Positions 1 through 41,123 of a stretch of 41,123 nt of DNA are shown piece by piece. Positions within the stretch are counted from its first letter, which is position 1. The number at the start of each line of letters is the position of its first letter. A program made the position numbers and the translations under genes. The stretch is from a virus (taxonomy: Duplodnaviria > Heunggongvirae > Uroviricota > Caudoviricetes). Under the pieces are notes generated by a model. The model was not told the origin of the DNA, ran no database searches, and saw nothing but the letters and a program-made list of their open reading frames with translations. Where the stretch lies: IMG/VR virus record IMGVR_UViG_2565956719_000013; one strand, 5' to 3'.

Positions 1-516
1 ATGAAATTTAAAAAATGTCTTCTGCCTGTGGCAATGTTAGCGTCATTCACTCTGGCAGGATGCCAGTCAAATGCTGATGATCATGCCGCCGATGTTTATC
101 AAACCGATCAACTGAATACCAAACAAGAAACTAAAACCGTTAATATTATTTCCATTCTTCCCGCAAAAGTTGCCGTAGACAACGCCCAAAATAAACGGAA
201 CGCACAAGCCTTCGGCGCGCTTATTGGCGCTGTCGCTGGCGGTGTTATCGGCCACAACGTCGGGTCTGGCAGCAATTCCGGAACGACGGCAGGTGCAGTT
301 GGCGGCGGAGCTGTAGGCGCGGCAGCGGGTTCTATGGTGAATGATAAAACCTTAGTGGAAGGTGTTTCTTTAACATATAAGGAAGGCACCAAAGTGTATA
401 CCTCCACCCAGGTGGGTAAAGAGTGCCAGTTTACGACAGGTTTAGCCGTTGTTATTACCACGACGTATAACGAAACGCGTATTCAGCCAAATACCAAATG
501 TCCTGAAAAGAGCTAA
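1..516 (+). CDS. outer-membrane lipoprotein with glycine-zipper segment, function unknown
   Basis: ATG at position 1; signal peptide with lipobox LAGC; Gly/Ala-rich GxxxG run (GALIGAVAGGVIGH...AVGGGAVGAAAG); could be host flank or phage moron. Confidence 0.6.
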   Translation: MKFKKCLLPVAMLASFTLAGCQSNADDHAADVYQTDQLNTKQETKTVNIISILPAKVAVDNAQNKRNAQAFGALIGAVAGGVIGHNVGSGSNSGTTAGAVGGGAVGAAAGSMVNDKTLVEGVSLTYKEGTKVYTSTQVGKECQFTTGLAVVITTTYNETRIQPNTKCPEKS

Positions 517-531
517 TAATCAGGAGGAGTC

Positions 532-1071
532 ATGAAGAAAGTTTTTCTTTGCGCCATCTTAGCCTCCTTAAGCTATCCGGCTATCGCCTCATCATTGCAG
601 GATCAACTCTCGGCTGTCGCAGAAGCGGAACAGCAAGGTAAAAATGAAGAGCAAAGGCAGCATGACGAATGGGTCGCGGAGCGCAACAGGGAAATCCAGC
701 AAGAGAAGCAACGTCGCGCAAACGCCCAGGCCGCGGCTAATAAAAGAGCGGCAACGGCAGCAGCGAATAAGAAAGCTCGTCAGGATAAACTGGACGCCGA
801 AGCCACTGCGGACAAAAAACGCGATCAAAGTTATGAAGATGAGCTACGTAGCTTAGAGATTCAGAAACAAAAACTGGCGCTGGCGAAAGAAGAAGCCCGC
901 GTCAAGCGCGAAAACGAATTTATCGATCAGGAACTGAAGCACAAAGCTGCGCAAACCGATGTGGTGCAATCTGAAGCTGACGCAAACAGAAATATGACTG
1001 AAGGCGGTCGCGATCTGATGAAAAGCGTGGGTAAAGCAGAAGAGAATAAATCAGATAGCTGGTTTAACTAA
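532..1071 (+). CDS. secreted charged coiled-coil protein, function unknown
   Basis: AGGAGG RBS upstream of ATG 532; N-terminal signal peptide; remainder Lys/Glu/Ala/Gln-rich; stop TAA 1069-1071. Confidence 0.55.
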   Translation: MKKVFLCAILASLSYPAIASSLQDQLSAVAEAEQQGKNEEQRQHDEWVAERNREIQQEKQRRANAQAAANKRAATAAANKKARQDKLDAEATADKKRDQSYEDELRSLEIQKQKLALAKEEARVKRENEFIDQELKHKAAQTDVVQSEADANRNMTEGGRDLMKSVGKAEENKSDSWFN

Positions 1072-1110
1072 ACGATGTTAGTAACTTCAAACCTATAATT
1101 CTTTAGGATA

Positions 1111-1143
1111 AAAAAACCCTCTGTAGTAACAGAGGGTTTTGTT
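1111..1143. terminator. bidirectional intrinsic terminator between convergent genes
   Basis: stem CCCTCTGT (1117-1124) / ACAGAGGG (1129-1136), loop AGTA, A-tract upstream and T-tract downstream. Confidence 0.7.
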
Positions 1144-1289
1144 CATTCATAGTGCAGGGTCAAATCATTCCCACTCAATTATTTACGATAACCATAACCA
1201 ATTGAGTGATAACATTTTTCCAAATCTCAATTTTTCCCGTACCGTTTTATATACCGTCACCGGAAATCAGTACCATGAAAAATGCCATG

Positions 1290-1772
1290 CTATCTGGTCA
1301 AAGTGTCGTACTGTTTTTCGCAGACTCTTCCGGCTTCGGCTGCCCGGTCAGCATACTCTGCCAGTTGTCTGTTTCTCTCGAGAGATTTGCTGAGCACGTC
1401 GGCAAGCAAAACTCCGGTGTCTGCGGCTGACGACCCAGCGCCGACAATGGCGTTATACTGCCTGAGCTGCTCACGGATGGCAAAGAGTTGTTGCTGCAAC
1501 CGGCCAGCGCTAGCGGCAGCATCAAGAGCATCATTGCGCGCCTGGTCGATCCTCTGCTGAGCTTCACGTTCATTGGTCACTTTCTCCTGTTCGTAGTACT
1601 GACGAACTTTGTCTTCTTCGGCTTTGCGGTCTTCTTCCGCCTGAGCATACCCGGCATCGTACTGGCGACTGCCGTGTATATTCCAGGCAACCACTCCTGA
1701 TATGACCAGAACAGCAAGCACTGCCACGATAAGAAACTGTTTCCAGTATGCTTTTACGAATGCCCAGATCAT
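1290..1772 (-). CDS. Rz-like i-spanin (phage lysis protein)
   Basis: N-terminal TM helix then Glu/Arg/Gln-rich coiled coil; ATGA overlap with endolysin stop; contains an embedded out-of-frame lipoprotein ORF. Confidence 0.7.
1298..1534 (-). CDS. Rz1-like o-spanin lipoprotein embedded in Rz
   Basis: alternative frame inside Rz; [13 protein letters not shown] lipobox signal; Pro/Ser-rich; start chosen at ATGATG 1534-1529. Confidence 0.5.
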   Translation of the reverse strand: MMLLMLPLALAGCSNNSLPSVSSSGSITPLSALGRQPQTPEFCLPTCSANLSRETDNWQSMLTGQPKPEESAKNSTTL

Positions 1773-2398
1773 ACCGCCAGCACCTTACTGGCAGTGATGT
1801 ACCGCGCTCGCCGGTCGTCGATGCCGTTCCGGCCACCATTGATAATCAGAGTTACACGTGCAATATCGCCGGTATACTTCATGCATCCTTTGCTGGCGAA
1901 GAACCACGCCGCGCTACGAGCCGCATATCCGTCCTGCGCCAGCAGTTCAGGGCTCTCCAGCAGGTCAACCTTCAGACCGTTTCCGCAATCACGATAGTTA
2001 TTCAAACCGGTAATCTGGATAAGTCCGCGCCCTCGGTAATTCCAGCCATCACCAGGGGCATTGTTCCCCATGCGTTTGCTGTATACCAGATTTGCGATCG
2101 CGCGCTGGCGCTCAAGTGGCAATGGTGGTTCACCAGCACGGCGCCCCAGTGCATTAGCCTGCCCCTGAGTGAGACGCCCAGCCCGAACGAAGTTAGCCAG
2201 TCCGCTGACACTGTAGTTGAAATTCTCCTGCAACCTGGTGAAGCCCCCAGACTCATGCCCGACTTGAGCAATAAACATTGCCTGATCTTCTGCTTTGCTG
2301 ATACCAAACTCTTTCATCGCAGAAGTTATATGCGAGAACCAGCGTGCGGCCAGTGCCTCGCTGATACCAGCAGCTCGCTGGAATTGTTTAATCTCCAT
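1769..2398 (-). CDS. endolysin, glycoside hydrolase family 19 (chitinase-like) type
   Basis: ATG at 2398 with GAGG RBS; motifs [12 protein letters not shown] and GRGLIQITG recalled as GH19 lysozyme signatures; lies between holin and Rz. Confidence 0.75.
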
Positions 2399-2696
2399 GT
2401 TTAGACCTCGATACTTTAAAAATTTGAACGACGTTACCGCGCGTTTTAATAACCGCAGCCAGCATGACAGCGTTGATAATGACCTCAGATAAATCCACAG
2501 CCATTGGCGTACGTAACCAGATTGCATAGGCGACTCGAACAGGAATACTGGCCGCAGCAACAATCAGGAAATAAGCAAGCCATCCTCCCCACCTTCGATG
2601 TTGAGAGCCGTTACGCCGGAATGTGACAACGCGAATTGCTATGCCAGTGCAAATAACTGCATTAGTGATAAGCAAAAAAAACTCATGCGTTACCAT
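2388..2696 (-). CDS. small membrane protein of lysis cassette (holin/antiholin-like)
   Basis: GGGGAGA RBS; 2-3 predicted TM helices; overlaps holin end and endolysin start. Confidence 0.5.
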
Positions 2697-3087
2697 CGTC
2701 TTTTCTCCCCGGAATTAACTCGCGTGGATTATCGGAACGGTGATAGAGCCATATACCAATACGCACAGCGACAATTGCTGACACGAATGCGCCTGCAGAG
2801 AAAACAATCCCTTTTTCAAAAGAGTCCTGCGTGATGGTAGGGATCAGGCTGGCTATGCCGATAAGAATTGATGCTGCTGGTTTGTAAAAGAGAAGGCCGC
2901 AAAGAAAGCTGAGCATCGACAGGAGCACCCGGCGACGGATGGGGTACTCTACTGCAGAGGTAACAAAAATTACCGCCCCAGCCAAAGCCCCTAAAGCAAC
3001 CTCCGGAGGGACACCTGCAATAACTGCAGCAAGAGAACCAAAACTAAGCAACTGATTTAATTGCTCACTTGTTACTTGAGCAGACAT
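2683..3087 (-). CDS. putative holin
   Basis: AGGAGA RBS; several hydrophobic helices; charged C-terminus; first gene of lysis cassette. Confidence 0.55.
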   Translation of the reverse strand: MSAQVTSEQLNQLLSFGSLAAVIAGVPPEVALGALAGAVIFVTSAVEYPIRRRVLLSMLSFLCGLLFYKPAASILIGIASLIPTITQDSFEKGIVFSAGAFVSAIVAVRIGIWLYHRSDNPRELIPGRKDDGNA

Positions 3088-3370
3088 ACTTTCTCCTGTT
3101 TACTATCTATAAGCCAGTCAATTATTGATGACTAAACCCGCATAGTAAACCATATATGAATCATTATTGTTCCATATCATATATCTCAATAAAAGTACTA
3201 ATGATTTTACAGAACGAGCCAGCAGAGTGGGGGGGCAGTTGTACAGGAACCATAGACTTAATTTTGTATTTAATAATGCTATGGTGTAATAAACCTGAAC
3301 ATGTATTTAAAATACGTACTGATTCATGATAGAATTCAAAGATAACTTTTCACCAACTCCGTTTTTGATA

Positions 3371-3397
3371 CCCGCAATATTTTGCGGGCTTTTTTTT
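3371..3397 (+). terminator. intrinsic terminator oriented for + strand only
   Basis: stem CCCGCAA (3371-3377) / TTGCGGG (3382-3388), loop TATT, T8 tract 3390-3397 overlapping tailspike stop; no T-tract in the minus orientation. Confidence 0.5.
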
Positions 3398-6300
3398 AAC
3401 GTTCTTCCAGAGACTGAACCCGCTCTTTTATCTTATCCATTTCTCTGCGCTGCCATGCTGCCTCGATATAGAATAAGAGATCAGGTCTGACCCCCCATCT
3501 AGATCCTGCTGGCGTTATTTCAACGCGCTCAATGATGTCTTCTATTACCATCACTGGATTATCATCCTCATCAACAATGATGCTCCCGTCATTATCAGTC
3601 AGCGGCATTTCCCTTTGGCCAGTAATGACGTCATCATATACTGCGGGATAATCGTCATAGCAAAGAAAGGCATAGCGGCATGTTGTGCTTTCTTCTTCCA
3701 TGAGTCCGTGAGAAATAAGAACATCACGAAGTTGCTGCGCGATTACACCATGATGTATCCTCGCCCCTTCTTCCCCCTTTATAGCGACAGCGTTCAGCCA
3801 TTTATAAGCGATATACCTGACGTCACCCCAGGCATCCAGCAATGTTTCGTCAGGAGAGACCGGCTCTGTCTTTAATGTTCCGTCACTGGTAACCACAGGA
3901 TTGGAGCCAAGATAAACTATCGAGAACCTGTTTCCCGGACCACCAAGAGCATTTACATTATCAAGATAAGGTTTAACATCTCCGTTCTCAAAAAGATGTT
4001 CGAGTGCGTTATATACCGCGCGACGTGGAGTACTGCTTCTGGAACCATGCAACGTTATCATTGCACCATCTGCTGAAGACGTTGTTTCACCGCCGCTAAC
4101 GATTAATCTCTGAGCGGTAACATCATCAGACGGTACTTTCTTCGCAATAATGGCGTAATTACCCTCAAGTTTGACTTCCGCGCGAACTTGTCCTGATGTA
4201 CCTGCATGGACAGTCAGTGACTGGACGGCAACATCATCTGTGAAATCAACGGGTACAGGAACCGTCCTCACGCCTGACGTCGACATAAAAGTAGGAAGCG
4301 TTCTGTTAGGAGTGGCTCCGTAGACAAAATCCCTTGAAACAAATTCTTCCTGTTTAATTTTCACCCTGAAACAATACAAATCAGCCGGGTGACCATCGTG
4401 AACATAAGGATATTTTCTGTTGTTATCCCCTATGCTCCATGGGTTTAGAAAGTCTTCCCCACCGAAAATGTAGTACAGCCAGTTGTCTTTGATACAAACT
4501 GAACCAACACCAACCGCAGAGTTAACTATTCCGCCCTGATAAATCTGATCAGTAACATTAACCCACTCTACATTATCCAGACTCCACTCATTGACGTTAA
4601 CTCTGGTCATAAATGTTCTTGGATAATTTCCTGCATAACGGTTATCAGGTTCTCCTCCTTCCCACTCACCAAATGCGCGCTCACTGCCAAAAATAATCAG
4701 CTCATCGCCAACTTTGGCAAAAGGAAGGTTTGAGTGATGAACATTATTTGGGAAGCGAAGAGAATTCCATGATGTACCTAAATCAGAGCTTCTGTGCAAT
4801 GAACTACCGGGTTGAGTACTTAATGTCCCCCTGGTCGTCAGATACAGAATGCCATCATAATATTTTACACATGGCTCAGATGCATTCGCCTCATATTCTG
4901 CAGGTATGCGTCTGCGAACAAAGCTACCAGGAGAACCGAAAGCATCAGAGAAATAGAGTATCCCAAGCTCGCGTGGACCAATATCACCATTATGGTAGCC
5001 AACAGCAAAACTGTTATCGCTAATCGTCGCAAAACTGTGAATCTCAGTAACAGGAGTGCTTCCGTCAACAAAAGAAGGAATAGTTCCAAGACTGGTTTTT
5101 CTCCATGGTGACGAGTGAAATGATGTACCAAAACTCCAGTATCTACCCTCGTTATTCTGATCCACATCCTGGGTATTTTGCGTCGTAACTGTAAAAGTAT
5201 TTTTATCAATAACAGTAGTCACCGTCATATTCCCGGTAACACCTGTAACACCAGAGTTTGAGAAGTTGACAAAATCACCAGCAAATAATCCGTGATCAGT
5301 AATGCGAATATAAGCGACTTGCTGATTTGCTGCTTTCGTTATACCACCATAAACGCGAAGGCTGCGACTCATTGGGCGATCCCACAACTCTGCAACCTGC
5401 AGTTTATTTCCGCTCACGGTCCGCGTCTCAATTACAGCAAAAAGGCGATTTCTGACAACCCCCATACTCATGCAGTGATAGTTAACTGTGGGATAGTTTT
5501 CATGTAAATCTGTAAGCCATTCCGGCGTTGTCCAGGTCTTCCCGTCATCTCCTGAGCGAACCCATGCAACATGGAGGTTATTTACACCATGGCGGTCTCC
5601 AGCCATAAAAGGCGCATAGATGACATTGTCATATACAAACGTTTTATCCTGCGTCCAGGCGTTGTACCACGGTGTATCTGTAATTTTAAATAACTCTCCC
5701 TGGATAAAATCTTCAGAAGCATAAAAAAGAGGCTGGCCCGGTATTCTCTCAAATAAAAAACGAGCATTTTTAAATCGACTGACATCCGGAAGAGTTGATA
5801 CTTTAAAAGTAAGCCCTAATCCGTCAATTTTATAACCTGGAGATGAGGCTTCAAGGCACGCGCTTATTGCAGTGGAATCGTCATTTATACCATCACCAAC
5901 AGCTCCAAAATCTTTGGGGCTAATAGCATCACGCATTTTATCCTGGAACGTTCGGTACACAGCCCCAGAACCATACTGAATAAACCAACCAAAACCACCA
6001 ACAACCCCGGCGATTGCAGCATCGACATAATTACGCATTGAGCGATTATTTACAGCGTCCTGCTCAAATGATGGATCTGCAAGGTTAGAAATTTTGTTTT
6101 GCTTTGCATCGTAATATTTTGCAAGCAAAGATGGTTTCATCAATGCACGTCTGAACCACCCAAAACATTGCTGGATCAGCATCGTCAGGTAGTCAAAGGC
6201 ATCTTCATGCACTTCGGGGAAAAATTTTCCCTGATTGCGAAGGTCTGTCTCCTGCACTACATCAAGCACACGATCTATCGTAATTCGCCATCCAGTAGCA

Positions 6301-6515
6301 AGCGGAGACGGAAGAACCACAGAACCGCCACTATAAGTGCCCGCCCCAGTTACCGTATAACCGGTATCCAGAACCAATTCTGTTACGTTCCCGTTCAGGT
6401 CAGACACCTGAACAACCAGGTCTGATTTTCTGAAAATTCGAAAAGTATACGGAAACGACGTCGTAACGCCGTTACCGGTGTATTCGTTGTGGTCAACTTC
6501 GGTTGAGACCGTCAT
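3396..6515 (-). CDS. tailspike: T7 gp17-like N-terminal anchor, Asp-box domain, C-terminal intramolecular-chaperone-type domain; candidate endosialidase
   Basis: 1039 aa; GGAG RBS; N-terminal pattern resembles T7 tail-fibre N-domain; two Asp-box motifs (SGDDGKTW, SSDLGTSW); C-terminal SDGTLK...IAQQ... region resembles S74-type autocleaving chaperone domains. Confidence 0.85.
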   Translation of the reverse strand: MTVSTEVDHNEYTGNGVTTSFPYTFRIFRKSDLVVQVSDLNGNVTELVLDTGYTVTGAGTYSGGSVVLPSPLATGWRITIDRVLDVVQETDLRNQGKFFPEVHEDAFDYLTMLIQQCFGWFRRALMKPSLLAKYYDAKQNKISNLADPSFEQDAVNNRSMRNYVDAAIAGVVGGFGWFIQYGSGAVYRTFQDKMRDAISPKDFGAVGDGINDDSTAISACLEASSPGYKIDGLGLTFKVSTLPDVSRFKNARFLFERIPGQPLFYASEDFIQGELFKITDTPWYNAWTQDKTFVYDNVIYAPFMAGDRHGVNNLHVAWVRSGDDGKTWTTPEWLTDLHENYPTVNYHCMSMGVVRNRLFAVIETRTVSGNKLQVAELWDRPMSRSLRVYGGITKAANQQVAYIRITDHGLFAGDFVNFSNSGVTGVTGNMTVTTVIDKNTFTVTTQNTQDVDQNNEGRYWSFGTSFHSSPWRKTSLGTIPSFVDGSTPVTEIHSFATISDNSFAVGYHNGDIGPRELGILYFSDAFGSPGSFVRRRIPAEYEANASEPCVKYYDGILYLTTRGTLSTQPGSSLHRSSDLGTSWNSLRFPNNVHHSNLPFAKVGDELIIFGSERAFGEWEGGEPDNRYAGNYPRTFMTRVNVNEWSLDNVEWVNVTDQIYQGGIVNSAVGVGSVCIKDNWLYYIFGGEDFLNPWSIGDNNRKYPYVHDGHPADLYCFRVKIKQEEFVSRDFVYGATPNRTLPTFMSTSGVRTVPVPVDFTDDVAVQSLTVHAGTSGQVRAEVKLEGNYAIIAKKVPSDDVTAQRLIVSGGETTSSADGAMITLHGSRSSTPRRAVYNALEHLFENGDVKPYLDNVNALGGPGNRFSIVYLGSNPVVTSDGTLKTEPVSPDETLLDAWGDVRYIAYKWLNAVAIKGEEGARIHHGVIAQQLRDVLISHGLMEEESTTCRYAFLCYDDYPAVYDDVITGQREMPLTDNDGSIIVDEDDNPVMVIEDIIERVEITPAGSRWGVRPDLLFYIEAAWQRREMDKIKERVQSLEER

Positions 6516-6619
6516 GTTAAATCTCCAGATAGTCGCAGCACCCGTTGCGCCGCATATCTGGTTATTCTATTACCTGAAAAACCACATATGGATAGAAAGA
6601 CTGTAAATACGAATAGATA

Positions 6620-6634
6620 TTACCTTTCAGGTAA
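6620..6634. promoter_or_regulatory. operator-like dyad TTACC-N5-GGTAA
   Basis: ATTACCtttcaGGTAAT, perfect dyad between tailspike start (6515) and SOS-box gene. Confidence 0.55.
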
Positions 6635-6671
6635 TTTGCAAAACGTGCTGGATAGCAAACAAATTATTTGC

Positions 6672-6691
6672 TACTGTATAAATATACAGTT
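6672..6691 (+). promoter_or_regulatory. LexA (SOS) box
   Basis: TACTGTATAAATATACAGTT; CTGT-N8-ACAG core at 6674-6689, ~20 bp upstream of ATG 6711. Confidence 0.7.
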
Positions 6692-6710
6692 ATTGCATGG
6701 AGAAGATAAG

Positions 6711-6968
6711 ATGCAGCAGTATCACTATCCACTGGAAGACGGATTTACCGAAAGGATTCACACGCCGGGAGGCGTCAGGTCACTGGTGGAGGGATCGCAC
6801 TTGATGAAATTACTCCGGGATCTCGATAAGGATGGATTTAATGTCGATGGCCCACTTGCCGAACTGACTGCACTGATTAACTACGTCACCAGCTCACAGA
6901 TGTCTATGCAGGATCTGCAAACACATCTCGACTATTGTGCCGAACAATTACGAAAACAAACCAGATAA
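6711..6968 (+). CDS. SOS-regulated small protein, paralog of antirepressor C-terminal domain (candidate antirepressor)
   Basis: GGAGAAG RBS; 85 aa; ~35-40% identical by eye to C-terminal ~80 aa of the 7284..7994 product (shared GV, LM-LL, DG, AELT, QTH positions). Confidence 0.6.
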   Translation: MQQYHYPLEDGFTERIHTPGGVRSLVEGSHLMKLLRDLDKDGFNVDGPLAELTALINYVTSSQMSMQDLQTHLDYCAEQLRKQTR

Positions 6969-6999
6969 GATTTGAAATTACCAATAGGAGTGCTTATAT

Positions 7000-7014
7000 T
7001 TACCTTTGCGGTAA
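7000..7014. promoter_or_regulatory. operator-like dyad TTACC-N5-GGTAA
   Basis: TTTACCtttgcGGTAAA, perfect dyad upstream of antirepressor leader. Confidence 0.55.
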
Positions 7015-7104
7015 ATTTACATCGCACTCCTCTTGTGCCATAGTAATCGGGCACTGGCAAAATCCAGTGCCGGGATTGGCGTCCCGGGTTACTAAGTGGC
7101 GCAT

Positions 7105-7127
7105 ACCACGCCAGACGTGGTTTTTTT
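7105..7127 (+). terminator. intrinsic terminator/attenuator in antirepressor leader
   Basis: stem ACCACG (7105-7110) / CGTGGT (7116-7121), loop CCAGA, T7 tract to 7127. Confidence 0.55.
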
Positions 7128-7283
7128 ATGCGTTAAGCACAGCTATATCCGAATTATGGTGGGCTGGGCAGGGGTCCGAAAGGACGCCGGTACCACTTAG
7201 GCCGGTACGCCAACCTTGTCCAGTTCACCACCAGTAATTGGCGTTGCGGTGGTGATTAAAATCACTAAGTGGAGATAACCACC

Positions 7284-7994
7284 ATGGCTAATGCTCAAAC
7301 TGCCATCTTCAAATTTGAATCTGTTAACCCTATCCGTTCCATCATTATCGATGGCCAACCATGGTTTGTAGCCCAAGACGTTTGTAGTGCGCTGCGTATC
7401 CAAAACGTCACCCAAGCACTTGAAAAACTGGATGATGATGAAAGGTCTATGTTCAACATAGGGCATGAACATCGTGCAATTTTTGACAGCCGAGTAAAAG
7501 AGATCAACATTATCTCCGAGTCAGGCCTCTACACACTGATCCTCCGCTGCCGCGACGCAGTGACACCAGGCACTATCCCCTACCGCTTTCGTAAATGGGT
7601 TACAGGTGAGGTTCTTCCTCAGATCCGCCGCACCGGAAGTTACATTAAAAACTCGCTCCCGCAGGAAGAACGCATAAAGATGGTTGCCGACCAGGTAGCC
7701 AACGCCACGGCGTCAGCAGTAATGCAGGCGATGAAGATAGAGAACAAAACCTACAGTGCCCCACTGAAGCCCGGCTACCGTAGCCTGATTCATTCGCCGT
7801 CTGGTGTTCTCGGCCTGACGGAGAACTCACTGCTGATGAATCTGCTGAACCAGTTACAGGACGACGGGCACGACGTATCGGGCGCGGCGGCGGAGCTGAC
7901 CACCATGTTCTGCTACATCGTCGGTGTGAGCAAATGCCTGCGTGATATCCAGACCCACGCGGAGTACATCAACGACAAGGCAGGGTTCTTCTGA
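7284..7994 (+). CDS. antirepressor with N-terminal Bro-N domain
   Basis: ATG 7284 with AAGTGGAG RBS; N-terminus FKFESVNPIRSIIIDGQPWFVAQDVCSAL matches Bro-N pattern; C-terminal domain paralogous to 6711..6968 product. Confidence 0.7.
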   Translation: MANAQTAIFKFESVNPIRSIIIDGQPWFVAQDVCSALRIQNVTQALEKLDDDERSMFNIGHEHRAIFDSRVKEINIISESGLYTLILRCRDAVTPGTIPYRFRKWVTGEVLPQIRRTGSYIKNSLPQEERIKMVADQVANATASAVMQAMKIENKTYSAPLKPGYRSLIHSPSGVLGLTENSLLMNLLNQLQDDGHDVSGAAAELTTMFCYIVGVSKCLRDIQTHAEYINDKAGFF

Positions 7995-8065
7995 CGGCGG
8001 CGGCACAGGGACGTGCCTTTAAATAATTCTGTACAGATTGCAGACTGGGGGTGAATAGCGTACTA

Positions 8066-8080
8066 TTACCTCAAGGGTAA
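8066..8080. promoter_or_regulatory. operator-like dyad TTACC-N5-GGTAA
   Basis: ATTACCtcaagGGTAAG, perfect dyad ~60 bp upstream of ATG 8140. Confidence 0.55.
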
Positions 8081-8139
8081 GAAAGCATTTTTAATCTTCC
8101 CTTCAAAACGCGTCCTGTAGCCAAACATGGGAGGACGAA

Positions 8140-8772
8140 ATGAGAACAAATACAACAAGAAAAGCGATGCCATACATTATCCCAGAAGCAGATTTCGATA
8201 GAAAACTGAACATGTCTGAGAAGAACACTAGTCACACCGAAAGCTACTTAGCGAAAGGTGTGGTTGATTTCGTTCTTCCGGGATTCACAACACCTTATGG
8301 TTATCGCCTTGTAAAATCTTGTAATGGCGATCATTACAGAATGATTACTACCAGCGATACTCCAGAAACGGTGTATGCGGTTAAGTTAATCTTTCGGGAA
8401 GATATCGTCGAAGCCAAAAGAACATGTACGCAGATCATGGTATGGCGTACGCCTAATGTTATTCATGACCGTGCTGTTCATGGTTTGCCTCAGATTTTTT
8501 TTCAGTTCTTCCTAGAGCAATATGCGATCGTTGTATCTGATGAGCAACAAACAATCGATGGGAGAAGATTCTGGGAAAGAATGATTTCTTGGGCTATAAA
8601 CACCCCGGGATATAATGTATACGTTTCAGATGGCTCTGAAGAAGATAGACCTCTTAGCTTCATGACATCATGGGATGATTTCTATAGCCAGTGGGCTGAT
8701 TTCTGTTGGGGCAGTGATAAAGATGTGCATACCCACAGACTACTGGTTATAAGCAAAGATAAACTGCATTAA
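8140..8772 (+). CDS. hypothetical protein, 210 aa, orphan accessory gene
   Basis: GGGAGGA RBS; own upstream dyad and downstream terminator; no motif recognised. Confidence 0.65.
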   Translation: MRTNTTRKAMPYIIPEADFDRKLNMSEKNTSHTESYLAKGVVDFVLPGFTTPYGYRLVKSCNGDHYRMITTSDTPETVYAVKLIFREDIVEAKRTCTQIMVWRTPNVIHDRAVHGLPQIFFQFFLEQYAIVVSDEQQTIDGRRFWERMISWAINTPGYNVYVSDGSEEDRPLSFMTSWDDFYSQWADFCWGSDKDVHTHRLLVISKDKLH

Positions 8773-8777
8773 TAGAA

Positions 8778-8798
8778 GCCCGCAGCGCGGGCTTTTTT
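8778..8798 (+). terminator. intrinsic terminator
   Basis: GCCCGC-AGC-GCGGGC hairpin followed by T6. Confidence 0.7.
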
Positions 8799-8870
8799 GT
8801 GGACGAAACAAAAGTCAGTGCTACACTCATTGACGCCACATTGAGGTGGCTTATAGATGGAAATGTCACA

Positions 8871-9032
8871 ATGAAAAAAGCATTTGCTGCACTGTTCGTT
8901 TTGTTGTCTCTGGTAGCTTCAACTCAGGCCTTTGCCGGTCGTTGTCAGCACGACAGCGATACCGCCGCTGACGGCTCCCGCTGCGGTGGGCGTTCTGCGG
9001 ATTCCCGCCCGGGCGGCGGTGGCATTCGTTAA
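8871..9032 (+). CDS. small secreted Cys/Gly-rich peptide, hypothetical
   Basis: ATG 8871; signal peptide MKKAFAALFVLLSLVASTQAFA; 53 aa; weak RBS. Confidence 0.3.
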   Translation: MKKAFAALFVLLSLVASTQAFAGRCQHDSDTAADGSRCGGRSADSRPGGGGIR

Positions 9033-9054
9033 AAACAAGGCCGCGAAAGCGGCC
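9031..9054 (-). terminator. intrinsic terminator ending the leftward late operon
   Basis: GGCCGC-GAAA-GCGGCC hairpin (9039-9054) with T-tract in minus orientation (A5 at 9031-9035 on + strand). Confidence 0.5.
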
Positions 9055-9055
9055 T

Positions 9056-9067
9056 GTGACATGTCAC
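9056..9067. repeat. 12-bp palindrome GTGACATGTCAC (copy 2)
   Basis: perfect palindrome overlapping TGA stop (9064-9066) of 9064..9360, 1 bp from terminator hairpin. Confidence 0.9.
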
Positions 9068-9360
9068 GTTCCTTTTCTGAATGATAGCCGTTCGAAAAAT
9101 GATGACATTCCACCGCAGACAATAGCAAAGATGATCCCACCAAAGAAGAGAAGGCCAGCCTGCCACCACTCCCACCGCCATACATCCACAGCACCAACCA
9201 TACCAACAATCGCTCCAACAAATGGAATATAGCTCACGATGAAAGCAATGGGGGCTGCAATTATCCAGTGCAATCCCCACCATGATTCAAGCCCAGCCAT
9301 AATTGCTGCCAACTGAAAAAGGCCAACGACGATATAAACAATGAATCCTATCGCTTGCAT
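9064..9360 (-). CDS. small multi-pass membrane protein, hypothetical
   Basis: AGGTGA RBS; 98 aa, 3-4 hydrophobic helices, Trp-rich; last gene of late operon. Confidence 0.55.
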   Translation of the reverse strand: MQAIGFIVYIVVGLFQLAAIMAGLESWWGLHWIIAAPIAFIVSYIPFVGAIVGMVGAVDVWRWEWWQAGLLFFGGIIFAIVCGGMSSFFERLSFRKGT

Positions 9361-9372
9361 GTAGTCACCTAT

Positions 9373-9546
9373 TTACCCAGTAAAAATCAGAGGCCTCCCC
9401 TCAATAAGGCTTGCAACAAGAACTATTCCCTGCACAACAAAGATGAACCAGCAAATAGCTTGAGTCTGAGGGTTAAGAAAATATTTGTAGCGGTCAATAA
9501 ATAACAACCCACCAGAAATTATCACACTCAAAATAATTAAAAACAC
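9373..9546 (-). CDS. small 2-TM membrane peptide, hypothetical (not in ORF track)
   Basis: GTG start 9546 after GGAAG; 57 aa hydrophobic; stop TAA 9375-9373. Confidence 0.3.
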   Translation of the reverse strand: MFLIILSVIISGGLLFIDRYKYFLNPQTQAICWFIFVVQGIVLVASLIEGRPLIFTG

Positions 9547-9555
9547 AACACTTCC

Positions 9556-12030
9556 TTATTGCGGAGTGACATCCTGAGGTCGCCACCAGTATGTCTGATT
9601 AAACTCTTTCTTCGAACGTTGCTCCATTTTACGCAAATAGCCTGGTGAAAAATACTCCTGCATCTGGTTCAAGATCATATGATCGAGAGCCGCCTTTAAG
9701 TACCAGAGATTCGCACCTGGCATCAAACCTTTCCCCAGCTTCACCAGATCACCACCAGTCTGCTCACTCTTCCCTTCCACAGCATTTAACGGTATGCCCT
9801 GAGCAATCTTCACTACGTCATCAACCAGACCAGCTACCGGGCCAAGCATCGACGCCAGCGCGCCGCTTCCGTACCTAGTGTGATCTGACAATAAAAAGTC
9901 ACCGTAAAGGCCAAGGCCACCACCTTTCAGTAGAGCACCAAGCCAGAATTTTGCGGCACCTTCTCCTGTCATCTCTCGAGGATTACGACCAGACGCAAGG
10001 TCGTTAAGTTGCTGCGACAAAGCGCCAAGAATGGTCGTACTGGCAATAAACGTCGCAATATATGCCGCACGCCCACCAGCAGACGGCATACCCATAGCGC
10101 GTGACCAGTGACGCATAACAACCGAGATAGGGAACGATTTAAACAGGAAAACACGTCTCGTTAATTCACCTTTCCATGTTCCACGCTGAATACCAGAACC
10201 GGTTATCAGTTGCTCACGTGCTCCCGGTGTAATAACAGCCATATCAACTTCTTCAGTTACGGCACCGAGCAGTTTACGCATTGCCTCAAATTTCACTCGT
10301 TCAGGCTCACCAAGATGTTTAACTGCTGAATCAGGGATACGCATAATGCTTTCCGGTGTCAGCATCGTATTATTACCGTTCCCCCAGTCCTCCTGTTGCG
10401 CCAGCTTCCATACGCTCCAGTCTGTGTCAGTAATCCCTTTGCTTTTCAGGATACGAAAATCAGAGTCATCGAGGCTACGAAGGTCTGGTGTCCGTGACAC
10501 TACTTCTCCCAGGCTTCCCATCATGGTTACGCCATAGGCGCGCTTGTGCGCATCTGACCATGCTGTAAGCCCACTGGCACGCATTACGGCCGTTGCCGCC
10601 CAACGAGACACTGACGGCCCCATATTATCCATCGCCCAGCGGTTAACGCTGCCAAGTAGAGATTCCATCGCCAGACCAGCGCGGCGCGCCCGCGCAAGTT
10701 CTGTACGGTTCGTTGGGTCCATAGCTTCAAGCTGGTTGCGGAATAACTGGTTCATTGGAAGGTTGGTAACCTTCGCAGACAGATACATGGTTCCAAGATC
10801 AGAGAACGATGACAGCAACGCGGATCCGAGTCTGCTGGCAACCAGCCAGTTGCGGATATTGTCAGACCATCGCGCGATGTGCGGATTCGCTACAGGCTGT
10901 GTCTTTCCGGAAATAAAGTTGTACAGATTCTCTGTGTTGTTCGCCAGCCGCTCGACTTTACCGGTTTTACTCGGGTTAGCTGTTGCCGTTTCTGCCTTCA
11001 CCTGATCAAGAAGAGAGCGGAAAACATGATCGGGGTTTGGGCCATATGTTTCCACCAGTGCAATATCTTTACTGATACCTTCAAGGTGACCGACCATGAT
11101 TTCCCATAGAGAGCGATCGCCATAAAGTTGCTGATATTGCAGATAGGAATCTGCATCTTTGAAATGTATCTGTCGTGATGCATTACCACGGTTAGCACGT
11201 GCGCCGGAAATTCGCATTCCGGTATCAGTAAGCTTATTCAGCCCACCAGTAGCGATCGTGTTATAAGCCTCTCCAAGAAATGCAGACAACTCGGCATCGT
11301 TCATCAGTTGTCCATCGGCTCGGGTATAATATTTGCGATCCAGCTTACCTATAACATCGCTAACCCATTTATCTTTTGATACCGCCCCAACCTTTTCCAT
11401 AGAATGATGTTGAGGGATCCCCCAGTTTTCGAGATAGCCAATGTCCCCACCAGCATCATTAAACCGGCGGCGCAGCAGCTCTGTAACTTCTCTCCACGCC
11501 TTAGCACCTTTTCTTGCTTTAGCATTGCCAGTATTTTGCCCTCGCATTTCATATACCAGATCACGCACGCCAGCTTCATCTTCAAACAGGCCAAAAAAGC
11601 GAGGATCAACTGCTTCAAATGCCTCCTGCAATTGACTCAATGCATAATCACGAGTGGCTTTTGTTCTGGACTCAACAGAGAGGAAATTCGATTTACCGTC
11701 TGCATTAAAAGCAATAGTACGGTTAAGAGCGCCAAGTTTCCCATCAGCCCCTTGATAGCTATTGATAAATTTATCCAATCTCTGACGTGCGGCTATAGTG
11801 AGGGCCACACGACGTTTCTTTAATGCCGCTTCTCGCTGTAATTCTTCAGATGCCAATTGTGCTGCTCGATATAGCCGCTCTGATTCGGAAAGTTGTCTCC
11901 ACGACATCGGGTCATCACGAGCAATGGAGCGCATATTTCGATAAATGCGGTCTTCAATGTTCTGTATTTCTCGCGCCGTTAACGTGCGCTGCGCCGCCTG
12001 CTGAACCGCTTGTATACATTCCTGTCTCAT
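9556..12030 (-). CDS. large internal virion / ejection protein
   Basis: 824 aa; GAGAGG RBS; position after two other large proteins matching T7 gp15/gp16-like core order; hydrophobic segments near C-terminus. Confidence 0.55.
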   Translation of the reverse strand: MRQECIQAVQQAAQRTLTAREIQNIEDRIYRNMRSIARDDPMSWRQLSESERLYRAAQLASEELQREAALKKRRVALTIAARQRLDKFINSYQGADGKLGALNRTIAFNADGKSNFLSVESRTKATRDYALSQLQEAFEAVDPRFFGLFEDEAGVRDLVYEMRGQNTGNAKARKGAKAWREVTELLRRRFNDAGGDIGYLENWGIPQHHSMEKVGAVSKDKWVSDVIGKLDRKYYTRADGQLMNDAELSAFLGEAYNTIATGGLNKLTDTGMRISGARANRGNASRQIHFKDADSYLQYQQLYGDRSLWEIMVGHLEGISKDIALVETYGPNPDHVFRSLLDQVKAETATANPSKTGKVERLANNTENLYNFISGKTQPVANPHIARWSDNIRNWLVASRLGSALLSSFSDLGTMYLSAKVTNLPMNQLFRNQLEAMDPTNRTELARARRAGLAMESLLGSVNRWAMDNMGPSVSRWAATAVMRASGLTAWSDAHKRAYGVTMMGSLGEVVSRTPDLRSLDDSDFRILKSKGITDTDWSVWKLAQQEDWGNGNNTMLTPESIMRIPDSAVKHLGEPERVKFEAMRKLLGAVTEEVDMAVITPGAREQLITGSGIQRGTWKGELTRRVFLFKSFPISVVMRHWSRAMGMPSAGGRAAYIATFIASTTILGALSQQLNDLASGRNPREMTGEGAAKFWLGALLKGGGLGLYGDFLLSDHTRYGSGALASMLGPVAGLVDDVVKIAQGIPLNAVEGKSEQTGGDLVKLGKGLMPGANLWYLKAALDHMILNQMQEYFSPGYLRKMEQRSKKEFNQTYWWRPQDVTPQ

Positions 12031-12035
12031 TTAAT

Positions 12036-13838
12036 TTAACCTCTCAAGAAACACGCCACAGCGACATCAAACAGGCTGGAATCCTGTATTGCCTGCTCAC
12101 TTTCCATGTTCGCTTCATCCAGTACTTCACGCGCACTGCGCGATTGTGGATTACCATCATCATCCAGCACGGTGATTATCATGTCAGGTGATTCAAGCAG
12201 CGAGTCTTCAGCTATGCGCAGATCAATATCTCCTGCCGGATCTGCCATCATCTTTTGTTCTGCCTGTTGCAATATCTTACCGGGCTCAAAAGGAGCTACT
12301 TCGTCTGGCGTCCTGACCTCTGCTGTTTTATAGAATGAAACAGCCTGAGCATTAAGTTCACTTTCTGCCTGCTGTCTCCGAGCCAGTTCTGCTCGAGCTT
12401 CAAAAAACTGACCGCCAGGCTCGTGCGGTGCCAACGCGTTACGGGAAAATTCCAGGCGTTCTTGTGCCTGCCGGATTCGTTGGTCAATATCGCGAAGTCT
12501 GACCTGTTTATCTGATCGAGCACGAGACAAAGCTTTACCGCTGCCGGTTGGCTCTTCTGCAAGAATTTGTGCGCGCTGTTCAGTGAGATTTTCAATAATT
12601 CGTTGGCTATTAGCGATTTCATACTGGTAAACCTGTCTATCGCCACGCGGCAAAAGCTGCGCGGCCTGTTCTTCAAGCAACCGATTTTCTATAGCGCGCG
12701 CCGTTACTCCATCATCTACAGATGACAGAGCCTCATTAACTGCCTGAGACAGCAGACTCTTACGCCCAGGAATTTCACTGAAAGATGCAGGCTCAACAAT
12801 GCTGGCAACGTCTACAGGTCTCCCTTGGCTAACATCAGACATAGCTTTTCGCAGAGCCTGAATGTGAGAATTGCGCGAAAGCACGTTGATCGGCACGCCG
12901 GGAGAAATATCAATTTCAGCATGATGAGCGGCATTCGCCGCCAGTGCAGCATCGATATCAACTGGTGAAAAATTTGGTGCGTTTGTAGACTCGCCGCGAG
13001 AGTTAATAAATCTGCCGACACCACCAAACGCCACCCCAAGAACAGCATCAATAGCAATTGCCTGTCGATCCAACACATCATACTGGTTAGCCATTTCGCT
13101 ATAGCCACCATCACGAAGTGTTTTTGCAGTAAGCCCACGCTGTGCCATACCGAACGCAATATTTGTACCTGCGGCATAGGCAATATCTGGCGTTGCACGT
13201 ACTGCTGTTGCTGCGGCGCGTCGCACTGAACTCTCACCCGTCCGCGCAAGCTGAGCCGCCACACCTTCCGCCAGCGCACCACCAGCACGTAACCCGAGGC
13301 TCATAGGGATCAGTGTTCCGGCACCAGCAGTAATGCCCTGCACTAATCCCGCTTCCTGCGCCGTCCTGAAATCAACACCCTGTGCTGTCAGCCGTTCAAA
13401 CTCAGAAAAACCCTGTAGCGAAGTTACCGCCGCCGCACCTCCGACAGGACCACCGAGCGTTGTACCGACAACAGCCTGCCCGCCCATATCGAACAACCCA
13501 TAAAGAACCTGCCCGGCGGTTCCGGTTGTCGCGGCATCAGGCGTCAGCCGCTTAACCTGCTGCTCTGCTAGTTTTCTCTGCTCGGCAATGTATGAAACTG
13601 AAGTATCATTGAGCGAGGTGTTTTCGTTAATAAACTGAGCAATCGGGGATACGATTTTATCCATCCCTGCCCATAGCAACTGATCTGGCTTTGCCACCAG
13701 CCCGGAGTACAAACCAGACAATGCCGCTCCTACAGCATTGTCGAAAAAACCAACATCGCTGTTAAAGCCCGCTGGATTTGATGCTGCTTCGTCAAGTTGC
13801 TGATTCTGGTTTACTGGATTAAGGCCAAAGTAACTCAT
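12036..13838 (-). CDS. internal virion protein (Gly/Ala-rich)
   Basis: 600 aa; GGAG RBS; ATGA overlap with upstream gene; Gly/Ala-rich N-terminal half. Confidence 0.5.
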   Translation of the reverse strand: MSYFGLNPVNQNQQLDEAASNPAGFNSDVGFFDNAVGAALSGLYSGLVAKPDQLLWAGMDKIVSPIAQFINENTSLNDTSVSYIAEQRKLAEQQVKRLTPDAATTGTAGQVLYGLFDMGGQAVVGTTLGGPVGGAAAVTSLQGFSEFERLTAQGVDFRTAQEAGLVQGITAGAGTLIPMSLGLRAGGALAEGVAAQLARTGESSVRRAAATAVRATPDIAYAAGTNIAFGMAQRGLTAKTLRDGGYSEMANQYDVLDRQAIAIDAVLGVAFGGVGRFINSRGESTNAPNFSPVDIDAALAANAAHHAEIDISPGVPINVLSRNSHIQALRKAMSDVSQGRPVDVASIVEPASFSEIPGRKSLLSQAVNEALSSVDDGVTARAIENRLLEEQAAQLLPRGDRQVYQYEIANSQRIIENLTEQRAQILAEEPTGSGKALSRARSDKQVRLRDIDQRIRQAQERLEFSRNALAPHEPGGQFFEARAELARRQQAESELNAQAVSFYKTAEVRTPDEVAPFEPGKILQQAEQKMMADPAGDIDLRIAEDSLLESPDMIITVLDDDGNPQSRSAREVLDEANMESEQAIQDSSLFDVAVACFLRG

Positions 13839-16348
13839 TGCGGAATATCTCCGGAGAATCTCTGACGCTTCTGTGTCAGATCAAGAACAACAGGAGAACC
13901 ATCATCTTTCAGCAGATAACCAGTACCAAGTTTCACCAGGTACTGACTATCGCCGTAACTTTGCAAACCATACTGACTAGGCGGTGTTTTTATCCCGGTG
14001 CCGACCACTTGTTCATTCCAAGCCTGATTAACCTGCTTATCGAATTGCTCTGCAGACATTCCCCACGGCAAAAGGACATTCCCCATTCCGTTATAGTCAT
14101 GCACGCCACCTGTAGCTACGTTAACAGCCTGCTTCCAGATATCAGTGTCAATTTCGCCTGATATCACGCCTTTTTTCGCCATCACACCAGCGTAATAGTC
14201 CTTTGCGATCTCGTATGCCATTGATGCCCCCTGAGCATCACCAGCAAATGCATCCTTCACCATGTCAGAAAACTCAAGGCGAAGATCAGCATCTTTAGGC
14301 ATCGGAATACCTTTCGCATCATCAGTACCTTTACGAGCCGCCGCGCCAGTAAGAATTGTCTGCGCAGCGGTTTCAGGAGACACGGAAACATCCGGATTAA
14401 ACCAGTTTTTTTCTGCCAAAATACCACCAGGCTTGTCCATCAGTATCCCGGCAACGGCAGCAGATGGAGCGTTGGCACTGATCTGCTGTAGTGCTGACAT
14501 ATACACCTGCCCACCACCAGTGCTCTGCCTGATGGTATCGAGATATGCTGCCTGTAGGGAAACTGGAGCATCACGAAAGAAAACACCGATCTGATTGGCC
14601 TCGTCTTTGGAAAAGAACGTCAGTGGAGTGCCATATGACTTAGCAAGGTCACTGACCTGAGCGGAACGCAAGGCAACGCTCTGTCCAAAGTTATCCTTAT
14701 TGCTCATGTCGATAGGCTTTGTCTGTCCGGAGGCAAGAGAGAACTGCACAGGATCCGACTGCCGCTGCTTTATCACCTGATTTGCAGCCGAAACAACGTT
14801 GTCATAAAGAGCTGCGCGTGCCGCATACCCCTCCCCTGTTTCACCAGTATCCGGGCGTAATTGCTCAACATATGCTGTAATGCTGCTTGTCGGCATGTTG
14901 CGGAAAGAGCCTATATACTGTCCGGCGATCTGCGTATTCTTAAACTCGGTATATCGCAGGTTTCCTTCTCTGACTCCATAAGCTGCAATAAAATCATCCT
15001 CACCAGGTGGGTTAGGAAATTCAACGCCCCGCATATACGCAGCTGTCGCATCGCGAACCTGGCTGTCAATCATCGTTTTATATTCAGCCTGCTGCTGCCG
15101 ACGCAGTTGATCCGCCTGTCGCATAAAACTTGCCTGCGCCTCAGGAGATGCCGCATCGAATGCTGCATTACCGGTATAGCGTTTGGTGTTGGTTGGAATT
15201 GTTGATAAACCAAGTGCTGCACTGACACCAGCAGTTAACTGCTGATCACTGTATGGCTGGCTACCGTTCTCATGATGAATAATGGCTGCACAAAGCGCCT
15301 TCAGGGTATCAGGATTTGATGCATCGAGAGGCTCATCAGCAGAAACGCCAAGTTGTTCGCACACTGATTTGATATACGACATAGTGTCATTTTTATCAGT
15401 GGGCGGTGCCCAGCGATTAATTATCTCGCTGACGGTATCGATACCCTGCCGCTGATACGACATCAGGTTCCGCCCTAATGCACGAATCCCGTGTTCAGGT
15501 GTTTCGAATTTAGCAAATCGACCATCATCACCGGTCTGGCCTACCCACGGATTAGTTTTGCTGTATTCGAGATTTCCTGGGTTATTGTTGCGTATGCCAC
15601 GGGCACGATCGGAATAGCTACTATCTGCTACAGCACGGCGAGCTCCAGCAGCAGTATCACTTAACTCGCCATTACTTTGGATGAATGCGGTCGCATTGTT
15701 TGCCGACCACTGGGACAATGCAGCATCAGCAACCTTCTCTTTAAACTCGATTTTCTTGGCCTGGATTTGCTCGTCACTCCAGCCATGTGCAATGCCGTAA
15801 TCCTCAATTTGCTGGAAAGTTTGCTTATTAGCCAATACGTATGCGGCGTTGTCGCCATACAATGCTGCGGCATTTTTACCATTGTTCAGCAGCGTAGCCT
15901 GAAACTGGCCTTCTTCGTAGGCATTTATTTGCCCTATCTCGTGCCGCCCTGCCTGCGTAGTGAACTGAATGCGCTGCTGCTGCGCCTGCTGCATGAAAGC
16001 ATTACGAGCCTGTTCATCCGGCAGCGACATAGCCAGTTGTTCGACCTGAGCATCAAACTGCTGCGTATACTCCTGACCTTTTCCAATAGCATTTTTCCCT
16101 TTCAGGTTAAGCAATCCTGTTTCAGGATTATTCAGCAGATCACTGCTTATCTGACTGAGGTTAAGAGATGCCTCCTGAGCCAGAGCGATATTGGCACGCT
16201 GTTTTGCCTGACCAAAAACATCAATTGCCTCTGTCCCTGCCCGAACAAAAGCATCACCAATACCTGGCTGAGAAAACGTCTGCAAGCCTGCTGACTGAAC
16301 TCCACGGCTCTGAACCTGACGGCCGGATACTGTTGGTACGACTGGCAT
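13835..16348 (-). CDS. large internal virion protein
   Basis: start moved to ATG 16348 (GGAGG RBS, TAATG overlap with upstream stop); contains GIRNNNPGNL motif of unverified significance. Confidence 0.55.
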   Translation of the reverse strand: MPVVPTVSGRQVQSRGVQSAGLQTFSQPGIGDAFVRAGTEAIDVFGQAKQRANIALAQEASLNLSQISSDLLNNPETGLLNLKGKNAIGKGQEYTQQFDAQVEQLAMSLPDEQARNAFMQQAQQQRIQFTTQAGRHEIGQINAYEEGQFQATLLNNGKNAAALYGDNAAYVLANKQTFQQIEDYGIAHGWSDEQIQAKKIEFKEKVADAALSQWSANNATAFIQSNGELSDTAAGARRAVADSSYSDRARGIRNNNPGNLEYSKTNPWVGQTGDDGRFAKFETPEHGIRALGRNLMSYQRQGIDTVSEIINRWAPPTDKNDTMSYIKSVCEQLGVSADEPLDASNPDTLKALCAAIIHHENGSQPYSDQQLTAGVSAALGLSTIPTNTKRYTGNAAFDAASPEAQASFMRQADQLRRQQQAEYKTMIDSQVRDATAAYMRGVEFPNPPGEDDFIAAYGVREGNLRYTEFKNTQIAGQYIGSFRNMPTSSITAYVEQLRPDTGETGEGYAARAALYDNVVSAANQVIKQRQSDPVQFSLASGQTKPIDMSNKDNFGQSVALRSAQVSDLAKSYGTPLTFFSKDEANQIGVFFRDAPVSLQAAYLDTIRQSTGGGQVYMSALQQISANAPSAAVAGILMDKPGGILAEKNWFNPDVSVSPETAAQTILTGAAARKGTDDAKGIPMPKDADLRLEFSDMVKDAFAGDAQGASMAYEIAKDYYAGVMAKKGVISGEIDTDIWKQAVNVATGGVHDYNGMGNVLLPWGMSAEQFDKQVNQAWNEQVVGTGIKTPPSQYGLQSYGDSQYLVKLGTGYLLKDDGSPVVLDLTQKRQRFSGDIPQ

Positions 16349-16893
16349 TATAATCCTCCGGGTAATCTGGTTCCTGCTGCTGCCCCGATTGGCGCAGGGG
16401 TGCTTTGAGTAAACGGACTCCACGTCCCACCAAACATCTGGTACGCACCGTATGCCTTCAGAGGCGCAGTGAGCAATGTTGTTGCTGCTCCCACATTCCC
16501 CTGTTTACGGGCTGAACTGGCTTCTGCTTTATAGTTGGCAGCCTGAACCTGATAACCGTAAGCCTCGCGTTGCGCGTTATTCACCGTCGTCAGAGAATCA
16601 AGAGCGCCAAACTGGGCAGTGTCGCCAAATATATCCAGCGCGTTACCTGTAGATAAATCAGCGCCGGTAGCCCCCATTGTCGCCGCCTGTGTACCAAGCC
16701 GCTGTCGGGTCTCTCTGCGCCGTTGCTCAGCTTCAGCGTTACCTCTGTTTATTGCATCATTTGCCTGAGCTGTGGCTATATCTGTGTTCGCTTCTGCAAC
16801 CTTCGAGACATACTTTCCCTGTTGGTACTGGGTGTATGCCTGAATGCCACTCATGGCGAGCATTGCGCCACCAGCAATAACCGGATCGCACAT
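16348..16893 (-). CDS. small virion protein, hypothetical
   Basis: GGAGAG RBS; 181 aa Ala/Gly/Gln-rich; TAATG coupling both sides. Confidence 0.5.
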   Translation of the reverse strand: MCDPVIAGGAMLAMSGIQAYTQYQQGKYVSKVAEANTDIATAQANDAINRGNAEAEQRRRETRQRLGTQAATMGATGADLSTGNALDIFGDTAQFGALDSLTTVNNAQREAYGYQVQAANYKAEASSARKQGNVGAATTLLTAPLKAYGAYQMFGGTWSPFTQSTPAPIGAAAGTRLPGGL

Positions 16894-17357
16894 TATTTTC
16901 TCTCCATGTGAAATCTGTGGAAATTAAGACCAAGAGCACCATAAGGCGCGGCTTCTTCAAGCCTGAATCCAAGCCAGTGCAGCCATGCTTTGGCAACATG
17001 GTTTCGCTCGTCGACGTAGTTTTCCAGGCGCGGATAAACTGCCAGCATCTGCTGCAATACAGGGCGGCAGTGGCGAAGAAATGTCTTCTGATATTTTTCA
17101 ATACGGCTGGTTCCTACCAGCCAGGGCGTACCATTGCCACCGATCATTGACGCCGGAGATACGCCAAACATGGTTACCAGTTCTCCGTTCGCAAATCCTG
17201 ACCAGGCCATAGTCGCAGTGCGAAGACCAACACGCAGCGCATCTTCGGTAGTCATCAGCGATACCGCATACAGTTCGTCAATATCAGCCTGACGAACATC
17301 CGGCAAAATCATCTGAAGATGCTCTTCGGTAGCGGGAATAATTTGAACGTCAATCAT
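16893..17357 (-). CDS. hypothetical virion/assembly protein
   Basis: GGGGGA RBS; 154 aa; position equivalent to T7 gp13/gp14. Confidence 0.45.
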   Translation of the reverse strand: MIDVQIIPATEEHLQMILPDVRQADIDELYAVSLMTTEDALRVGLRTATMAWSGFANGELVTMFGVSPASMIGGNGTPWLVGTSRIEKYQKTFLRHCRPVLQQMLAVYPRLENYVDERNHVAKAWLHWLGFRLEEAAPYGALGLNFHRFHMERK

Positions 17358-19828
17358 CAGAATCCCCCAACAGTAAGGCGAGGAATAACGGCAAGAACAG
17401 ACAGCGGCAACGGGTCAAGCTGACGGATTTTTACACGTCCGTTTTTGCCCCAGTTACTGTCCAGTTTCACTTCTACTTTTCCGGTAGCATCATCAACAGG
17501 ATCATCGTAGAACTCGAATTCACGCTGTGGATATTCGTACCATTTACCGCCGGGCGTAGTCGCCCAGATGCCGCGACTGGCATTCACAACCAGAGTAACG
17601 GACGGGATCACCTGTTTTTTGTCCAGCAGCGTTTCCTGTCCGTTAATGTTGATATCCAGTGTTTCGAATTCAGCAGTTATTGGCAGGCCGATGTGCACTA
17701 CAGCCCCCGGTGATTCCAGCGTGACGGCACCTCCGGAAACCACTTTCTGTGGTTCCACGTTCGCATCAGAGAGAATGTTTACGGTCTGGCCTTCAAGATG
17801 AGACAAGCCGCCAAATGTCCGGCGCGCCATCTGCCAGTTCGTGGTGGCCACATTCCTGAGGGATGGCGGGACGTTCCTGTTAGCACGAACCACTACAGCG
17901 GTATTGCTGGTTACAGAAATAATGTCGCAACGTAATTCTTTTGACACCTCATCGCCAGTATCAGGATCAGTTCCGGTATAAGGGAACTGTAGTTGCGCGC
18001 CGACATCACTACTGGTGAAGTACGCACCACCAGAAACACTGATTGTATATTCCGCGCGGTAATCCCATTCGCCAGAACCACCAGTGATAATCATCGTTCT
18101 GTCAGACGTATTTCTTCCATCATAGCTAAGGCCAGAATCAACAAAGAAAGCATCTTCATCGCTGGTAAATAAACGGCTGGACAGTCGCTCGATGTATCTC
18201 ACTGTTTGCCCGTTAACGGTTCGGTTAACGACGAAATACACCGCATCTTCATTGCCTTCGCTGATACTGCATGTGCTTTCATATTTTCCGGTACTGGATT
18301 GTGGTGCCCATGCAAAAACCTGCTGATCACGCAAATAGGTCATCACCAGTAATTTACCGTCATCACGGATGCAGAAGGCGCTGGAGTAAGGGACTATTGA
18401 GAAGCACCAGTCAACAATGCTGTGCTTCTGAAAAAGATGATTGGCAAGGATAGTAAGGTCGTTCCCCTGATAGCCGTCAACATCGAATGAGTAGGCCAGA
18501 TCACGGACAACACTGCCTTTCTCCTGGACGAACAGAGCAATATTCGCCACGGCAATTGGTGGGACATTGCTCGAGCCATTTGATCCCTGAGAGCTGAATG
18601 CAAATGATGATGGGGTAAGCACTTTGTTCTGGTCGCCAGTGATGACGTACTCACCTCCGGAAGTCAGCGCCACCAGCGAACCAACATCAATCAGGTGACG
18701 GATCTCATTAACCTGACGCCCGGCATAGGTGTAGATAATTCTGTCGTCATCCTGCGTAGGATTGCTTTTGCCAAAATCCTTATAATCCCCGGTACGGCTG
18801 GCCCAGATAGTCTGAGGAAACGCAGTCGATGCGGCGAAGTAAAGACGTTGTTGATAATAAACAACAGTGCCAGGATAACCATTAACACTGTTCCAGGCAT
18901 ATTTAGCCCATTTATAGCTGGCATTATCCTCGCCAACTACCTGCGAAGGGATATAGGAAATCACCTCGGCAGTTGCAGTAGTTCCATTTGCAGCAGTGAT
19001 ACGGGCAATGCCAAAACCACTGTGCAGATATTCCCACTCAATGCCAGTATCATCATCACCGGATCCGCCCCAGCCATCCCATGATGTGCCTTCTGTATGC
19101 GAAGGGCGCAAAGTACCTGTTTTGCCTGCTGTAACGGCGCGATAGTAGTTACTGTCTGCACGGCGAATATCGCCAATCGACGTACTCTTACTGGTTTCCC
19201 ATACCGGCACAGAATCCACTGCAGGCTGTTCCAGATAGAACAATTTGCCTACCTGCTCCGCGCCAAAAATAGAGGCGCTTGCCGTTAGCGTAATTGTCCC
19301 GGTGCTGGCGCTGGCATAAACCGTCACTGACTCGTCAATATTGATATCTTCAAATGGCCCGTTCTTCGTTACCACATCAACCAGTTGCCAGTTGTCATGC
19401 GCATAGCGGCGCAACTCTTTCGGCGGGTATGCCGGATGAACCAGCGTAAGCACGTCTGCGCTTTGCGTGAATTTAATTCGGAACAGATCGGCTTCAGTAT
19501 ATGGCGTGGAAATTTCATAAATAACATTGCTGCTGTTCAGCACCAACGCACCATCTTTGATAACGCGCATGTACTGGTGTCCGAACTCCAGAGCATAAGT
19601 CTGAACCGTCGAGAACTGGAACGGGATCAGGCGGCATTTCCGATTTGGGTATTTGGCGGCACCGACAAAACGCGTACCAGGTCGATTCTCAACTCCGCCA
19701 TACTGCCGCACGATAAAGTTATCGCACTTGCGCAATGCCACCTGGTACTTCGCCATGTCAATACGACCGTACAACGACGGTCCAATCTCACCACCGGCAA
19801 AGCTGGGCTGGATCCAACTGATAGCCAT
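17357..19828 (-). CDS. tail tubular protein B-like (nozzle)
   Basis: 823 aa; GAGGT RBS; N-terminal FAGGEIGPSLYGR resembles T7 gp12 N-terminus; follows adaptor-like gene. Confidence 0.55.
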   Translation of the reverse strand: MAISWIQPSFAGGEIGPSLYGRIDMAKYQVALRKCDNFIVRQYGGVENRPGTRFVGAAKYPNRKCRLIPFQFSTVQTYALEFGHQYMRVIKDGALVLNSSNVIYEISTPYTEADLFRIKFTQSADVLTLVHPAYPPKELRRYAHDNWQLVDVVTKNGPFEDINIDESVTVYASASTGTITLTASASIFGAEQVGKLFYLEQPAVDSVPVWETSKSTSIGDIRRADSNYYRAVTAGKTGTLRPSHTEGTSWDGWGGSGDDDTGIEWEYLHSGFGIARITAANGTTATAEVISYIPSQVVGEDNASYKWAKYAWNSVNGYPGTVVYYQQRLYFAASTAFPQTIWASRTGDYKDFGKSNPTQDDDRIIYTYAGRQVNEIRHLIDVGSLVALTSGGEYVITGDQNKVLTPSSFAFSSQGSNGSSNVPPIAVANIALFVQEKGSVVRDLAYSFDVDGYQGNDLTILANHLFQKHSIVDWCFSIVPYSSAFCIRDDGKLLVMTYLRDQQVFAWAPQSSTGKYESTCSISEGNEDAVYFVVNRTVNGQTVRYIERLSSRLFTSDEDAFFVDSGLSYDGRNTSDRTMIITGGSGEWDYRAEYTISVSGGAYFTSSDVGAQLQFPYTGTDPDTGDEVSKELRCDIISVTSNTAVVVRANRNVPPSLRNVATTNWQMARRTFGGLSHLEGQTVNILSDANVEPQKVVSGGAVTLESPGAVVHIGLPITAEFETLDININGQETLLDKKQVIPSVTLVVNASRGIWATTPGGKWYEYPQREFEFYDDPVDDATGKVEVKLDSNWGKNGRVKIRQLDPLPLSVLAVIPRLTVGGF

Positions 19829-20433
19829 CAGGACAACCTCGCAATGGTAAACTCGTCAACCGGTGGCAGTGGTTCCTGTGATTCATTCTGGCTATGCGAG
19901 CCAGCACTAAGAATCACGCGATTGTACATATTGAGGGCAAACGTACCGAGGTCTGCATTCCCAGTCAGCGCCATGTTAATAGCTGCCGCAAGACGCCAGG
20001 CCAACGCCTCCATAAAAATGGCATCAAACATGTTCACATCTGAAACGCGAGAGACATACTTGAGCCATGCCTGCGGCTGGTCTGTGTAGATCAACTTTCC
20101 TGTTCCGTTGGTGTCTGCACCAACTTCGTACTGAACGCGCATTGCTGCTGTTGGATTGCGTACACCAGGAAGCATAATTTCAGTAATGCGCAGACAATCG
20201 GACGGGTACTGATACGCATATTCCCAGTCAGGCGGTGGATTGCTCGTATCTGCAAGCGCCACGCGTTTGGTAGCAAAGTTCCAGTCAAAATCAGAAAGCA
20301 CAGCATCACGGCAGGCCTCAAAGTGCAGCGAACATTCCCCCGCTTCCTTGCTGGCTTCCGTCAGGCTGTTAATGCTGCGGCTATTGCCAATATTGGACAG
20401 CGCACGATTGCAGATCTCTACTACAGAGGCCAT
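19828..20433 (-). CDS. tail tubular protein A-like (adaptor)
   Basis: 201 aa, size and position of T7 gp11; GGGGGTGA RBS; ATGA overlap with next gene. Confidence 0.5.
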   Translation of the reverse strand: MASVVEICNRALSNIGNSRSINSLTEASKEAGECSLHFEACRDAVLSDFDWNFATKRVALADTSNPPPDWEYAYQYPSDCLRITEIMLPGVRNPTAAMRVQYEVGADTNGTGKLIYTDQPQAWLKYVSRVSDVNMFDAIFMEALAWRLAAAINMALTGNADLGTFALNMYNRVILSAGSHSQNESQEPLPPVDEFTIARLS

Positions 20434-20756
20434 TACTCACCCCCATTGCCGTACAGGGTTTCAGCCGCTGATTTTTCTACATCCCCGGAAACAGGAGCGA
20501 TCGCCATATCAGTGATCTGCAGATCGGCGCTGCGATTAACACCATCGTCAGTTTCTCTGGCAGACAGGCCTCGAATAACAGCTTTTGCAGTTATCATCAC
20601 TTCTGTTCCGACGCCCTGAGGTTGCGCCTTCAGCTTATTCAATGTGTCGTTATTAAGAGTGATGCACAGCCCCCACGGGTATTCATCGCGAGTTCTGGTT
20701 TCTCCGCTCTCATCCTGGTAGCTGTCAGTGCCGGTTTTGAGGTTTACGAGTTCCAT
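20433..20756 (-). CDS. hypothetical protein
   Basis: start moved to ATG 20756 (AGGAG RBS 5 nt upstream); 107 aa. Confidence 0.45.
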   Translation of the reverse strand: MELVNLKTGTDSYQDESGETRTRDEYPWGLCITLNNDTLNKLKAQPQGVGTEVMITAKAVIRGLSARETDDGVNRSADLQITDMAIAPVSGDVEKSAAETLYGNGGE

Positions 20757-20772
20757 ATACACTCCTGCAATA

Positions 20773-20790
20773 AAGGGGCCGAAGCCCCTT
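20773..20790 (-). terminator. intercistronic hairpin with UUCG tetraloop, possible attenuator
   Basis: minus strand AAGGGGC-UUCG-GCCCCUU followed by UUUAUUG, immediately before RBS of 20433..20756. Confidence 0.4.
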
Positions 20791-20806
20791 GTCGGATTCG
20801 CGAGGC

Positions 20807-21142
20807 TTACACGCCTAGTTCTTTACGCTTATCTGCGATCTTCTCGCGGAGCGTTTCGGCTTTAGCGTTATGGTGTGGCTTCTCGTTAAAGAGCAATTCG
20901 TACTCTTCACGGAGCTTATCCAGTTCACCATCATCTGACACATCGTTGATGATTTTGGTGCTGGTTGCTGCCATTGACACCTTTCCTGCAACTTTTGCTT
21001 TTGCCTGTCTGGCTGCATCGTTAACAGGTTCCAGTGCGCTACCAGGCTCACCTTCGTATTCGATTTCTGCCCCCTCCGGCCACAGTGTGTTATGGATATG
21101 AGAGAGGCGCAGAACGCGGTATCTTGGTTTCTCACCTGACAT
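20807..21142 (-). CDS. hypothetical protein
   Basis: start moved to ATG 21142 (AAGGTGA RBS); 111 aa, Lys/Glu-rich C-terminus. Confidence 0.45.
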   Translation of the reverse strand: MSGEKPRYRVLRLSHIHNTLWPEGAEIEYEGEPGSALEPVNDAARQAKAKVAGKVSMAATSTKIINDVSDDGELDKLREEYELLFNEKPHHNAKAETLREKIADKRKELGV

Positions 21143-21152
21143 CGATATCACC

Positions 21153-21590
21153 TTAACCAGTTACTTTTGAGCGGATCGGATACGGCGTATTGGCATCAAC
21201 ATCAAGACTGATACCAGCAGTGAATTCGCCAGCCGTTAGCGGGCCAGTTGCGACGGAGTAGTTAACACGCAGATATCGCTGAACACCGGCAGGCACCTTT
21301 GCAGAAACAACTCGTTTACCTGCTGTCAGGGCGGTCTTTGCCAGTGCACCACTATCATAAATAGTGGTCCATGAGCTGTTATCCTCACTCGTCTGCAACT
21401 GGATGTTTACAGTTGCATCACCGCTTGCTGCGGCGGCTGTGTTAACCAGCGCCCAAAACTCAAGCGGGTAACCCACGCCGATATCACGACGTTTTCCGTC
21501 AATTGGACCGAGATCGATTACGTCAGTAGAAGCCGCGGTATCAGTTACCGCCTGTGCTTCGGAGAACATCAACAGTTTGTCGGTGATCAT
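21153..21590 (-). CDS. hypothetical head-associated protein
   Basis: GGAGAAAG RBS; 145 aa; directly after capsid gene. Confidence 0.5.
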   Translation of the reverse strand: MITDKLLMFSEAQAVTDTAASTDVIDLGPIDGKRRDIGVGYPLEFWALVNTAAAASGDATVNIQLQTSEDNSSWTTIYDSGALAKTALTAGKRVVSAKVPAGVQRYLRVNYSVATGPLTAGEFTAGISLDVDANTPYPIRSKVTG

Positions 21591-21641
21591 CTTCTTTCTC
21601 CATTAGTGGGTCTGTTACGACCCACAGGTTAATAACAGGCG

Positions 21642-22634
21642 TTACACCACGCGGGCTTCTGTTTCCAGAAGCGCATCAGTTTCACGGATTGGTACACCAC
21701 GGAATGAAGTCCACCACTCGCCTTCTGTCTCTTTTACGCTGATAGCCAGAGATGTTTTCTCCAGAGACTGCAGATCAAGAGCCTGGCCTACAGTGCGGTT
21801 CATGTAGAACACCGGGCGGCCCATGCCACGGTTTGGAATGCGATGCAGTGCTTTAACCATCAACTTCGCAATATTTGCGGCAGAGGATGGTTCTGAAAGA
21901 TTGCTGACATCGATGTTTGCAATGCGAACAACATAACGCCAGTCACGCAGAGCAAGTCCGTTATCCCATTTGTAATGGGTGCGATAGCCTTCGTACTTGC
22001 CGCCATTAGCATCTTCCAGTGTCACCTGGCCTTTATCTTCCATCTGGATGCCAGCCTTCTGCCCTTTCGGGAAGATGCCATGCACGGTGTTTTCGCCCCA
22101 CACCACTAACCAGATTGAGGTGTTATCTGTACCCGTGCCACCAGCATCAATGATGTTCTGAGCATTACCCGCAGACAGGCTGGAATAGCGGGAGGACAGT
22201 CCCATAAACTGCTGAGGATTAACGCTGGAATCACCATAAAACAGCGTCTGCGCCATCTGCTGATTCATCGCTTCAATAAATGCGCGGTCTTCAGAAAGGC
22301 GGAATTCGGCGGTATTGCCGTTCAGATCAGCCAGTGACTTATCGACTTCCGCATAGGTTTCCAGCATGCCAACGGAATCGGTTACCTGCACTGTGGTTGA
22401 TTTGCTTGGCTGTACGCCATAGTTCAGCAAACGCCAGGTAGCTGAAGGTAAACCAGAACGAATGGTGGTTCGGTGTCCGGTAGGAAGGTTCCCTTCGACA
22501 AAAGGCATATCCTGAAGGATCGGGTTAGTTTGACCGAGAAGCTCGATAATCTTATCGACTTTCCCGTTTGGATCGACGCGCTTACCCCAGTCAGCCAGCG
22601 TTAGCGCAGTTAAGCCTTTAACAGCCATTGTCAT
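21642..22634 (-). CDS. major capsid protein (by position and size)
   Basis: 330 aa; GAGAGGAA RBS; follows scaffold-like gene; stem-loop between it and next gene. Confidence 0.55.
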   Translation of the reverse strand: MTMAVKGLTALTLADWGKRVDPNGKVDKIIELLGQTNPILQDMPFVEGNLPTGHRTTIRSGLPSATWRLLNYGVQPSKSTTVQVTDSVGMLETYAEVDKSLADLNGNTAEFRLSEDRAFIEAMNQQMAQTLFYGDSSVNPQQFMGLSSRYSSLSAGNAQNIIDAGGTGTDNTSIWLVVWGENTVHGIFPKGQKAGIQMEDKGQVTLEDANGGKYEGYRTHYKWDNGLALRDWRYVVRIANIDVSNLSEPSSAANIAKLMVKALHRIPNRGMGRPVFYMNRTVGQALDLQSLEKTSLAISVKETEGEWWTSFRGVPIRETDALLETEARVV

Positions 22635-22642
22635 TTCCTCTC

Positions 22643-23338
22643 TTATTTGCCATAGAGCACTTCGGCCGCACTACGCTGGCCTTCATTACTACCGGTGACC
22701 ATGCCATCTTCAGACATCGCCTTTCCGATTTTCACGAACGTTTTGACCAGATCAGGGTGATTACCCAGCCCGGTGGTGTTCAGATATTCTTTGAGTTCAG
22801 GTGTCCCGAACTGGTCAAGCGCACGCTGTGCGGCGCTAAGGTTAGAAATCAACTTGTCGCCACCGATTTCTTTGTCAGCTTTTACATCAGCAGCCCACTG
22901 CTCGGTTGTTTTCTGCCAGGCTTCTGCCTGGCGCTGCTGCACACCTGCCAGAATCTTCGGATAAGCATCAACCAGCTTTTGCGCTTGCTCGTTGGTCAGG
23001 TTTAGTTCTCGCGCCACCGGCTCGAATTCCTTCAACGCTTCTGTATCCAGCTCTACGCCTTCGGCAGCCTGAAACTCGTACTTCTCAGGCGCACCCTCTG
23101 GTTTATCGCCGTCCTTTTTTTCATCCTGCTTATCGTTTTCAGGCTTTTTGTCATCAGCAGGTTTATCGCCATCAGCAACAGGTTGTGGCTTATCACCTTC
23201 CAGTTGTGATGGATCACCAACTGGAGCAGGGTTATCACCTGCAGGCGCTGACGGTTCTGACGCAGCCGGAGCTGCTCCACCATCGACTGGTTGCTCATTG
23301 CAAAGACGGCGATACAGCAAACGCTCAAATAAATTCAT
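22643..23338 (-). CDS. scaffolding protein
   Basis: start moved to ATG 23338 (AGGAG RBS); acidic, low-complexity Pro/Asp/Lys-rich N-terminus then helical region; between portal and capsid. Confidence 0.55.
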   Translation of the reverse strand: MNLFERLLYRRLCNEQPVDGGAAPAASEPSAPAGDNPAPVGDPSQLEGDKPQPVADGDKPADDKKPENDKQDEKKDGDKPEGAPEKYEFQAAEGVELDTEALKEFEPVARELNLTNEQAQKLVDAYPKILAGVQQRQAEAWQKTTEQWAADVKADKEIGGDKLISNLSAAQRALDQFGTPELKEYLNTTGLGNHPDLVKTFVKIGKAMSEDGMVTGSNEGQRSAAEVLYGK

Positions 23339-23340
23339 GA

Positions 23341-23637
23341 TCACTCCTGTTCACTGGCCTCTTTGGCCATCTTCAAATACTGTTCAGGGCAATGCGCCAT
23401 AACGCGCTGAAACAGTTCAAGCGCCAGATTGCGTTGCCCCTCATTAAATGCCATTGCCATAGCGTCCATCGGTGAGATAGCGGAAAACACACGGCCTTTC
23501 TCCAGCACAGACCAGACAACGCGACGCCCCTGTTCACTGCTCATGACAAAGCGAATGTCATCAATTTCACGCTGCTCCATGTCACGTTGCTTACGGGCGT
23601 TTTCTTCTTTCAGTTGATCGTCTTCGTAATCTGTCAT
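23341..23637 (-). CDS. hypothetical protein
   Basis: 98 aa; ATGA overlap with portal stop. Confidence 0.45.
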   Translation of the reverse strand: MTDYEDDQLKEENARKQRDMEQREIDDIRFVMSSEQGRRVVWSVLEKGRVFSAISPMDAMAMAFNEGQRNLALELFQRVMAHCPEQYLKMAKEASEQE

Positions 23638-25313
23638 TGTGATTGCCCACCCTGACCACTAACTGCATTCGCCATAGCTGACAAAACACTCGGATCCGAA
23701 GTTTTAGCTTCGCTTAGCGTCTTGGCGCCCTGTGCCGCCGCCATCCCCATCGCCATCATTTGTTGCTGCTGTTGCTGCTGTGCCCGTTGCTGGCGAGCCT
23801 GCTCAACCTGTTCCTGCGGAACAATGACGGTTGGAGACACTCCGGACATATCAGCGAATGCATCGATCGCCTGATCAACGTTGAGTTTGTCGAGAGCTTC
23901 TGGTTTCGCTTGCGCAAGTTGACCAATGAAGTTAACCGTGGACGCCAGACTGGACAGGCCGATAGACTTCTGCGCCTGAGCCATGACGGAAATGTATTCG
24001 ACCTTCAGGGGCATACCTTCCATCACGTCTGGCGGTGGCGGCAGCATGTTTTTACGCACCATCATCGAGAAAGAGCGGTCAATGAGAGGATTAAGACATT
24101 CGTCGTTCAGACGCTCCAGAACCGGCCCCAACATCAGAAGTTTTTCTTCTTTCATTTCGATCACCGCTTCAACAGGCATCGAGCGGGTATTGATGTTCTG
24201 CAACATCATGAACAGATCGACAAAGTAGGCGCTGTTAATGATTTGACGAGTGTCCTGAATGTCTGCCACCAAATCTGCTGTACTGGGGTTAACCAGATAA
24301 GCAGGCCTGAAACCATCCTGACCAGTAATCTGATCGATATACGTGATGTCGCCAGGAAGAAGGGAGGCACGCTGATTCTTGAGGGAAGTCGGAGCAACCA
24401 TCGGCGGATTGGTGGCTTTATCAATCAACTGCGACTTGCGCTTCTGGAGAAGCTGCAATGCCTTAACAGGTCCAAGCGCCAGCATACCCGGGCATGATGA
24501 TCCATAAACATCTTCGCCGTTAACTTCCCAGCGCGGAGCCATAATTGGAAACTCATCGAATCCGGACTCACGCAACAACTTGTCGTTATCGCCACCAACC
24601 TCGTAATAAACCGATTTGAATGGCTTGTTCTTGCTATCCAGCTTCGATGTATCGCGGTCAATGTTCGGGTAAACCGAATGCATCACTTCAATCCACTTCT
24701 CGTAGGTTCCGCTTTCCCACATGCTTTTTACGGATTCGCTGACGTTATTTAGCCCGAACTCCTGAACAAGCTGACGAACAGTCATAGAGAACTTGCGAAA
24801 ACAGGTGTCCACACTGCCACGAGGTGAGTTAGCCAGGTAGTAACTGCCTATCGGGAATGGCATTGTGCGAATGATGTCCTCGTCATCCTCCAGCACTGCC
24901 ATTGCACCAGTGCTGTATGTGCCGAGGCTTCCGTATAACTGCGGCAGCGACTGATAGAGATTCGACTTATTGAACATATCGTTCATGCGGTTCTGCACCG
25001 CCTCAAGCCACAACTTAACAGGGCCATAATCCATCATTTCAGGATCTGGCGTAGCCAGGCGAAACCACGGACGCGCGGGGCTTGTGATGCCTGACATCAT
25101 GCCGCTGGCGAGAGTGCGCGCCGCCATAGTCCCGGTCGAATCAATAATGCGTGTATTGCGTCGATCGTTACGGTTGGCCTCAGAAGTCAGAAAGCGGGAA
25201 CCACGCGGGTTGATGTAATCACTCAACTCGCGCCAGTGCGGCTCGAACGACTGACGCTCGCTTTCAAGTTGTGCGAACTGTTTGTTCAATCGCTCTTTAG
25301 TTGTTTCCGCCAT
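23634..25313 (-). CDS. portal (head-tail connector), T7 gp8-like
   Basis: 559 aa; GGAG RBS; C-terminal QQQQQMMAMGMAAAQGAKT resembles T7 gp8 C-terminus; follows terminase. Confidence 0.8.
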   Translation of the reverse strand: MAETTKERLNKQFAQLESERQSFEPHWRELSDYINPRGSRFLTSEANRNDRRNTRIIDSTGTMAARTLASGMMSGITSPARPWFRLATPDPEMMDYGPVKLWLEAVQNRMNDMFNKSNLYQSLPQLYGSLGTYSTGAMAVLEDDEDIIRTMPFPIGSYYLANSPRGSVDTCFRKFSMTVRQLVQEFGLNNVSESVKSMWESGTYEKWIEVMHSVYPNIDRDTSKLDSKNKPFKSVYYEVGGDNDKLLRESGFDEFPIMAPRWEVNGEDVYGSSCPGMLALGPVKALQLLQKRKSQLIDKATNPPMVAPTSLKNQRASLLPGDITYIDQITGQDGFRPAYLVNPSTADLVADIQDTRQIINSAYFVDLFMMLQNINTRSMPVEAVIEMKEEKLLMLGPVLERLNDECLNPLIDRSFSMMVRKNMLPPPPDVMEGMPLKVEYISVMAQAQKSIGLSSLASTVNFIGQLAQAKPEALDKLNVDQAIDAFADMSGVSPTVIVPQEQVEQARQQRAQQQQQQQMMAMGMAAAQGAKTLSEAKTSDPSVLSAMANAVSGQGGQSQ

Positions 25314-25327
25314 TTCAATGACTCCGG

Positions 25328-25534
25328 TTACTGACCAAGCAGCGTTTTACCGCTGGTATTAGCGGTTGATGTGTCACCCTGAGAACCGGTAAGCAGCGTA
25401 GAACTACGACCAGCAGCAGCGCGACGGCGACGAGTTTCTTCGTCGCGGGCATCAACAACGGCGGCATCCTGCTCCTGTGGTGCTGCCTGAACTTCTGGTG
25501 TTGCAGGCACTGACGGTGAGCTACCCATGCACAT
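25328..25534 (-). CDS. small hypothetical protein
   Basis: ATG 25534 with GGAG RBS in a 14-nt initiation region almost identical to the portal one (CGGAGTCATTGA(A/T)ATG). Confidence 0.4.
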   Translation of the reverse strand: MCMGSSPSVPATPEVQAAPQEQDAAVVDARDEETRRRRAAAGRSSTLLTGSQGDTSTANTSGKTLLGQ

Positions 25535-25624
25535 ATCAATGACTCCGTACGCAATTAAATTATTACCAATTTAACCACATATGATTTATTTATCGTAGAT
25601 AGTTGACATTTAACGCACGAATTA

Positions 25625-25639
25625 TTACCTTTCAGGTAA
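25625..25639. promoter_or_regulatory. operator-like dyad TTACC-N5-GGTAA
   Basis: ATTACCtttcaGGTAAG, ~90 bp upstream of the portal-operon first ORF. Confidence 0.55.
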
Positions 25640-25961
25640 GCAAATGGTTCATTCCGGTTATTAACCTGACTGGCTTGTCGTTAAATTGAACAGGTGGAGT
25701 GAGCTTTTATTTTGAGCAGTACGGCGTATGGCACATGCGCCGATAGCGGTCTGGATACGTTTAAGGGGCACCCTCCCTTGCTCGGGCAAACGAACCAGGT
25801 AGCCGGAATGTGCAAGTCGAGCGGTTTTATTCCGCGCACGGGGATTCACCATCCCGGCGATTCGGTGTGACGCCTCGGAAGAGACGAGGGTACAACGATG
25901 AGAGCATTTATGGAGCCGCGACAAAGTGTGGTGCCTTAACAGGCTAAGTGCTCTCAGCGTT

Positions 25962-26038
25962 GTGGCATTAGCTCAGTCGGACAGAGCAACCGCCTTCTAA
26001 GCGGTTGGTCGCAGGTTCGAATCCTGCATGCCACGCCA
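25962..26038 (+). tRNA. tRNA-Arg (anticodon UCU)
   Basis: 77 nt; acceptor stem GTGGCAT/ATGCCAC, anticodon stem ACCGC/GCGGT with loop CTTCTAA, T-arm GCAGG-TTCGAAT-CCTGC, discriminator G, CCA encoded. Confidence 0.85.
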
Positions 26039-26081
26039 GAATCACGCCTAAGGACCGTGATGCCAGAAGTTCCAGGTGCTT

Positions 26082-26123
26082 GGCGGTGATGGTTTCCCTT
26101 GAAGGACTATCACCGCCCTTTTT
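26082..26123 (+). terminator. intrinsic terminator after tRNA
   Basis: GGCGGTGAT (26082-26090) / ATCACCGCC (26109-26117) stem, T5 at 26119-26123. Confidence 0.7.
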
Positions 26124-26241
26124 ACAGCAGGACGCCATTGCGATGACTTCATGCTGTAAACCAGTACAGCCACGGAAGGCATAACTCATTGCTTCCAGTT
26201 CGCCCGGTTCGCAGGGCATTTTTTTAAGGTGAGATTAGACT

Positions 26242-26613
26242 ATGAGTGAAAAAGACATTGAATCTGAAATTCAGGCTAAAGGTTTAGCCGCGCCGCGCGT
26301 TACGCCAGACCATATCGAGAGCATTATTGCTCAGGAGGCATATTTCACAGCAGAAGATGGTGCCTTTGGCGTAGCCATAAAAGCGAAACATACTGGCGGA
26401 GAGGTAAACTACCAGCCGCACGAATCACTTTCTCTGCTGACGTTCTGCGTCCTGGTGCTGCGCAACGGCTTCACCGTCACCGGAGAGAGCGCCTGTGCAA
26501 GCCCGGAAAACTTTGATGCAGAAATTGGTCGGAAGATTGCCCGACAGAATGCTGTAAACAAAATCTGGATGCTTGAAGGTTACTTGCTGAAGCAGAAGTT
26601 AAGCGAGCAATAA
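26242..26613 (+). CDS. Gp49-like small phage protein (N4 Gp49 / Sf6 gp66 family, from memory)
   Basis: AAGGTGAG RBS; 123 aa; C-terminal pattern FDAEIGRKIARQNAVNKIWMLEGYLL recalled for this family. Confidence 0.45.
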   Translation: MSEKDIESEIQAKGLAAPRVTPDHIESIIAQEAYFTAEDGAFGVAIKAKHTGGEVNYQPHESLSLLTFCVLVLRNGFTVTGESACASPENFDAEIGRKIARQNAVNKIWMLEGYLLKQKLSEQ

Positions 26614-26617
26614 CACC

Positions 26618-26629
26618 GTGACATATCAC
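26618..26629. repeat. near-palindrome GTGACATATCAC (copy 3, one mismatch)
   Basis: 5 bp after Gp49-like stop and 4 bp before terminator hairpin. Confidence 0.8.
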
Positions 26630-26633
26630 AAAC

Positions 26634-26660
26634 AGCCAGCCTATGAGCTGGCTTTGTTTT
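26634..26660. terminator. terminator between convergent Gp49-like gene and large terminase
   Basis: AGCCAGC (26634-26640) / GCTGGCT (26647-26653), loop CTATGA, then TTTGTTTT. Confidence 0.55.
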
Positions 26661-26703
26661 ATCCTCATCAGAGGATATCAACAACATTATCCCCTCAAGC
26701 GGA

Positions 26704-28179
26704 TTAAGCATAGGGATCGTAATCTGTAATGGCCCTTCCCTGCTGGCTTTGCTGTCCTGGTATATTTATGCGTTTCGAGACCGGGAAAGCAAACGTCAGC
26801 AGTAGCGCATCGCCTTTACCCGGCGAACGCCCAAGCCGCTCCTTGATATCTTCCTTCGGTTCGATAACGATTTTACCGTCCACTCGAACTTTGTACTCTG
26901 CCGCCGACAGGTCGTCCGCTGTTTCCTGGTCATCCAGCATGCCGCCCAGCCTCAGCCATGTCTTGCATGAGTTGAACATCTCCCCACGCTTGTTGAGCAT
27001 CTGCGGGTCAGTAGACGCGCCACCGAACGGAACAAGTTGCCATGTACGACCCCAGCCGTCACCGATTGACTTCAAACCGGTTCCGTAACCGAAGTCGATG
27101 AACACCGCGTCAGCCTGATACTGGTCTTCAAAGTCAGCGATACGCTTCGCCATAATCAGATCGTCGGTAGTCTTGTTGCCAGTCCACAGCACCTTACTGT
27201 GTAGCCCCTGCCGCAGGTATATCACCGCGTCATCAACGCCTGAATATGCCGGGTCAACACCGATTATCACCGGAGCATGTGCCACCTGCGCAGCGGTTAC
27301 CACCCGTTTCATTGCCTCGTCAGTAAGACCGGTAGGGATAAACTGCAATTCAGATGCATCAGGGAATATGCCACGCACACGGATTTTAACGAAGTCGCTA
27401 TCTTCCCCGTAGTCATCAACCCATTTCTGCAACTGCTGTTTGTTGGTGCCTTCCACCGTCCTGCTGTCAATCTGCGCAGTTTTCCAGCGGTGTTTGTATT
27501 TGCGGAAACATTCACGGAAACGCCCGGTGTTACGTGTAGGGTTTCCGAAAGCCACCCAGATAATCTCAGTGTCTTCGTCCGTTAGCGCACCCTCGGCAAC
27601 TTCCCACACCAGATCCGCAATGTTCGACGCTTCATCAAATACCACGATGATGCGTTTACGCTCGTTGTGTAGTCCGGCGAATGCCTCAGTGTTGTGCTCA
27701 GACCAGGGGATTGCGTCAGCTCGCCACCGCTTGTCGTGCCCAGGGTCATTGCTGTACATCGCGGTAGCGGTACAGGTAAACCAGTCTTTCGTGATAGCAA
27801 GGTTTGACCACTTGATAATTTCCGGCCAGGTCTTCGTTCGTAGCTGGTTGTCGGTGTTGGCGGTCACCACGACCTTACAATCCTCGCAAGTGGACATGCC
27901 CCAGTTGATCAGCATTGAGATGAATGCGGATTTACCAATACCGTGACCAGAAGCACGTGCCAGCATAAGCGGCTGATATCGCGTCTCTGGATTCTGCAGG
28001 TGATCACGTATCTCTCGGAACGCATCAGCCTGCCACTGACGTGGGCCGGTGGCATGTGCCAGTTCAGTCCCCTCTTCCCCCCATGGGAACGCATAGAGGG
28101 CATAGCCAAGCGGATCGTGAGTGAACCCTGCAATATCCTCGATTAACTGCTCTTCAGGAGATAACGCTGTATCTGTCAC
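26704..28179 (-). CDS. terminase large subunit
   Basis: 491 aa; Walker A-like ARASGHGIGKS and Walker B-like IIVVFDEAS; ATGA overlap with small subunit. Confidence 0.85.
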   Translation of the reverse strand: MTDTALSPEEQLIEDIAGFTHDPLGYALYAFPWGEEGTELAHATGPRQWQADAFREIRDHLQNPETRYQPLMLARASGHGIGKSAFISMLINWGMSTCEDCKVVVTANTDNQLRTKTWPEIIKWSNLAITKDWFTCTATAMYSNDPGHDKRWRADAIPWSEHNTEAFAGLHNERKRIIVVFDEASNIADLVWEVAEGALTDEDTEIIWVAFGNPTRNTGRFRECFRKYKHRWKTAQIDSRTVEGTNKQQLQKWVDDYGEDSDFVKIRVRGIFPDASELQFIPTGLTDEAMKRVVTAAQVAHAPVIIGVDPAYSGVDDAVIYLRQGLHSKVLWTGNKTTDDLIMAKRIADFEDQYQADAVFIDFGYGTGLKSIGDGWGRTWQLVPFGGASTDPQMLNKRGEMFNSCKTWLRLGGMLDDQETADDLSAAEYKVRVDGKIVIEPKEDIKERLGRSPGKGDALLLTFAFPVSKRINIPGQQSQQGRAITDYDPYA

Positions 28180-28775
28180 TGATTGCCATCCTGACGTTCT
28201 TTCAGTCTCTTCCTGGCTGCCGCTATGCGATCAGCAATTGTCACATTCACATTAACATCCAGGCGTTCTTTGAATGCGTTGACGTCGACGTGCTTACCAA
28301 TCAGTTCGAGGTTCTTCACCTTGTCAGGCCATTTAATTTTTTTGAGGATGCCAACCAGCTCTTTCTCGTCTCCACGGCCTTCGAACATGTCGGCCAGTTC
28401 GAAACCTGTCAGGTACTGCCGCCAGACCTTAGGCCATTCCGAGACCGGCTTGATGCTCATATCGTCGTTGAGAATGTCAATCACGTCCATCTGGTCGATC
28501 TCCACCAGGCGCATGAGAACGTAATCAGCACTGACGCGCATTCGTTTGTTGCGCTCCTCCATCAACTCGGCAATCCGTTTTTGAATGCGTTCATCGCGCA
28601 TCATGACACTGGCTTTAACTGCCGCTGTATTTGGGGAGAATCCTGCGTTAATCGCTGCCTGAGTCTGGTTTTCAGGCGTTTTGATGTATGACTGGCAATA
28701 AGCCTCCTGCATTGCTGTTAGTGGCTTAAATTGCGTTGATTTGCGTTTATAGGTTTTAGGTTCAGCAGGCATCAT
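28176..28775 (-). CDS. terminase small subunit
   Basis: start moved to ATGATG 28775-28770 (MMPAEPK...); immediately upstream of large terminase. Confidence 0.65.
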   Translation of the reverse strand: MMPAEPKTYKRKSTQFKPLTAMQEAYCQSYIKTPENQTQAAINAGFSPNTAAVKASVMMRDERIQKRIAELMEERNKRMRVSADYVLMRLVEIDQMDVIDILNDDMSIKPVSEWPKVWRQYLTGFELADMFEGRGDEKELVGILKKIKWPDKVKNLELIGKHVDVNAFKERLDVNVNVTIADRIAAARKRLKERQDGNQ

Positions 28776-28782
28776 AACCACC

Positions 28783-28814
28783 GTGGTAATAGTTACCGTT
28801 GTGGTAATAGTACC
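28783..28814. repeat. two direct copies of GTGGTAATAGT(T)ACC upstream of terS
   Basis: 28783-28797 and 28801-28814; each is a GGTAA-N3/4-TACC inverted arrangement. Confidence 0.8.
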
Positions 28815-28818
28815 ATGC

Positions 28819-28844
28819 AAAATAAAGCCGCCATAGTTGGCGGC
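28819..28844 (-). terminator. intrinsic terminator immediately upstream of terS
   Basis: GCCGCC (28827-28832) / GGCGGC (28839-28844), loop ATAGTT; minus-strand T-tract UUUAUUUU (28826-28819). Confidence 0.6.
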
Positions 28845-28885
28845 AGTATTCAAAACCCATCAAATTCATCATGCATAATCTACTC

Positions 28886-28897
28886 GTGACATGTCAC
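28886..28897. repeat. 12-bp palindrome GTGACATGTCAC (copy 1)
   Basis: perfect palindrome overlapping TGA stop (28894-28896) of the Cys-rich gene, 41 bp before terminator. Confidence 0.9.
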
Positions 28898-29232
28898 ACT
28901 ATTAATTTCGTTTCATGCCAGCCTTTAGTCACCCAGCATTGCGAGTCACCATTACACGGGCATGAATTAACGGGAACTCTCTCGCCGCACTTACCGCAAA
29001 GTTTTCTGCTGATCGATTTTATACGCCCGCGCACACGTGCATCATCCTGGCGGATCAGCAGCGCGATGTACTCGGCCATTTCATAGGGATCGCGACCAGG
29101 GCGCCGGGCGGCGCAGTTCCGCTCAAGCATTTCAATTTCCTGAGCATCAAGCACAATCTCCAGCTTACGCACACCAGATGCAGCTTGTCTGGCTCTCTGA
29201 GCGGCTTTGCGCTCTGCTGCTGATTTAGCCAT
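28894..29232 (-). CDS. basic protein with C-terminal Cys cluster (zinc-finger-like); candidate regulator
   Basis: ATG 29232 (ORF-track start 29235 is TTG); Arg/Ala-rich N-terminus, CGKCGERVPVNSCPCNGDSQC; last gene before terS. Confidence 0.5.
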   Translation of the reverse strand: MAKSAAERKAAQRARQAASGVRKLEIVLDAQEIEMLERNCAARRPGRDPYEMAEYIALLIRQDDARVRGRIKSISRKLCGKCGERVPVNSCPCNGDSQCWVTKGWHETKLIV

Positions 29233-29506
29233 CAATATTTACCTTTATCGCGAACACCTTTACCGGTTTATCGCCGAAGTGCGGATGTGTGATTGTCTTG
29301 ATTTCATATCCGTCATACGGGACGTCAATTCTGCGGCTGGAATCGTCGCGCTTCGGATATCCCTTTGTGATAATCAGGCGGTCATACTCGCGGAACATAA
29401 TTCGCTTATTCCAGTAGTCATTACACAGGCGATACTCTTCCGTTTTCTCTCCGCGAATCATGGCATCGAAGTATTCACCTTTAACGGCAAGTTGCAGGTT
29501 AGCCAC
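29225..29506 (-). CDS. small protein, possibly ASCH/PUA-like fold
   Basis: GTG start 29506 with strong AAGGAGGAAGG RBS; 93 aa; family assignment tentative. Confidence 0.4.
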   Translation of the reverse strand: MANLQLAVKGEYFDAMIRGEKTEEYRLCNDYWNKRIMFREYDRLIITKGYPKRDDSSRRIDVPYDGYEIKTITHPHFGDKPVKVFAIKVNIDG

Positions 29507-29822
29507 GACCTTCCTCCTTTGGCTTGTGAATTTGTATCGTCATGCCGCTTTGAGTGGTGACTACAACGACAGAACCAGGCTGAAGACTGTTAAGATTGAA
29601 TGCTTCGTAAAACGAAGCCAAGGCCAGCGCTTTTTTATTCTTTCGGTTCCACCAACGCCATCCATTGCTACAGGCTACACTGACAATCCACTGCCCACTC
29701 CTGTAAGCCATATAAAACCAGATGAGCAAAACCTGAATGAATGCTATCCAGTCAATAATCGTATATTTCGCGAAGGAGTCCATCACTTCACCTCCTGTCG
29801 TATATTTCGCGAAGGAGTCCAT
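29499..29822 (-). CDS. small membrane protein; N-terminus spans a 39-bp tandem duplication
   Basis: ATG 29822 overlaps DUF551 stop (TGATG); identical RBS+ATG recurs 39 bp downstream at 29783; one TM helix. Confidence 0.45.
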   Translation of the reverse strand: MDSFAKYTTGGEVMDSFAKYTIIDWIAFIQVLLIWFYMAYRSGQWIVSVACSNGWRWWNRKNKKALALASFYEAFNLNSLQPGSVVVVTTQSGMTIQIHKPKEEGRG

Positions 29823-29836
29823 CACTTCACCTCCTG
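29759..29836. repeat. perfect 39-bp tandem duplication (2 copies)
   Basis: TCGTATATTTCGCGAAGGAGTCCATCACTTCACCTCCTG at 29759-29797 and 29798-29836. Confidence 0.9.
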
Positions 29837-30580
29837 CGGCGGTTCTGGTAGCGGCATCCAGAACAAGGCGTTCCCTAACCACGATAAAGTGCCGTCGCTC
29901 AACTCCACGTATTCCCCTTGTACCTGTCCTGCCATATACTCGCCGTGCTTTGAATAAATTAAAATCCAATCATCTTGAGGGGGCATTCGCTCACTACAGC
30001 TTATCCAACCATCCGGAGTTACCGGAGAGTTGCCAGCCAGTCTACGCAAAACAGCCTTAACAGCCTCAATACGGTCATCATCGCAATTTTCCAGCGTATC
30101 TATGCGGTCGAGCATGATGATGGCGTTATCAATATCAGGATTGCCAGTCCACTCATTACCGCGATTGGATTCGGCAGCCTGGTTGCCAGATGCTGGCTGA
30201 TTGTCGGCTTGGCTATAGCTAACAGCACGGCAGGCATCCTCTACGCCTTTAACTGCATCTGCACAGTAGTTATAGCGATTGCATTCCACTAACTTCTGCT
30301 TGAGATTTTCAATTGCTTGCGCGACATCAGCCTGTATTACGGGAACGGGGGGAGCGGCGTATACTTCAATTGTCCCATTATCAATAGGCCACTCTCCATC
30401 CTTGATGTAGTCACTTGTACCGTCAACTTGCTGTTCTGCAATGTGGAATGCACCTATTGGTTTTGTCTCAAGCGATGCCAGTGCAATTCGTGCCACTTCC
30501 ATTTGTTCGCCACGGGTAAGCCCGTTATCAAGCGGATTTTTAATGAATAATTCGATACGTTCTTTGGTAATAGTGGTCAT
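29822..30580 (-). CDS. DUF551-domain protein
   Basis: AAGGTGA RBS; C-terminal WISCSERMP...FWMPLPEPP matches DUF551 pattern from memory. Confidence 0.6.
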   Translation of the reverse strand: MTTITKERIELFIKNPLDNGLTRGEQMEVARIALASLETKPIGAFHIAEQQVDGTSDYIKDGEWPIDNGTIEVYAAPPVPVIQADVAQAIENLKQKLVECNRYNYCADAVKGVEDACRAVSYSQADNQPASGNQAAESNRGNEWTGNPDIDNAIIMLDRIDTLENCDDDRIEAVKAVLRRLAGNSPVTPDGWISCSERMPPQDDWILIYSKHGEYMAGQVQGEYVELSDGTLSWLGNALFWMPLPEPPQEVK

Positions 30581-30582
30581 AG

Positions 30583-30774
30583 CTATTTCACCTTAATCTC
30601 AACATTTCGCAGCTTTAGCTCTACTGGCAGGTCTGACTTTCCGGTTAATGCTAATGCGAGATTTTCTGGAGTAATGAGAGCCGTTATTGTTTTCCCCATC
30701 GCCAGACGAATAATCATTCGTATCTCGCGATCGTCACATGCTCCCGGCCGAACAATTGAGATTTGTCCGTTCAT
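30583..30774 (-). CDS. small hypothetical protein
   Basis: ATG 30774 two nt after upstream stop; 63 aa. Confidence 0.4.
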   Translation of the reverse strand: MNGQISIVRPGACDDREIRMIIRLAMGKTITALITPENLALALTGKSDLPVELKLRNVEIKVK

Positions 30775-30775
30775 C

Positions 30776-31585
30776 TCACTCTCCTTTGATGCGAATGCCA
30801 GGGGCGCGTGGCACATTAACTTCCACGATGCGCACTGTTGGTTTGTACATCTCAATCGCTGTCAGCCAGTCAGCTCCTGTCATGCGCTTTTCCACATCGC
30901 CATTAGTCCACTGAACCGGTACACCAATAGCCTTCATCGCGATTTCTATTTCCCCGGCGATGGCGCTTTTTCCGCAACCAGTAAAACCAGAAACAACGAC
31001 AAGAACTTCGCCTTTGGCTGGTTTTATTTCCCGTGCTTCCAGTTCTGCAATGCGCTTCTCTGCGGCTTCCAGCTTCTCGCGCATATCGTCAACGTACTCG
31101 ACCAGAGATCCGCCAGCAGGAATTTCGCATTCCTCGACCAGTTGGAAGTAGATATCAGCTGCGGCCCGTGTGTTGCTATGCCTAGCGTCGCCCATCTCAC
31201 CTTCACGAAGAGCATCGCGTTCGGCGGTAAGATTGGCTATTTTGCTGTCTTTGCCTTCCAGCTCAACACGCAGTTTCCCTACCGTTAGCGCAATATCCTC
31301 GTTCTCCTGATCGCGGGATTTGATGTATTGCTGGTTCCTTTCCCGTTCATCCAGCAGCGCCAAGACGGTAGCCGGATTGGCTGCGGCGATGAATTCAGCA
31401 TCACGAGATTCGTTTTCACTGAACACCATAGCTATTTGCTCATGGTTTATGCCGTCAGTGGAGTAAATCTCATCGTCGAATTCAACAGCCCACTTACCTT
31501 TCGTAGCCTTCTCCGCCGCCTCACGCAGTGCCTGATAGTCAATCTTGCTCACTGGTTGCCTCCTTTGCGAATCTGTTCCGCCCAT
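30776..31585 (-). CDS. Ead/Ea22-like protein with C-terminal P-loop-like motif
   Basis: N-terminal IDYQALREAAEKATKGKW, central coiled coil, GFTGCGKS Walker-A-like near C-terminus; start uncertain (no clear RBS, 37-nt overlap upstream). Confidence 0.45.
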   Translation of the reverse strand: MGGTDSQRRQPVSKIDYQALREAAEKATKGKWAVEFDDEIYSTDGINHEQIAMVFSENESRDAEFIAAANPATVLALLDERERNQQYIKSRDQENEDIALTVGKLRVELEGKDSKIANLTAERDALREGEMGDARHSNTRAAADIYFQLVEECEIPAGGSLVEYVDDMREKLEAAEKRIAELEAREIKPAKGEVLVVVSGFTGCGKSAIAGEIEIAMKAIGVPVQWTNGDVEKRMTGADWLTAIEMYKPTVRIVEVNVPRAPGIRIKGE

Positions 31586-32097
31586 TCTTCAAGGGATTTC
31601 TCCGCATATTCACCGGACAGGCCATCAATCGGGTGCGGTTCATTAGCCAACTCTTCTTTCGCTGACAGAATCATGCGTGTAACGTCGAAAACTTCACGTA
31701 AAGACTTATTGATAAATCCGTGGTTGAAAGCAGCAGCAAGACGGCTTGCGGTATAGTTAATCCCCTCGTTGCGAGCCTCCGCACGAATTTCAGCCAGAAA
31801 AGCATCGGTGGCTGGAGTTTCGCTGTGGTGCAGGGCATCGTTGATAATCATTGCAGCAACTCCGGCCTGCCCTGCATCCGTGACCGACACATGCTCAAGA
31901 GTTACAGCCATTGCATGTTTCAGCCCAGCATTCTCCGCCGCCAGCGCATTAGCACGCACCAGTTGCACTTCCAGTTGCGTTGCCAAATCGCTGATCAGCT
32001 TTGCCACACTGCGCATATCAACGGCACCACATTCTGCTTTCAGTTCCGAAGCCATCTCATGCCCGGCGGCAACTAACCCTTTGATATTACTTTCCAT
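31549..32097 (-). CDS. hypothetical protein
   Basis: GAGGGT RBS; 182 aa, Ala-rich helical. Confidence 0.5.
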   Translation of the reverse strand: MESNIKGLVAAGHEMASELKAECGAVDMRSVAKLISDLATQLEVQLVRANALAAENAGLKHAMAVTLEHVSVTDAGQAGVAAMIINDALHHSETPATDAFLAEIRAEARNEGINYTASRLAAAFNHGFINKSLREVFDVTRMILSAKEELANEPHPIDGLSGEYAEKSLEEWAEQIRKGGNQ

Positions 32098-32158
32098 CTT
32101 TACCCTCGCTTATCCACATAACTTATTGATTACATTGATAACTAAAAAGATCGTCGAT

Positions 32159-32503
32159 TCAGAACTCTTCGATGTTCCAGCCACCACCTGCTTTCTTTGG
32201 CTTAACCGTTACCCCGATGATTCGGAACGGATACTGATCTGCGGCGACTTTGGTTTTCACCCTGGCGTCGTCGGTCCAGAAACCTTTCACTTCGTGCAGT
32301 TCCATCTCGCCGGTGGCGAGCATCACAGCGAAATCTGGCGTATAGAACGTGTTGTCAGCTAACCGCAGCTTGATACCCTCGAATCGATACCAGGCGATTT
32401 CCCCTGCACGTTTACGCAGCTCAAGGTGCTGGCAATACGCAGATTCAGTTTTGTTCATCTGGCCTGTTTTGAGTCGACCAAGAGCCTGTATCTGTTTTCT
32501 CAT
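32159..32503 (-). CDS. DUF1064-like phage protein
   Basis: 114 aa; pattern QHLELRKRAGEIAWYRFEGIKL recalled for DUF1064; RBS lies inside the dyad at 32507. Confidence 0.5.
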   Translation of the reverse strand: MRKQIQALGRLKTGQMNKTESAYCQHLELRKRAGEIAWYRFEGIKLRLADNTFYTPDFAVMLATGEMELHEVKGFWTDDARVKTKVAADQYPFRIIGVTVKPKKAGGGWNIEEF

Positions 32504-32506
32504 GAT

Positions 32507-32521
32507 TTACCTCTTAGGTAA
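32507..32521. promoter_or_regulatory. operator-like dyad TTACC-N5-GGTAA overlapping RBS
   Basis: TTTACCtcttaGGTAAT, 4 nt upstream of ATG 32503. Confidence 0.5.
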
Positions 32522-32568
32522 TTAAAAACCACATAAGACACGAAATCAATAGATTTTAGAACATTTTA

Positions 32569-32583
32569 TTACCTAACAGGTAA
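32569..32583. promoter_or_regulatory. operator-like dyad TTACC-N5-GGTAA
   Basis: ATTACCtaacaGGTAAT between P-like gene stop and DUF1064 gene. Confidence 0.55.
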
Positions 32584-32620
32584 TTATCGAGACGTAAAAA
32601 AATGCGCTATCGCGCTGGTA

Positions 32621-33421
32621 TTACTTGATAAATCCTGCCGCCTTTCCCCGCCTGTACTCCTCCATCAGCCACTGCGCCGGTGTTATTCCACCAAGGGTGG
32701 CGGCGTTAGGCATGCACCCGAAACTTCGCCCTGGTGGATGGTAAACGTCTCTCCCTGTGTCCGGAGGTGTACTCATGGGCTCTGGCTTTGCCTGTATGCT
32801 GATCACCGGATCGGGTATCTGCTGTCCCGAAGCCACCTTTTTCGCCCAATCATCGAGCAGCCTGCGCGCGTGTTTCTCAACCTCAATCTCGCTAAGCTGG
32901 CGCTGATACATTGCACGGCGGGTATCACATACGACCCAGTACATAACCGGATGCCGCCACGGGAATCTTTCGGGACCACCAGGATATAAACTTTTTTCCT
33001 TGCTGTACCGGTGAAACTCCGCCATCACATCGTCAATGGTGACGCCAAGAACCATCTTGCTGTCTTTGCACCACTTGATAAATTGCCCTGGAGACGGCCA
33101 GAACGGAGATTCACTGGCGCGGGCGTGGCGCATACCAGCAGAAACCTGTTCACGGGTTCGGATCCCCCCTTCGGCAAACGCAGCAATCCACTGCTGTTTT
33201 GCAGCAACTTCCTGCTCTGGCGTCTTCAGGTTGGTTACCACTGCCGCCGGAAACAGTTGTTTCAGCTGTTTAAAAAGGGCATCAACAAGCCTCTCTGCTG
33301 ACATGTTCACCACATTGTCATTGTTGACGTACTGATGCTCATAACCTGACATGCGAGAAAGGGCTTCTCCGTCACGGTTTTGTATCGCGGTAAAAACGTT
33401 GTTCACAAGAAATCCTCCCAT
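32621..33421 (-). CDS. replication protein P-like (helicase loader)
   Basis: QEVAAKQQWIAAFAEGGIRTREQVSAGMRHARASESPFWPSPGQFIKWCKD closely parallels lambda P as recalled; true start may be an internal ATG (33352). Confidence 0.7.
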   Translation of the reverse strand: MGGFLVNNVFTAIQNRDGEALSRMSGYEHQYVNNDNVVNMSAERLVDALFKQLKQLFPAAVVTNLKTPEQEVAAKQQWIAAFAEGGIRTREQVSAGMRHARASESPFWPSPGQFIKWCKDSKMVLGVTIDDVMAEFHRYSKEKSLYPGGPERFPWRHPVMYWVVCDTRRAMYQRQLSEIEVEKHARRLLDDWAKKVASGQQIPDPVISIQAKPEPMSTPPDTGRDVYHPPGRSFGCMPNAATLGGITPAQWLMEEYRRGKAAGFIK

Positions 33422-34218
33422 GCTTCAGGGCTGTTCCAGTGCGGAACGTTGTTATCAGGTAATGTTGATTGCTTCTGTCTGCTAATCTGCAGCCGCCTTG
33501 CCAGCTTCTGCTCCCACTGTGCCTGATGGTATGCCTTACCCTCAGCCATCCAGTAAATTCTGAACTCTGCAAGTTCCTGTGCCGTTGGCAGACTGTCCAG
33601 GTAGATCCCCTGCAATGAGCTTTTCCGAAGAAAGTCATCTGATGGCTGCCATTGTTCATGCATGACAAATTTGCCTAATTGCCCTGGCCCACCAGGAGGA
33701 ACAAAGTTATTCATCACGGCGTTGTTTGCGCCGGGGTCATGAGGCACAGAATCCCCGCTTTTTGTCCTGCTCTCCCTCTCTTGGTTAAATGACTGGTTAT
33801 ATGACTGGTTCTGGATCCCGTTTTTGGGATCATTCAACATCCCGTTTTTGGGATCATTCAACATCCCGTTTTTGGGTATATTCCCATTTTCGGTAACATT
33901 ACCGTTTTCGGGTTCATTACCCCCTTCCCGGTTGCCTTTAATGTTCCCGTTTTTGGTTATATTAAGAGAGAAAACCCGCACTCTTTTCGTCGCTCCCTTT
34001 CTCTCTCCGGTATCTGAAATAAGCCCCATTTTCATGAGCGATATAAGCCCGGCCTGCACGGTTTTTTTATTCAGGCAAGTGTCTTTAACGAGGCGTTCTA
34101 TGCTGGGGTAGCAGAGGTTATATTCATCGGCTCTGTCAGCCATCGAGAGCAGTATGAGCTTTAATGACGAGCTACCTGGATCTGTCTCCCAGGCCCAATC
34201 TGTTGCATGTCTGCTCAT
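33403..34218 (-). CDS. replication initiator, O-like, with origin iterons inside the gene
   Basis: GGAGAT RBS; N-terminal HTH-like region; central NG(N/M)-repeat peptide encoded by DNA iterons. Confidence 0.6.
   Translation of the reverse strand: MSRHATDWAWETDPGSSSLKLILLSMADRADEYNLCYPSIERLVKDTCLNKKTVQAGLISLMKMGLISDTGERKGATKRVRVFSLNITKNGNIKGNREGGNEPENGNVTENGNIPKNGMLNDPKNGMLNDPKNGIQNQSYNQSFNQERESRTKSGDSVPHDPGANNAVMNNFVPPGGPGQLGKFVMHEQWQPSDDFLRKSSLQGIYLDSLPTAQELAEFRIYWMAEGKAYHQAQWEQKLARRLQISRQKQSTLPDNNVPHWNSPEAWEDFL
33815..33959. repeat. origin-like iteron array
   Basis: ATCCCGTTTTTGGGAT at 33815, 33839, 33863 (24-bp spacing) plus degenerate copies at 33881, ~33899, 33944; adjacent ATGACTGGTT x2 at 33789-33810. 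Confidence 0.6.
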
Positions 34219-34233
34219 GATTAATCTCCGCTA

Positions 34234-34434
34234 TCAGCTTGAATGTTGTGGGGAGGAATTAATCATGATCTGCTTAATCTCTGCCCTGATGCGACGGTTT
34301 GATTCCATGGTGCACTCAACACAGTGTCCGTTGTAAACCCAGCGTTCACTGTCATGTCCGTGCTTACATGGTTTTCCGGTGTAGTAGCGTTTAAGTCCGC
34401 GCTTTGCGGCATCAATACGTGTAATGATTTCCAT
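34234..34434 (-). CDS. small Cys-rich (zinc-ribbon-like) protein
   Basis: ATG 34434; 66 aa with CKHGH...CVEC; first gene after cro-like terminator. Confidence 0.4.
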   Translation of the reverse strand: MEIITRIDAAKRGLKRYYTGKPCKHGHDSERWVYNGHCVECTMESNRRIRAEIKQIMINSSPQHSS

Positions 34435-34514
34435 GGTAAGCCCTGTTATTAGTATTGGGATTACGGTCATTTTGTGCTGACACAAAAAAAAGATCAACCA
34501 GATTTGGTTATTTA

Positions 34515-34529
34515 TTACCTTTGAGGTAC
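34515..34529. promoter_or_regulatory. operator-like dyad, imperfect (TTACC-N5-GGTAC)
   Basis: ATTACCtttgaGGTACG just downstream of cro-like terminator. Confidence 0.4.
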
Positions 34530-34537
34530 GAATAGAT

Positions 34538-34562
34538 ATGAAAAGACCGCCGGGTGGCGGTC
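34538..34562 (-). terminator. intrinsic terminator after cro-like gene
   Basis: GACCGCC (34545-34551) / GGCGGTC (34556-34562), loop GGGT; minus-strand UUUUCAU. Confidence 0.55.
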
Positions 34563-34584
34563 TACAGAGGGTTGTAGCTGGATA

Positions 34585-34815
34585 TCATGAGTAGAAGAAG
34601 TATGCCAGTTCTGCTTTTGAGCGCAGCCATTGTCTTGTTTTACAGGCTTTAAAAAGCCCATTCATCAATACTTTACCTGGCATTTTGCGCTTACCTGTTA
34701 AGTGAGTCTGGATATAGTGACTCGTCGTTCCGGCTTCCTGTGCGAAGGCTTCACGCTCATCCGGAGTAAGTGCAAGCCAGTGCTTTTTGAAATCGAAATG
34801 TCCGTTATCGCTCAT
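34585..34815 (-). CDS. Cro-like small DNA-binding regulator
   Basis: 76 aa; HTH-like EREAFAQEAGTTSHYIQTHL; divergent from CI-like gene; transcribed toward replication genes. Confidence 0.55.
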   Translation of the reverse strand: MSDNGHFDFKKHWLALTPDEREAFAQEAGTTSHYIQTHLTGKRKMPGKVLMNGLFKACKTRQWLRSKAELAYFFYS

Positions 34816-34882
34816 AGCTATTGCCTGATATTTATTTCAGATAATAAATATTCACCCATAAGGTAACAAAAATCAAGGATAG

Positions 34883-34897
34883 TTACCTATGAGGTGC
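34883..34897. promoter_or_regulatory. operator-like dyad, imperfect (TTACC-N5-GGTGC), in switch region
   Basis: AGTTACCtatgaGGTGC; 16 bp centre-to-centre from the next dyad. Confidence 0.45.
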
Positions 34898-34898
34898 A

Positions 34899-34913
34899 TT
34901 TACCTGTTGGGTA
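34899..34913. promoter_or_regulatory. operator-like dyad TTACC-N5-GGTAA in switch region
   Basis: TTTACCtgttgGGTAAT between cro-like and CI-like genes. Confidence 0.6.
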
Positions 34914-34969
34914 ATATTGCTTTAAATTGAATCATCTACTGATTCATATATGAGGCGATTTTCCAGAAA

Positions 34970-35554
34970 ATGAAAAGTATCCAGGACGTCCGCAGGCAAA
35001 ATCTCAACGACTTGATCGACCGTGAATTCAATGGTGTTCAGACGCGGATGGCAGAAAAACTTGGAACTCAGGCAAATCTGGTAAACCGCTGGGCTCTTGG
35101 CAAGAAGGTTATCGGCGACCAGGTTGCGCGAAAAATTGAAGCTGCCGCCAATAAACCCCGTAACTGGCTTGATATTGATCGCTCGCTTTCTCAGGAGGGT
35201 TTTCAGCCTGTCGGCCCGAGCGATATAGGTCAGCTGGCGGCTCACAACCTGGAACGCTGGATGAGCGAAAGCCGCGACCTTTCAACGCAGGGAAAACTAC
35301 ACCGCGCATCCGGCGTCGCCCAGGTGACAATCAGCCGCCTGTTAAACAATGAGGTCAGCGTTTCCATTTCCACCCTGGAGAATGTTGCATCCGCATTCGG
35401 GCGTCACGGCTATGAACTACTGATTCACCCGCACGACCCTGCGACTATCAACTATGACCGCTCACGCTACGCATTGTTACCCGAAACCGAGAAAGCAAAG
35501 ATCGAAAGTTACATTGAATTTGTCATCAACCAGAACGAAAAAAACAAACAATAA
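34970..35554 (+). CDS. CI-like repressor with two HTH domains, no S24 peptidase domain
   Basis: 194 aa; HTH-like segments QTRMAEKLGTQANLVNRW and SGVAQVTISRLLNNEVSVSISTLENVASAF; no Ser-Lys protease region; poor RBS; 7-codon upstream mini-ORF ends in ATGA at the start. Confidence 0.65.
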   Translation: MKSIQDVRRQNLNDLIDREFNGVQTRMAEKLGTQANLVNRWALGKKVIGDQVARKIEAAANKPRNWLDIDRSLSQEGFQPVGPSDIGQLAAHNLERWMSESRDLSTQGKLHRASGVAQVTISRLLNNEVSVSISTLENVASAFGRHGYELLIHPHDPATINYDRSRYALLPETEKAKIESYIEFVINQNEKNKQ

Positions 35555-35574
35555 AATCATACTTTTCAGTAAGT

Positions 35575-35598
35575 AAGCCGCCTTCTGGCGGCTTTTTT
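35575..35598 (+). terminator. intrinsic terminator after CI-like gene
   Basis: GCCGCC-TTCT-GGCGGC hairpin followed by T6. Confidence 0.7.
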
Positions 35599-35611
35599 AT
35601 TGCCTATACTA

Positions 35612-35626
35612 TTACCTAATGGGTAA
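35612..35626. promoter_or_regulatory. operator-like dyad TTACC-N5-GGTAA
   Basis: ATTACCtaatgGGTAAT downstream of CI-like terminator. Confidence 0.55.
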
Positions 35627-35673
35627 TTTTTTTAACTCATATCTATTGACATCAAACCAAATACGCATAATTA

Positions 35674-35688
35674 TTACCTCAACGGTAA
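35674..35688. promoter_or_regulatory. operator-like dyad TTACC-N5-GGTAA at early rightward promoter
   Basis: ATTACCtcaacGGTAAC; TTGACA at 35646-35651 upstream; ~20 bp before ATG 35708. Confidence 0.55.
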
Positions 35689-35707
35689 CAGACCGAGGTA
35701 ACAAGTT

Positions 35708-35860
35708 ATGCAGTGGAAAATCATCAACGGTTGGTACTGCGTTACTGCATGCGGATTCATGAGCTGGAAGTTCCGCACCTTACAGGAAGGCATTAAGTGG
35801 GCTTTCGTCAGCAAAGAAGCTCGCGATGTGGCCAACGATAACGAGATATGGGAGGGCTGA
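35708..35860 (+). CDS. small hypothetical protein, 50 aa (not in ORF track)
   Basis: GAGGT RBS; ATG 35708; stop TGA 35858-35860. Confidence 0.3.
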   Translation: MQWKIINGWYCVTACGFMSWKFRTLQEGIKWAFVSKEARDVANDNEIWEG

Positions 35861-35862
35861 TA

Positions 35863-36162
35863 ATGAACGTTAATCAGCAGAAAAATCTTCAAAAAATCAT
35901 GCTGGCATTCGACAAGGACTACCGCCTGTCAGAACAGCTATATGACCGACAAGTTGAACTGATCGAGAGCATCCGGCTTCATCAACTGGCCTCAACTTTT
36001 GACGCTGTAACAGGCAAAGGAGTTCGCCATGAAGTGCTGGAGGCAGCTAAAGACAGCCCTGAGTTCGAAGAACTTATGGATGCCTACCGGCGCGAGGCAA
36101 TGGCAATTATCGCCCGCTGGGATCTGGCGGATCAGCTTGATGGACAGAGGGACGCGGCATGA
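35863..36162 (+). CDS. hypothetical protein
   Basis: start moved to ATG 35863 (GGGAGGG RBS); ATGA overlap with nuclease gene. Confidence 0.5.
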   Translation: MNVNQQKNLQKIMLAFDKDYRLSEQLYDRQVELIESIRLHQLASTFDAVTGKGVRHEVLEAAKDSPEFEELMDAYRREAMAIIARWDLADQLDGQRDAA

Positions 36163-36980
36163 AACCGGGAATTTATTTCGACATCAGCAACGAAGACTAC
36201 CACGCCGGTGACGGCGTGAGTAAGTCGCAACTGGACATGGTTGCCAAGAATCCGGCGCTTCTTAAATGGGTTCAGGCAGCACCAGAAGACGAAGAGAAAA
36301 AGTCTGCACTGGATATGGGAACCGCATTGCACTGTCTGCTTCTGGAGCCTGGAGAGTTCGACAAACGCTTCATTGTTTCACCGAAATTCGATCGTCGGAC
36401 GAAACAAGGTAAAGCTGACGAAGAGGCATTTCTTCGTGATATTGCGGATATGGGGATTTCGGTACTTGATGCAGAGCAGTGGCGGAAACTGGAGCTGATG
36501 CGTGATAGCGCAATGGCTCACCCGGCGGCACGCTGGATGCTGGAAGCACCTGGTTACTGCGAAGCATCAATGTACTGGAACGATGAAGATACTGGTGAGT
36601 TGTGCCGCATTCGTCCAGACAAATGGCTGAACGAGCACAACGTGATCGTCGACGTGAAAAAGGTTGCAGATATGGACCGTTTTGCACGCCACATCGAGGA
36701 ATTCCGCTACCACGTGCAGGACGCAATGTACCGCGAAGGCGCAATGAGGGTTACTGGTCAGCCGCATGGTTTTTTCTTTCTTGCCGTGAGCGAAAGCATT
36801 GATTGTGGTCGATATCCGGTACGCGTGTTCGAGCTGGATGCGCCGGATGTCGATGCCGGGCACGCTCTGTTCCGCCGGGATCTGAATACCTATCACGAAT
36901 GCCGCATCAACGATGAGTGGGGCGGAGTGGAAATTATTAAACGCCCTGACTGGGCACGTAAACAGGATATGTACGTATGA
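36159..36980 (+). CDS. PD-(D/E)xK-type exonuclease (RecE C-terminal-domain-like)
   Basis: 273 aa; N-terminal GIYFDISNEDYHAGDGVSKSQL recalled for this family; coupled to annealase gene. Confidence 0.55.
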   Translation: MKPGIYFDISNEDYHAGDGVSKSQLDMVAKNPALLKWVQAAPEDEEKKSALDMGTALHCLLLEPGEFDKRFIVSPKFDRRTKQGKADEEAFLRDIADMGISVLDAEQWRKLELMRDSAMAHPAARWMLEAPGYCEASMYWNDEDTGELCRIRPDKWLNEHNVIVDVKKVADMDRFARHIEEFRYHVQDAMYREGAMRVTGQPHGFFFLAVSESIDCGRYPVRVFELDAPDVDAGHALFRRDLNTYHECRINDEWGGVEIIKRPDWARKQDMYV

Positions 36981-37858
36981 GCAATGATATCGCAATCACA
37001 TCACAACCAGGCGCAACTGTAGGTACTGCTGCGGCAATCTTCAGCCCGGAGGGCATGAATCAACTGGTGCGTTTCGCGGAGTTGATGTCACAAAGCAAAG
37101 CGACTGTACCGAAACATCTTGAAGGCAAACCTGCCGATTGTCTGGCGGTGACCATGCAGGCGGCACAGTGGGGAATGAACCCTTTCGCCGTGGCGCAGAA
37201 AACGCATGTGGTAAACGGAACGTTAGGCTACGAAGCACAGTTGGTAAACGCGGTCGTATCCTCTTCCAGCCTGCTGGCGACACGCCTTAATTATCGCTGG
37301 AGCGGTGACTGGTCGAATGTTAACGGCAAAACAGATAAATCACCGAATCTGACGGTAACTGTGTCAGCAGTTCTTAAAGGTGAAACAGAACCCCGTGAGC
37401 TTACCATCAGTATGGCGCAAGCCGGAGTGCGTAACTCTCCATTGTGGGAACAGGATCCGCGCCAGCAGCTTGCCTATCTTTGCACGAAACGATGGGCTCG
37501 CCTGCACGCTCCTGATGTGCTTCTCGGTGTTTACACCCCTGACGAATTACAGGAAACGGCACCGCGCGTTGAGCGAGACATTACTCCGCAAACAACTACT
37601 GCTGCGGGAATGAACAGTCTGATCAACGCTAAACCAGTGAAAAAGCCTGATGAGCAAACTCGTAAAGCGGATAGCCGTGATCCAGAAGAAATGCTGATGG
37701 CCTTTACCAGCGCAGCGATGAATTACAGCACTGTCTCCGAACTGGATAAGGCTTACAAATACATTGCACAAAAACTTTCAGATGATGACGAACTGCTGGC
37801 AAAAGCCACCGACGTTTACAGCGTTCGTCGGGAAGAATTAAACGAAACATCTATGTAA
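36977..37858 (+). CDS. single-strand annealing protein, Bet/RecT family
   Basis: 293 aa; ERDITP and NPFAVAQ segments parallel lambda Bet as recalled. Confidence 0.6.
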   Translation: MSNDIAITSQPGATVGTAAAIFSPEGMNQLVRFAELMSQSKATVPKHLEGKPADCLAVTMQAAQWGMNPFAVAQKTHVVNGTLGYEAQLVNAVVSSSSLLATRLNYRWSGDWSNVNGKTDKSPNLTVTVSAVLKGETEPRELTISMAQAGVRNSPLWEQDPRQQLAYLCTKRWARLHAPDVLLGVYTPDELQETAPRVERDITPQTTTAAGMNSLINAKPVKKPDEQTRKADSRDPEEMLMAFTSAAMNYSTVSELDKAYKYIAQKLSDDDELLAKATDVYSVRREELNETSM

Positions 37859-37907
37859 CCACCACCGCGGCGCCACGCGCGCCGCACTGCAACCAAGAGA
37901 GGTATTT

Positions 37908-38156
37908 ATGAAAGGTGCATTAGGTAAGAAGGAACTCCTGGCGGTGGTGCCACTGTCATGGAGCACTATCGACCGTATGGAGCGCGCAGGGGAATTTCCT
38001 AAACGCTGGTATATCACCGATAAACGCTGCGCATGGAACCGTGACGAAGTTGAGCGTTGGCTTGATGAACGTCAGGCAGCAAGCCCGGCAGAGTTCCAGG
38101 GTAAAAAACCTCCTGTTCAGCAACGTGTATATCGTCCCGTGAGCAACGCTGCATGA
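37908..38156 (+). CDS. AlpA-family DNA-binding protein (excisionase/regulator-like)
   Basis: GAGAGG RBS; 82 aa; LLAVVPLSWSTIDRMERAGEFPKRWYITDKRCAWNRDEVERWL fits AlpA HTH pattern. Confidence 0.6.
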   Translation: MKGALGKKELLAVVPLSWSTIDRMERAGEFPKRWYITDKRCAWNRDEVERWLDERQAASPAEFQGKKPPVQQRVYRPVSNAA

Positions 38157-38265
38157 GTGCGCTGCTAAGGCACTGGATCAAATGGTCAGGATGGTACTTA
38201 TTCCTGGCCTCTGTTTCAGCATGGCTTTATCTGCTGGCATTAATTTTCAGAGAGGGTTGGATTAA

Positions 38266-38565
38266 GTGAGAAAGTTAAGCCGACTTGAAAAATATAACAT
38301 GAACAAGGTTTCAATGCGCAGCCATTCAAAGATTGTCGCCGTTACTCCTGCGGCGATAGAGATCGAAAAACGCGCGATTGAAAGAGAGAAAAAAGGGCAG
38401 TTCCGCATTGCCGCTCACCTTTGGCTTCAGTGTATGGATGTTGCTTCTGGTGATGTTGAGCGTGCAAGGATCGCGGTTCGCAGGGACCAATGTATCACAA
38501 AAGGTAACGGCCTTCGCCGTGGAGACTATAGCGGTATAGGATGTTGCGGGGTGGTTTATGACTAA
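38266..38565 (+). CDS. small hypothetical protein, possible regulator
   Basis: GTG start with GAGAGGG RBS or internal ATG 38314; start uncertain. Confidence 0.35.
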   Translation: MRKLSRLEKYNMNKVSMRSHSKIVAVTPAAIEIEKRAIEREKKGQFRIAAHLWLQCMDVASGDVERARIAVRRDQCITKGNGLRRGDYSGIGCCGVVYD

Positions 38566-39208
38566 GAAATACACACTAATCTATGCAGATCCACCCTGGG
38601 TATACCGGGACAAAGCCGCAGATGGTAATCGCGGTGCCGGTTTTAAATATCCGGTTATGAGTGTGCTGGATATCTGCCGCCTTCCTGTGTGGGATTTGGC
38701 CGATGAAAACTGTCTGTTGGCCATGTGGTGGGTGCCAACACAACCACTCGAAGCACTAAAAGTTGTTGAAGCCTGGGGATTCCGTCTGATGACGATGAAG
38801 GGCTTCACGTGGATAAAATGTGGTAGTCGACAACCAGATAAACTGGTTATGGGTATGGGACACATGACTCGCGCCAATAGTGAAGATTGCCTGTTTGCGG
38901 TAAAGGGAAAACTACCTACGCGCATTAATGCAGGGATCGTTCAGTCATTTACCGCACCGCGGCTTGAGCATTCAAGAAAACCAGATATCGTTCGTGAAAA
39001 ACTTGTGCAATTGTTAGGCGATGTTTCTCGCATTGAACTGTTCGCCCGCCAGACGTCTCATGGCTTTGATGTTTGGGGTAATCAGTGCGAAGACCCGGCA
39101 GTGCAACTACATCCTGGATACGCGTTGGATATTGGCGGATTAACAAATGCATTCAGCAATGCTCCGCTGTCACCAACAGACAACCAGGGGCGGGAGCGTG
39201 CAGCATGA
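38558..39208 (+). CDS. MT-A70-family DNA N6-adenine methyltransferase
   Basis: 216 aa; IYADPPWVY (DPPW) motif near N-terminus; no adjacent restriction gene. Confidence 0.8.
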
Positions 39209-39864
39209 ACCTATATCAACGCATCAATGGCGCTGACTGGTGCAATATCTTCGTCGTCGGCGATCTGCATGGGTGCTACACACTGCTGATGAACGAACTC
39301 GACAAAGTTTCATTCGACCCGGCGCGCGATTTGCTTATTTCCGTTGGTGACCTTGTTGACCGCGGCGCTGAAAACGTCGAATGCCTGGATTTGATTACTA
39401 TGCCGTGGTTCCGAGCTGTTCGTGGCAACCATGAGCAGATGATGCTGGATGCACTGGTCAACGGCGGAAGTTTCGGACATTGGATGTCAAACGGCGGTGG
39501 ATGGTGGCACCAACTTGATTCTGAGCAGGATGTGCAACTCAAATACCTTCTGCCAAAGGTTACCAACCTCCCGATGATTATCGAACTGGTTACCGGCAAT
39601 AAGAAGGTCGTCATCTGCCACGCAGACTACCCGCACAACGAATACGCATTCGATAAGCCAGTACCGGAAGAAATGGTGATATGGAATCGTGAGCGGGTTA
39701 GCGACGCGCAGGACGGTATTGTCTCGGAGATAACCGGTGCCGATTTGTTCATCTTCGGTCATACGCCAGCACATCACCCACTGGTGTATGCAAACCAAAT
39801 GTACATCGACACCGGCGCAGTGTTCTGCGGAAATCTGACGCTTACCAAAGTCCAGGAAGGATAG
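39205..39864 (+). CDS. Ser/Thr protein phosphatase (metallophosphoesterase)
   Basis: GDLHG, GDLVDRG and GNHE motifs; ATGA overlap with methyltransferase stop. Confidence 0.85.
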
Positions 39865-39866
39865 AA

Positions 39867-41123
39867 TTATTTATTACTGTCTTCCATCCACCTCTCAAAC
39901 TTCGACGGGGAGAACGGAATCAGATCTGTATGCTCCCCGTTAATCCAGGAATCAATCATATCGGCCCACTGCTGCAACATGTAGGCGCGCTGTCTGGCGT
40001 ATTCCGCTTTGTTATATACGGCGCGCACACCTTTCTGCTCATGTGCCAGAGCCTTTTCAATCCAGTCTGAAGGATAACCAGCCTCATGCAACAACGTACT
40101 GGCTGTACGGCGCATATCGTGTACGGTGAAGCCCTGAATATGCTCACCATCTTCATTTATTATTTTCACCGTTCTGTCGATCAGAGAGTTCAGCGCGGCA
40201 TTAGATAATGGCTTCCGGAAATTGTAACGACCAGGAACCAGATATTCACTTCCACCAGCGCACATCTGCAACCCGACCAATATATCCTGAGCCTGTTTAG
40301 GCAGGTAAATAACATGCGCCCGGCTTCCCTTCATGCGGTCTGAAGGAATTGTCCATGTCCATTTTTTAAAATCTATTTCATCCCACGTTGCATTGGTGAA
40401 TTCGCCCTTACGAACCATAGTGATAAGCACCAGTTTTAAAGCCATTTTCATAGTGCCCATAGCACCAATGGCATCCAGCGTGCGGAAGAACAGGCCAATT
40501 TCTTCTGGTGTCAGTGTTCGCTCTCGTGGTTTAAATATGGCGATAGACGAAGGTTTAATGTCAGCCGCAGGATTAAACAAACCATGACCACGGTCATTGG
40601 CGTGACGGTATACGCTGCTGATGATCTCCCTGGCCTGTACTGCTGTTGCCCGACCACCGCGTTCGACAATCCGGTCACACAAATCACGAACCATCGATGT
40701 GGTAATTTCAGCCATCATTTTGTTACCAAGAACAGGAAGTATGTCACGGTCGATCACCGCCTGCTTCATTGCGCGGGTACTGTCAGCCAGGATGACGTGT
40801 TTCATATAACTGTCGGTATGTACCGCAAACGTCTCGGCACCACGAATCTTTTTGATACCGTCACGTTTAGCCGCAGCCGGTGACTGGCCTGCTTTAAGCA
40901 GCTTCTTTGCAGCAATCAGTTCTTCTCGCGCTTCTGCCAGGCTGATACCGTCACGCCCATACTGCCCGATTACCAGTGTTTCGCGGCGACCGTTGATACG
41001 GTAGTCATAGCGAAACGAGACCGTGCCTGACGTAAGCACAGCTACATACAGCCCGTCACGATCGGAGACCTTGTACAGTTTGTCCTGCGGCTTGAGGTTT
41101 TTTAATTTTGTATCGGTAAGCAC
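39867..41123 (-). CDS. tyrosine integrase (P4-like family); 5' end at or just beyond window edge
   Basis: 418 aa in window; N-terminal LTDTKLKNLKP...DRDGLYVAV pattern; C-terminal catalytic region with HDMRRT and final Tyr-containing segment; first in-window codon is GTG. Confidence 0.85.
   Translation of the reverse strand: MLTDTKLKNLKPQDKLYKVSDRDGLYVAVLTSGTVSFRYDYRINGRRETLVIGQYGRDGISLAEAREELIAAKKLLKAGQSPAAAKRDGIKKIRGAETFAVHTDSYMKHVILADSTRAMKQAVIDRDILPVLGNKMMAEITTSMVRDLCDRIVERGGRATAVQAREIISSVYRHANDRGHGLFNPAADIKPSSIAIFKPRERTLTPEEIGLFFRTLDAIGAMGTMKMALKLVLITMVRKGEFTNATWDEIDFKKWTWTIPSDRMKGSRAHVIYLPKQAQDILVGLQMCAGGSEYLVPGRYNFRKPLSNAALNSLIDRTVKIINEDGEHIQGFTVHDMRRTASTLLHEAGYPSDWIEKALAHEQKGVRAVYNKAEYARQRAYMLQQWADMIDSWINGEHTDLIPFSPSKFERWMEDSNK

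Follow-up and report, generated by a model that had tools for sequence, protein, structure and literature searches.

A terminator, a putative extended -10 promoter and two candidate repressor operators upstream of the terminase genes of an epsilon15/phiV10-like prophage of Escherichia coli

Introduction

The leader of the terminase small subunit gene, terS, has its closest described counterpart in phage epsilon15. The genome record of this Salmonella phage (GenBank AY150271.2) carries a protein_bind feature, "repressor", at positions 12-27, just before terS (CDS from 47), and an annotated rho-independent terminator at its very end. The order of elements in epsilon15 is a hairpin with a T-run, followed by TGTTACT-ATTACCAAAACGGTAAT, a weaker second site and the terS ATG, all of them homologous to the locus described below: the annotated terminator corresponds to the hairpin of this locus and the annotated site to its operator O1. 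Only O1 is annotated in epsilon15, in which the second site, O2, has two mismatches to the operator consensus vs. one in the sequence analyzed here.

The other close system is the Rep/Ant lysis-lysogeny switch of Salmonella phage SPC32H, whose genome has the operator motif described below at corresponding syntenic positions, the one upstream of terS among them. The published work on SPC32H deals with the structure of the repressor and its removal by Ant. In papers that cite the SPC32H structure (PMC9638917, PMC9986798), Rep is presented as a tetramer binding palindromic sites, and one of the two compares the tetramerization domain of Rep with the domains of DNA-looping regulators.

The window analyzed here, i.e., the whole stretch of 41,123 nucleotides of virus record IMGVR_UViG_2565956719_000013, is an epsilon15/phiV10-like (Uetakevirus) prophage of E. 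coli. This report describes the junction between its early-right operon and terS.

Results

Relatives and gene order

A fragment of "Escherichia phage Phi05_2388 B" matches the 1.5 kb around the site with 100% identity, and identity is ~93% to vB_EcoP_PAS61, TL-2011b, ZX5 and the O157 typing phages; more distant matches come from phiV10, Tyrion, SPN1S, SPC32H and epsilon15 (genus Uetakevirus). The same 261 bp are found in 503 of 5426 complete E. coli genomes (~9%).

Genes around the junction are all encoded on the minus strand, along which the Cys-cluster gene, a palindrome, a mini-ORF, the terminator, the -10 element, O1, O2 and terS follow one another in the 5' to 3' direction. The terminase small subunit gene terS (28176..28772, Pfam Terminase_2) is followed by terL (28179..26704). 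Read on the minus strand, the sequence past the terminator is GCA-TG-G-TACTAT-TACCACAACGGTAAC-T-ATTACCACGGTGGTTAT-G-ATG, the last triplet being the terS start at 28772, which was set by homology (MPAEPK...). The TTG at 28853, the choice of the ORF lister, was rejected as a start because the longer ORF would cross the terminator and because aligned homologs keep the MP..PK start together with its Shine-Dalgarno sequence. The longer form of terS is annotated in some database records.

An intrinsic terminator after the last early gene

The intrinsic terminator of the early-right operon (28819..28844, minus strand) comprises a stem-loop at 28827-28844 and a T-run at 28819-28826, with the sequence GCCGCCAACTATGGCGGC then TTTATTTT (28844..28819). 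The terminator scan found seven pairs, six of them G-C, with a loop of 4. As RNA the element folds with -14.5 kcal/mol (z = -5.3), and none of 200 shuffled sequences folds as well. As in Rho-independent terminators in general, a G+C-rich hairpin is followed directly by a U-run at the end of a transcription unit, here after the last early gene. Both the scan and the RNA fold bear out an earlier note on this DNA, which had placed a terminator at 28819-28844, about 45 bp before terS; the distance from the end of the T-run to the terS ATG is 46 nt. A promoter-like match, GTGACA-18-CATGAT (28897..28868, 9/12), was discarded, since transcription from it would run into the terminator and what serves as its -35 hexamer is just the palindrome at the end of the Cys-cluster gene.

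Most relatives keep the terminator. None is present upstream of terS in Klebsiella/Enterobacter phages, BUCT554 and the Erwinia prophage, where O1 and the -10 element are still found. The gene upstream is also a different one in the Klebsiella and Enterobacter phages; in the Klebsiella phages, BUCT554 and the Erwinia prophage a UmuD-like gene ends just upstream.

Candidate operators O1 and O2

Between the terminator and terS the earlier note had described two copies of a direct repeat, GTGGTAATAGT(T)ACC, and these are present: GTGGTAATAGT is located at 28783-28793 and 28801-28811, 18 positions from start to start, and the full copies are GTGGTAATAGTTACC (28783-28797) and GTGGTAATAGTACC (28801-28814). 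In the other register, the same stretch reads as two abutting 17-bp palindromes of the form ATTACC-N5-GGTAAT, separated by one base. These are operators O1 (ATTACCACAACGGTAAC, 28792..28808) and O2 (ATTACCACGGTGGTTAT, 28774..28790), both on the minus strand and each with one mismatch to ATTACC-N5-GGTAAT. Each 14-mer consists of the right half of one operator, the linker and the left half of the next, and as it straddles two operators it does not hold as the functional unit. The operator half-sites of the earlier note are there as well, and they look "inverted" because the 14-mer spans the junction of neighboring palindromic operators, so that the inversion is an artefact of register. An upstream "third half-site", GGTAC, lies outside any operator. 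O2 covers the terS Shine-Dalgarno sequence GGTGG (28778-28782), ends 1 nt before the terS ATG and looks like an auxiliary site.

The consensus ATTACC-N5-GGTAAT was derived from the seven repressor sites annotated in the epsilon15 record AY150271.2. With at most one mismatch it occurs at 10 sites in the window vs. 0.08 expected, a number reached in none of 100 shuffles, and with at most two mismatches at 14 sites vs. 0.96 expected. The best copies are located in the immunity region. Operators are located at the early-left promoter (35611 and 35673, 62 bp apart, with 35673 abutting TTGACA-17-AATTAT), in the PR/PRM region (34899), at a mid-operon promoter (32506 and 32568, also 62 bp apart), upstream of the portal operon (25624) and in the anti-repressor/tailspike region (6619 and 8065). 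The motif occurs in both orientations and at promoters, and the copy at 32506, like O2, covers a ribosome-binding site. The sites before the portal operon, 2.9-4.3 kb beyond the terS ATG, show equal conservation across genera.

The lysogeny repressor expected at O1 and O2 is encoded at 34970..35554 (plus strand) and contains an HTH_3 domain. It matches SPC32H Rep (PDB 5D50) over its full length (residues 1-190, E = 4e-42); a full-length Rep homolog and anti-repressor genes encoded in the window are features that it shares with the Rep/Ant switch of SPC32H. At the level of sequence, O1 and O2 have the marks of a Rep operator: a 17-bp palindrome, a cognate repressor in a genome that carries the motif at its immunity promoters, and positional conservation with constrained half-sites and a free spacer. 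Abutting operators 17 bp apart are also present in the PR/PRM regions of epsilon15 (33340, 33357) and SPC32H (34389, 34406), and a tandem pair is therefore a normal arrangement for Rep. All 80 viral contigs and the prophages from ten genera (with 10-kb flanks) share ATTACC-N5-GGTAAT, and no heteroimmune relative was found among them. In vB_EcoP_ZX5, with 93% identity to the window where the junction region aligns, overexpression of the repressor lowered the endolysin and holin transcripts by 99.97-99.99% (PMC9782041). This result fits a global control by Rep; neither operators nor a terS promoter are mapped in the ZX5 paper. The repeats are thus candidates for two side-by-side binding sites of the prophage's own lysogeny repressor, a reading which, taken together with the promoter described below, we regard as probable.

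The dispersal of the motif also bears on whether the repeats, which lie immediately upstream of terS, could be recognition sites of the terminase small subunit, either pac or cosB-like. The R sites of lambda cosB and the pac boxes of SPP1 are repeats adjoining the terS gene, and several phage records open at or near this junction. However, ten motif copies scattered over the genome are at odds with the uniqueness of a pac or cosB site. The record starts differ between phages, and some are located just after a stop codon or terminator, so that they look like an annotation convention. A role of the repeats in recognition by TerS is accordingly hardly credible.

Regulation at the RNA level would require a leader hairpin that sequesters the Shine-Dalgarno sequence and AUG of terS in read-through transcripts. 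The leader 28818..28760 does fold, with -20.7 kcal/mol (z = -3.8), and pairs both elements, but such a fold follows automatically from two adjacent palindromes. The structures of relatives differ, as do their energies (-10 to -25 kcal/mol), and the consensus structure folds with just -4.3 kcal/mol, its covariation term being 0.09. The leaders share the O1 palindrome alone, and no compensatory changes are seen in it. Against a function in RNA there is also the presence of the motif in both orientations and at promoters. An RNA-level function is very improbable.

A putative extended -10 promoter fused to O1

A putative extended -10 element, TGgTACTAT, is located at 28807..28815 on the minus strand (TG at 28814-28815, hexamer at 28807-28812). 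It combines TGn with a hexamer that has A at position 2 and T at position 6, and the predicted transcription start is near 28800. The hexamer overlaps O1 by 2 bp, and the same overlap is seen between the early-left promoter TTGACA-17-AATTAT (35646-35674) and the operator at 35673; O1 would therefore be centered on the expected start at ~28800. The standard promoter scan did not call the terS -10 element, and no recognizable -35 hexamer accompanies it, that position falling in the terminator stem. Since the -35 hexamer is missing and the support is at the sequence level, we infer the terS promoter from conservation and analogy only.

Conservation was assessed in 12 aligned sequenced phages, 22 distinct haplotypes from 80 viral contigs and prophages from ten genera, the latter including Citrobacter (with a second species of this genus), Klebsiella, Pseudescherichia, Pseudocitrobacter, Scandinavium, "Ca. 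Erwinia dacicola", Superficieibacter, Kluyvera and Buttiauxella. Every leader compared has TGnTAnnAT fused to O1, in the variants TGGTACTAT, TGTTACTAT, TGATACTAT, TGGTATTAT, TGATAGTAT, TGTTAGTAT and TGTTACAAT, and TG.TA..AT is invariant in 35/35 distinct leaders. Among 20 diverse leaders entropy is zero at the TG and the TA, with variation at the "n" and at hexamer positions 3-4; the two final bases of the hexamer belong to the operator as well, which confounds their conservation. In the same 20 leaders the mean entropy of the O1 half-sites is 0.12 vs. 1.06 for the free positions, i.e., the N5 spacer, the linker, the "n" of TGn and -10 positions 3-4 (permutation p = 3e-5). In the E. coli-type leaders of the 80 viral contigs the four half-sites never vary, and variation is confined to the spacers, the linker, the "n", -10 positions 3-4 and two single bases, one upstream of TG and one after O2. 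In the ten genera O1 precedes the terS ATG by 36-38 nt, or by 27 nt in Kluyvera. At the level of sequence, an invariant TG/TA next to constrained half-sites is the signature of a putative extended -10 element overlapped by a protein-binding palindrome. The earlier proposal of a control region before terS is upheld.

O2 is less uniform. One mismatch is found in the E. coli group, BUCT554 and Erwinia dacicola, the last two having a gap of 3 bp between O1 and O2 vs. 1 bp in the window, and two mismatches are found in epsilon15, P. vulneris and Buttiauxella. In the Klebsiella phages O2 has decayed. The Shine-Dalgarno sequence could be the cause of part of the conservation of O2 outside the Klebsiella lineage; the Buttiauxella O2 lacks GGTGG, yet retains a perfect GGTAAT half.

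The operators could also act as a "stoperator"-like roadblock only, with Rep at O1 and O2 stopping escaping polymerases, no promoter present and terS expressed by regulated read-through. Such a role would suit their location between the terminator and the first late gene, the lack of a -35 hexamer, and the scatter of Rep sites over about ten places, including those before the portal operon and the tailspike gene. The repressor of mycobacteriophage L5 silences its genome via dispersed sites within transcription units. However, the TG and TA upstream of O1 are invariant in ten genera although they lie outside the operator, and the -10 element and the operator are arranged exactly as at the strong early-left promoter. 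Besides, TGNTANNATTACC occurs only once in the window, so that TG-TA is not a general flank of the operator. We consider a roadblock without a promoter unlikely.

The Cys-cluster protein and the case for activation or antitermination

The adjacent upstream gene, the last of the early-right operon (28894..29232, minus strand), codes for a basic protein of 112 aa with a C-terminal Cys cluster. It was correctly recognized in the earlier note, and six cysteines, at positions 40, 79, 82, 91, 93 and 99 of the product of 29232..28894, are invariant. The protein is similar to epsilon15 gp49 and N15 gp46 and belongs to phrog_536, labeled "transcriptional regulator" in PHROGs. It has 776 homologs; of the 120 listed, every one with a source name goes under "hypothetical protein" or "phage protein." No match was obtained from Pfam, NCBIfam or PDB, by sequence or by profile, the AlphaFold2 model is poor (mean pLDDT 61), and Foldseek against PDB returned nothing with E below 4.8. 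A ribbon-helix-helix fold was suspected from the sequence pattern, and nothing confirmed it. No DNA- or RNA-binding family was detected for the protein. Homologs also occur in Vibrio phages and in phiKO2, an N15-like phage with a Q-like antiterminator of its own.

According to the earlier note, late expression probably depends on antitermination or on an activator at the repeats, the Cys-cluster protein being one candidate. Under such a model, terS would be transcribed mainly by read-through of the terminator. Several features can be read in this sense. The putative promoter has no -35 hexamer and could be a weak one needing an activator, and the Cys-cluster gene is the last early gene, carries the "transcriptional regulator" label of PHROGs and has a conserved palindrome at its end. 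In the lineage of the window a mini-ORF stops 5 nt before the terminator stem and could make the terminator leaky.

The proposal does not agree with the other results. Among the early- and left-operon proteins scanned, PHROGs revealed no Q/N-like antiterminator. Rfam revealed no known antiterminator RNA, the sole match, rseX (RF01401), being below threshold (27.8 bits vs. 50, E = 0.12-0.33) and carried by the terminator and AU-rich sequence. A lambda-type Q/N system therefore has neither an antiterminator gene among the proteins scanned nor an Rfam element here. Activators of the P2 Ogr or Mu C type, zinc-finger proteins of a known family, act at a site upstream of the -35 hexamer that all late promoters share. 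The repeats differ from such targets in being indistinguishable from the Rep operators of the immunity region, and the Cys-cluster protein matches no known regulator family. Located at and downstream of the -10 element, the sites are in a position for repression rather than activation. The Klebsiella/Enterobacter relatives keep the operator and the -10 element with no terminator to antiterminate, and phiKO2 combines a homolog of the Cys-cluster protein with a Q-like antiterminator. An activator or antiterminator acting at the repeats is thus quite unlikely.

A palindrome and a mini-ORF at the operon boundary

A perfect 12-bp palindrome present throughout the genus, GTGACATGTCAC (28886..28897), supplies the TGA stop codon of the Cys-cluster gene. 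Exact copies are present in the window at 28886 and 9056, with a one-mismatch copy at 26618, and the same three syntenic places are occupied in epsilon15 and SPC32H. The three copies mark the ends of three operons: two supply the stop codon of the last gene, and the third is located just past terL. A strong hairpin is found within the next 60 nt of each window copy. The palindrome is present at the end of the Cys-cluster gene in all ten genera, even where another gene precedes terS. It clearly supplies the TGA of this gene in 8/10 genome loci, and seven of the ten have a further copy immediately after terL.

The palindrome is followed by an 8-codon mini-ORF, MHDEFDGF* (28850..28876, minus strand), whose stop codon is 5 nt before the terminator stem. 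Its start, stop and length are kept in 42 loci from five genera, about six of nine substitutions in codons 3-8 are synonymous by our own count, and in other relatives an 85-aa gene at the same place has a C-terminal end homologous to the mini-ORF. These features suggest that it may be translated, and a ribosome terminating 5 nt before the stem could hinder formation of the hairpin. The palindrome and the mini-ORF might together form an undescribed operon-boundary device, in which the terminating ribosome or perhaps the Cys-cluster protein would tune read-through into the next module and Rep at O1/O2 would act as a backstop in lysogens. We regard such a device as doubtful.

Discussion

The elements found at the junction agree best with a reading that we hold to be reasonably likely, in which the terminator ends the early-right operon and terS-terL have their own promoter, shut directly by Rep. 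Early-right transcription would stop at the intrinsic terminator at 28819-28844, and a sigma-70 extended -10 promoter (TGgTACTAT) just downstream would start the terS-terL packaging operon. O1 would be centered on the predicted start, and O2 would lie over the terS ribosome-binding site. In a lysogen, a Rep tetramer on O1 and O2 would block RNA polymerase at the terS promoter, and the bound Rep would probably also stop polymerase leaking through the terminator. With Rep taken off by the antirepressor, the packaging genes would come on directly, with neither a dedicated late activator nor an antiterminator.

This reading assigns a function to a conspicuous repeat in a prophage family present in ~9% of complete E. 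coli genomes. It suggests that epsilon15/phiV10-like phages may silence the packaging operon directly with the lysogeny repressor, and the conserved sites before the portal operon and the tailspike gene suggest that the same control may hold there. If it is true, deletion of the repeats should de-repress the terminase. For engineering, as in reporter phages based on phiV10 or SPC32H, the terS promoter/operator might be used as a compact cassette, off in the lysogen and on after induction.

The junction of the window is the version of the epsilon15 arrangement found in the E. coli lineage. Compared with epsilon15, in which the terminator and one repressor site are already annotated, the window has an additional 8-codon mini-ORF between the palindrome and the terminator. 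The present analysis adds a second operator of better quality, a recognized putative promoter element and the conservation of the module across the genus; because the core is already annotated in epsilon15, the gain is a refinement rather than a discovery.

The stoperators of mycobacteriophage L5, bound by gp71, are many dispersed repressor sites, including those in the late region, and keep the whole prophage silent. They are asymmetric and orientation-dependent and act on the elongating polymerase, whereas the sites of the window are palindromic, about ten in number, and located at operon starts.

Similarity is also seen to the CI/C2 repressors of lambda and P22 at PL and PR, where, as in the window, 17-bp palindromic tandem operators lie over the -10 element and the start; these repressors are oligomeric and bind cooperatively. 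In lambda, however, the repressor controls early promoters only, and the late genes need antitermination by Q. The window, in contrast, has operators directly before the packaging, portal and tailspike units and no Q-like gene among the proteins scanned, and direct control of late units by Rep would differ from the lambda-style late-gene cascade. Overall, the module is a classical repressor-operator-promoter arrangement like OL/OR of lambda and P22, but placed on the late packaging operon.

Palindromes at operon ends and the stretch preceding terS

A 12-bp palindrome, GTGACATGTCAC, occurs in three copies in the window, two of them exact and one with a single mismatch, and a strong hairpin comes no more than 60 nt after each of the three. 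In two operons the final gene takes its TGA stop codon from the palindrome; these genes are the Cys-cluster gene, which closes the early-right operon (palindrome at 28886-28897), and ORF 9360..9064 (palindrome at 9056-9067). The remaining copy (26618-26629) lies immediately beyond the packaging gene terL. Phages epsilon15 and SPC32H carry the palindrome at the same three syntenic positions, and the copy located where the Cys-cluster gene ends is found in prophages of ten genera.

An eight-codon ORF, M-x-DEFDGF-stop (28850-28876, minus strand), is preceded by a Shine-Dalgarno-like G-rich run, and 5 nt separate its stop codon from the terminator stem downstream. The start, stop and length of this mini-ORF are conserved at 42 loci in Escherichia, Klebsiella, Scandinavium, Superficieibacter and Buttiauxella. 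Other relatives have in its place an 85-aa gene, the end of which is homologous to the mini-ORF, and the epsilon15 type is without the eight-codon form. The Rfam model of the Hfq-binding sRNA rseX matches 28820-28905 (minus strand), a span that takes in palindrome, mini-ORF and terminator alike. At 27.8 bits, where the gathering score is 50, this match is below threshold; it is probably due to the terminator and AU-rich sequence.

Paired and flanking Rep operators

Two pairs of predicted operators of the lysogeny repressor Rep, 32506-32522/32568-32584 and 35611-35627/35673-35689, have an identical spacing of 62 bp. The first pair brackets a mid-operon promoter (TCGATA-16-TAAAAT), and the DUF1064/resolvase-like gene (32503..32159) has its ribosome-binding site under the second operator of this pair. 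The other pair brackets the early-left promoter.

Anti-repressor genes (within 6588-8772, plus strand) separate the tail genes from the tailspike gene. They comprise an Ant-like gene (7269-7994, plus strand) and a gene related to its C-terminal part (6588-6968, plus strand). The presence of Rep operator-like sites at 6619, 6999 and 8065, flanking these genes, suggests that the region of its own antirepressor is also under the control of Rep.

Non-coding block and tRNA gene near the portal operon

A block of non-coding sequence, about 70 nt long (about 25520-25610, minus strand), precedes the gp3/portal operon and is located downstream of a predicted Rep operator (25624-25640). Its sequence, …GTCAA…CTACG…AAATAA…TGGTTAAATTGGTAATAATTTAAT…GGAG, is nearly invariant among 12 phages and prophages of many genera. 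The inverted repeat TTAAATT-N6-AATTTAA lies within the block, as does the element TGGTAATAAT, which is similar to the putative extended -10 promoter element of terS.

Between the packaging and portal operons lies a tRNA-Arg gene with anticodon TCT (25962-26038, plus strand); SPC32H likewise carries tRNA-Arg at the syntenic place.

Tandem repeats

A short tandem duplication at about 29740-29850, where unassigned ORFs overlap, is seen as peptide repeats in several frames; in ORF 29969..29499, for example, GGEVMDSFAKYT is present twice. Another tandem direct repeat, TGGGATCATTCAACATCCCGTTTTTGGG, with a 24-bp period (33825-33868, plus strand), is located within the replication-initiator gene (34218..33403), where it encodes the peptide repeat PKNGMLND. 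This repeat may represent origin iterons placed within the initiator gene, an arrangement resembling that of lambda O, whose gene contains the origin iterons.

Follow-up and report, generated by a model that had tools for sequence, protein, structure and literature searches.

A predicted RHH and zinc-knuckle protein of epsilon15/phiV10-type phages and a candidate operator over its own stop codon

The window, by which we mean the whole analysed stretch of 41,123 nucleotides, is DNA of an epsilon15/phiV10-type prophage (Uetakevirus) located between yfgI and guaA of E. coli. Gene order was read from the PGAP annotation of a prophage 97% identical to the window, which on the minus strand places cro-like, DnaT-like O-type and replication protein P genes ahead of a terminator, followed by DUF1064, Ea22-like, DUF551 and ASCH genes, a gene encoding a protein of 112 aa, a further terminator, terS and terL. 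The 112-aa open reading frame, picked out earlier by a reading of the sequence alone, was confirmed as a real gene read from the minus strand (Table 1). It forms the distal end of a cro-O-P-nin-like operon ahead of the late packaging genes, which is the position of Q in lambda, and in every Uetakevirus examined this position is held by a gene of the same family. The ATG of the 112-aa gene shares bases with the stop codon of the preceding ASCH-like gene (ATGGCTAA), an overlap that suggests translational coupling of the two genes within one operon. The next gene downstream is indeed terS, as the sequence-only reading had proposed, but "immediately before" is too strong a description, as the two genes are separated by a 121-nt gap with a terminator and two operators; comparison with epsilon15 places the terS start at ATG 28772, with an alternative ATG at 28775. 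Genes of the Q, Ogr or Mor/C type were found neither in the PGAP annotation of the 97% identical prophage nor in the curated epsilon15 RefSeq record, in agreement with the earlier statement that no Q-like antiterminator is recognizable. Both the relative's annotation and the epsilon15 record do contain a PerC-family activator gene (gp31 in epsilon15, labelled "transcriptional activator"), which is another candidate for the regulation of phage genes.

Table 1 Features of the window and positions of GTGAC-NN-GTCAC sites in related phages.
Feature	Position	Strand	Remarks
CDS, 112-aa protein (predicted RHH + zinc ribbon)	28894..29232	minus	ATG at 29232, TGA stop 28896-28894
terS (small terminase)	28176..28772	minus	Pfam Terminase_2 3e-29, phrog_51; first gene past junction
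Intrinsic terminator, GCCGCC-AACT-ATGGCGGC then TTTATTTT	28819..28844	minus	Between 112-aa gene and terS, 38 nt past Site A
Two TTACC-N5-GGTAA operators	28775..28807		28793-28807 exact, 28775-28789 one mismatch; abut terS start
Exact TTACC-N5-GGTAA	6620, 7000, 8066, 25625, 28793, 32507, 32569, 34900, 35612, 35674		
One-mismatch TTACC-N5-GGTAA	28775, 34515, 34852		
TATGTGGTT modules	6580-6588, 25573-25581, 32527-32535	minus	
HTH repressor gene	34970..35554		Flanked by TTACC-N5-GGTAA
PerC-family transcriptional activator gene	38266..38565	plus	Recombination/excision operon
Site A, GTGACATGTCAC palindrome	28886..28897		Contains TGA stop of 112-aa gene; candidate operator
Site B, GTGACATATCAC, one mismatch	26618..26629		Between terL and convergent N4-gp49/Sf6-gp66-family gene
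Site C, exact GTGACATGTCAC	9056..9067		Covers TGA of ORF 9064..9360 (minus), gp18-like, ahead of tailspike region
Bidirectional intrinsic terminator	26634..26653		Adjoins Site B, after it on plus strand
Intrinsic terminator, AGGCCGC-TTTC-GCGGCCT then TGTTTTT	9030..9055	minus	1 nt past Site C
isrK Hfq-binding RNA	7051-7127	plus	Rfam
C4 antisense RNA	7152-7235	plus	Rfam
BRO-N domain gene	7269..7994		
tRNA	25962-26035	plus	tRNA-Arg in relative's PGAP annotation
N4-gp49/Sf6-gp66-family gene	26242-26613	plus	
epsilon15, 3 exact sites	2142, 19517, 39612		After terL; over gp18 stop; over gp49 stop
SPN1S, 3 sites			Positions orthologous to those of epsilon15 and the window (26618, 9056, 28886)
N15, 3 sites in 44.2 kb examined			Gene 46 stop; within repA; ant-operon leader
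phiKO2, 3 sites			Each N15 site at orthologous place
K233, 3 sites			Two exactly 19 nt ahead of a start codon, one being terS
Chlobot, 1 site in 46.5 kb			Gene-adjacent one only

A profile search assigned residues 1-111 of the protein to phrog_536 (E=2.4e-54), a family carried in databases under the generic name "transcriptional regulator", and gave no match to Pfam Ogr_Delta. Its direct homologues include epsilon15 gp49, the gene 46 product of N15 (gp46) and phiKO2 gp45, with identities of 77-94% to Uetakevirus proteins (77% to epsilon15 gp49 by tblastn) and 37% to N15 gp46; epsilon15 gp49 is itself annotated just as similar to N15 gp46. The members are alike in length, in conserved residues (R8, R13, E54, L59, C79, C82, P87, G95 and C99) and in a palindrome at the stop codon. 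A word-indexed search retrieved 776 homologues, every one named "hypothetical", and an exhaustive search gave 157 cluster representatives; phiV10, P2-like Yersinia phages and Vibrio K233-type phages also encode members. Longer homologues carried only terminase or Ea22 fragments as clues to function and are probably chimeric gene calls, and a PADLOC search gave no match of the 112-aa protein to a defence system. In Chlobot (L073, PP925838.1, about 17147-17487) the family gene is intact and encodes 113 aa (MAKSATEHKADQRAKQ...), and the record, which looks mis-annotated, has two entries in its place, a "UmuD-like protein" and a "transcriptional regulator" of 141 nt.

The Arg/Ala-rich N-terminus described in the sequence-only reading is present (AERKAAQRARQAAS), as are both halves of the C-terminal CxxC...CxC cluster (C79-x2-C82 and C91-x-C93, with a further cysteine at C99), but an alignment of 58 homologues showed that C93 is specific to a clade and not shared by the whole family. 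C79 and C82 are invariant in this alignment, a third cysteine near position 91 is general, and C99 is conserved in at least 90% of the sequences, as are E54, L59, P87 and G95; R8 and R13 are also conserved, and a PY..EY..LIR.D helix is kept in the family. The AlphaFold2 model based on the 58 sequences (pLDDT 90.7) comprised a helix (5-18), an extended segment (19-29), two further helices (30-42 and 52-74), a Cys knuckle (75-99) and a terminal helix (100-108). According to the model, the N-terminal half adopts the beta-strand, helix, helix fold of the ribbon-helix-helix (RHH; CopG/Arc/MetJ) superfamily, and the protein is predicted to be an RHH domain fused to a zinc knuckle. Pfam returned no family for the 112-aa protein at E<=1, and no sequence profile of the RHH superfamily in Pfam or NCBIfam was matched above its curated threshold; NCBIfam gave a weak match to the RHH protein YbfE (E=0.055), and homologues gave scattered weak Pfam matches to RHH_5 (0.013), RepB-RCR_reg (0.028) and RHH_1 (0.071). 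The N-terminal basic extension likens the family to RHH repressors (R1 CopB/RepA2, which is Pfam RepB-RCR_reg, E. coli YbfE, Arc, Mnt, MetJ, CopG and omega), to which its similarity stays below family thresholds, and from which it differs by the additional C-terminal four-cysteine zinc knuckle and helix and by a putative operator at the 3' end of the gene instead of at a promoter. The 112-aa product is very probably a nucleic-acid-binding regulator.

For the C-terminal half, a profile weakly matched TraR and YbiI, zinc fingers that bind RNA polymerase (E about 0.03; hhalign probability 40%), and the three best PDB sequence matches, likewise weak (E 0.03-0.04), were all from the TraR/DksA/YbiI family. 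These C4 zinc fingers may have in common with the 112-aa protein the order of helix, CxxCG..(L/I)P...G...C knuckle and helix, but the second CxxC pair of the DksA/TraR finger (CxxC-x17-CxxC) is missing from the family, and Pfam zf-dskA_traR was neither matched by the 112-aa protein nor among the families listed for the 58 members. The sequence-only reading had instead compared the protein to small zinc-finger late activators of the P2 Ogr/P4 Delta class. The resemblance extends to a small, basic phage protein with four cysteines, but the class assignment does not hold: there is no Pfam match at E<=1, the family spacing of C-x2-C-x8-C-x7-C departs from the C-x2-C-x22-C-x4-C of the Ogr/Delta zinc finger, and the N-terminal half is predicted to be RHH. 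Membership in either the Ogr/Delta or the Q group was rejected after finding no sequence support in Pfam, NCBIfam or PDB.

The terminator between the 112-aa gene and terS has an orthologous stem-loop annotated at 39646-39672 in the epsilon15 record, and beyond it a pair of TTACC-N5-GGTAA operators abuts the terS start. These operators are of the prophage-repressor type and are not sites of the RHH and zinc protein. In the window the motif was counted 10 times without a mismatch, where 0.02 would be expected; copies flank the HTH repressor gene and precede terS, the portal operon, the tailspike, the antirepressor region and the nin-like genes. The epsilon15 record annotates the orthologous sites as bound by a repressor, the one at terS (12..27) being labelled "repressor". 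Given this annotation and the distribution of the operators, a single repressor appears to directly control both early and late operons. The TATGTGGTT modules, previously suggested as a place to look for binding by the 112-aa protein, were found to accompany these repressor operators instead: each follows a TTACC-N5-GGTAA operator at a distance of about 38 nt and is itself followed by another (half-)operator, a layout that is kept in epsilon15 (2990; variants at 19895 and 35906). The modules may belong to the promoter or to the 5' leader. The sole late operon without a TATGTGGTT module is terS, where the distance from terminator to ATG is 46 nt and where no convincing promoter was found in the upstream sequence. 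Elsewhere in the late region, the isrK and C4 RNAs lie directly upstream of the BRO-N domain gene, and this set is a P1/N15-type RNA-controlled antirepressor cassette.

The stop codon of the 112-aa gene had been noted to lie inside a palindrome, which was confirmed for the TGA within GTGACATGTCAC (Site A), a conserved cis element. The window contains two exact copies of GTGACATGTCAC (Sites A and C) and one with a single mismatch (Site B), against a chance expectation of 0.0025 for the exact 12-mer in 41 kb. The orthologue of Site B is an exact GTGACATGTCAC in both epsilon15 (2142) and SPN1S (2174), and that of Site C is an exact site in epsilon15 (19517) and SPN1S (19662), followed by a terminator in each. 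Every Uetakevirus site precedes an intrinsic terminator by 1-38 nt when read along the gene whose stop codon comes before it, and stop codon, palindrome and terminator follow one another in this order at 3/3 sites, Site B with its reverse-strand unit among them. Of the minus-strand terminators in the late region, the strongest three are precisely those adjoining the palindromes. The idea that palindrome and terminator form one repeated cassette was rejected, as the flanks and the terminator sequences are unrelated. At Site B, the tRNA and the N4-gp49/Sf6-gp66-family gene are found in the interval between terL and the portal operon, both on the opposite strand, and together look like a moron insertion that ends at the site.

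Outside the window, GTGAC-NN-GTCAC accompanies the family in five backbones (Uetakevirus, lambdoid phage, N15/phiKO2, P2-like prophages and Vibrio K233). It is located at -15 to +40 of the stop codon in 62 of 69 family-gene loci, 56 of them in the identical register G-TGA-C, many of the loci being close kin and the pattern being seen in at least four separate clades; in total, 77 sites were counted in 1.135 Mb against 1.08 expected. The half-sites are constant and the centre varies (AT, TG, CA, AC, AG, GG, CG), and the linkage of site and gene persists in proteins that are only 30-45% identical, where GTGACAGGTCAC, GTGACGGGTCAC or GTGACGCGTCAC is found at the stops of members from P2-like and other prophages. 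In TL-2011b, PAT1, Kp4865-1 and Omnitron the palindrome at the 3' end of the gene is unchanged while the DNA beyond, even the next gene, differs, and the 3'-end site is also present in epsilon15, SPN1S, Chlobot, N15, phiKO2 and P2-like prophages. GTGACTGGTCAC covers the stop codon of N15 gene 46, and in the lambdoid phage Chlobot it lies 7 nt past the stop. Another copy of GTGACTGGTCAC is found within the repA coding region at the same place in N15 (L011, 33237) and phiKO2 (L071, 10664), with substitutions in the flanks; it may, among other possibilities, belong to an internal promoter or be origin-related.

Invariant half-sites around a freely varying centre point to a dimeric protein on double-stranded DNA. 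An RNA hairpin was considered and rejected, as the invariant arms show no covariation, the centre varies and no more than 2-4 nt would be left for the loop; the local RNA fold near the palindrome is dominated by the terminator. A general role as a promoter -35 element was also rejected, since -10-like hexamers at a spacing of 17-18 nt accompany the palindrome in three Uetakevirus contexts but not in N15, Chlobot, the P2-like clade and K233. As the backbones have essentially just this gene in common, its protein is the obvious binder, and the co-occurrence of gene and palindrome makes GTGAC-NN-GTCAC almost certainly the operator of the RHH and zinc protein. In the SPN1S/SPN9TCW/SPC32H version of the protein (SPN1S, L072, 38348-38656), which begins MATTTTRRQNLLELELVL, the N-terminal basic helix is missing and the three palindromes are kept; the basic helix is thus not needed for site maintenance, and the DNA is probably read by the RHH sheet. 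We regard the palindrome, as the presumed operator of the family, as the main new result: a predicted RHH regulator with an added zinc knuckle appears to have its operator at its own stop codon, recurring at terminators. An operator over the regulator's own stop codon in five unrelated phage backbones is an unusual regulatory layout, and identical half-sites despite proteins that are only 30% identical suggest a strong shared constraint. Literature searches, in which coverage of subscription journals was incomplete, found nothing on the palindrome or on the function of gp46/gp49, and nothing relevant on late regulation in epsilon15, phiV10 and SPC32H.

The arrangement resembles that of lambda Q in position, in that a DNA site, a strong terminator and the late genes come after the last gene of the early-right operon. 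Q shows no similarity to the family in sequence or fold, however, and has a single loading site, whereas here each terminator has its own site and one of the three units is in the wrong orientation. Family members also coexist with separate Q-like genes in N15 (gene 40), phiKO2 (gp38) and Chlobot (CDS0013), and the P2-like prophages L047 and L067 encode a family member together with an Ogr homologue (60% identity to P2 Ogr). This coexistence shows that the family is not a generic late activator. From the proposal of a candidate late-gene regulator there remain a very probable nucleic-acid-binding regulator and the Q position, and a late-gene role peculiar to Uetakeviruses is possible.

In our view the protein is best read as a regulator acting at specific sites to gate transcription where operons end, and it may either block read-through or promote it. 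We tentatively propose a dimeric, sequence-specific DNA-binding protein with a 3'-end operator that acts as a gatekeeper at operon ends, including the early-to-terS junction, and consider this plausible rather than probable. The protein, consisting of basic helix, RHH core, four-cysteine zinc knuckle and short C-terminal helix, would act as a dimer, and the founding copy of GTGAC-NN-GTCAC would be the one at the 3' end of its own gene, so that gene and operator would make up a portable two-part module at the distal end of early operons. The protein would be the last product of the cro-O-P-nin-like operon and would then occupy three sites, at its own gene before terS, at the gp18-like ORF before the tailspike region and at the reverse-strand moron gene facing terL. 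The bound protein would obstruct RNA polymerase just ahead of the terminator, which would tighten the insulation of the early operon from terS-terL, and would limit its own expression, as suggested by the stop codon inside the site; the late operons would then rely on their own repressor-controlled promoters. The gatekeeper is favoured by the constant placement of a site at the 3' end of the family gene, whatever lies beyond, and by the three orthologous sites kept in the window, epsilon15 and SPN1S. RHH transcription factors are mostly repressors. Read-through at Site B would give only antisense terL RNA, which favours insulation over antitermination, and the repressor operators of the other late operons point the same way. 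On the other hand, the closeness of sites and terminators may partly reflect the scarcity of non-coding DNA in phage genomes, and outside the Uetakeviruses many sites have no nearby terminator. Instead, these immediately precede the ribosome-binding site of the following gene (N15 gene 47, Chlobot CDS0050, K233 terS and gene 0032). In the ant-operon leader, one N15/phiKO2 site precedes a -10-like hexamer, TAAAAT, by 4 nt, an arrangement that resembles ordinary promoter control. As TGA is embedded in GTGAC, the stop-codon register could be an evolutionary accident, and a small RHH dimer might not be able to stop RNA polymerase.

A positive late switch, analogous to Q without being homologous to it, is a somewhat unlikely alternative, in which the protein, having accumulated by the end of the early operon, would bind the palindrome before the terminator and allow polymerase to continue into terS-terL and from Site C into the tailspike and lysis genes, either by modifying the passing polymerase or by starting transcription from a promoter with its -35 (GTGACA) inside the palindrome. 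Such a switch would suit the Q position of the gene in all examined Uetakeviruses, the lack of annotated Q, Ogr or Mor/C-type genes in those checked, the strong terminator between the gene and terS, the want of a convincing promoter ahead of terS, and the weak TraR/YbiI matches of the C-terminal half. It is also favoured by terS itself, which, having no TATGTGGTT-type promoter module and so short a distance from terminator to ATG, may need read-through for expression. The promoter variant draws on -10-like hexamers found 17-18 nt past GTGACA in spacers that cannot be aligned (CATGAT in the window, TAAATT in PAT1/epsilon15, TAACAT in Omnitron), but this spacing fails outside the Uetakevirus clade, the GTGACA-18-CATGAT of the window is weak, and an RHH dimer on a -35 element would normally repress. 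Further against a positive switch are the coexistence with Q and Ogr described above, the Site B unit, where read-through at the end of a reverse-strand gene would be harmful, and the two K233 sites only 19 nt ahead of a start codon. The varied site contexts among phage groups would suit an ordinary repressor or activator that acts on several accessory targets and has no special late role, which we regard as unlikely; it would tune whatever adjoins its sites, such as the antirepressor operon and repA of N15-like phages or the gene after its own, and the proximity to terminators in Uetakeviruses would be incidental, the free non-coding DNA lying there. The ant-leader site abutting TAAAAT in N15/phiKO2, the sites preceding LexA-box promoters in Kp4865-1 and P2-like prophages and the resemblance of the N-terminal domain to CopB/YbfE-type RHH repressors are all in line with this. 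It leaves unexplained, though, why site and 3' end of the gene go together irrespective of what comes downstream, and why the order relative to terminators is conserved at three Uetakevirus sites in three diverged genomes.

The remaining readings are less probable again. In one, which we consider distinctly unlikely, the protein would be a DNA-loaded elongation or termination factor, with the RHH head reading the site and the TraR-like zinc module contacting the passing polymerase to switch marked terminators on or off; if true, it would replace Q as the early-to-late switch in Uetakeviruses, and the cassette of gene and stop-codon site would be a self-contained transcription-boundary device spreading between phage lineages. 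In the other, which seems highly unlikely, the protein would mark or organize phage DNA through a few dispersed palindromes, as MatP, centromere-binding proteins or packaging accessory factors do. This is prompted by the half-sites GTGAC...GTCAC, which equal those of matS, the target of MatP in enterobacteria and vibrios, and MatP is likewise an RHH protein with few dispersed sites, the comparison being with binding that for the phage family is presumed. The matS site is a 13-mer with a 3-bp centre (E. coli consensus GTGACRNYGTCAC, PMC6907758), one position longer than the 12-mer of the family, whose centre measures 2 bp. Unlike the family, MatP lacks a zinc knuckle and has a four-helix bundle and a coiled coil, and comparison of the two showed no sequence similarity (hhalign probability 0.2%). 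The presence of about three dispersed sites per genome, one of them beside the gene, recalls ParB/parS-type systems, and terS-terL has a site on either side in Uetakeviruses, while in K233 a site precedes terS by 19 nt, but Chlobot has a single site, the N15 and phiKO2 sites are away from cos and terS, and the phages concerned differ in packaging and replication strategies. The match in half-sites may be a coincidence or a shared constraint, and the likeness merits understanding. The hosts of the phages seen (Escherichia, Salmonella, Klebsiella, Yersinia, Vibrio, Aeromonas and Pectobacterium) are presumably all MatP-bearing bacteria.

For the epsilon15/phiV10-type phages, which have no recognizable Q, Ogr or Mor/C, the 112-aa protein offers a concrete candidate for late-gene timing with a defined, if presumed, DNA target. 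A widespread "hypothetical" family thereby gains a likely operator of 12 bp, found in Uetakeviruses at three operon boundaries in each genome. phiV10 serves as a reporter phage for the detection of O157:H7, and its late control is of practical value through this use.

In Kp4865-1 (L007, after 2790) and in L020, L052 and L062, representing two separate clades, the palindrome is followed by a promoter with a LexA-box-like CTGT-N8-ACAG, which in Kp4865-1 comes with a UmuD-like gene. The N-terminal domain weakly resembles YbfE, a LexA-regulated protein, and a link of the family to SOS-controlled genes is possible.

Follow-up and report, generated by a model that had tools for sequence, protein, structure and literature searches.

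The junction between the DUF551 and DUF4752 genes of a phiV10/epsilon15-like prophage carries a perfect 39-bp tandem duplication, which we consider likely to be a genuine, heritable and rare in-frame allele that arose in one illegitimate event, has since been recombined and is near neutral. Tandem Repeats Finder, run on the window (the whole stretch of 41,123 nucleotides that was analysed), reported the repeat at 29759–29836 with a period of 39, 2.0 copies, 100% matches, no indels and a score of 156. The coding strand is the minus strand, on which the unit reads CAGGAGGTGAAGTGATGGACTCCTTCGCGAAATATACGA and occurs twice, at 29836–29798 and then at 29797–29759, the strand running ...CCAGAACCGCCG, then CAGGAGGTGAAGTGATGGACTCCTTCGCGAAATATACGA two times, then TTATTGACTGG... 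Neither flank prolongs the 39-bp repeat, and the breakpoints are thus without microhomology. Given the base composition of the window, about 1e-19 perfect 39-bp tandems would be expected at period 39, and about 7e-17 when every period from 10 to 500 is allowed, so the repeat is not a product of chance.

The window is a temperate podovirus prophage of E. coli, collinear with phages PAS61, phiv142-3, HEMP4 and phiV10, with 74–91% coverage at 96–98% identity. On the minus strand, genes for a DnaT/HTH_36 initiator, a lambda-P-like protein, DUF1064 and Ead/Ea22 proteins and a 90-aa ORF precede DUF551, which is followed by DUF4752, an ASCH-domain gene, a 113-aa regulator-like protein and the small and large terminase subunits. 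The ASCH-domain gene (29225–29506, minus strand, 93 aa; in the ORF list, annotated by RefSeq in relatives and matching phrog_625) overlaps the DUF4752 stop by 8 nt and belongs to the same operon-like string. Two plus-strand ORFs, at 29460–29957 and 29737–30060, were rejected as genes, being antisense to three genes with Pfam or PHROG support.

The DUF551 gene (29822–30580, minus strand, 252 aa), which is in the ORF list and was called as a gene in the source assembly, matches PF04448 over residues 191–249 (5.1e-10, 40.5 bits against a cut-off of 22) and is a member of that family. It ends in CAG GAG GTG AAG TGA, with the stop codon (29824–29822) inside copy 1 of the unit, the upstream copy by transcription (29798–29836, minus strand, delimited from Tandem Repeats Finder and the sequence). 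The DUF551 protein is therefore left unaltered by the duplication and still terminates at its own TGA. The unit consists of the last four codons and stop of DUF551, an SD, an ATG and the first 25 nt (8⅓ codons) of DUF4752. In copy 1, the sequence AGGAGG (SD1, 29830–29835, minus strand) stands 7 nt upstream of ATG1 (29820–29822, minus strand), whose A is at the same time the last base of the DUF551 TGA (TGATG). Copy 2 (29759–29797, minus strand, delimited in the same way) contains an identical AGGAGG (SD2, 29791–29796, minus strand), read in the ATG1 frame within the codons Thr-Gly-Gly, followed by ATG2 (29781–29783, minus strand) and the first 25 nt of the ORF. The preliminary description had held that the duplication is perfect, that its unit joins the DUF551 stop to the SD and ATG of the next gene, that the second copy adds 13 residues in frame and that it creates two identical initiation sites. 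Each of these points is borne out, the first by Tandem Repeats Finder together with the minus-strand reading and the second by the anatomy given above; no stop codon lies between ATG1 and ATG2, and the two initiation regions are identical from −14 to +25.

Two forms of the DUF4752 protein can be read from this arrangement. The long form (29499–29822, minus strand, 107 aa), which starts at ATG1 and is the gene call made in three assemblies, consists of MDSFAKYTTGGEV (13 residues) followed by the normal 94-aa protein; the short form (29499–29783, minus strand) is the canonical 94-aa protein and starts at ATG2. Single-copy relatives match only one copy of the unit in alignment, identifying ATG2 as the ancestral start, and their RefSeq annotation has a 94-aa (285-nt) DUF4752 gene. 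For annotators, the 107-aa and 94-aa calls are thus one and the same gene. The translation is a clear member of PF15944 (4.5e-34, 116.8 bits against a cut-off of 27), with positions 2–84 of the 84 in the family model aligned to long-form residues 21–104 and the 13-residue extension outside the domain. The preliminary description had named GGEVMDSFAKYT as the repeated residue string; this string occurs twice only in a longer, TTG-initiated mechanical ORF, whereas the addition made from ATG1 is MDSFAKYTTGGEV, so the count of added residues stood and their identity did not. Our literature search found no paper mentioning DUF4752 and none on strain HVH 148.

The exact 107-aa product was found, by look-up in a protein collection, on three contigs from different sources. 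One of them, from E. coli HVH 148 (GCA_000495015.1, contig KI538723.1; L002), is identical to the window and has the 252-aa DUF551 gene. The other two, from GCA_902849925.1 (L001) and from the ENA metagenome assembly ERZ28630185 (L003), likewise carry two copies with the same breakpoints, their DUF551 genes being called at 231 aa and 380 aa, respectively. Three different DUF551 alleles thus stand upstream of the same junction. In coordinates counted from the copy 2 start, identity between L003 and the window extends over −230 to +2895. L001 matches the window without differences only between about −30 (31–49 nt upstream) and +483, its sequence further downstream having about 95% identity to the window, and in its copy 1 a G>T substitution is found at unit position 9, between SD1 and ATG1, which is synonymous in DUF551.

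We compared the one-copy and two-copy states in related prophages, as the preliminary description had proposed, and found the single copy to be common and the two copies rare. A 161-nt query of the region had matches in 1,473 genomes; among the matches listed, every full-length one spans 122 nt (161 minus 39), and some are otherwise 100% identical. The single-copy junction occurs on at least 80 IMG/VR contigs. A look-up in the protein collection, which is blind to duplicated alleles annotated from ATG2, gave 813 contigs with the exact 94-aa protein against 2–3 with the 107-aa form; the commonest DUF4752 allele is found on at least 1,000 contigs. As junction probes we used a 50-mer centred on the novel joint or a 30-mer; a k-mer that marks the junction is TTCGCGAAATATACGACAGGAGGTGAAGTGA. 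The 50-mer had no match in 5,426 complete E. coli genomes, INPHARED phages or PLSDB plasmids, nor the 30-mer in IMG/VR, GTDB species representatives or JGI metagenomes, absences that describe the collections searched and say nothing of how frequent the junction is among draft E. coli assemblies, of which there are several hundred thousand. A degenerate gapped pattern, designed to pick up any 26–56-bp duplication of the start region, likewise returned nothing from IMG/VR, GTDB representatives or JGI metagenomes. By exact look-up, neither a hypothetical three-copy protein nor any of six other common DUF4752 alleles with the duplication added was present in the collection of 15 billion proteins, and the longer DUF4752 homologues that came up in a homologue search, considered as possible other duplications, were frameshifts, fusions or alternative start calls. 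The data thus hold just the one-copy and two-copy states, with the two-copy state confined to one DUF4752 allele.

The duplicated or non-duplicated state is uncoupled from the flanking alleles. Around the indel, a single-copy phiV10-like prophage from isolate AF14 (L088) agrees with the window at every base over 190 bp on the left side and 524 bp on the right, and the 3′ part of the DUF551 gene in L003 is 99.87% identical to the allele of two single-copy genomes (L088 and L007). In the complete genomes L007 and L088, this 3′ part belongs to a 295-aa gene; the 380-aa DUF551 call in L003 (2910–4052) suggests that its 5′ module is different or that the call is a fusion.

Aligning 58 unique IMG/VR contexts of the junction, we found column conservation of 0.35–0.55 upstream of about −40 and of 0.86–1.0 from −20 to +260, with a drop after +280. 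On this sequence evidence, DUF4752 is a discrete mosaic cassette, and the duplicated segment lies within its conserved 5′ boundary. The last approximately 40 nt are common to different upstream genes, including DUF551 variants, Ead/Ea22-like genes and a gene for a pyrophosphohydrolase-domain protein. In the IMG/VR loci L008–L087 (window about 29460–29870), these shared last approximately 40 nt of many upstream genes encode ...WMPLPEPPQEVK. A common junction variant, seen in the single-copy loci L004 and L006 at the equivalent of window 29825–29828, has GGTTAATTGATG in place of GGTGAAGTGATG; in copy 2 of a duplication, GGTTAATTGATG would put an in-frame TAA 11 codons after ATG1, and the 13-residue read-through is possible only with the GTG-AAG variant.

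In the history that we favour, one illegitimate duplication without microhomology would have doubled a 39-bp segment within the conserved 5′ boundary of DUF4752, probably through a template switch during replication or through non-homologous joining. The duplicated allele would later have come to stand beside different DUF551 alleles by homologous exchange in the conserved flanks. A single origin is probably the most economical account, given the identical breakpoints and the single DUF4752 allele; because the breakpoints are without microhomology, recurrence of an identical duplication is unlikely. Direct repeats in E. coli are unstable through RecA-independent replication slippage (PMC7063769), and loss of one copy by this route would be expected occasionally and may add to the pattern. 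The duplication also tags a small DUF4752-module lineage recombined among phiV10-like prophages.

The consequences for translation would depend on which start is used. Ribosomes that end DUF551 or bind SD1 would make the 107-aa protein with the extra MDSFAKYTTGGEV, and the second identical SD and ATG, 39 nt downstream, could still yield the normal 94-aa protein; judged from the sequence, DUF4752 can be made as the 107-aa form, the 94-aa form or both. We infer that ATG1 is favoured by coupling and by its first position, and that elongation from it would partly occlude ATG2. RNA folding of the single-copy and duplicated junctions with eight flank sizes gave context-dependent accessibility of SD1, SD2 and the ATG codons, with no consistent preference. 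The junction could provide a small natural test case for the choice of ribosomes between two identical in-frame starts, one coupled and the other not.

The product had been described as a small membrane protein, which is plausible on prediction. The Kyte–Doolittle maximum is 1.82 at residues 21–39 of the long form, and the 25 residues after this hydrophobic segment carry a charge of +6. An AlphaFold2 model of the 107-aa form, computed from a 13-sequence alignment, has a helix at residues 21–40 with a pLDDT of 84–85 (mean pLDDT 63.6); only this hydrophobic helix is confident, and the extension is of low confidence. DUF4752 is accordingly predicted to have a single N-terminal transmembrane helix followed by a basic juxtamembrane stretch, which would give it an N-out/C-in topology. 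The N-tail grows from 8 residues with a net charge of 0 in the short form to 21 residues with a net charge of −1 in the long form. We consider the duplicated allele to be probably tolerated and near neutral, since the duplicated segment carries a complete initiation region, so that the wild-type product would still be available, and since the extension is short, has a net charge of −1 and is predicted to project into the periplasm from an N-out helix. A strong advantage is hard to square with the rarity of the allele, and strong harm with its persistence through recombination. The N-terminal motif FAKYT is invariant down to homologues of 60–67% identity, and the extension might therefore not be entirely neutral.

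Several other explanations of the second copy were weighed. That it is an assembly or sequencing artefact, absent from the DNA, had been named beforehand as the outcome that would undo the preliminary description. In its favour, the window comes from a short-read draft assembly of 2013, and none of the complete E. coli genomes searched has the junction, but the identical junction in two more independent assemblies from other projects, one a metagenome, with different flanking genes and in one case a substitution in copy 1, makes this very unlikely. A 39-bp tandem is, moreover, well below read length, and assemblers rarely fabricate such repeats. With the same junction found three times in different backgrounds, an artefact is not credible, and we assign it a negligible probability. 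It had also been claimed that the perfect match of the copies implies either a recent event or a site of variable copy number, and this claim is supported only in part. A private, just-arisen event does not fit an allele found beside three DUF551 alleles, in one background that is about 5% diverged downstream and carries the copy-1 substitution. As for a variable site, one and two copies are indeed seen, but there is no three-copy allele and no other duplication of the start site. The stronger version, in which the junction is a contingency hot spot that gains and loses 39-bp units and so modulates DUF4752 expression, draws on the proneness of perfect direct repeats to slippage (PMC7063769) and on the occurrence of the duplicated and single-copy states beside the same DUF551 allele, for which either gain and loss or recombination could account. 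We strongly doubt it: states beyond one and two copies are missing, the gapped pattern was negative in IMG/VR, GTDB representatives and JGI metagenomes, the protein collection contains neither the three-copy protein nor duplications on the six other alleles looked up, breakpoints without microhomology make recurrent identical events improbable, and a unit that is a multiple of 3 allows no on/off switching. A further account differs from an intramolecular duplication in origin alone, has the same consequences and is not exclusive of it. Here two phages that share the junction would have been joined out of register by illegitimate recombination, parent A supplying the DUF551 end and the first 25 nt of DUF4752, and parent B the last 14 nt of the upstream gene and DUF4752. 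The duplication sits precisely within the narrow conserved stretch at the edge of the DUF4752 module, the point at which many different upstream genes join, and its breakpoints are without microhomology, as non-homologous joining predicts. Both copies are, however, identical in the window and in L003, giving no sign of two parents, and the end product would be indistinguishable from that of an intramolecular duplication; we regard such a scar as possible, if rather unlikely.

A last group of explanations grants the duplication as a real allele and gives it a function. It might be adaptive, kept for two isoforms of 107 and 94 aa or for higher or uncoupled expression, in the manner of holin and antiholin. 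Two in-frame, identical SD and ATG sites 13 codons apart in the gene of a small phage protein predicted to cross the membrane once would suit this idea, as would the survival of the allele through at least two recombination events and a conserved N-terminal motif, given which an altered N-terminus could matter. The allele is nevertheless very rare beside single-copy alleles, its extension lacks the added positive charge that makes lambda S107 an antiholin (PMC9636201), DUF4752 lies outside the lysis cassette (1290–3087), and no variation within the extension exists from which to gauge selection. We therefore hold an adaptive dual start to be unlikely. A more specific form, a newborn dual-start membrane protein in which the coupled ATG1 gives 107 aa with a duplicated periplasmic FAKYT, ATG2 gives 94 aa and the isoforms differ in activity or cross-regulate, seems to us improbable. 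The rare, near-neutral allele of single origin that we prefer would still be an example of how N-terminal extensions or dual-start genes could arise in phage accessory genes. It carries little weight for biology at large, and is of interest as a clean natural copy of a whole initiation region at a coupled junction.

Set beside known systems, the duplication belongs to the ordinary class of small in-frame tandem duplications that arise by slippage or illegitimate recombination. Like these, it is a perfect head-to-tail copy of tens of bp divisible by three, and a rare allele beside a common single-copy allele for which loss by slippage is expected (PMC7063769); it differs in having no flanking microhomology and in a unit that spans a gene junction, with an initiation region and a stop codon. 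It does not belong to the variable-number tandem repeats, which have three or more copy states, the junction and gapped searches having been negative in six collections, nor to contingency loci that are switched on and off by copy number, since 39 nt are 13 codons and both ORFs are intact in both states. A target-site duplication made by a transposon or integrase was rejected because nothing lies between the two copies; to our knowledge, 39 bp is also longer than the target duplications of known bacterial transposons. A CRISPR-like repeat duplication was likewise considered and rejected.

The junction also resembles three systems of phage genes. Overlapping stop and start codons (TGATG or ATGA) are a mark of translational coupling in many phage and bacterial operons. 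In this way, one base belongs both to the TGA of DUF551 and to the ATG of DUF4752, with the SD inside the end of the upstream gene, an arrangement that is kept for copy 1; the difference is a second, uncoupled initiation region that follows in frame 39 nt further downstream. In lambdoid and P22-like phages, mosaic modules are bounded by short conserved junction sequences at gene borders, as described by Hendrix, Juhala and Casjens. The DUF4752 cassette is similar in its sharp drops of similarity about 40 nt upstream of the start and at the 3′ end and in being joined to many different upstream genes, and differs in that the duplication is inside the boundary rather than being the boundary itself. 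The third system is the dual starts of holins (lambda S105/S107 and phage 21 S68/S71), in which, as here, two in-frame N-terminal starts could give two isoforms (PMC9636201). ATG1 and ATG2 do supply two in-frame starts in a small protein with one predicted transmembrane segment. The holin starts are 2–3 codons apart, and the longer form gains positive charge (PMC9636201). Holins use one shared initiation region, whereas the two starts here are 13 codons apart and each has its own SD; a holin gene lies in the lysis cassette, whereas DUF4752 lies between replication and terminase genes; and the dual start is a family feature in holins, whereas here it is a rare allele with a net negative extension. 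Assignment to the holin dual-start motif was rejected on two grounds, the N-tail going from 0 to −1 where the longer holin form has extra positive charge, by which translocation of its N-terminus is blocked (PMC9636201), and DUF4752 being placed at 29.5–29.8 kb, away from the lysis genes, where a holin gene would neighbour that of the endolysin.

The lysis cassette itself (1290–3087) comprises holin-family genes of PF05449 and PF16931, a GH19 endolysin gene and a DUF2514 gene. The two holin-family genes are adjacent on the minus strand, that of PF05449, encoding a holin with three transmembrane segments, at 2388–2696 and that of PF16931 at 2683–3087, and lie upstream of the genes for the GH19 endolysin (1769–2563) and the DUF2514 protein (1290–1772). 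Beside the lysis genes, positions 1–1163 of the window have no match in phiV10-like phages, whose matches start at 1163 or 1645. This left end carries genes for a glycine-zipper/TraT-like protein (1–516) and a DUF5384 protein (532–1071), and is either host flank or a moron region. A tRNA-Arg gene (anticodon TCT, 25962–26038, plus strand) lies on the strand opposite to the surrounding structural genes, between the genes for the head–tail connector and the terminase, with a Gp49-like gene (26242–26613) nearby.

Upstream of DUF551 in the minus-strand series, the 271-aa DnaT/HTH_36 gene (33403–34218) contains a cluster of short tandem repeats at 33782–33921 (minus strand), with 2.6 perfect copies of 24 bp, 3.1 copies of 18 bp and 2.4 copies of 12 bp and a recurring CCCAAAAACGGGAT-like core. 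By analogy with lambda O, these repeats look like replication-origin iterons within an initiator gene. The 90-aa mechanical ORF that precedes DUF551 (30583–30855, minus strand) overlaps the end of the Ead/Ea22 gene (30776–31585, minus strand) by 80 nt. Its PHROG match begins at residue 28, and its true start is therefore probably an internal ATG (MNGQ...) just after the Ead/Ea22 stop.

Follow-up and report, generated by a model that had tools for sequence, protein, structure and literature searches.

The window analysed here is a stretch of 41,123 nucleotides from a virus of the Caudoviricetes (IMG/VR record IMGVR_UViG_2565956719_000013), an epsilon15/phiV10-like prophage with a K1-capsule-specific tailspike. 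Between its replication genes and the terminase, in a region analogous to lambda nin, lies an Ead/Ea22-like gene with co-oriented neighbours on both sides (Table 1). The overlap of its start codon with the stop codon of the upstream gene is consistent with translational coupling, and the Shine–Dalgarno sequence of the phrog_1222 gene sits within its last codons. DUF551, carried by the next-but-one downstream gene, is the domain that defines the V2 variant of the Ea22 C-terminal domain (CTD; PMC10834534). The gene itself is ordinary: its product is already named 'ead/Ea22-like family protein' in RefSeq, and C-termini of mosaic type have been described for Ea22 before. Undocumented so far is the C-terminal domain as a unit, a widespread and sharply conserved segment of ~70 residues to which Pfam, NCBIfam and PHROG assign no function.

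Table 1. The Ead/Ea22-like gene, its parts and its neighbours (coordinates of the 41,123-nucleotide window).
Feature	Position	Strand	Basis or remark
Upstream co-oriented gene, 182 aa, phrog_614 (function unknown)	31549..32097	(-)	TGA overlaps the GTG start
In-frame extension up to the ATG	31553..31585	(-)	Within the upstream gene's 3' end
Shine–Dalgarno AAGGAGG	31559..31565	(-)	6 nt 5' of the GTG start at 31552
Ead/Ea22-like gene, 258 aa	30776..31552	(-)	GTG start; TGA stop 30776..30778; start context, translation, RefSeq identity
Ead_Ea22 (PF13935) region	31037..31549	(-)	Small N-terminal domain and long helical coiled-coil-type segment; Pfam
Long helices, presumed oligomerising coiled coil	31034..31375	(-)	Single-sequence AF2
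Linker AREIKPAK, 8 residues, scaffold to C-terminal domain	31013..31036	(-)	Homology to other copies begins next, at G-E-V
Mini-P-loop domain, 70 aa, GEVLVVVSGFTGCGKSAIAGEIEIAMKAIGVPVQWTNGDVEKRMTGADWLTAIEMYKPTVRIVEVNVPRA	30803..31012	(-)	Homologues including stand-alone ones; AF2 helices
Walker A GFTGCGKS	30965..30988	(-)	Residues 200-207 of the 269-aa ORF; Lys is K195 of the 258-aa protein
EKRMTGADW (family E-K-x-x-T-x-A-D-W), between β2 and α2	30866..30892	(-)	Conservation in 53 representatives
Walker-B-like VRIVE, hydrophobic strand with an invariant Glu at its end (E244, 258-aa numbering)	30821..30835	(-)	Alignment
Downstream co-oriented gene, 63 aa, phrog_1222	30583..30774	(-)	ATG 1 nt past the Ead/Ea22-like stop
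Next-but-one downstream gene	29822..30580		DUF551 at the C-terminus

The open frame runs without interruption through 30776..31585 (-) and comprises 269 aa when counted from its ATG. The initial annotation remarked on a start codon without a clear ribosome-binding site, which is true of this ATG at 31585, as no Shine–Dalgarno sequence lies 5' of it. The site is missing there because the real start is the GTG at 31552, 11 codons further 3', which has its own Shine–Dalgarno sequence and runs into the upstream ORF's stop codon as GTGA. Both the Pfam and the PHROG profile begin at residue 12-13 of the 269-aa numbering, that is, at the GTG residue. Further, the 258-aa form is identical to RefSeq WP_023352212.1, and a search of 15 billion proteins found the 269-aa form in no database. 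The ATG was rejected as start on the Shine–Dalgarno sequence, the profile starts and the RefSeq match, and the extension is probably not translated as part of the Ead/Ea22-like protein.

The N-terminal segment and coiled coil had been likened to Ead/Ea22 early proteins, and Pfam bears this out. PF13935 matches residues 13-183 of the 269-aa ORF with an E-value of 1.1e-30 and 107.4 bits against a cut-off of 27, and the alignment spans the whole profile (positions 1-139 of 139). For the full-length protein, AF2 run on the single sequence places helices at residues 60-119, 123-141 and 150-173 (258-aa numbering) in a model of mean pLDDT 49, with values of 73-90 for only residues ~61-110 in the central helix. 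Ea22 proteins are built from an N-terminal domain, a coiled coil and a variable CTD (PMC10834534), and the same three parts are present here as an N-terminal domain, central helices and an independent C-terminal domain, the last being a separate, fused module. The Ea22 proteins of lambda and P27 form tetramers (PMC10834534), and by analogy the coiled coil of the window protein may form tetramers as well. A pro-lysogenic effect has been demonstrated for lambda and Stx-phage Ea22.

With lambda Ea22, P22 Ead and the V1-V3 variants of Stx phages the window protein shares the mosaic build, the exchangeable C-terminal domain and the early-gene location. However, its CTD is none of the four described for Ea22 (lambda CTD, V1, V2/DUF551 and V3; PMC10834534), and the gene lies in the nin-like region 3' of a P-like helicase loader, not in the exo-xis region. 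The lambda CTD has been solved by NMR as a dimer of β1β2α1β3β4α2 topology (PMC10834534). It is absent from the PDB sequence matches of the new domain at E<=10 (single sequence and two profiles), and Foldseek does not return it as a PDB fold match either.

The C-terminal ~70 residues are an autonomous, portable domain, an independence shown by homologues that hold this part alone. Its homologues number more than 800 and come from phages and prophages of alpha-, beta- and gamma-Proteobacteria; an exhaustive search with the domain gave 444 clusters at 50% identity. Many copies stand alone as proteins of 71-90 aa that start at β1 and end just past β3. Others are fused, the domain either ending proteins of 110-623 aa or occupying residues ~22-95 of proteins of 156-465 aa. 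The carriers include temperate and jumbo phages, and 365 of 5,426 complete E. coli genomes contain the domain. Although it is found in phrog_11761, phrog_31825, phrog_3787 and phrog_33234, all four are labelled 'unknown function' and none delimits it as a unit; in profile and sequence searches no Pfam, NCBIfam, PHROG or PDB family claims it.

The elements of the domain are predicted to follow the order β1, Walker A loop, α1, β2, loop, α2 and β3. The string GFTGCGKS, directly preceded by the hydrophobic run VLVVV, is the sole match to G-x4-G-K-[ST] in six frames of the window; shuffling the protein 200,000 times yielded the motif in 0.6% of cases, and in 0.1% together with a preceding hydrophobic run. 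The Walker-A-like motif first noticed in the C-terminal ~70 residues is retained in 256 of the 262 distinct homologous domain sequences, and the observation stands. Across 53 representatives (80% identity) the G, G, K and S of the loop and the A that follows are invariant, as are two further G, an E, a W and the terminal E. The family is marked by three nearly invariant blocks, namely G..G.GKSA, a central EK..T.ADW (E 100%, K 92%, T 96%, A 96%, D 96% and W 100% in the 53) and a terminal hhhhE, and by an invariant α1 face, A-x-x-G-E-I-E-I. ORF127 of the jumbo phage RSL2, whose internally placed copy of the domain is 35% identical, retains Walker A and hhhhE (as IKIVE) and has lost GEIEI and EK..T.ADW. 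Judged by this conservation, the Walker-A-type loop is genuine and under selection.

As in P-loop NTPases, the G-x4-G-K-[ST] motif lies between a hydrophobic strand and a helix that starts at the K. Small kinases such as APS kinase (PF01583), AAA_18, gluconate kinase and CoaE share with the mini-domain a hydrophobic β1, the G-x-x-G-x-G-K-S loop, an α1 running from the Lys, a short β2 after a Gly and a later hydrophobic strand ending in an acidic residue, like Walker B. In contrast to these kinases, the mini-domain has no β4, β5, lid or base-recognition elements and nothing beyond the Walker-B-like strand. It is best regarded as colinear with the N-terminal half of such kinases, from β1 through the Walker B strand, and not as a member of their group.

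Profile comparisons agree on where the likeness lies. Nearly all of the commonest weak matches of 52 representatives are P-loop families (AAA_18 in 33, APS_kinase in 24, AAA_16 in 24, AAA_30 in 21 and CoaE in 16), and the similarity is limited to the ~30-40 residues of β1–loop–α1–β2. Matches to Pfam P-loop families reach best E-values of 1e-4 to 0.1, all under the gathering scores; APS_kinase, for example, scores 14.2-16.2 bits against 21.1 and is aligned only at profile positions 3-40 of 152. Against NCBIfam the domain scores 12-17 bits, compared with cut-offs of 114-715, and the best E-value in a PDB profile search is 0.0074, for the loop region only. With hhalign, 52% identity to a bona fide kinase (L014) extends over 29 columns of the P-loop, and hhalign and HMMER alignments to P-loop proteins alike end after β2. 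Since the L014 alignment stops at that point, homology beyond the loop region is not demonstrated and no descent from kinases is claimed. The initial annotation had proposed a fused nucleotide-binding module. A separate module with a selected Walker A loop was indeed found, but the domain search placed it in no P-loop family above threshold, and no NTPase fold accompanied it.

An alignment-based AF2 model of the C-terminal 84 aa (pLDDT 84, pTM 0.71) contains two helices, at 21-34 and 52-62, the helix at the motif beginning exactly at the Lys of GKS, as in P-loop proteins. It has no DSSP β-strands and no β-sheet. Foldseek searches with this model gave best E-values of 4.3 in the PDB and 0.78 in BFVD and no NTPase match, the noise matches having TM-scores of up to 0.3 and in one case 0.49. 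With neither a strand nor a Foldseek match, the structure test offers no support for a P-loop sandwich. The prediction shows no nucleotide-binding fold around the motif; it models a monomer, however, where the mini-domain is probably an oligomer, and weighs little in either direction. The search for a Walker B partner had a divided outcome, as VRIVE with its invariant Glu is a candidate by sequence, but the model holds no sheet that would place it beside the P-loop.

Our preferred reading, which we rate at a probability of about 50%, is that this is a mosaic early gene joining an Ea22 scaffold to a mini-P-loop domain that would bind a phosphate-bearing ligand, probably as an oligomer. The first ~175 residues are the Ead/Ea22 module, made up of a small N-terminal domain and long helices; in characterised Ea22 proteins the module forms tetramers. 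The P-loop of the mini-domain (G-x-x-G-x-G-K-S-A) may bind nucleotide, polyphosphate or the nucleic-acid backbone, and the fold, or else the binding site, would be completed by at least two copies of the mini-domain coming together. Oligomerisation and multivalency would come from the Ea22 coiled coil, and stand-alone copies would have to self-associate. The boundaries of the domain, its autonomy, distribution and motif conservation are shown here, as is the lack of a match to a canonical NTPase fold or family; that it binds a ligand, depends on oligomerisation or has any catalytic role is what we infer. Overall, the mini-domain is real and conserved, sits on an oligomerising scaffold and probably binds phosphate or nucleotide, and it is not a canonical ATPase.

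Comparable to the mini-domain in size and β-loop-α content are designed proteins, namely the P-loop prototypes of the Tawfik laboratory (40-110 aa; phosphate-loop protein, PDB 6c2u/6c2v) and the de novo ATPase PL2x4_2 (PDB 9jix). Designed P-loop proteins are among the best PDB profile matches of the domain (E 0.012 for 6c2u, and 0.083). Such 40-110-aa β-(P-loop)-α polypeptides function solely in oligomeric form and have NTPs, polyphosphate and ssDNA as ligands (bioRxiv 10.1101/2020.07.30.228619); we propose that the mini-domain acts in this way too. The prototypes are, however, laboratory constructs from consensus or ancestral inference, whereas the mini-domain is natural and strongly conserved, and it contains the GEIEI and EK..T.ADW blocks that are absent from the prototypes.

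These two blocks bear on a second reading, in which the mini-domain is a protein-interaction module that docks a host or phage protein through its α1 and ADW surfaces, binds no nucleotide and keeps the P-loop-like part as a structural relic. The invariant GEIEI of α1 and the A-D-W block are atypical of NTPases and could mark a protein–protein interface. Docking of this kind is proposed for other Ea22 CTDs: that of lambda is itself thought to act via a partner in the host, and the CTDs of Ea22 proteins can be exchanged for one another and resemble effectors (PMC10834534); an AF2 model with neither a sheet nor a fold match would also fit. The conservation pattern points the other way. Walker A and the terminal Glu are the best-conserved parts and persist in RSL2 ORF127, where GEIEI and EK..T.ADW are lost, the pattern to be anticipated of a loop that is itself the functional site. 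We consider an interaction module possible but doubtful, and retain phosphate-ligand binding as the working interpretation.

The surroundings of the stand-alone copies could suggest a counter-defence role, with the mini-domain, as a small oligomeric phosphate binder, serving as a 'sponge' or decoy that sequesters nucleotide immune signals or the nucleotide substrates of host defence early in infection. These copies occur where small accessory genes of the early region line up in arrays. In 2 of 7 independent contexts a Tad2-like gene (PF11195) is no more than two genes away, and Lar restriction-alleviation domains either neighbour the mini-domain or are fused to it. Known sponges resemble the mini-domain in size and in its presumed oligomeric state. 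However, PF11195 is common in phages, 2 of 7 contexts amount to no demonstrated association and serve as a lead at most, and no conserved neighbour or partner of the stand-alone copies was found in the contexts compared. PADLOC gave no match for the domain or its stand-alone form, nor for the genes next to it, and we know of no sponge with a Walker A loop. From such sequence and context data a sponge appears quite improbable. In the full protein the sole PADLOC match was LmuB, at 9.9 bits over the coiled-coil region.

A canonical P-loop ATPase or kinase fused to Ea22 and hydrolysing ATP alone would account for the Walker A loop, for hhhhE as candidate Walker B and for the weak APS-kinase, AAA_18 and MinD-type matches, and one source calls a relative an 'ATP-binding protein'. 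Yet the domain ends ~8 residues past the Walker-B-like strand, and its shortest stand-alone members have 71-72 aa in total. The P-loop core is a three-layer α/β/α structure whose sheet is mostly parallel and has at least five strands; the ~70 residues here offer at most three β-segments and cannot hold the five-stranded core on which, in every known NTPase, Walker A and Walker B are positioned. With scores that all fall under the gathering cut-offs, alignments that end after β2 and no NTPase match by Foldseek, this possibility is very unlikely. Chance occurrence of the string in a non-conserved tail, for which its frequency in shuffles of the window protein might leave room, is refuted because the motif is present in nearly all distinct homologues, from three proteobacterial classes, with G, G, K and S invariant.

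Returning to ligand binding by the mini-P-loop domain, a bolder version of it can be formulated. The mini-domain may be the smallest natural P-loop family, a self-assembling half-NTPase (β1 to Walker B) that as an oligomer binds nucleotides, polyphosphate or nucleic acid and that phages deploy early, either by itself or carried on an oligomerising scaffold like Ea22; its task would be to sense a nucleotide or to sequester it, and that nucleotide could be an immune signal. This version is speculative and, from sequence considerations, unlikely to hold in full; if true, the domain would be a natural, present-day equivalent of the designed 'P-loop prototypes', from which NTPases are proposed to have descended. 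Regardless, a complete protein of 71-72 aa can carry a Walker A loop together with a Walker-B-like strand. If the domain binds nucleotides, one class of Ea22-type early proteins would gain a function, poorly understood phage accessory regions would gain a new small ligand-binding module, and there would be a natural case for testing whether P-loop function can reside in a fragment much below the size of every known NTPase. Should it bind none, the family would warn against reading an ATPase into a Walker A string, however invariant.

A literature search combining Ea22 with 'P-loop' or 'Walker A' returned no description of the mini-P-loop domain. The VarioGold paper places an Ea22-like gene four genes away from a 98-aa 'AAA+-type ATPase'.

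Judged from sequence, the C-terminal ~70 residues of the Ea22-like protein constitute a discrete and widespread domain family, so far unannotated, whose Walker A/B-like signature is conserved and which is also found stand-alone at 71-72 aa. This is the new element, the gene annotation and the mosaic principle of Ea22 being already known. The best-supported reading of this mini-P-loop domain is a phosphate binder displayed on the Ead/Ea22 scaffold.

The uninterrupted ORF at 30776..31585 (-) encodes 269 aa counted from its ATG, and the initial annotation was right that this codon has no ribosome-binding site. Eleven codons 3' of the ATG lies a GTG (31552), preceded by AAGGAGG with a spacer of 6 nt, which shares a GTGA overlap with the TGA of the preceding ORF. 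The Pfam and PHROG profile alignments begin exactly at the GTG-start residue, and the resulting 258-aa product exactly matches RefSeq WP_023352212.1 ('ead/Ea22-like family protein [Escherichia coli]'). A collection of 15 billion proteins contains no 269-aa form. The ATG was therefore rejected in favour of the GTG, and the correct gene coordinates are 30776..31552 (-). The gene is translationally packed between the 182-aa gene on one side and a 63-aa gene on the other, whose ATG lies 1 base after its stop. The full gene in its exact mosaic form (>=80% coverage) was found in none of 50,697 phage records and 5,426 complete E. coli genomes; pieces of it are present in hundreds of them. Because the upstream 182-aa protein and the Ea22-like protein match separate parts of PHROGs 250, 368 and 14548 (positions 1-64 and 66-240 of phrog_250, respectively), the two genes appear to be fused or recombined in other phages. 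Their GTGA junction may be a recombination joint.

The gene set of the window (replication, terminase, portal, GP7 capsid, endosialidase tailspike and integrase) identifies it as an epsilon15/phiV10-like prophage of K1-type E. coli. The Ea22-like gene and its immediate neighbours lie on the minus strand, with replication genes upstream and structural genes downstream, in a region that matches the lambda nin region by position. The tailspike carries the complete endosialidase set, namely End_N_terminal, End_beta_propel (E 1e-233), End_beta_barrel, End_tail_spike and the Peptidase_S74 chaperone, so the prophage should be specific for the K1 (polysialic acid) capsule. The large terminase candidate has no Pfam match at E<=1e-5 and lacks a strict G-x4-G-K-[ST] motif. 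Close to the integrase, the gene of an MT-A70-type methyltransferase overlaps an ORF with a calcineurin-like phosphoesterase domain, and recombination genes lie upstream of this pair.

Coordinates of the Ea22-like gene, its elements and other features of the window
Feature	Coordinates	Strand	Remarks
Integrase	39867..41123		
ORF with calcineurin-like phosphoesterase domain	39085..39864	+	
MT-A70-type methyltransferase	38558..39208	+	
RecT	36977..37858		
DUF3799 PD-(D/E)XK gene	36159..36980		
O-like replication initiator	33403..34218		HTH_36 and DnaT domain; upstream of Ea22-like gene
Lambda-P-like helicase loader	32621..33421		PF06992, E 1.5e-56; upstream
DUF1064 resolvase-like gene			upstream
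182-aa protein	31549..32097	-	upstream
AAGGAGG	31559..31565		
Ea22-like gene	30776..31552	-	258 aa
Mini-P-loop domain	30803..31012	-	C-terminal ~70 aa
GFTGCGKS (Walker A)	30965..30988		
VRIVE (Walker-B-like)	30821..30835		
Mosaic early protein, 252 aa	29822..30580	-	C-terminal DUF551, E 5e-10; two genes downstream
Small terminase	28176..28853		downstream
Large terminase candidate, 491 aa	26704..28179		
Portal, epsilon15/phiV10-type	23634..25313		downstream
GP7 major capsid protein, epsilon15-type	21642..22634		downstream
Endosialidase tailspike, 1039 aa	3396..6515	-	downstream

The proposal that the N-terminus and coiled coil are Ead/Ea22-like is well borne out. The Pfam profile PF13935 aligns with residues 13-183 in the numbering of the 269-aa ORF (E 1.1e-30; 107 bits, cut-off 27), and single-sequence AF2, confident only at about residues 61-110, predicts long helices at 60-119, 123-141 and 150-173 (258-aa numbering). 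An N-terminal domain followed by long helices is the plan shared with Ea22 of lambda and Stx phages, in which a short N-terminal domain and a central coiled coil precede a C-terminal domain that is interchangeable among unrelated types (lambda, V1, V2 = DUF551, and V3), and the full-length protein is a tetramer (PMC10834534). The reported Ea22 phenotype is pro-lysogenic, with a presumed partner, and the published work makes no mention of a P-loop (PMC10834534, PMC7093339). DUF551, the V2 C-terminus in Stx phages, is found in the window on a separate protein; two nearly adjacent genes hence both encode modular proteins whose C-terminal domain is exchangeable.

The C-terminal module is an autonomous, portable domain. 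With the last 84 residues as query, an exhaustive HMMER search returned 444 clusters at 50% identity (E<=1e-3; 344 of these at E<=1e-10), and every match covered one and the same stretch of ~70 residues (query positions ~5-76). The domain is C-terminal in proteins of 110-623 aa, N-terminal (positions ~22-95) in proteins of 156-465 aa and internal in the 380-aa jumbo-phage protein RSL2 ORF127. A profile of distant members retrieved 834 proteins; among the best 120, most have a full length of just 71-90 aa, running from β1 to a few residues past β3. Recognisable fusion partners among 149 representative full-length proteins were Ead_Ea22 (28), Lar restriction-alleviation (2), DUF4406 (1) and zinc-ribbon-like segments, and DUF551 occurs in one more domain-bearing protein. 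A genome scan located the domain in gamma- (Escherichia, Serratia, Chania, Mangrovibacter), beta- (Methyloversatilis, Pandoraea, Sulfuriferula) and alpha-Proteobacteria (Methylobacterium, Mesorhizobium, Acetobacteraceae). Its coding DNA is present in 365 of 5,426 complete E. coli genomes, with 314 locations on chromosomes and 81 on plasmids. Among cultured phages it is rare (27 of 50,697 records for each of two query sequences) and always labelled 'hypothetical' or 'Ea22'.

The Walker-A-like motif pointed out in the initial annotation, GFTGCGKS, directly follows the hydrophobic run VLVVV and is kept in 256 of 262 distinct domain sequences; of the other six, five are near-identical sequences with one residue changed and one is a truncated fragment. 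Conservation was assessed on 53 representatives (<=80% identity), with a second, MAFFT alignment of 52 sequences. The 53 give the consensus e..vtvsGpvG.GKSAi.GEIEIa..AiGvpvr..d...EKnmThADW...lemY.P.Vv.vE, in which the first two Gly, the K, the S and the following A of the Walker A region are invariant, as are the α1 Gly, the Gly after α1, the first Glu of EK, the Trp and the final Glu. The third Walker A Gly is conserved at 98%, the E-I-E-I residues of the GEIEI block at 91-98%, and T, A and D of the T-x-A-D-W block at 96% each. For the Walker B partner a candidate was found in VRIVE, a putative hydrophobic strand ending in the invariant Glu. RSL2 ORF127, the most divergent copy (35-40% identity), keeps G-R-T-G-R-G-K-S-A and I-K-I-V-E, with GEIEI and EK..T.ADW replaced by other sequence. 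This internal copy from a Ralstonia jumbo phage (L022 1994..3136, phrog_31825) reads GRTGRGKSALAG ... IKIVEKN between unrelated flanks. Its presence shows that strictly lytic phages use the domain as well.

The idea of a fused nucleotide-binding module is partly supported: the sequence signature and element order favour it, whereas no family match and no P-loop sandwich in the AF2 model were obtained. The domain search yielded weak matches to P-loop families, none above threshold, covering just β1–loop–α1–β2. Pfam APS_kinase reached E 0.011-0.044 (14-16 bits, cut-off 21.1). For the NCBIfam models of APS kinase, MinD, Mrp and gluconokinase the scores were 12-17 bits, where the cut-offs lie at 114-715. 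PDB sequence matches at E 0.007-2 were ArsA, FtsY, SRP54, UvrA, gluconate kinase and the SUR2B NBD. No family exceeded gathering for the 52 representatives, and nearly all of the most frequent sub-threshold ones are P-loop families (AAA_18 33, APS_kinase 24, ATPase_2 24, AAA_16 24, AAA_30 21, CoaE 16). In sequence signature and order of elements the domain corresponds to the N-terminal half of a small P-loop kinase, but it is too short for the five-stranded core. Aligned by hhalign with a genuine P-loop kinase, it matches over 29 columns at 52% identity, where the alignment ends. That kinase, C-terminal in a 519-aa protein of a Dehalococcoidales MAG (L014 2987..4543), was picked up by the genome scan; its Walker A region, SGLTGCGKSAVAGEL, is strikingly phage-domain-like over 29 residues and not further, which could reflect convergence or hint at a kinase lineage as the source of the mini-domain.

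Structure prediction gave the nucleotide-binding fold no positive support. The AF2 domain model, built on a 43-sequence alignment (pLDDT 84, pTM 0.71), contains helices at 21-34, beginning with the GKS Lys, and 52-62, but zero DSSP strands, and Foldseek found no match for it, the best E-values being 4.3 (PDB) and 0.78 (BFVD). The lack of a sheet in a confident monomer model, despite three very hydrophobic extended segments, suggests that the sheet may form between subunits. On the preferred reading, the scaffold would oligomerise, as is known for its relatives, and present several mini-P-loop domains; the Walker A loop would bind a phosphate-bearing ligand, Ser, Thr and Glu possibly coordinating Mg, and the mini-domain would have to self-associate before its fold or site is complete. 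In functional terms this proposal comes closest to designed P-loop prototypes of 40-110 aa, whose binding of NTPs, polyphosphate and ssDNA requires oligomerisation (bioRxiv 10.1101/2020.07.30.228619); the top PDB profile matches include prototype 6c2u and the de novo ATPase 9jix.

Among the alternatives, a protein-interaction module in which the P-loop is a relic is rather unlikely, though the likeliest of these. That the domain acts as a nucleotide sponge or decoy is improbable, and a canonical ATPase is harder still to credit. A chance motif can practically be dismissed, given its retention in 256 of 262 distinct domain sequences. GFTGCGKS is the sole match to G-x4-G-K-[ST] in six frames of the 41-kb window, and shuffles of the Ea22-like protein produce the motif in 0.6% of cases, or 0.1% with a hydrophobic run before it. 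For the phage early-gene field, the domain family is a useful, unsurprising addition; for P-loop evolution, a natural 72-aa Walker A/B protein might be notable, but only if it does bind.

In all seven independent contigs, the stand-alone gene sits in a phage early region, amid runs of small genes of unknown function. Among the genes around it are integrases, CI-type repressors, RecT/DUF3799 recombination genes, DNA polymerase, primase-helicase, Lar, Nmad5 and dUTPase, and no conserved neighbour was found. Neither the domain, its stand-alone form nor any neighbouring gene had a PADLOC match; for the full Ea22-like protein the sole match was LmuB (9.9 bits), over the coiled-coil region. Two of the seven contexts have a Tad2-like gene (PF11195) no more than two genes away from the stand-alone gene; the other five lack one. 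These two cases, in unrelated phage contigs (L015 6652..6864 and L020 4507..4722), are a lead only.

Follow-up and report, generated by a model that had tools for sequence, protein, structure and literature searches.

The replication origin of phage lambda lies within the initiator gene O and consists of four 18-19-bp dyad iterons, with spacings of 20, 24 and 23, together with an AT-rich tract. Origins situated inside the initiator gene are also found in replisome-organizer phages, such as SPP1 (gene 38), Lactobacillus phage A2 and lactococcal phage Tuc2009. In the iteron plasmids of the RepA, pi and TrfA types, winged-helix initiators act on tandem sites beside an unwinding region with its own short repeats; the iterons of plasmids generally take the form of direct repeats that bind monomers and are located outside the rep gene, and DnaA boxes are usual there. 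On bacterial chromosomes, the DopC and DopE proteins of Alteromonadales and Oceanospirillales have been described as lambda-O/P-derived (Brezellec et al., 2017; PMC5509034).

The window, i.e., the whole analysed stretch of 41,123 nt, represents a phiV10-like E. coli phage whose 2-kb replication region shares 97.6-99% identity with Uetakevirus phages. Six copies of a 16-bp dyad with the gene-sense unit ATCCCAAAAACGGGAT, as compared with the four sites of lambda, are located on its minus strand at 33815-33959. Judged from sequence comparisons, this array probably represents the core of the phage replication origin, embedded in the gene of its own initiator. The features of the region are as follows.

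34544..34869, minus strand: putative early-right control region upstream of the initiator gene, from consensus scans only
34869-34841, minus strand: promoter-like site, from a consensus scan
34815..34585, minus strand: cro-like gene, PHROG 35 'transcriptional repressor'
34563-34544, minus strand: terminator-like hairpin, from a consensus scan
33403..34218, minus strand: replication initiator gene, an open reading frame of 271 aa
33955..34218, minus strand: N-terminal winged-helix domain (aa 1-88, AlphaFold), presumed to bind the iterons
33944..33959, minus strand: iteron 1, TAACCAAAAACGGGAA in gene sense, 16.8 bits under the motif model
33915..33943, minus strand: possible decayed iteron copy in the gap, encoding NIKGNREGG, with a likeness by eye only and no match to the motif model
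33899..33914, minus strand: iteron 2, AACCCGAAAACGGTAA, 18.5 bits
33881..33896, minus strand: iteron 3, TTACCGAAAATGGGAA, 15.2 bits
33863..33878, minus strand: iteron 4, TACCCAAAAACGGGAT, 19.7 bits
33839..33854, minus strand: iteron 5, ATCCCAAAAACGGGAT, 22.1 bits, an exact match to iteron 6, 24 bp away
33815..33830, minus strand: iteron 6, ATCCCAAAAACGGGAT, 22.1 bits
33782..33810, minus strand: second repeat, tandem 12-mers AACCAGTCATAT / AACCAGTCATTT / AACCA (Tandem Repeats Finder, period 12, 2.4 copies)
33424..33681, minus strand: DnaT-like C-terminal domain (aa 180-265), presumed to contact the P-like loader or single-stranded DNA
32621..33421, minus strand: lambda-P-family helicase-loader gene, Pfam Phage_lambda_P (PF06992) E 1.5e-56, PHROG 109 'P-like helicase loader'

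The repeats are genuine, and their occurrence is not random. With up to two mismatches allowed, the 12-mer had five occurrences in the entire 41 kb, all within 33817-33957, and the dyad array is one of three tandem arrays in the window. The motif model, whose training set partly consisted of the window's own array copies, gave six matches of 15-22 bits in the array and a single other match of at least 12 bits, scoring 12.3 bits. The position that the initial annotation had given for the array was confirmed on the window sequence. Its "three exact copies" depend on the length of the unit: the 16-mer ATCCCGTTTTTGGGAT is exact only twice (33815 and 33839) and differs from the third copy, ATCCCGTTTTTGGGTA at 33863, whereas the 14-mer ATCCCGTTTTTGGG and the 12-mer CCCGTTTTTGGG each occur exactly three times, at precisely the 24-bp spacing claimed. 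Of the three degenerate copies said to follow at about 18 bp, those at 33881-33896 and 33899-33914 do lie at 18-bp steps, but between the second and the last (33944-33959) there are 27 bp, in which the decayed copy is located. The tandem pair ATGACTGGTT was present at 33789 and 33801. In iteron 5, the dyad has 5-bp arms, ATCCC and GGGAT, flanking AAAAAC. Among near-identical phiV10-like loci, the 24-bp units were nearly invariant in a scan of viral contigs. Plus-strand terminator-like matches within the array were discarded, since neighboring iteron arms together with a T run produce them as by-products. Spacings of 24 and 18 bp are not whole helical turns, a point against reading the array as an origin.

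The gene harboring the array encodes a protein in which aa 18-67 match Pfam HTH_36 (PF13730; E 1.8e-10) and aa 184-252 match DnaT (E 1.2e-15). It matched PHROG 1032 'replication initiation protein' with E 1.3e-108 and, more weakly, the 'replication initiation O-like' PHROGs 391, 678 and 345, thereby combining the N-terminal HTH_36 domain and the PHROG initiator family that define an HTH_36-type phage initiator. AlphaFold predicted a helix-helix-helix-helix-strand-strand topology for aa 1-88 (pLDDT 78-93) and disorder for aa 89-232 (pLDDT about 30); for the DnaT-like domain, a shallow alignment led to a poor model, and confidence was reached for aa 1-88 only. The NG-rich linker noticed previously is indeed encoded by the array, as NITKNG / NEPENG / NVTENG / NIPKNG / MLNDPKNG twice / IQNQSYNQSFNQ (aa 86-146). 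The six dyads correspond to aa 87-135, a segment flanked by the folded N-terminus (aa 1-88) on one side and by the DnaT-like domain (aa 180-265) on the other, and the peptide that they encode is predicted to be disordered, with folded domains at both ends. Since the sites are placed in a flexible inter-domain linker, the protein would tolerate any peptide encoded by them. A phmmer search of the C-terminal domain against the PDB returned the DnaT chains 9zbt, 6aep and 4ou6 (E 7e-21 to 4e-20). The NCBIfam DnaT equivalog NF002770 reached 85 bits vs. a cutoff of 201, with only aa 181-264 aligned, and therefore the database names 'primosomal protein' and 'DnaT' describe the C-terminal domain only. 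Among the matches listed in the first protein search, there were only close E. coli relatives with at least 86% identity.

Calling this gene O-like is appropriate for its function and fold but not for its sequence family, which is HTH_36 and not Phage_rep_O, with a DnaT-like C-terminus. The Phage_rep_O profile (PF04492) did not match the window initiator, where HTH_36 was the only hit, whereas lambda O was recognized in the same scan with E 5.7e-36. The alignment of the N-terminus with that of lambda O was not significant in hhalign (2.3% probability), BLASTP returned nothing, and the C-terminus of lambda O had no similarity to the DnaT-like C-terminus of the window protein. With Foldseek, the N-terminal domain retrieved only generic winged-helix DNA binders from the PDB (E 0.003 or worse), and from BFVD the 'replication protein O' of Min27 with E 5.7e-9 and, with E 5.8e-6, a protein named 'lambda GpO N-terminal'. 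The case for homology between the N-termini of the window initiator and lambda O comes down to this similarity in fold and a statement in PMC5509034.

An important question is whether the conserved entity is the DNA or the peptide. All six copies of the window phage are in the same frame, and close relatives had between 2 and 8 copies of the 24-bp / MLNDPKNG unit; therefore, the window alone cannot separate a role of the DNA from a slippage-prone peptide repeat, while the relatives can. Both observations, together with the predicted disorder of the segment, would suit repeats kept for the protein only, namely as an N/G/P/K-rich flexible linker expanding and contracting by slippage, with functionless DNA. 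We applied the motif model, trained on seven phage lineages, to 50 independent gamma-, beta- and alpha-proteobacterial loci that had been found by peptide patterns of the N-terminal domain only. At least one match was obtained in 43 of the 50 loci, and 128 of 139 sense-strand matches fell at +200 to +500 nt of the homologous ORF. Contrary to the expectation for a peptide repeat, the matches were spread over two or three reading frames in 27 of the 50 loci, encoding unrelated peptides (PKNG, TQKR, DPKT). Spacings of 24, 17 and 18 were the most common, with 22, 17 and 9 occurrences, respectively, and 22 nt was also common; the 17- and 22-nt steps again speak against a protein-only role. Several phages (Bcep176, PPompW, GF-2, Her and AP22) behaved likewise in motif frame and spacing. 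Moreover, the array was also seen in apparently non-coding DNA, where one copy is inverted (see below), and the dyad arms co-vary. Maintenance for the protein only is thus very unlikely.

In the motif of the relatives, the CC/GG pairs were invariant, and positions 1/16, 2/15 and 3/14 were complementary above expectation. Complementary arms could also form hairpins in mRNA or single-stranded DNA, acting, for example, in translation pausing or mRNA stability, and the sense-strand RNA of 33782-33965 does fold at -50 kcal/mol, with a z-score of -2.57 vs. shuffles. However, DNA palindromes in a row would always yield such extra folding energy. Invariance is limited to two base pairs (CC/GG), the outer arms are complementary in 45-71% of the sites with mismatches that are not of the G-U type, and the best-conserved part is the central A-tract, which a hairpin loop does not need. 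A hairpin function is, in our estimation, the most improbable of the explanations considered.

In a reverse test, a search with the DNA pattern alone retrieved 80 viral loci, of which 73 encode, on the same strand and 3-186 nt upstream, an HTH_36 N-terminal domain. In 30 relatives scanned, HTH_36 was present in all, the DnaT C-terminus in only three, and the genes downstream varied (P-like, DnaC/IstB-like or DnaB-like). In ZX5, SPN1S and Tyrion, which have only the C-terminal domain in common with the window initiator, the dyad array was absent. Distant relatives failing the motif model had different repeat arrays at the same gene position. These data bear on another possibility, that the sites serve a different factor or process, such as packaging (pac), partition, a host nucleoid protein or another phage regulator. 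A-tract repeats can bind host bending proteins, and repeats within genes act as pac sites in some phages. Yet the one constant partner found, both in the 50 loci and in the 73 of 80 found by pattern, was the upstream HTH_36 N-terminal domain, with the repeat sequence diverging along with it, while the C-terminal domains and downstream genes examined varied; a service to some other factor is accordingly highly improbable.

Among the exceptions in these 80 loci, L180 (IMGVR_UViG_3300023215_001397) is a true lambda-O-family gene (PF04492) carrying five TTACCCAAAAACGGGTAA dyads spaced 26, 22, 22 and 22, and then an AT-rich tract. It shares with the window the iteron class, a CCC-N6-GGG dyad, and the position inside the gene right after the N-terminal domain; it differs in that its own N-terminus is a true Phage_rep_O, its 22-26-nt spacing runs through all three frames, and its AT-rich tract is as in lambda. 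In L170, L217 and L222, the array lies in an apparently non-coding region, and the 600 nt before it gave no match to an HTH_36 N-terminal domain; in L222, one copy is inverted. A natural chimera was found in the 'replication initiation O-like' protein gp62 of Edwardsiella phage GF-2: its aa 1-127 are 52% identical to the window initiator and its aa 137-280 are 62% identical to aa 156-299 of lambda O, the junction lying just past the repeats. GF-2 has in common with the window the N-terminal domain, the array (ATCCCAAAATTGGGAT three times at 24 bp), GAAYC-type repeats and then a P gene, but its C-terminal domain is of the lambda-O type instead of DnaT-like. Such chimeras show that the N-terminal domain and its sites travel as one unit. 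The lambda-type arrangement proposed initially, with the origin inside the initiator gene and a P-like gene next to it, is supported by the comparative evidence and the lambda control, because of the place of the array, its reading frames, the co-variation of the dyads, the diverged repeats, the copies in non-coding DNA and in a lambda-O gene, and the GF-2 chimera.

The second repeat (33782..33810; unit AACCAGTCAT) directly adjoins the last iteron and is a candidate unwinding or loading region. A homologous triple of GAAYC repeats was position-specific in 32 of the 50 related loci, with a period of 12-13 nt, or 10-11 nt in the beta-proteobacterial relatives. The GAAYC core is kept from Escherichia to Acinetobacter and Burkholderia despite changed dyad arms and whatever loader gene follows. 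The least stable 30-mers of the gene were located at both edges of the array (-33.4 and -34.9 kcal/mol); the latter, at 33777-33806, ranks second in the gene and exceeds its mean by about 2 SD. A strongly AT-rich unwinding element was not found near the array, and the edge 30-mers do not reach the least-stable 1% of the window (-32.9), compared to -30.3 by the same measure for the AT-rich tract of lambda. No DnaA box was present near the array, the nearest perfect one being 1.7 kb off. Both absences speak against the origin reading, as does the lack of sequence similarity of the N-terminus to Phage_rep_O and lambda O.

The lack of a clear AT-rich unwinding element beside the iterons is what might be expected if the initiator bound them for control, whether to autoregulate the initiator/P operon, to exert copy control through handcuffing, or to keep out related phages, with the DNA opening elsewhere. 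AT-rich intergenic stretches are available at 32510-32600 and 34790-34970, and plasmid iterons serve initiation and control alike. On the other hand, the array occupies the position of the lambda origin, and in GF-2 it replaces the iterons and AT-rich tract of lambda. The conserved second repeat always follows directly behind the dyads, and in many relatives an A-rich tract (70-80% A+T) comes next, as an unwinding region should. Furthermore, the window has no other repeat array that could be a candidate origin. Taken together, a purely regulatory role is unlikely. Returning to the origin reading, it is conceivable, although doubtful, that the dyads form one half of a two-part origin signature together with the GAAYC triple, and that the apparently non-coding modules are origins borrowing the initiator of a helper. 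The triple itself could be a recognition element not described so far, through which single-stranded DNA is bound or the helicase is loaded, with a role like that of DnaA-trios, and the L170, L217 and L222 modules could belong to elements using a helper phage's initiator.

The genes around the array are arranged in the order repressor / cro-like / initiator / P-like. In an identical prophage, PGAP places the start of the P-like gene at 33406 (GTG), so that it overlaps the stop codon of the initiator gene by 4 nt (GTGA). The steps that we infer for the array, from its binding and the unwinding of the DNA to the recruitment of the helicase and the firing of the origin, are as follows. The initiator would be provided by transcription from the early-right promoter, and transcription from the 34544..34869 control region would cross the iterons. 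Dimers of the N-terminal winged-helix domain would then bind the six 16-bp dyads through the CC-N6-GG core and the flanking arms, forming a multimeric nucleoprotein complex resembling the O-some of lambda. The adjoining GAAYC-type 12-mer region would be destabilised, and the DnaT-like C-terminal domain might recruit the lambda-P-like loader with the host DnaB.

The analysis places the likely origin of phiV10-type phages, which are in use as reporters of E. coli O157:H7. The same module was detected in prophages of 424 of 5,426 complete E. coli genomes and has relatives across Proteobacteria, while in databases the gene is named 'primosomal protein' or 'DnaT-like' and the origin is unmarked. 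No description of this origin was found in the open-access literature on phiV10/epsilon15 origins, on iterons with DnaT and P, or on the iteron sequence, and iterons are unmentioned in a paper on the Stx-phage replication region (PMC8044961). For the large family of such initiators, we propose a simple, testable origin-finding signature: within an HTH_36 gene, at 200-500 nt from its start, an array of 16-bp CC-N6-GG dyads with GAAYC repeats after it. The window shows this combination. The findings also caution against taking 'low-complexity linkers' as protein features only.

Compared with the described systems, iteron plasmids and the phages SPP1, A2 and Tuc2009 are similar to the window without a demonstrated sequence relationship, and the DnaA boxes are absent near the window array. 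E. coli DnaT is related through its aa 85-170, which are homologous to aa 180-265 of the window initiator (E 7e-21), but its N-terminal half is unrelated, and it acts in PriA-dependent replication restart and not at iterons. DopC/DopE have the same combination of an HTH_36 N-terminus and a DnaT C-terminal motif beside a lambda-P-like gene; however, they are domesticated chromosomal genes in which no iteron-like sequences were found by the authors (PMC5509034), whereas the window gene is that of a phage and carries a full array.

With lambda, the locus shares the gene order repressor / cro / initiator / P, a P-family gene downstream with a 4-nt stop-start overlap, and iterons inside the initiator gene that encode the linker between an N-terminal winged-helix and a C-terminal domain. 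The iterons themselves have dyad arms of the TCCC...GGGA type around an A-rich centre in both phages (ATCCCTCAAAACGAGGGAT in lambda vs. ATCCCAAAAACGGGAT in the window), although the window dyad is 3 bp shorter and the lambda iterons do not score under the motif model. At the site of the strongly AT-rich tract of lambda, the window has the 12-mer repeats. Overall, the annotation of this locus is well supported and unsurprising, and it extends the lambda paradigm while leaving it conceptually unchanged.

The iteron array lies inside the initiator gene, which is followed by a P-like gene:

33403..34218, minus strand: initiator gene, an ORF of 271 aa that contains the iteron array
32621..33421: P-like gene, next after the initiator gene, lambda-P family (Pfam, E 1.5e-56)

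The initial annotation had described three exact 16-bp dyads at 24-bp spacing, followed by degenerate copies about 18 bp apart. The spacing is exactly 24 bp and a 14-mer recurs exactly three times, but the full 16-mer is exact only at 33815 and 33839, the copy at 33863 differing in its final two bases. Degenerate copies follow in 18-bp steps at 33881 and 33899, while the other one stands at 33944, with a decayed dyad copy in the 27 bp before it. The tandem pair was confirmed as ATGACTGGTT at 33789 and 33801, inside a tandem repeat of 12-bp period (33782-33810), and so was the repeat-encoded linker, the repeats corresponding to aa 86-146 (NITKNG...MLNDPKNG MLNDPKNG IQNQSYNQSFNQ). In the sense of the gene the unit reads ATCCCAAAAACGGGAT, with 5-bp inverted arms flanking AAAAAC. 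Across 41 kb, the 12-mer core with up to 2 mismatches was confined to the array cluster. In the window phage all copies share one reading frame, and among E. coli prophage copies (the close-relative protein P0001 and other close relatives) the 24-bp units, encoding MLNDPKNG, number from 2 to 8; therefore, the window alone cannot separate a DNA signal from a peptide repeat. Some close-relative variants have blocks of degenerate copies duplicated. On the antisense strand, two terminator-like matches (33825-33868, +) arise from neighboring iteron arms plus a T5 run; although probably a by-product, they could in principle block antisense transcription.

A tblastn search against phage genomes gave two groups of relatives, sharing either the N-terminal domain only (Edwardsiella phage GF-2, PPompW/Stx2a phages, Vibrio phage Her and its relatives, Acinetobacter phages AP22 and Ab105-2phi, and Burkholderia phage Bcep176) or the C-terminal domain only (ZX5, SPN1S, and Tyrion). 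A similar dyad array was present in every N-terminus-sharing gene, about 260-470 nt into the gene, and absent from all three C-terminus-only genes. In GF-2, PPompW, Her, AP22, and Bcep176 the copies occupy differing frames and encode unrelated peptides. A 16-position motif model trained on seven phage lineages gave six matches of 15-22 bits in the window's array and one other, of 12.3 bits, elsewhere in the window. The test set comprised 50 loci (L092-L141) from one-genome-per-species contigs, found solely via peptide patterns of the N-terminal domain, with N-termini 30-87% identical to that of the window protein; the loci represent gamma-, beta-, and alpha-proteobacteria and Desulfovibrionaceae. 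Counted from the ORF start, 128 of 139 sense-strand matches in this set fell between +200 and +500 nt, and the 3.2-kb flanks were nearly free of them. Matches occurred in 43 of the loci, with two or three frames occupied in 27, and the commonest dyad spacings were 24, 17, and 18 (seen 22, 17, and 9 times, respectively). Distant loci failing the model carried distinct arrays at that position, one of them GTGCCAAAAGTGGCAC in a Zoogloeaceae genome, and in some the spacings (17, 22, and 23 nt) are again out of frame; this is the pattern that would be expected if initiator and sites diverge together. In the dyad, the CC/GG pairs never vary, and complementarity at the three outer arm positions exceeds the column-composition expectation, a result that is indicative only, since the sites are phylogenetically non-independent. 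That the arms act as RNA hairpins is unlikely, because two pairs alone are invariant, the mismatches are not of the wobble type, and the dyad center is best conserved.

For the reverse test, 2.9 million viral contigs were searched by DNA pattern only (two copies of CCCAAAAACGG within 5-15 nt). Of the 80 loci obtained, 73 encoded a window-type N-terminal domain in the same orientation, its end lying 3-186 nt upstream of the sites, and in 36 of these 73 the domain was less than 95% identical to that of the window. A different protein binding at the sites is unlikely, the N-terminal domain being the one constant partner found. Among the exceptions, L180 carries a genuine Phage_rep_O gene (2346-3138; PF04492, the lambda O family; E 1.5e-31) with five TTACCCAAAAACGGGTAA dyads at spacings of 26, 22, 22, and 22, then an AT-rich tract. 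These dyads are of the same class as the window's, and L180 links the two N-terminal families through a common site type. In L170, L217, and L222 the array lies where the sole open frame is short (69-101 codons) and matches no Pfam family; the short frame of L222 reads the sites in yet another phase, with one copy inverted and the 12-mers reversed. Both the frame data and these apparently non-coding copies contradict a repeat that acts only at the peptide level. Taken comparatively, the frames and positions in the relatives and the reverse test with its exceptions show selection acting on the array as DNA.

The L222 array (6170-6360) consists of ATCCCAAAAACGGGTA at 24-bp spacing with reversed GAAYC repeats in an apparently non-coding region, as also seen in L170 and L217. 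In none of the three was an HTH_36 initiator found within 600 nt upstream of the array; about 500 nt downstream of the L222 array is a gene for an AAA+ ATPase whose C-terminus carries an HTH. Such an array may be an orphan origin using an initiator supplied in trans.

In most relatives, two or three tandem GAAYC-core repeats directly follow the last dyad. They recur every 12-13 nt, or every 9-11 nt in Bcep176, PPompW, and the beta-proteobacterial loci, so that copies are out of frame there. A GAAYC triple was present at +300 to +600 in 32 of the 50 loci, with just two elsewhere in about 160 kb, and the core is unchanged even where the dyad arms differ. The repeats, after which many lineages have an A-rich stretch (70-80% A+T), may serve as a signal for unwinding or loading. 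In the window the element is the ATGACTGGTT pair (33782-33810), whose region is, of all 30-mers in the initiator gene, the second least stable. In lambda, the AT-rich tract is clearly the least stable part of gene O, whereas the window repeat region is not strongly AT-rich; hence, the DNA opening site is the weakest point of the model. The serious residual alternative, to which we give only a small chance, is that the initiator binds the array for control and the DNA opens elsewhere.

The window protein contains HTH_36 (aa 18-67) and the DnaT DNA-binding domain (aa 184-252) of Pfam. In an AlphaFold model based on a 20-sequence alignment, aa 1-88 form a winged helix (pLDDT 78-93), and pLDDT is about 30 for aa 89-232, covering the entire repeat-encoded segment. 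Foldseek against viral models retrieved relatives, the Min27 'replication protein O' (E 5.7e-9), and a 'lambda GpO N-terminal' protein (E 5.8e-6); against the PDB, it retrieved generic winged-helix DNA binders only. The C-terminal domain is homologous by sequence to that of E. coli DnaT (E 7e-21), and the whole protein falls short of the DnaT equivalog cutoff.

HTH_36 was detected in all 30 relatives scanned, a DnaT-type C-terminus in only 3, and the downstream genes were P-like, DnaC/IstB-like, DnaB-like, or something else. Protein gp62 of GF-2 (L003, 2501-3343) is a natural chimera of a window-type N-terminus plus iterons and a lambda O C-terminal domain: identity to the window protein is 52% over aa 1-127, residues 137-280 match lambda O aa 156-299 at 62% identity, and a P gene follows. 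The junction is located just after the repeats, where the iterons and AT-rich tract of lambda end. Given this chimera and the variable C-termini and downstream genes, the N-terminal domain and the array behave as one exchangeable unit of putative origin recognition. This matches the classical picture of lambda O, whose N-terminal part sets origin specificity and whose C-terminal part contacts P. The uetakevirus SPN1S (L007, 2048-3328) has an initiator with a DnaT-like C-terminus and a different N-terminus, without an iteron array; the next gene is DUF1064, not a P-like gene. Its origin and helicase-loading route must differ from those of the window phage.

Over the 2-kb replication region (32600-34600), the window shares 97.6-99% identity with Uetakevirus (epsilon15-like) E. 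coli phages, among them phiV10, phiv142-3, and PAS61; of 5426 complete E. coli genomes, 424 carry the initiator gene. PHROGs labels the initiator as 'replication initiation protein' and 32621..33421 as 'P-like helicase loader'. The region upstream of the initiator gene contains a small ORF and a terminator-like hairpin, together with a cro-like gene that has a promoter-like site and a repressor gene in divergent orientation, an order mirroring repressor/cro/(cII)/O/P of lambda. If the PGAP start is used, the P-like gene and the initiator stop codon share a 4-nt overlap, like that of P and O in lambda. The window has a single perfect DnaA box (TTATCCACA, 32110-32118, +); it falls between the DUF1064 gene and the following gene, at a distance of 1.7 kb from the iterons. 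Elsewhere, an exact 39-bp tandem duplication (29759-29836) spans a minus-strand gene junction with the ribosome-binding site GGAGGTG and then a TGA/ATG overlap, so that the downstream gene has its initial 13 codons duplicated in frame.

No description of the window-phage origin was found in the open-access literature. The domain architecture of the window protein is that of DopC, neighbor of the P-like DopE; this pair was described as lambda-O/P-derived, and iterons were not found in it (Brezellec et al., PMC5509034). Neither end of the window protein belongs to the Pfam family of lambda O. The lambda dyad ATCCCTCAAAACGAGGGAT and the window dyad are similar, the latter being 3 bp shorter, and the lambda sites gave no score with the motif model. 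The initially proposed lambda-type arrangement of iterons within the initiator gene is supported by the relatives' frames, the reverse test, the GF-2 chimera, and the lambda-like layout. The array is very probably a lambda-type origin within a non-lambda-family initiator gene, and the comparison supports a system that would work like lambda O/ori-lambda.

Follow-up and report, generated by a model that had tools for sequence, protein, structure and literature searches.

Repressor gene and its neighbours

The window, the whole stretch of 41,123 nucleotides analysed here, contains on its plus strand a rep gene (34970-35554) encoding a 194-aa prophage repressor of the SPC32H type, as assigned from matches in PDB (5D50_A), Pfam and phrog. 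The protein is PhiV10p40, matches the phrog_8/phrog_12107 repressor families, and aligns over aa 1-190 with residues 2-197 of the SPC32H Rep structure 5D50_A (E 4e-42) and also with 5D4Z, which covers SPC32H Rep 92-198 (E 4e-20). The start at 34970 is confirmed, since the MKSI N-terminus is invariant across 28 Rep homologues and the alignment to 5D50_A begins at residue 1. Pfam HTH_3 is found at aa 106-147 and an N-terminal HTH is recovered by weaker matches, so that the tandem-HTH repressor of the original prediction is upheld as two HTH-type domains by sequence. In SPC32H Rep, an HTH DNA-binding domain at the N-terminus is followed by a dimerisation domain and then by a C-terminal tail responsible for tetramerisation and Ant binding (PMC9986798), and the second HTH of the window protein, its HTH_3-like middle region, is predicted to correspond to the dimerisation domain.

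The Pfam search of Rep returned HTH families only, and an S24 peptidase domain is absent. SPC32H Rep binds DNA as a tetramer that is disassembled by tetrameric Ant (PMC9638917; PMC9986798); it is not cleavable, and the antirepressor that inactivates it is under LexA control. A lambda-type CI with RecA-stimulated self-cleavage was rejected on the missing peptidase domain and the different C-terminal fold of the homologue. The earlier designation of the gene as CI-like therefore gives way to an SPC32H-type Rep lacking the S24 domain, with a LexA-controlled antirepressor encoded in the same window.

Divergent from rep, in the position of cro, lies a minus-strand gene for a 76-aa protein (34585-34815), equivalent to PhiV10p41 and epsilon15 gp39, which matches the transcriptional repressor family phrog_35 (E 5.6e-13) and has no match in Pfam or PDB searches. 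Terminator scanning places an intrinsic terminator after each of the two genes, at 34544-34563 on the minus strand for the cro-like gene and at 35575-35594 on the plus strand for rep, and both are annotated in phiV10. An Rfam search of the rep region returned no RNA element, with sub-threshold matches on the terminator alone.

By DNA comparison the window is 97.7% identical to phiV10 across the immunity region, which identifies it as a phiV10-like temperate podovirus of the genus Uetakevirus and an E. coli prophage. The corresponding regions of phiV10 (DQ126339, PhiV10p40) and vB_EcoP_ZX5 (ORF21) are 97.7-98.5% identical to the window and show no material difference from it; in the 100 nt upstream of rep, phiV10 and the window differ by one base, which lies inside the spacer of operator O2. 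Overexpression of ZX5 ORF21, which is 98% identical, lowered endolysin and holin transcripts by 99.97-99.99% (PMC9782041). Operators, promoter and translation start context are not mapped in either the phiV10 record or the ZX5 paper (PMC9782041). A first scan of viral contigs gave 80 identical loci and a single-protein scan of genome contigs gave two, and the lineage diversity used below was obtained by re-querying with diverged homologues and by exact-protein look-ups.

Operators and promoters between rep and the cro-like gene

The sequences establish the predicted Rep operators as dyads of 15-17 bp with the form (A)TTACC-N5-GGTAA(T), a motif also carried by the features labelled 'protein_bind repressor' in the epsilon15 GenBank record. 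Three such sites separate rep from the cro-like gene: O1 (34852-34866, TCACC-CATAA-GGTAA, one mismatch), O2 (34883-34897, TTACC-TATGA-GGTGC, two mismatches, a conserved dyad) and O3 (34900-34914, TTACC-TGTTG-GGTAA, perfect), with centres about 111, 80 and 63 nt 5' of the rep ATG. The original prediction had recognised dyads at 34883 and 34899 together with a GGTAA half-site at 34862. Both dyads stand, although their spacing is 17 bp centre to centre rather than 16 bp, the two abutting as 17-mers (34882-34898 and 34899-34915), and the half-site is present as the right half of the full dyad at 34852-34866.

Operator positions are constant in about 14 lineages whose Rep proteins are 41-100% identical, apart from a shift of 8-9 nt in a Serratia lineage. 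The O1 centre lies at -108 to -113 (Serratia -102), the O2 centre at -78 to -82 (Serratia -72) and the O3 centre at -61 to -65 (Serratia -55), and O3 is perfect in every lineage. Within the phiV10 lineage, operator polymorphism is confined to the N5 spacers: O1 varies in its spacer alone, and the spacer of O2 is hypervariable while its half-sites are fixed.

A predicted leftward early (lytic) promoter for the cro-like operon (34841-34876, minus strand) was found by promoter scan, with a -35 of TTGATT (34876-34871), a 17-bp spacer and a -10 of GAATAT (34853-34848); the scan also offers the alternative TTGTTA (34869)-17-TATTAT (34841). The element AAATCAA, which reads TTGATTT on the complementary strand, does not vary among 12 lineages. 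For rep itself, a promoter P_rep can be proposed on the plus strand at 34899-34928, with a -35 of TTTACC (34899-34904), a spacer of 17-18 bp and a -10 of TTAAAT or TAAATT (34922-34928). It is weak, matching 8 of 12 consensus positions and falling under the threshold of the promoter scan, and its placement is suggested by this match and by conservation: every lineage has an A/T-rich -10-like box at a constant spacing from O3, which reads GATAAT in one of them (L004) and TATTAAAT in Serratia. A second -10 candidate for rep, TAATAT (34912-34917), is located within O3.

The stretch from the P_rep -10 to the rep start contains a perfect dyad, TGAATCA-N5-TGATTCA (34928-34946), which is conserved in E. 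coli-type lineages and replaced by a degenerate Rep-like site in Salmonella-type lineages, and at the equivalent place the epsilon15 record annotates an IHF site. The dyad might bind the Cro-like protein or IHF, or form a hairpin at the RNA 5' end; as this is the sole exact copy in the window, no regulon is inferable from it.

In the proposed mechanism, O1 would overlie the -10 and spacer of the promoter that reads leftward into the cro-like/replication operon and O3 would cover the -35 and spacer of the weak rightward P_rep. Rep would therefore shut off the lytic promoter and hold down its own production. The likeness to the lambda OR1-3 arrangement that had been suggested is retained in all lineages as a topology of three operators between divergent genes and is not retained in the affinity order, which looks unlike that of lambda. 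The sole perfect site among the three is the repressor-proximal O3 in every lineage of the comparison, so that a perfect site sits on P_rep and imperfect sites on the lytic promoter, the reverse of lambda. Such an order would need cooperative or looped binding to make sense.

Dispersed operators and the antirepressor

The three sites at the switch are a small part of what the sequence predicts to be a set of about 13 dispersed Rep sites. Exact TTACC-N5-GGTAA sites number 10 in the window against 0.02 expected, and the epsilon15 record annotates several homologous sites as repressor-binding, the three between rep and gp39 being unannotated. On the far side of the cro-like gene, a site with one mismatch (34515-34529) lies just 3' of that gene's terminator and 5' of a 67-aa gene. 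Downstream of rep, promoter scanning predicts a rightward early, PL-like promoter (plus strand, within 35612-35688; TTGACA at 35646, 17 bp, AATTAT at 35674) that is flanked by two perfect operators 62 bp apart (35612-35626 and 35674-35688), a pair present with a spacing of 62-63 bp in 12 of 12 lineages checked. Another pair of perfect operators 62 bp apart (32507-32583) separates the replication genes from the DUF1064 operon and is homologous to the epsilon15 sites 35907/35969. Two tandem sites 18 bp apart (28775-28807), which are homologous to sites 12 and 30 of epsilon15, lie just 5' of where terS probably starts, and the operator at 25625-25639, 5' of the gp3/portal operon, is homologous to epsilon15 site 2931, annotated 'repressor'. 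The remaining operators are at 8066-8080, 5' of a 210-aa gene (8140-8772); at 7000-7014, abutting a promoter-like TTGAAA-17-TATATT (6972-7000) and 5' of isrK/C4-like RNAs and a Bro-N/Ant-domain gene; and at 6620-6634, at the start of the induction module (6620-6968, plus strand).

This module contains ant (6711-6968, plus strand), an 85-aa homologue of SPC32H Ant (PDB 5D50_E, E 2.7e-46), and a predicted perfect LexA box, CTGTATAAATATACAG (6674-6689), about 20 nt 5' of the ant ATG. Induction would proceed through this small antirepressor, with the LexA box in its promoter. In the same scheme the two perfect sites 62 bp apart would bracket the rightward promoter of the recombination operon downstream of rep, and about eight further Rep sites would guard other promoters, those of ant, Bro-ant, terS and the portal operon among them.

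The spacing of the operators may be of functional significance. We consider it possible, though doubtful, that the occurrence of operators in helically phased pairs (31 bp between O1 and O2, and 62 bp at each of two other promoters), together with a purine motif acting as a deliberately mis-spaced Shine-Dalgarno (SD) sequence before rep, represents functional design. If true, one Rep tetramer would close each early promoter into a micro-loop and the mis-spaced motif would set a low Rep level. A resemblance of the Rep C-terminal domain to DNA-looping 'TetDloop' domains has been pointed out (PMC9986798). As far as could be checked, neither the phased pairs nor the mis-spaced motif has been described for the SPC32H/epsilon15-type family.

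Translation start of rep

The absence of an SD sequence at normal spacing, part of the original prediction, is real and family-wide. In phiV10, whose record is 97.7% identical, anti-SD pairing over positions -17 to -4 of rep amounts to -2.4 kcal/mol, the sixth weakest among 55 genes with a median of about -6.5 kcal/mol, and a far zone containing GAGG at -18 to -15 pairs at -5.6 kcal/mol. In the window this GAGG (34952-34955, plus strand, -18 to -15 from the rep AUG) is the sole SD-like element and is mis-spaced. Across the lineages the purine motif ends 14-16 nt 5' of the rep ATG in most cases, all 12 aligned lineages have G at -16, and an SD at -12 to -5 is found in no lineage compared, save Serratia. 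The leader of the rep mRNA would be about 35 nt long, rich in A/U and without structure, and folding of the leader gave z values from -1.8 to +1.3 against shuffled sequences, not significantly structured. Initiation would thus be at AUG 34970 without a correctly spaced SD, the nearest GAGG being 14 nt away, and the likely outcome is weak initiation with little SD dependence, by which Rep would be kept low. In T4 gene 38, a hairpin brings a distal SD next to the AUG. An analogous ATTTTC/GAAAAT hairpin moving GAGG beside the rep AUG was considered and rejected, as the A/T palindromes are not in all lineages and the folds are no stabler than those of shuffled sequences.

The same GAGG could alternatively be a DNA or RNA element tied to the promoter rather than a translation signal. 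It might, for example, form a binding site together with the TGAATCA dyad or serve in the processing or stability of the RNA. Between the window and Serratia lineages, the two measured, the motif keeps roughly one spacing from the O3 centre (47-48 nt) though its spacing to the AUG varies by 8-9 nt, and it stands directly 3' of the conserved dyad at 34928-34946. In the Serratia lineage, however, the motif occupies -8 to -6, the normal SD position, as expected for a true SD, and the element has neither an Rfam match nor significant structure, which leaves a promoter-tied role unlikely.

Leaderless expression was one of the two possibilities raised originally, and a leaderless or near-leaderless rep transcript would not need the missing SD. 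The cI genes of lambda and 434 are expressed in this way, that of lambda from PRM, and the rep upstream region offers some resemblance in that -14 to -7 is A/T-rich in all lineages and contains weak -10-like hexamers such as GATTTT (3/6 match). Yet neither ATG 34970 nor ATG 34950 has, at the appropriate spacing, a conserved hexamer with a matching -35 or an extended -10, and the promoter scan is empty before both. The operators, which would be expected over an autoregulated promoter, end 56 nt 5' of the ATG in most lineages, the conserved -10-like box follows O3, and the conserved promoter-like elements instead overlap O3, 40-70 nt 5' of the rep ATG. A -10 within GATTCA/TTCATAT giving a short leader was also rejected, as it is not conserved and its key positions are missing. 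We therefore regard a leaderless rep transcript as very improbable.

A seven-codon ORF upstream of rep (34950-34973, plus strand; MRRFSRK*, ATG AGG CGA TTT TCC AGA AAA TGA) is present as originally described, with its TGA overlapping the rep ATG in ATGA at 34970-34973. Translational coupling, in which ribosomes would translate MRRFSRK, stop at the UGA within AUGA and reinitiate on rep, would offset the missing SD, and both the overlap and the missing SD are real; a three-codon uORF in the Serratia lineage, ATGGAAAAATGA, ends with the same ATGA overlap and might reflect a weak recurrent tendency. The upstream ATG is nevertheless not conserved. It is missing from the 65, 64, 60, 59, 58, 43 and 41% lineages and three further ones. 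In the 78% lineage it stands in frame, in epsilon15-type phages it occupies a third frame, and five of 90 haplotypes in the window's own lineage have ACG at this place, on at least three backgrounds. The overlap is automatic because every Rep homologue starts ATGAAA (invariant Met-Lys), and shuffled 36-nt leaders contain a uORF ending in ATGA in 12% of cases and any ATG in 52%. Coupling would moreover gain nothing, since the mini-ORF has no SD of its own: the 20 nt 5' of ATG 34950 (aatcatctactgattcatat) are without an SD-like run. By these comparisons the mini-ORF is incidental, no more than chance would give, and would be a by-product of a purine motif preceded by AT in the window lineage and a gene that starts ATGA-AA. 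A functional mini-ORF is very improbable, and a tempting yet unsupported uORF-coupling story is thereby removed.

Relation to known immunity systems

The closest characterised counterpart is the Rep/Ant/LexA system of SPC32H, a Salmonella phage of the same podovirus genus and gene order, which resembles the window in its full-length Rep, its Ant, the LexA box before ant and the lack of a peptidase domain. It differs from the window in that the window host is E. coli and the Rep proteins have diverged (E 4e-42). The SPC32H antirepression system was reportedly described by Kim & Ryu in 2013 and Kim et al. in 2016, and the epsilon15 gp38 repressor with predicted operators is said to have been presented by Kropinski et al. 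in 2007. In epsilon15 (AY150271), the operator motif ATTACC-N5-GGTAAT is identical to that of the window, homologous sites occur in the terS, gp3 operon, ant/tailspike, PL-like and replication/RuvC regions, and three sites lie between rep and gp39 at the same distances. Its Rep is just 42% identical to that of the window, the imperfect half of its O1 is on the opposite side, its O2 is perfect, and its upstream ATG is in a different frame.

The window shares with lambda a divergent pair of genes, repressor and cro-like, separated by three dyad operators, of which one is in the lytic promoter and another on the repressor promoter, and a second operator cluster that controls the other early operon. 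Unlike lambda, which relies on an S24 peptidase and RecA cleavage, the window Rep belongs to a family of tetramers with another C-terminal fold, and induction would be through an antirepressor; the best operator is on the repressor side, the roughly 13 operators are dispersed rather than arranged in two clusters, and a leader of about 35 nt is likely in place of a leaderless mRNA. Many repressor sites scattered at individual promoters are also found with P1 C1 and mycobacteriophage L5 gp71, and SOS input via an antirepressor rather than cleavage is shared with the LexA-controlled antirepressors of Gifsy/Fels-2 (PMC3121763). The proteins of these dispersed-operator and antirepressor systems are unrelated to those of the window, and the window operators are symmetric dyads, not asymmetric sites.

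Taken as a whole, the rep region is best explained as the main immunity switch of a temperate podovirus resembling phiV10 and epsilon15, a reading to which we assign a probability of about 80%; the immunity switch first proposed for this region is borne out, with an SPC32H-type Rep, operators and divergent genes. It is an ordinary, previously characterised type of repressor/antirepressor immunity region, as the mechanism of the SPC32H/epsilon15/phiV10 module is structurally solved and the repressor has been tested in the 98%-identical phage, and the new detail is modest, with little value beyond correct annotation. The analysis places the prophage among SOS-inducible, antirepressor-dependent prophages and provides a comparative operator and promoter map for phiV10-type phages of E. 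coli O157 and relatives. The constancy of the operator half-site across Rep proteins that are just 41% identical suggests broad cross-recognition within the genus, which could bear on superinfection immunity between Uetakevirus prophages.

Identity of the immunity module

The immunity switch read from the sequence alone is borne out, and it is an already known and correctly read system, the Rep-Ant module of the SPC32H/epsilon15/phiV10 type. The 2 kb surrounding the region are 97.7% identical to Escherichia phage phiV10, 96-99% identical to about 15 other E. coli podoviruses, including vB_EcoP_ZX5, PAS61, phiv142-3, TL-2011b and O157 typing phages 9 and 10, and about 78% identical to Enterobacter phage Tyrion. 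PhiV10 and its relatives are epsilon15-like temperate podoviruses of the genus Uetakevirus. The repressor gene rep (34970-35554) corresponds to PhiV10p40, annotated as 'putative transcriptional repressor, two helix-turn-helix motifs', and the divergent 76-aa cro-like ORF (34815-34585) to PhiV10p41 and epsilon15 gp39.

The label 'CI-like' does not apply to Rep in the lambda sense. The Rep of Salmonella phage SPC32H is matched along the whole length of the protein (PDB 5D50_A, E 4e-42), the C-terminal part matches the construct Rep(92-198) (5D4Z, E 4e-20), and a Pfam search of the protein returned HTH families only (HTH_3 at aa 106-147 and a weak YdaS-type HTH at aa 21-61), with no S24 peptidase. 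Secondary summaries (PMC9638917, PMC9986798) describe SPC32H Rep as binding DNA through its N-terminal domain, dimerising through a middle domain and using its C-terminal domain for both tetramerisation and Ant binding, as forming a tetramer on DNA whose paired DNA-binding domains are contributed by different dimers, and as being disrupted by tetrameric Ant. The predicted tandem HTH is present by sequence, but by homology the second module is the dimerisation domain rather than a second DNA reader.

The window also contains the remainder of the Rep circuit: the ORF at 6711-6968 matches SPC32H Ant (5D50_E, E 2.7e-46), with a perfect LexA box (CTGTATAAATATACAG, 6674-6689) and a good Shine-Dalgarno (SD) sequence upstream. 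Overexpression of the 98% identical repressor of ZX5 lowers endolysin and holin transcripts by 99.97-99.99% and abolishes free phage (PMC9782041). The 'ORF4 anti-repressor' tested in ZX5 is of the Bro-N type and not the small LexA-controlled Ant. A 241-aa protein at 7269-7994 has a Bro-N/antirepressor part at its N-terminus and a copy of the small SPC32H-type Ant domain at its C-terminus (phrog_450, aa 158-239), so that the phage carries two tandem Ant-domain genes. Between small ant and the Bro-N antirepressor gene, downstream of a Rep site at 7000 and a promoter-like site, Rfam matches above gathering thresholds identify an isrK Hfq-binding RNA (7051-7127, 67.7 bits) and a C4 antisense RNA (7152-7235, 66 bits). 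This region resembles P1 immI, with its order of repressor-controlled promoter, c4 RNA and antirepressor.

Operators and their conservation

The operator part of the original prediction is well supported. Two dyads proposed between rep and the cro-like gene are present at 34883-34897 (O2, TTACC TATGA GGTGC) and 34900-34914 (O3, TTACC TGTTG GGTAA), spaced by 17 bp and not 16, and abut when taken as 17-mers; the GGTAA at 34862, proposed as a half-site, belongs, as its right arm, to a full dyad at 34852-34866 (O1, TCACC CATAA GGTAA). The 41 kb window has 10 exact TTACC-N5-GGTAA sites where 0.02 would be expected, and 38 matches are found against 11.9 expected with up to two mismatches. Further Rep sites lie at 35612 and 35674, a pair spaced by 62 bp that flanks a near-consensus promoter (TTGACA-17-AATTAT, 35646-35674); at 34515, with one mismatch, preceding a 67-aa gene; at 32507 and 32569, likewise 62 bp apart; at 28775 and 28793, directly upstream of the probable terS start; at 25625 and 8066; at 7000, adjoining a promoter-like TTGAAA-17-TATATT; and at 6620, upstream of ant. 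The epsilon15 GenBank record carries seven 'protein_bind: repressor' features, all ATTACC-N5-GGTAAT and at places homologous to the window sites, so the motif and its dispersed distribution are already on record for this phage family; three more sites in the epsilon15 rep-gp39 interval (33341, 33358, 33388) lack annotation there.

The terS start is probably mis-annotated (28690-28900, minus strand), the TTG used in phiV10 likely being too far upstream; ahead of an ATG at ~28774 come a terminator, TGgTACTAT as an extended -10-like element, and a tandem pair of Rep sites, matching the epsilon15 terS layout. The 67-aa protein (34234-34437, minus strand), encoded after the cro-like gene and a terminator, contains a Cys/His-rich motif (CKHGH...CVEC) and is matched by phrog_1081 (a family of unknown function) and, at a weak level, by families of the endonuclease VII type. 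A tRNA-Arg (anticodon TCT) lies at 25962-26038, between the packaging genes and the head-gene operon.

For comparison across lineages, 257 Rep loci were reduced to 54 distinct upstream regions and four lineages were added by exact-protein look-up; Rep identity to the window in this sample runs from 100% down to 41%, and hosts include E. coli, Citrobacter, Pseudescherichia, Raoultella, Serratia and Salmonella. In leaders of normal length, operator centres fall at -108 to -113 (O1), -78 to -82 (O2) and -61 to -65 (O3) from the rep ATG. O3 is perfect in all compared lineages with such a leader, and in each of them one arm of O1 is imperfect; the right arm of O2 departs from the motif (GGTGC/GGTTC) in E. 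coli-type lineages, and the Salmonella type has a perfect O2. Downstream of rep, a perfect site pair 62-63 bp apart surrounds TTGACA in 12 of 12 lineages checked. All intra-operator polymorphisms among 90 phiV10-lineage haplotypes fall in the N5 spacer and none in the half-sites, a pattern that lends independent support to the operator definition.

Translation and transcription of rep

The rep start codon is secure: an in-frame TGA lies at 34940 with no in-frame ATG between it and 34970, 28 homologues, some as little as 42% identical, all begin with MKSI, and Rep aligns from residue 1 with the crystallised SPC32H protein. The proposed lack of an SD at normal spacing is confirmed: computed for phiV10, which has an identical rep leader, anti-SD pairing at -17..-4 amounts to -2.4 kcal/mol against a median of about -6.5 for 55 annotated genes, placing rep sixth from the weak end, and reaches -5.6 at -26..-14 because of a GAGG at -18..-15 (34952-34955). 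A poor ribosome-binding site is supported family-wide. In most lineages a purine motif (GAGG, GAGA, AGG or GGA) ends 14-16 nt ahead of the AUG and is followed by an A/U-rich spacer, with no SD at -12..-5 in lineages so arranged; G at -16 is among the few positions invariant from O3 to the ATG in a 12-lineage alignment. The leader of the Serratia lineage (L262, upstream of rep at 1201) is short by about 8 nt, which puts its GGA at -8..-6, the normal SD position; O3 centre and motif are 47 nt apart in the window and 48 nt in this lineage, the two measured. Leader and start region show no structure in excess of shuffled sequence (z -1.8 to +1.3) and match no Rfam family. Weak SDs also precede the adjacent cro-like gene and the 67-aa gene. 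The rep leader is most simply read as having a mis-spaced SD, which together with an open A/U-rich initiation region would give constitutively weak translation of a repressor of which little is needed.

At 34871-34876 the 12-lineage alignment shows the complement of TTGATT without variation, and 17 bp separate TTGATT from GAATAT in the E. coli type or from ATAATT in the Salmonella type; TTGATT is taken as the -35 of a predicted leftward early promoter whose spacer and -10 are overlapped by O1. In all lineages an A/T-rich -10-like box (TTTAAATT, TTTTAATT, GATAAT or TATTAAAT) follows O3 at a fixed distance, and with TTTACC inside O3 as -35 would form a weak rightward promoter, P_rep, whose transcript would start near 34935 with a leader of ~35 nt. 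TAATAT at 34912-34917 is a candidate alternative -10. A perfect dyad, TGAATCA-N5-TGATTCA (spacer TCTAC, 34928-34946), has no second exact copy in the window; it separates the predicted -10 from the purine motif and falls at the predicted transcript start. It is kept in most E. coli-type lineages, the Salmonella type having a degenerate Rep-like site, TTAATCAGTTAGGTAAC, instead, and the epsilon15 record predicts an IHF site at the equivalent place. Candidate roles, depending on the true start site, are a site for the cro-like protein or IHF over the P_rep +1, or a 7-bp 5' hairpin.

Translational coupling of rep to an upstream mini-ORF had also been proposed. The seven codons exist as described (ATG AGG CGA TTT TCC AGA AAA TGA, from 34950), with the TGA overlapping the ATG at 34970, but this ATGA overlap is automatic because every homologue starts ATG AAA, and a uORF ending in the same TGA arises in 12% of shuffles of the 36-nt leader. 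The mini-ORF is restricted to the window/phiV10 lineage, where its ATG reads ACG in 5 of 90 haplotypes on at least three different backgrounds, and no SD-like sequence precedes it in the window. Elsewhere, the lineage with 78% Rep identity has an ATG at -24, in frame; epsilon15-type phages have one at -19 in the third frame, opening an 11-codon ORF that terminates within rep; the Serratia lineage has a 3-codon uORF, ATGGAAAAATGA, overlapping the rep start; and no ATG occurs in the last 40 nt of the leader in the 65, 64, 60, 59, 58, 43 and 41% lineages or in three of the four added lineages. Coupling is thus unlikely, and the mini-ORF is concluded to be incidental. Leaderless expression, the other route suggested, has a low probability, as no conserved hexamer with -10 key positions and a matching -35 or TG extension lies 5-8 nt before either ATG (34970 or 34950), a promoter scan gave none suited to it, and the last autoregulatory operator stops 56 nt short of the rep ATG.

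Regulatory logic and implications

The suggested likeness to OR1-3 holds for topology: the promoters diverge, three operators are present, and the other early operon has an operator cluster of its own. The switch logic probably differs from that of lambda: the best operator, O3, lies on the repressor's own predicted promoter, Rep is by SPC32H homology a tetramer with two DNA-binding pairs, and induction would proceed via a LexA-controlled antirepressor and not cleavage. The spacings of 31 bp (O1-O2) and 62 bp, about three and six helical turns, suggest that a single Rep tetramer may bridge two phased sites. The residual novelty lies in these phased operator pairs and the position-locked, mis-spaced SD-like motif.

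The half-site TTACC/GGTAA and its N5 spacing, examined at 34852-34914, 35612-35688 and 32507-32583 and at L002 (one of the collected Rep loci) and other loci, are kept by Reps 41-100% identical from E. coli, Citrobacter, Salmonella, Serratia and Raoultella hosts. Lambdoid phages have diversified their immunity; in contrast, the shared half-site predicts that operators would be cross-recognised across the genus.
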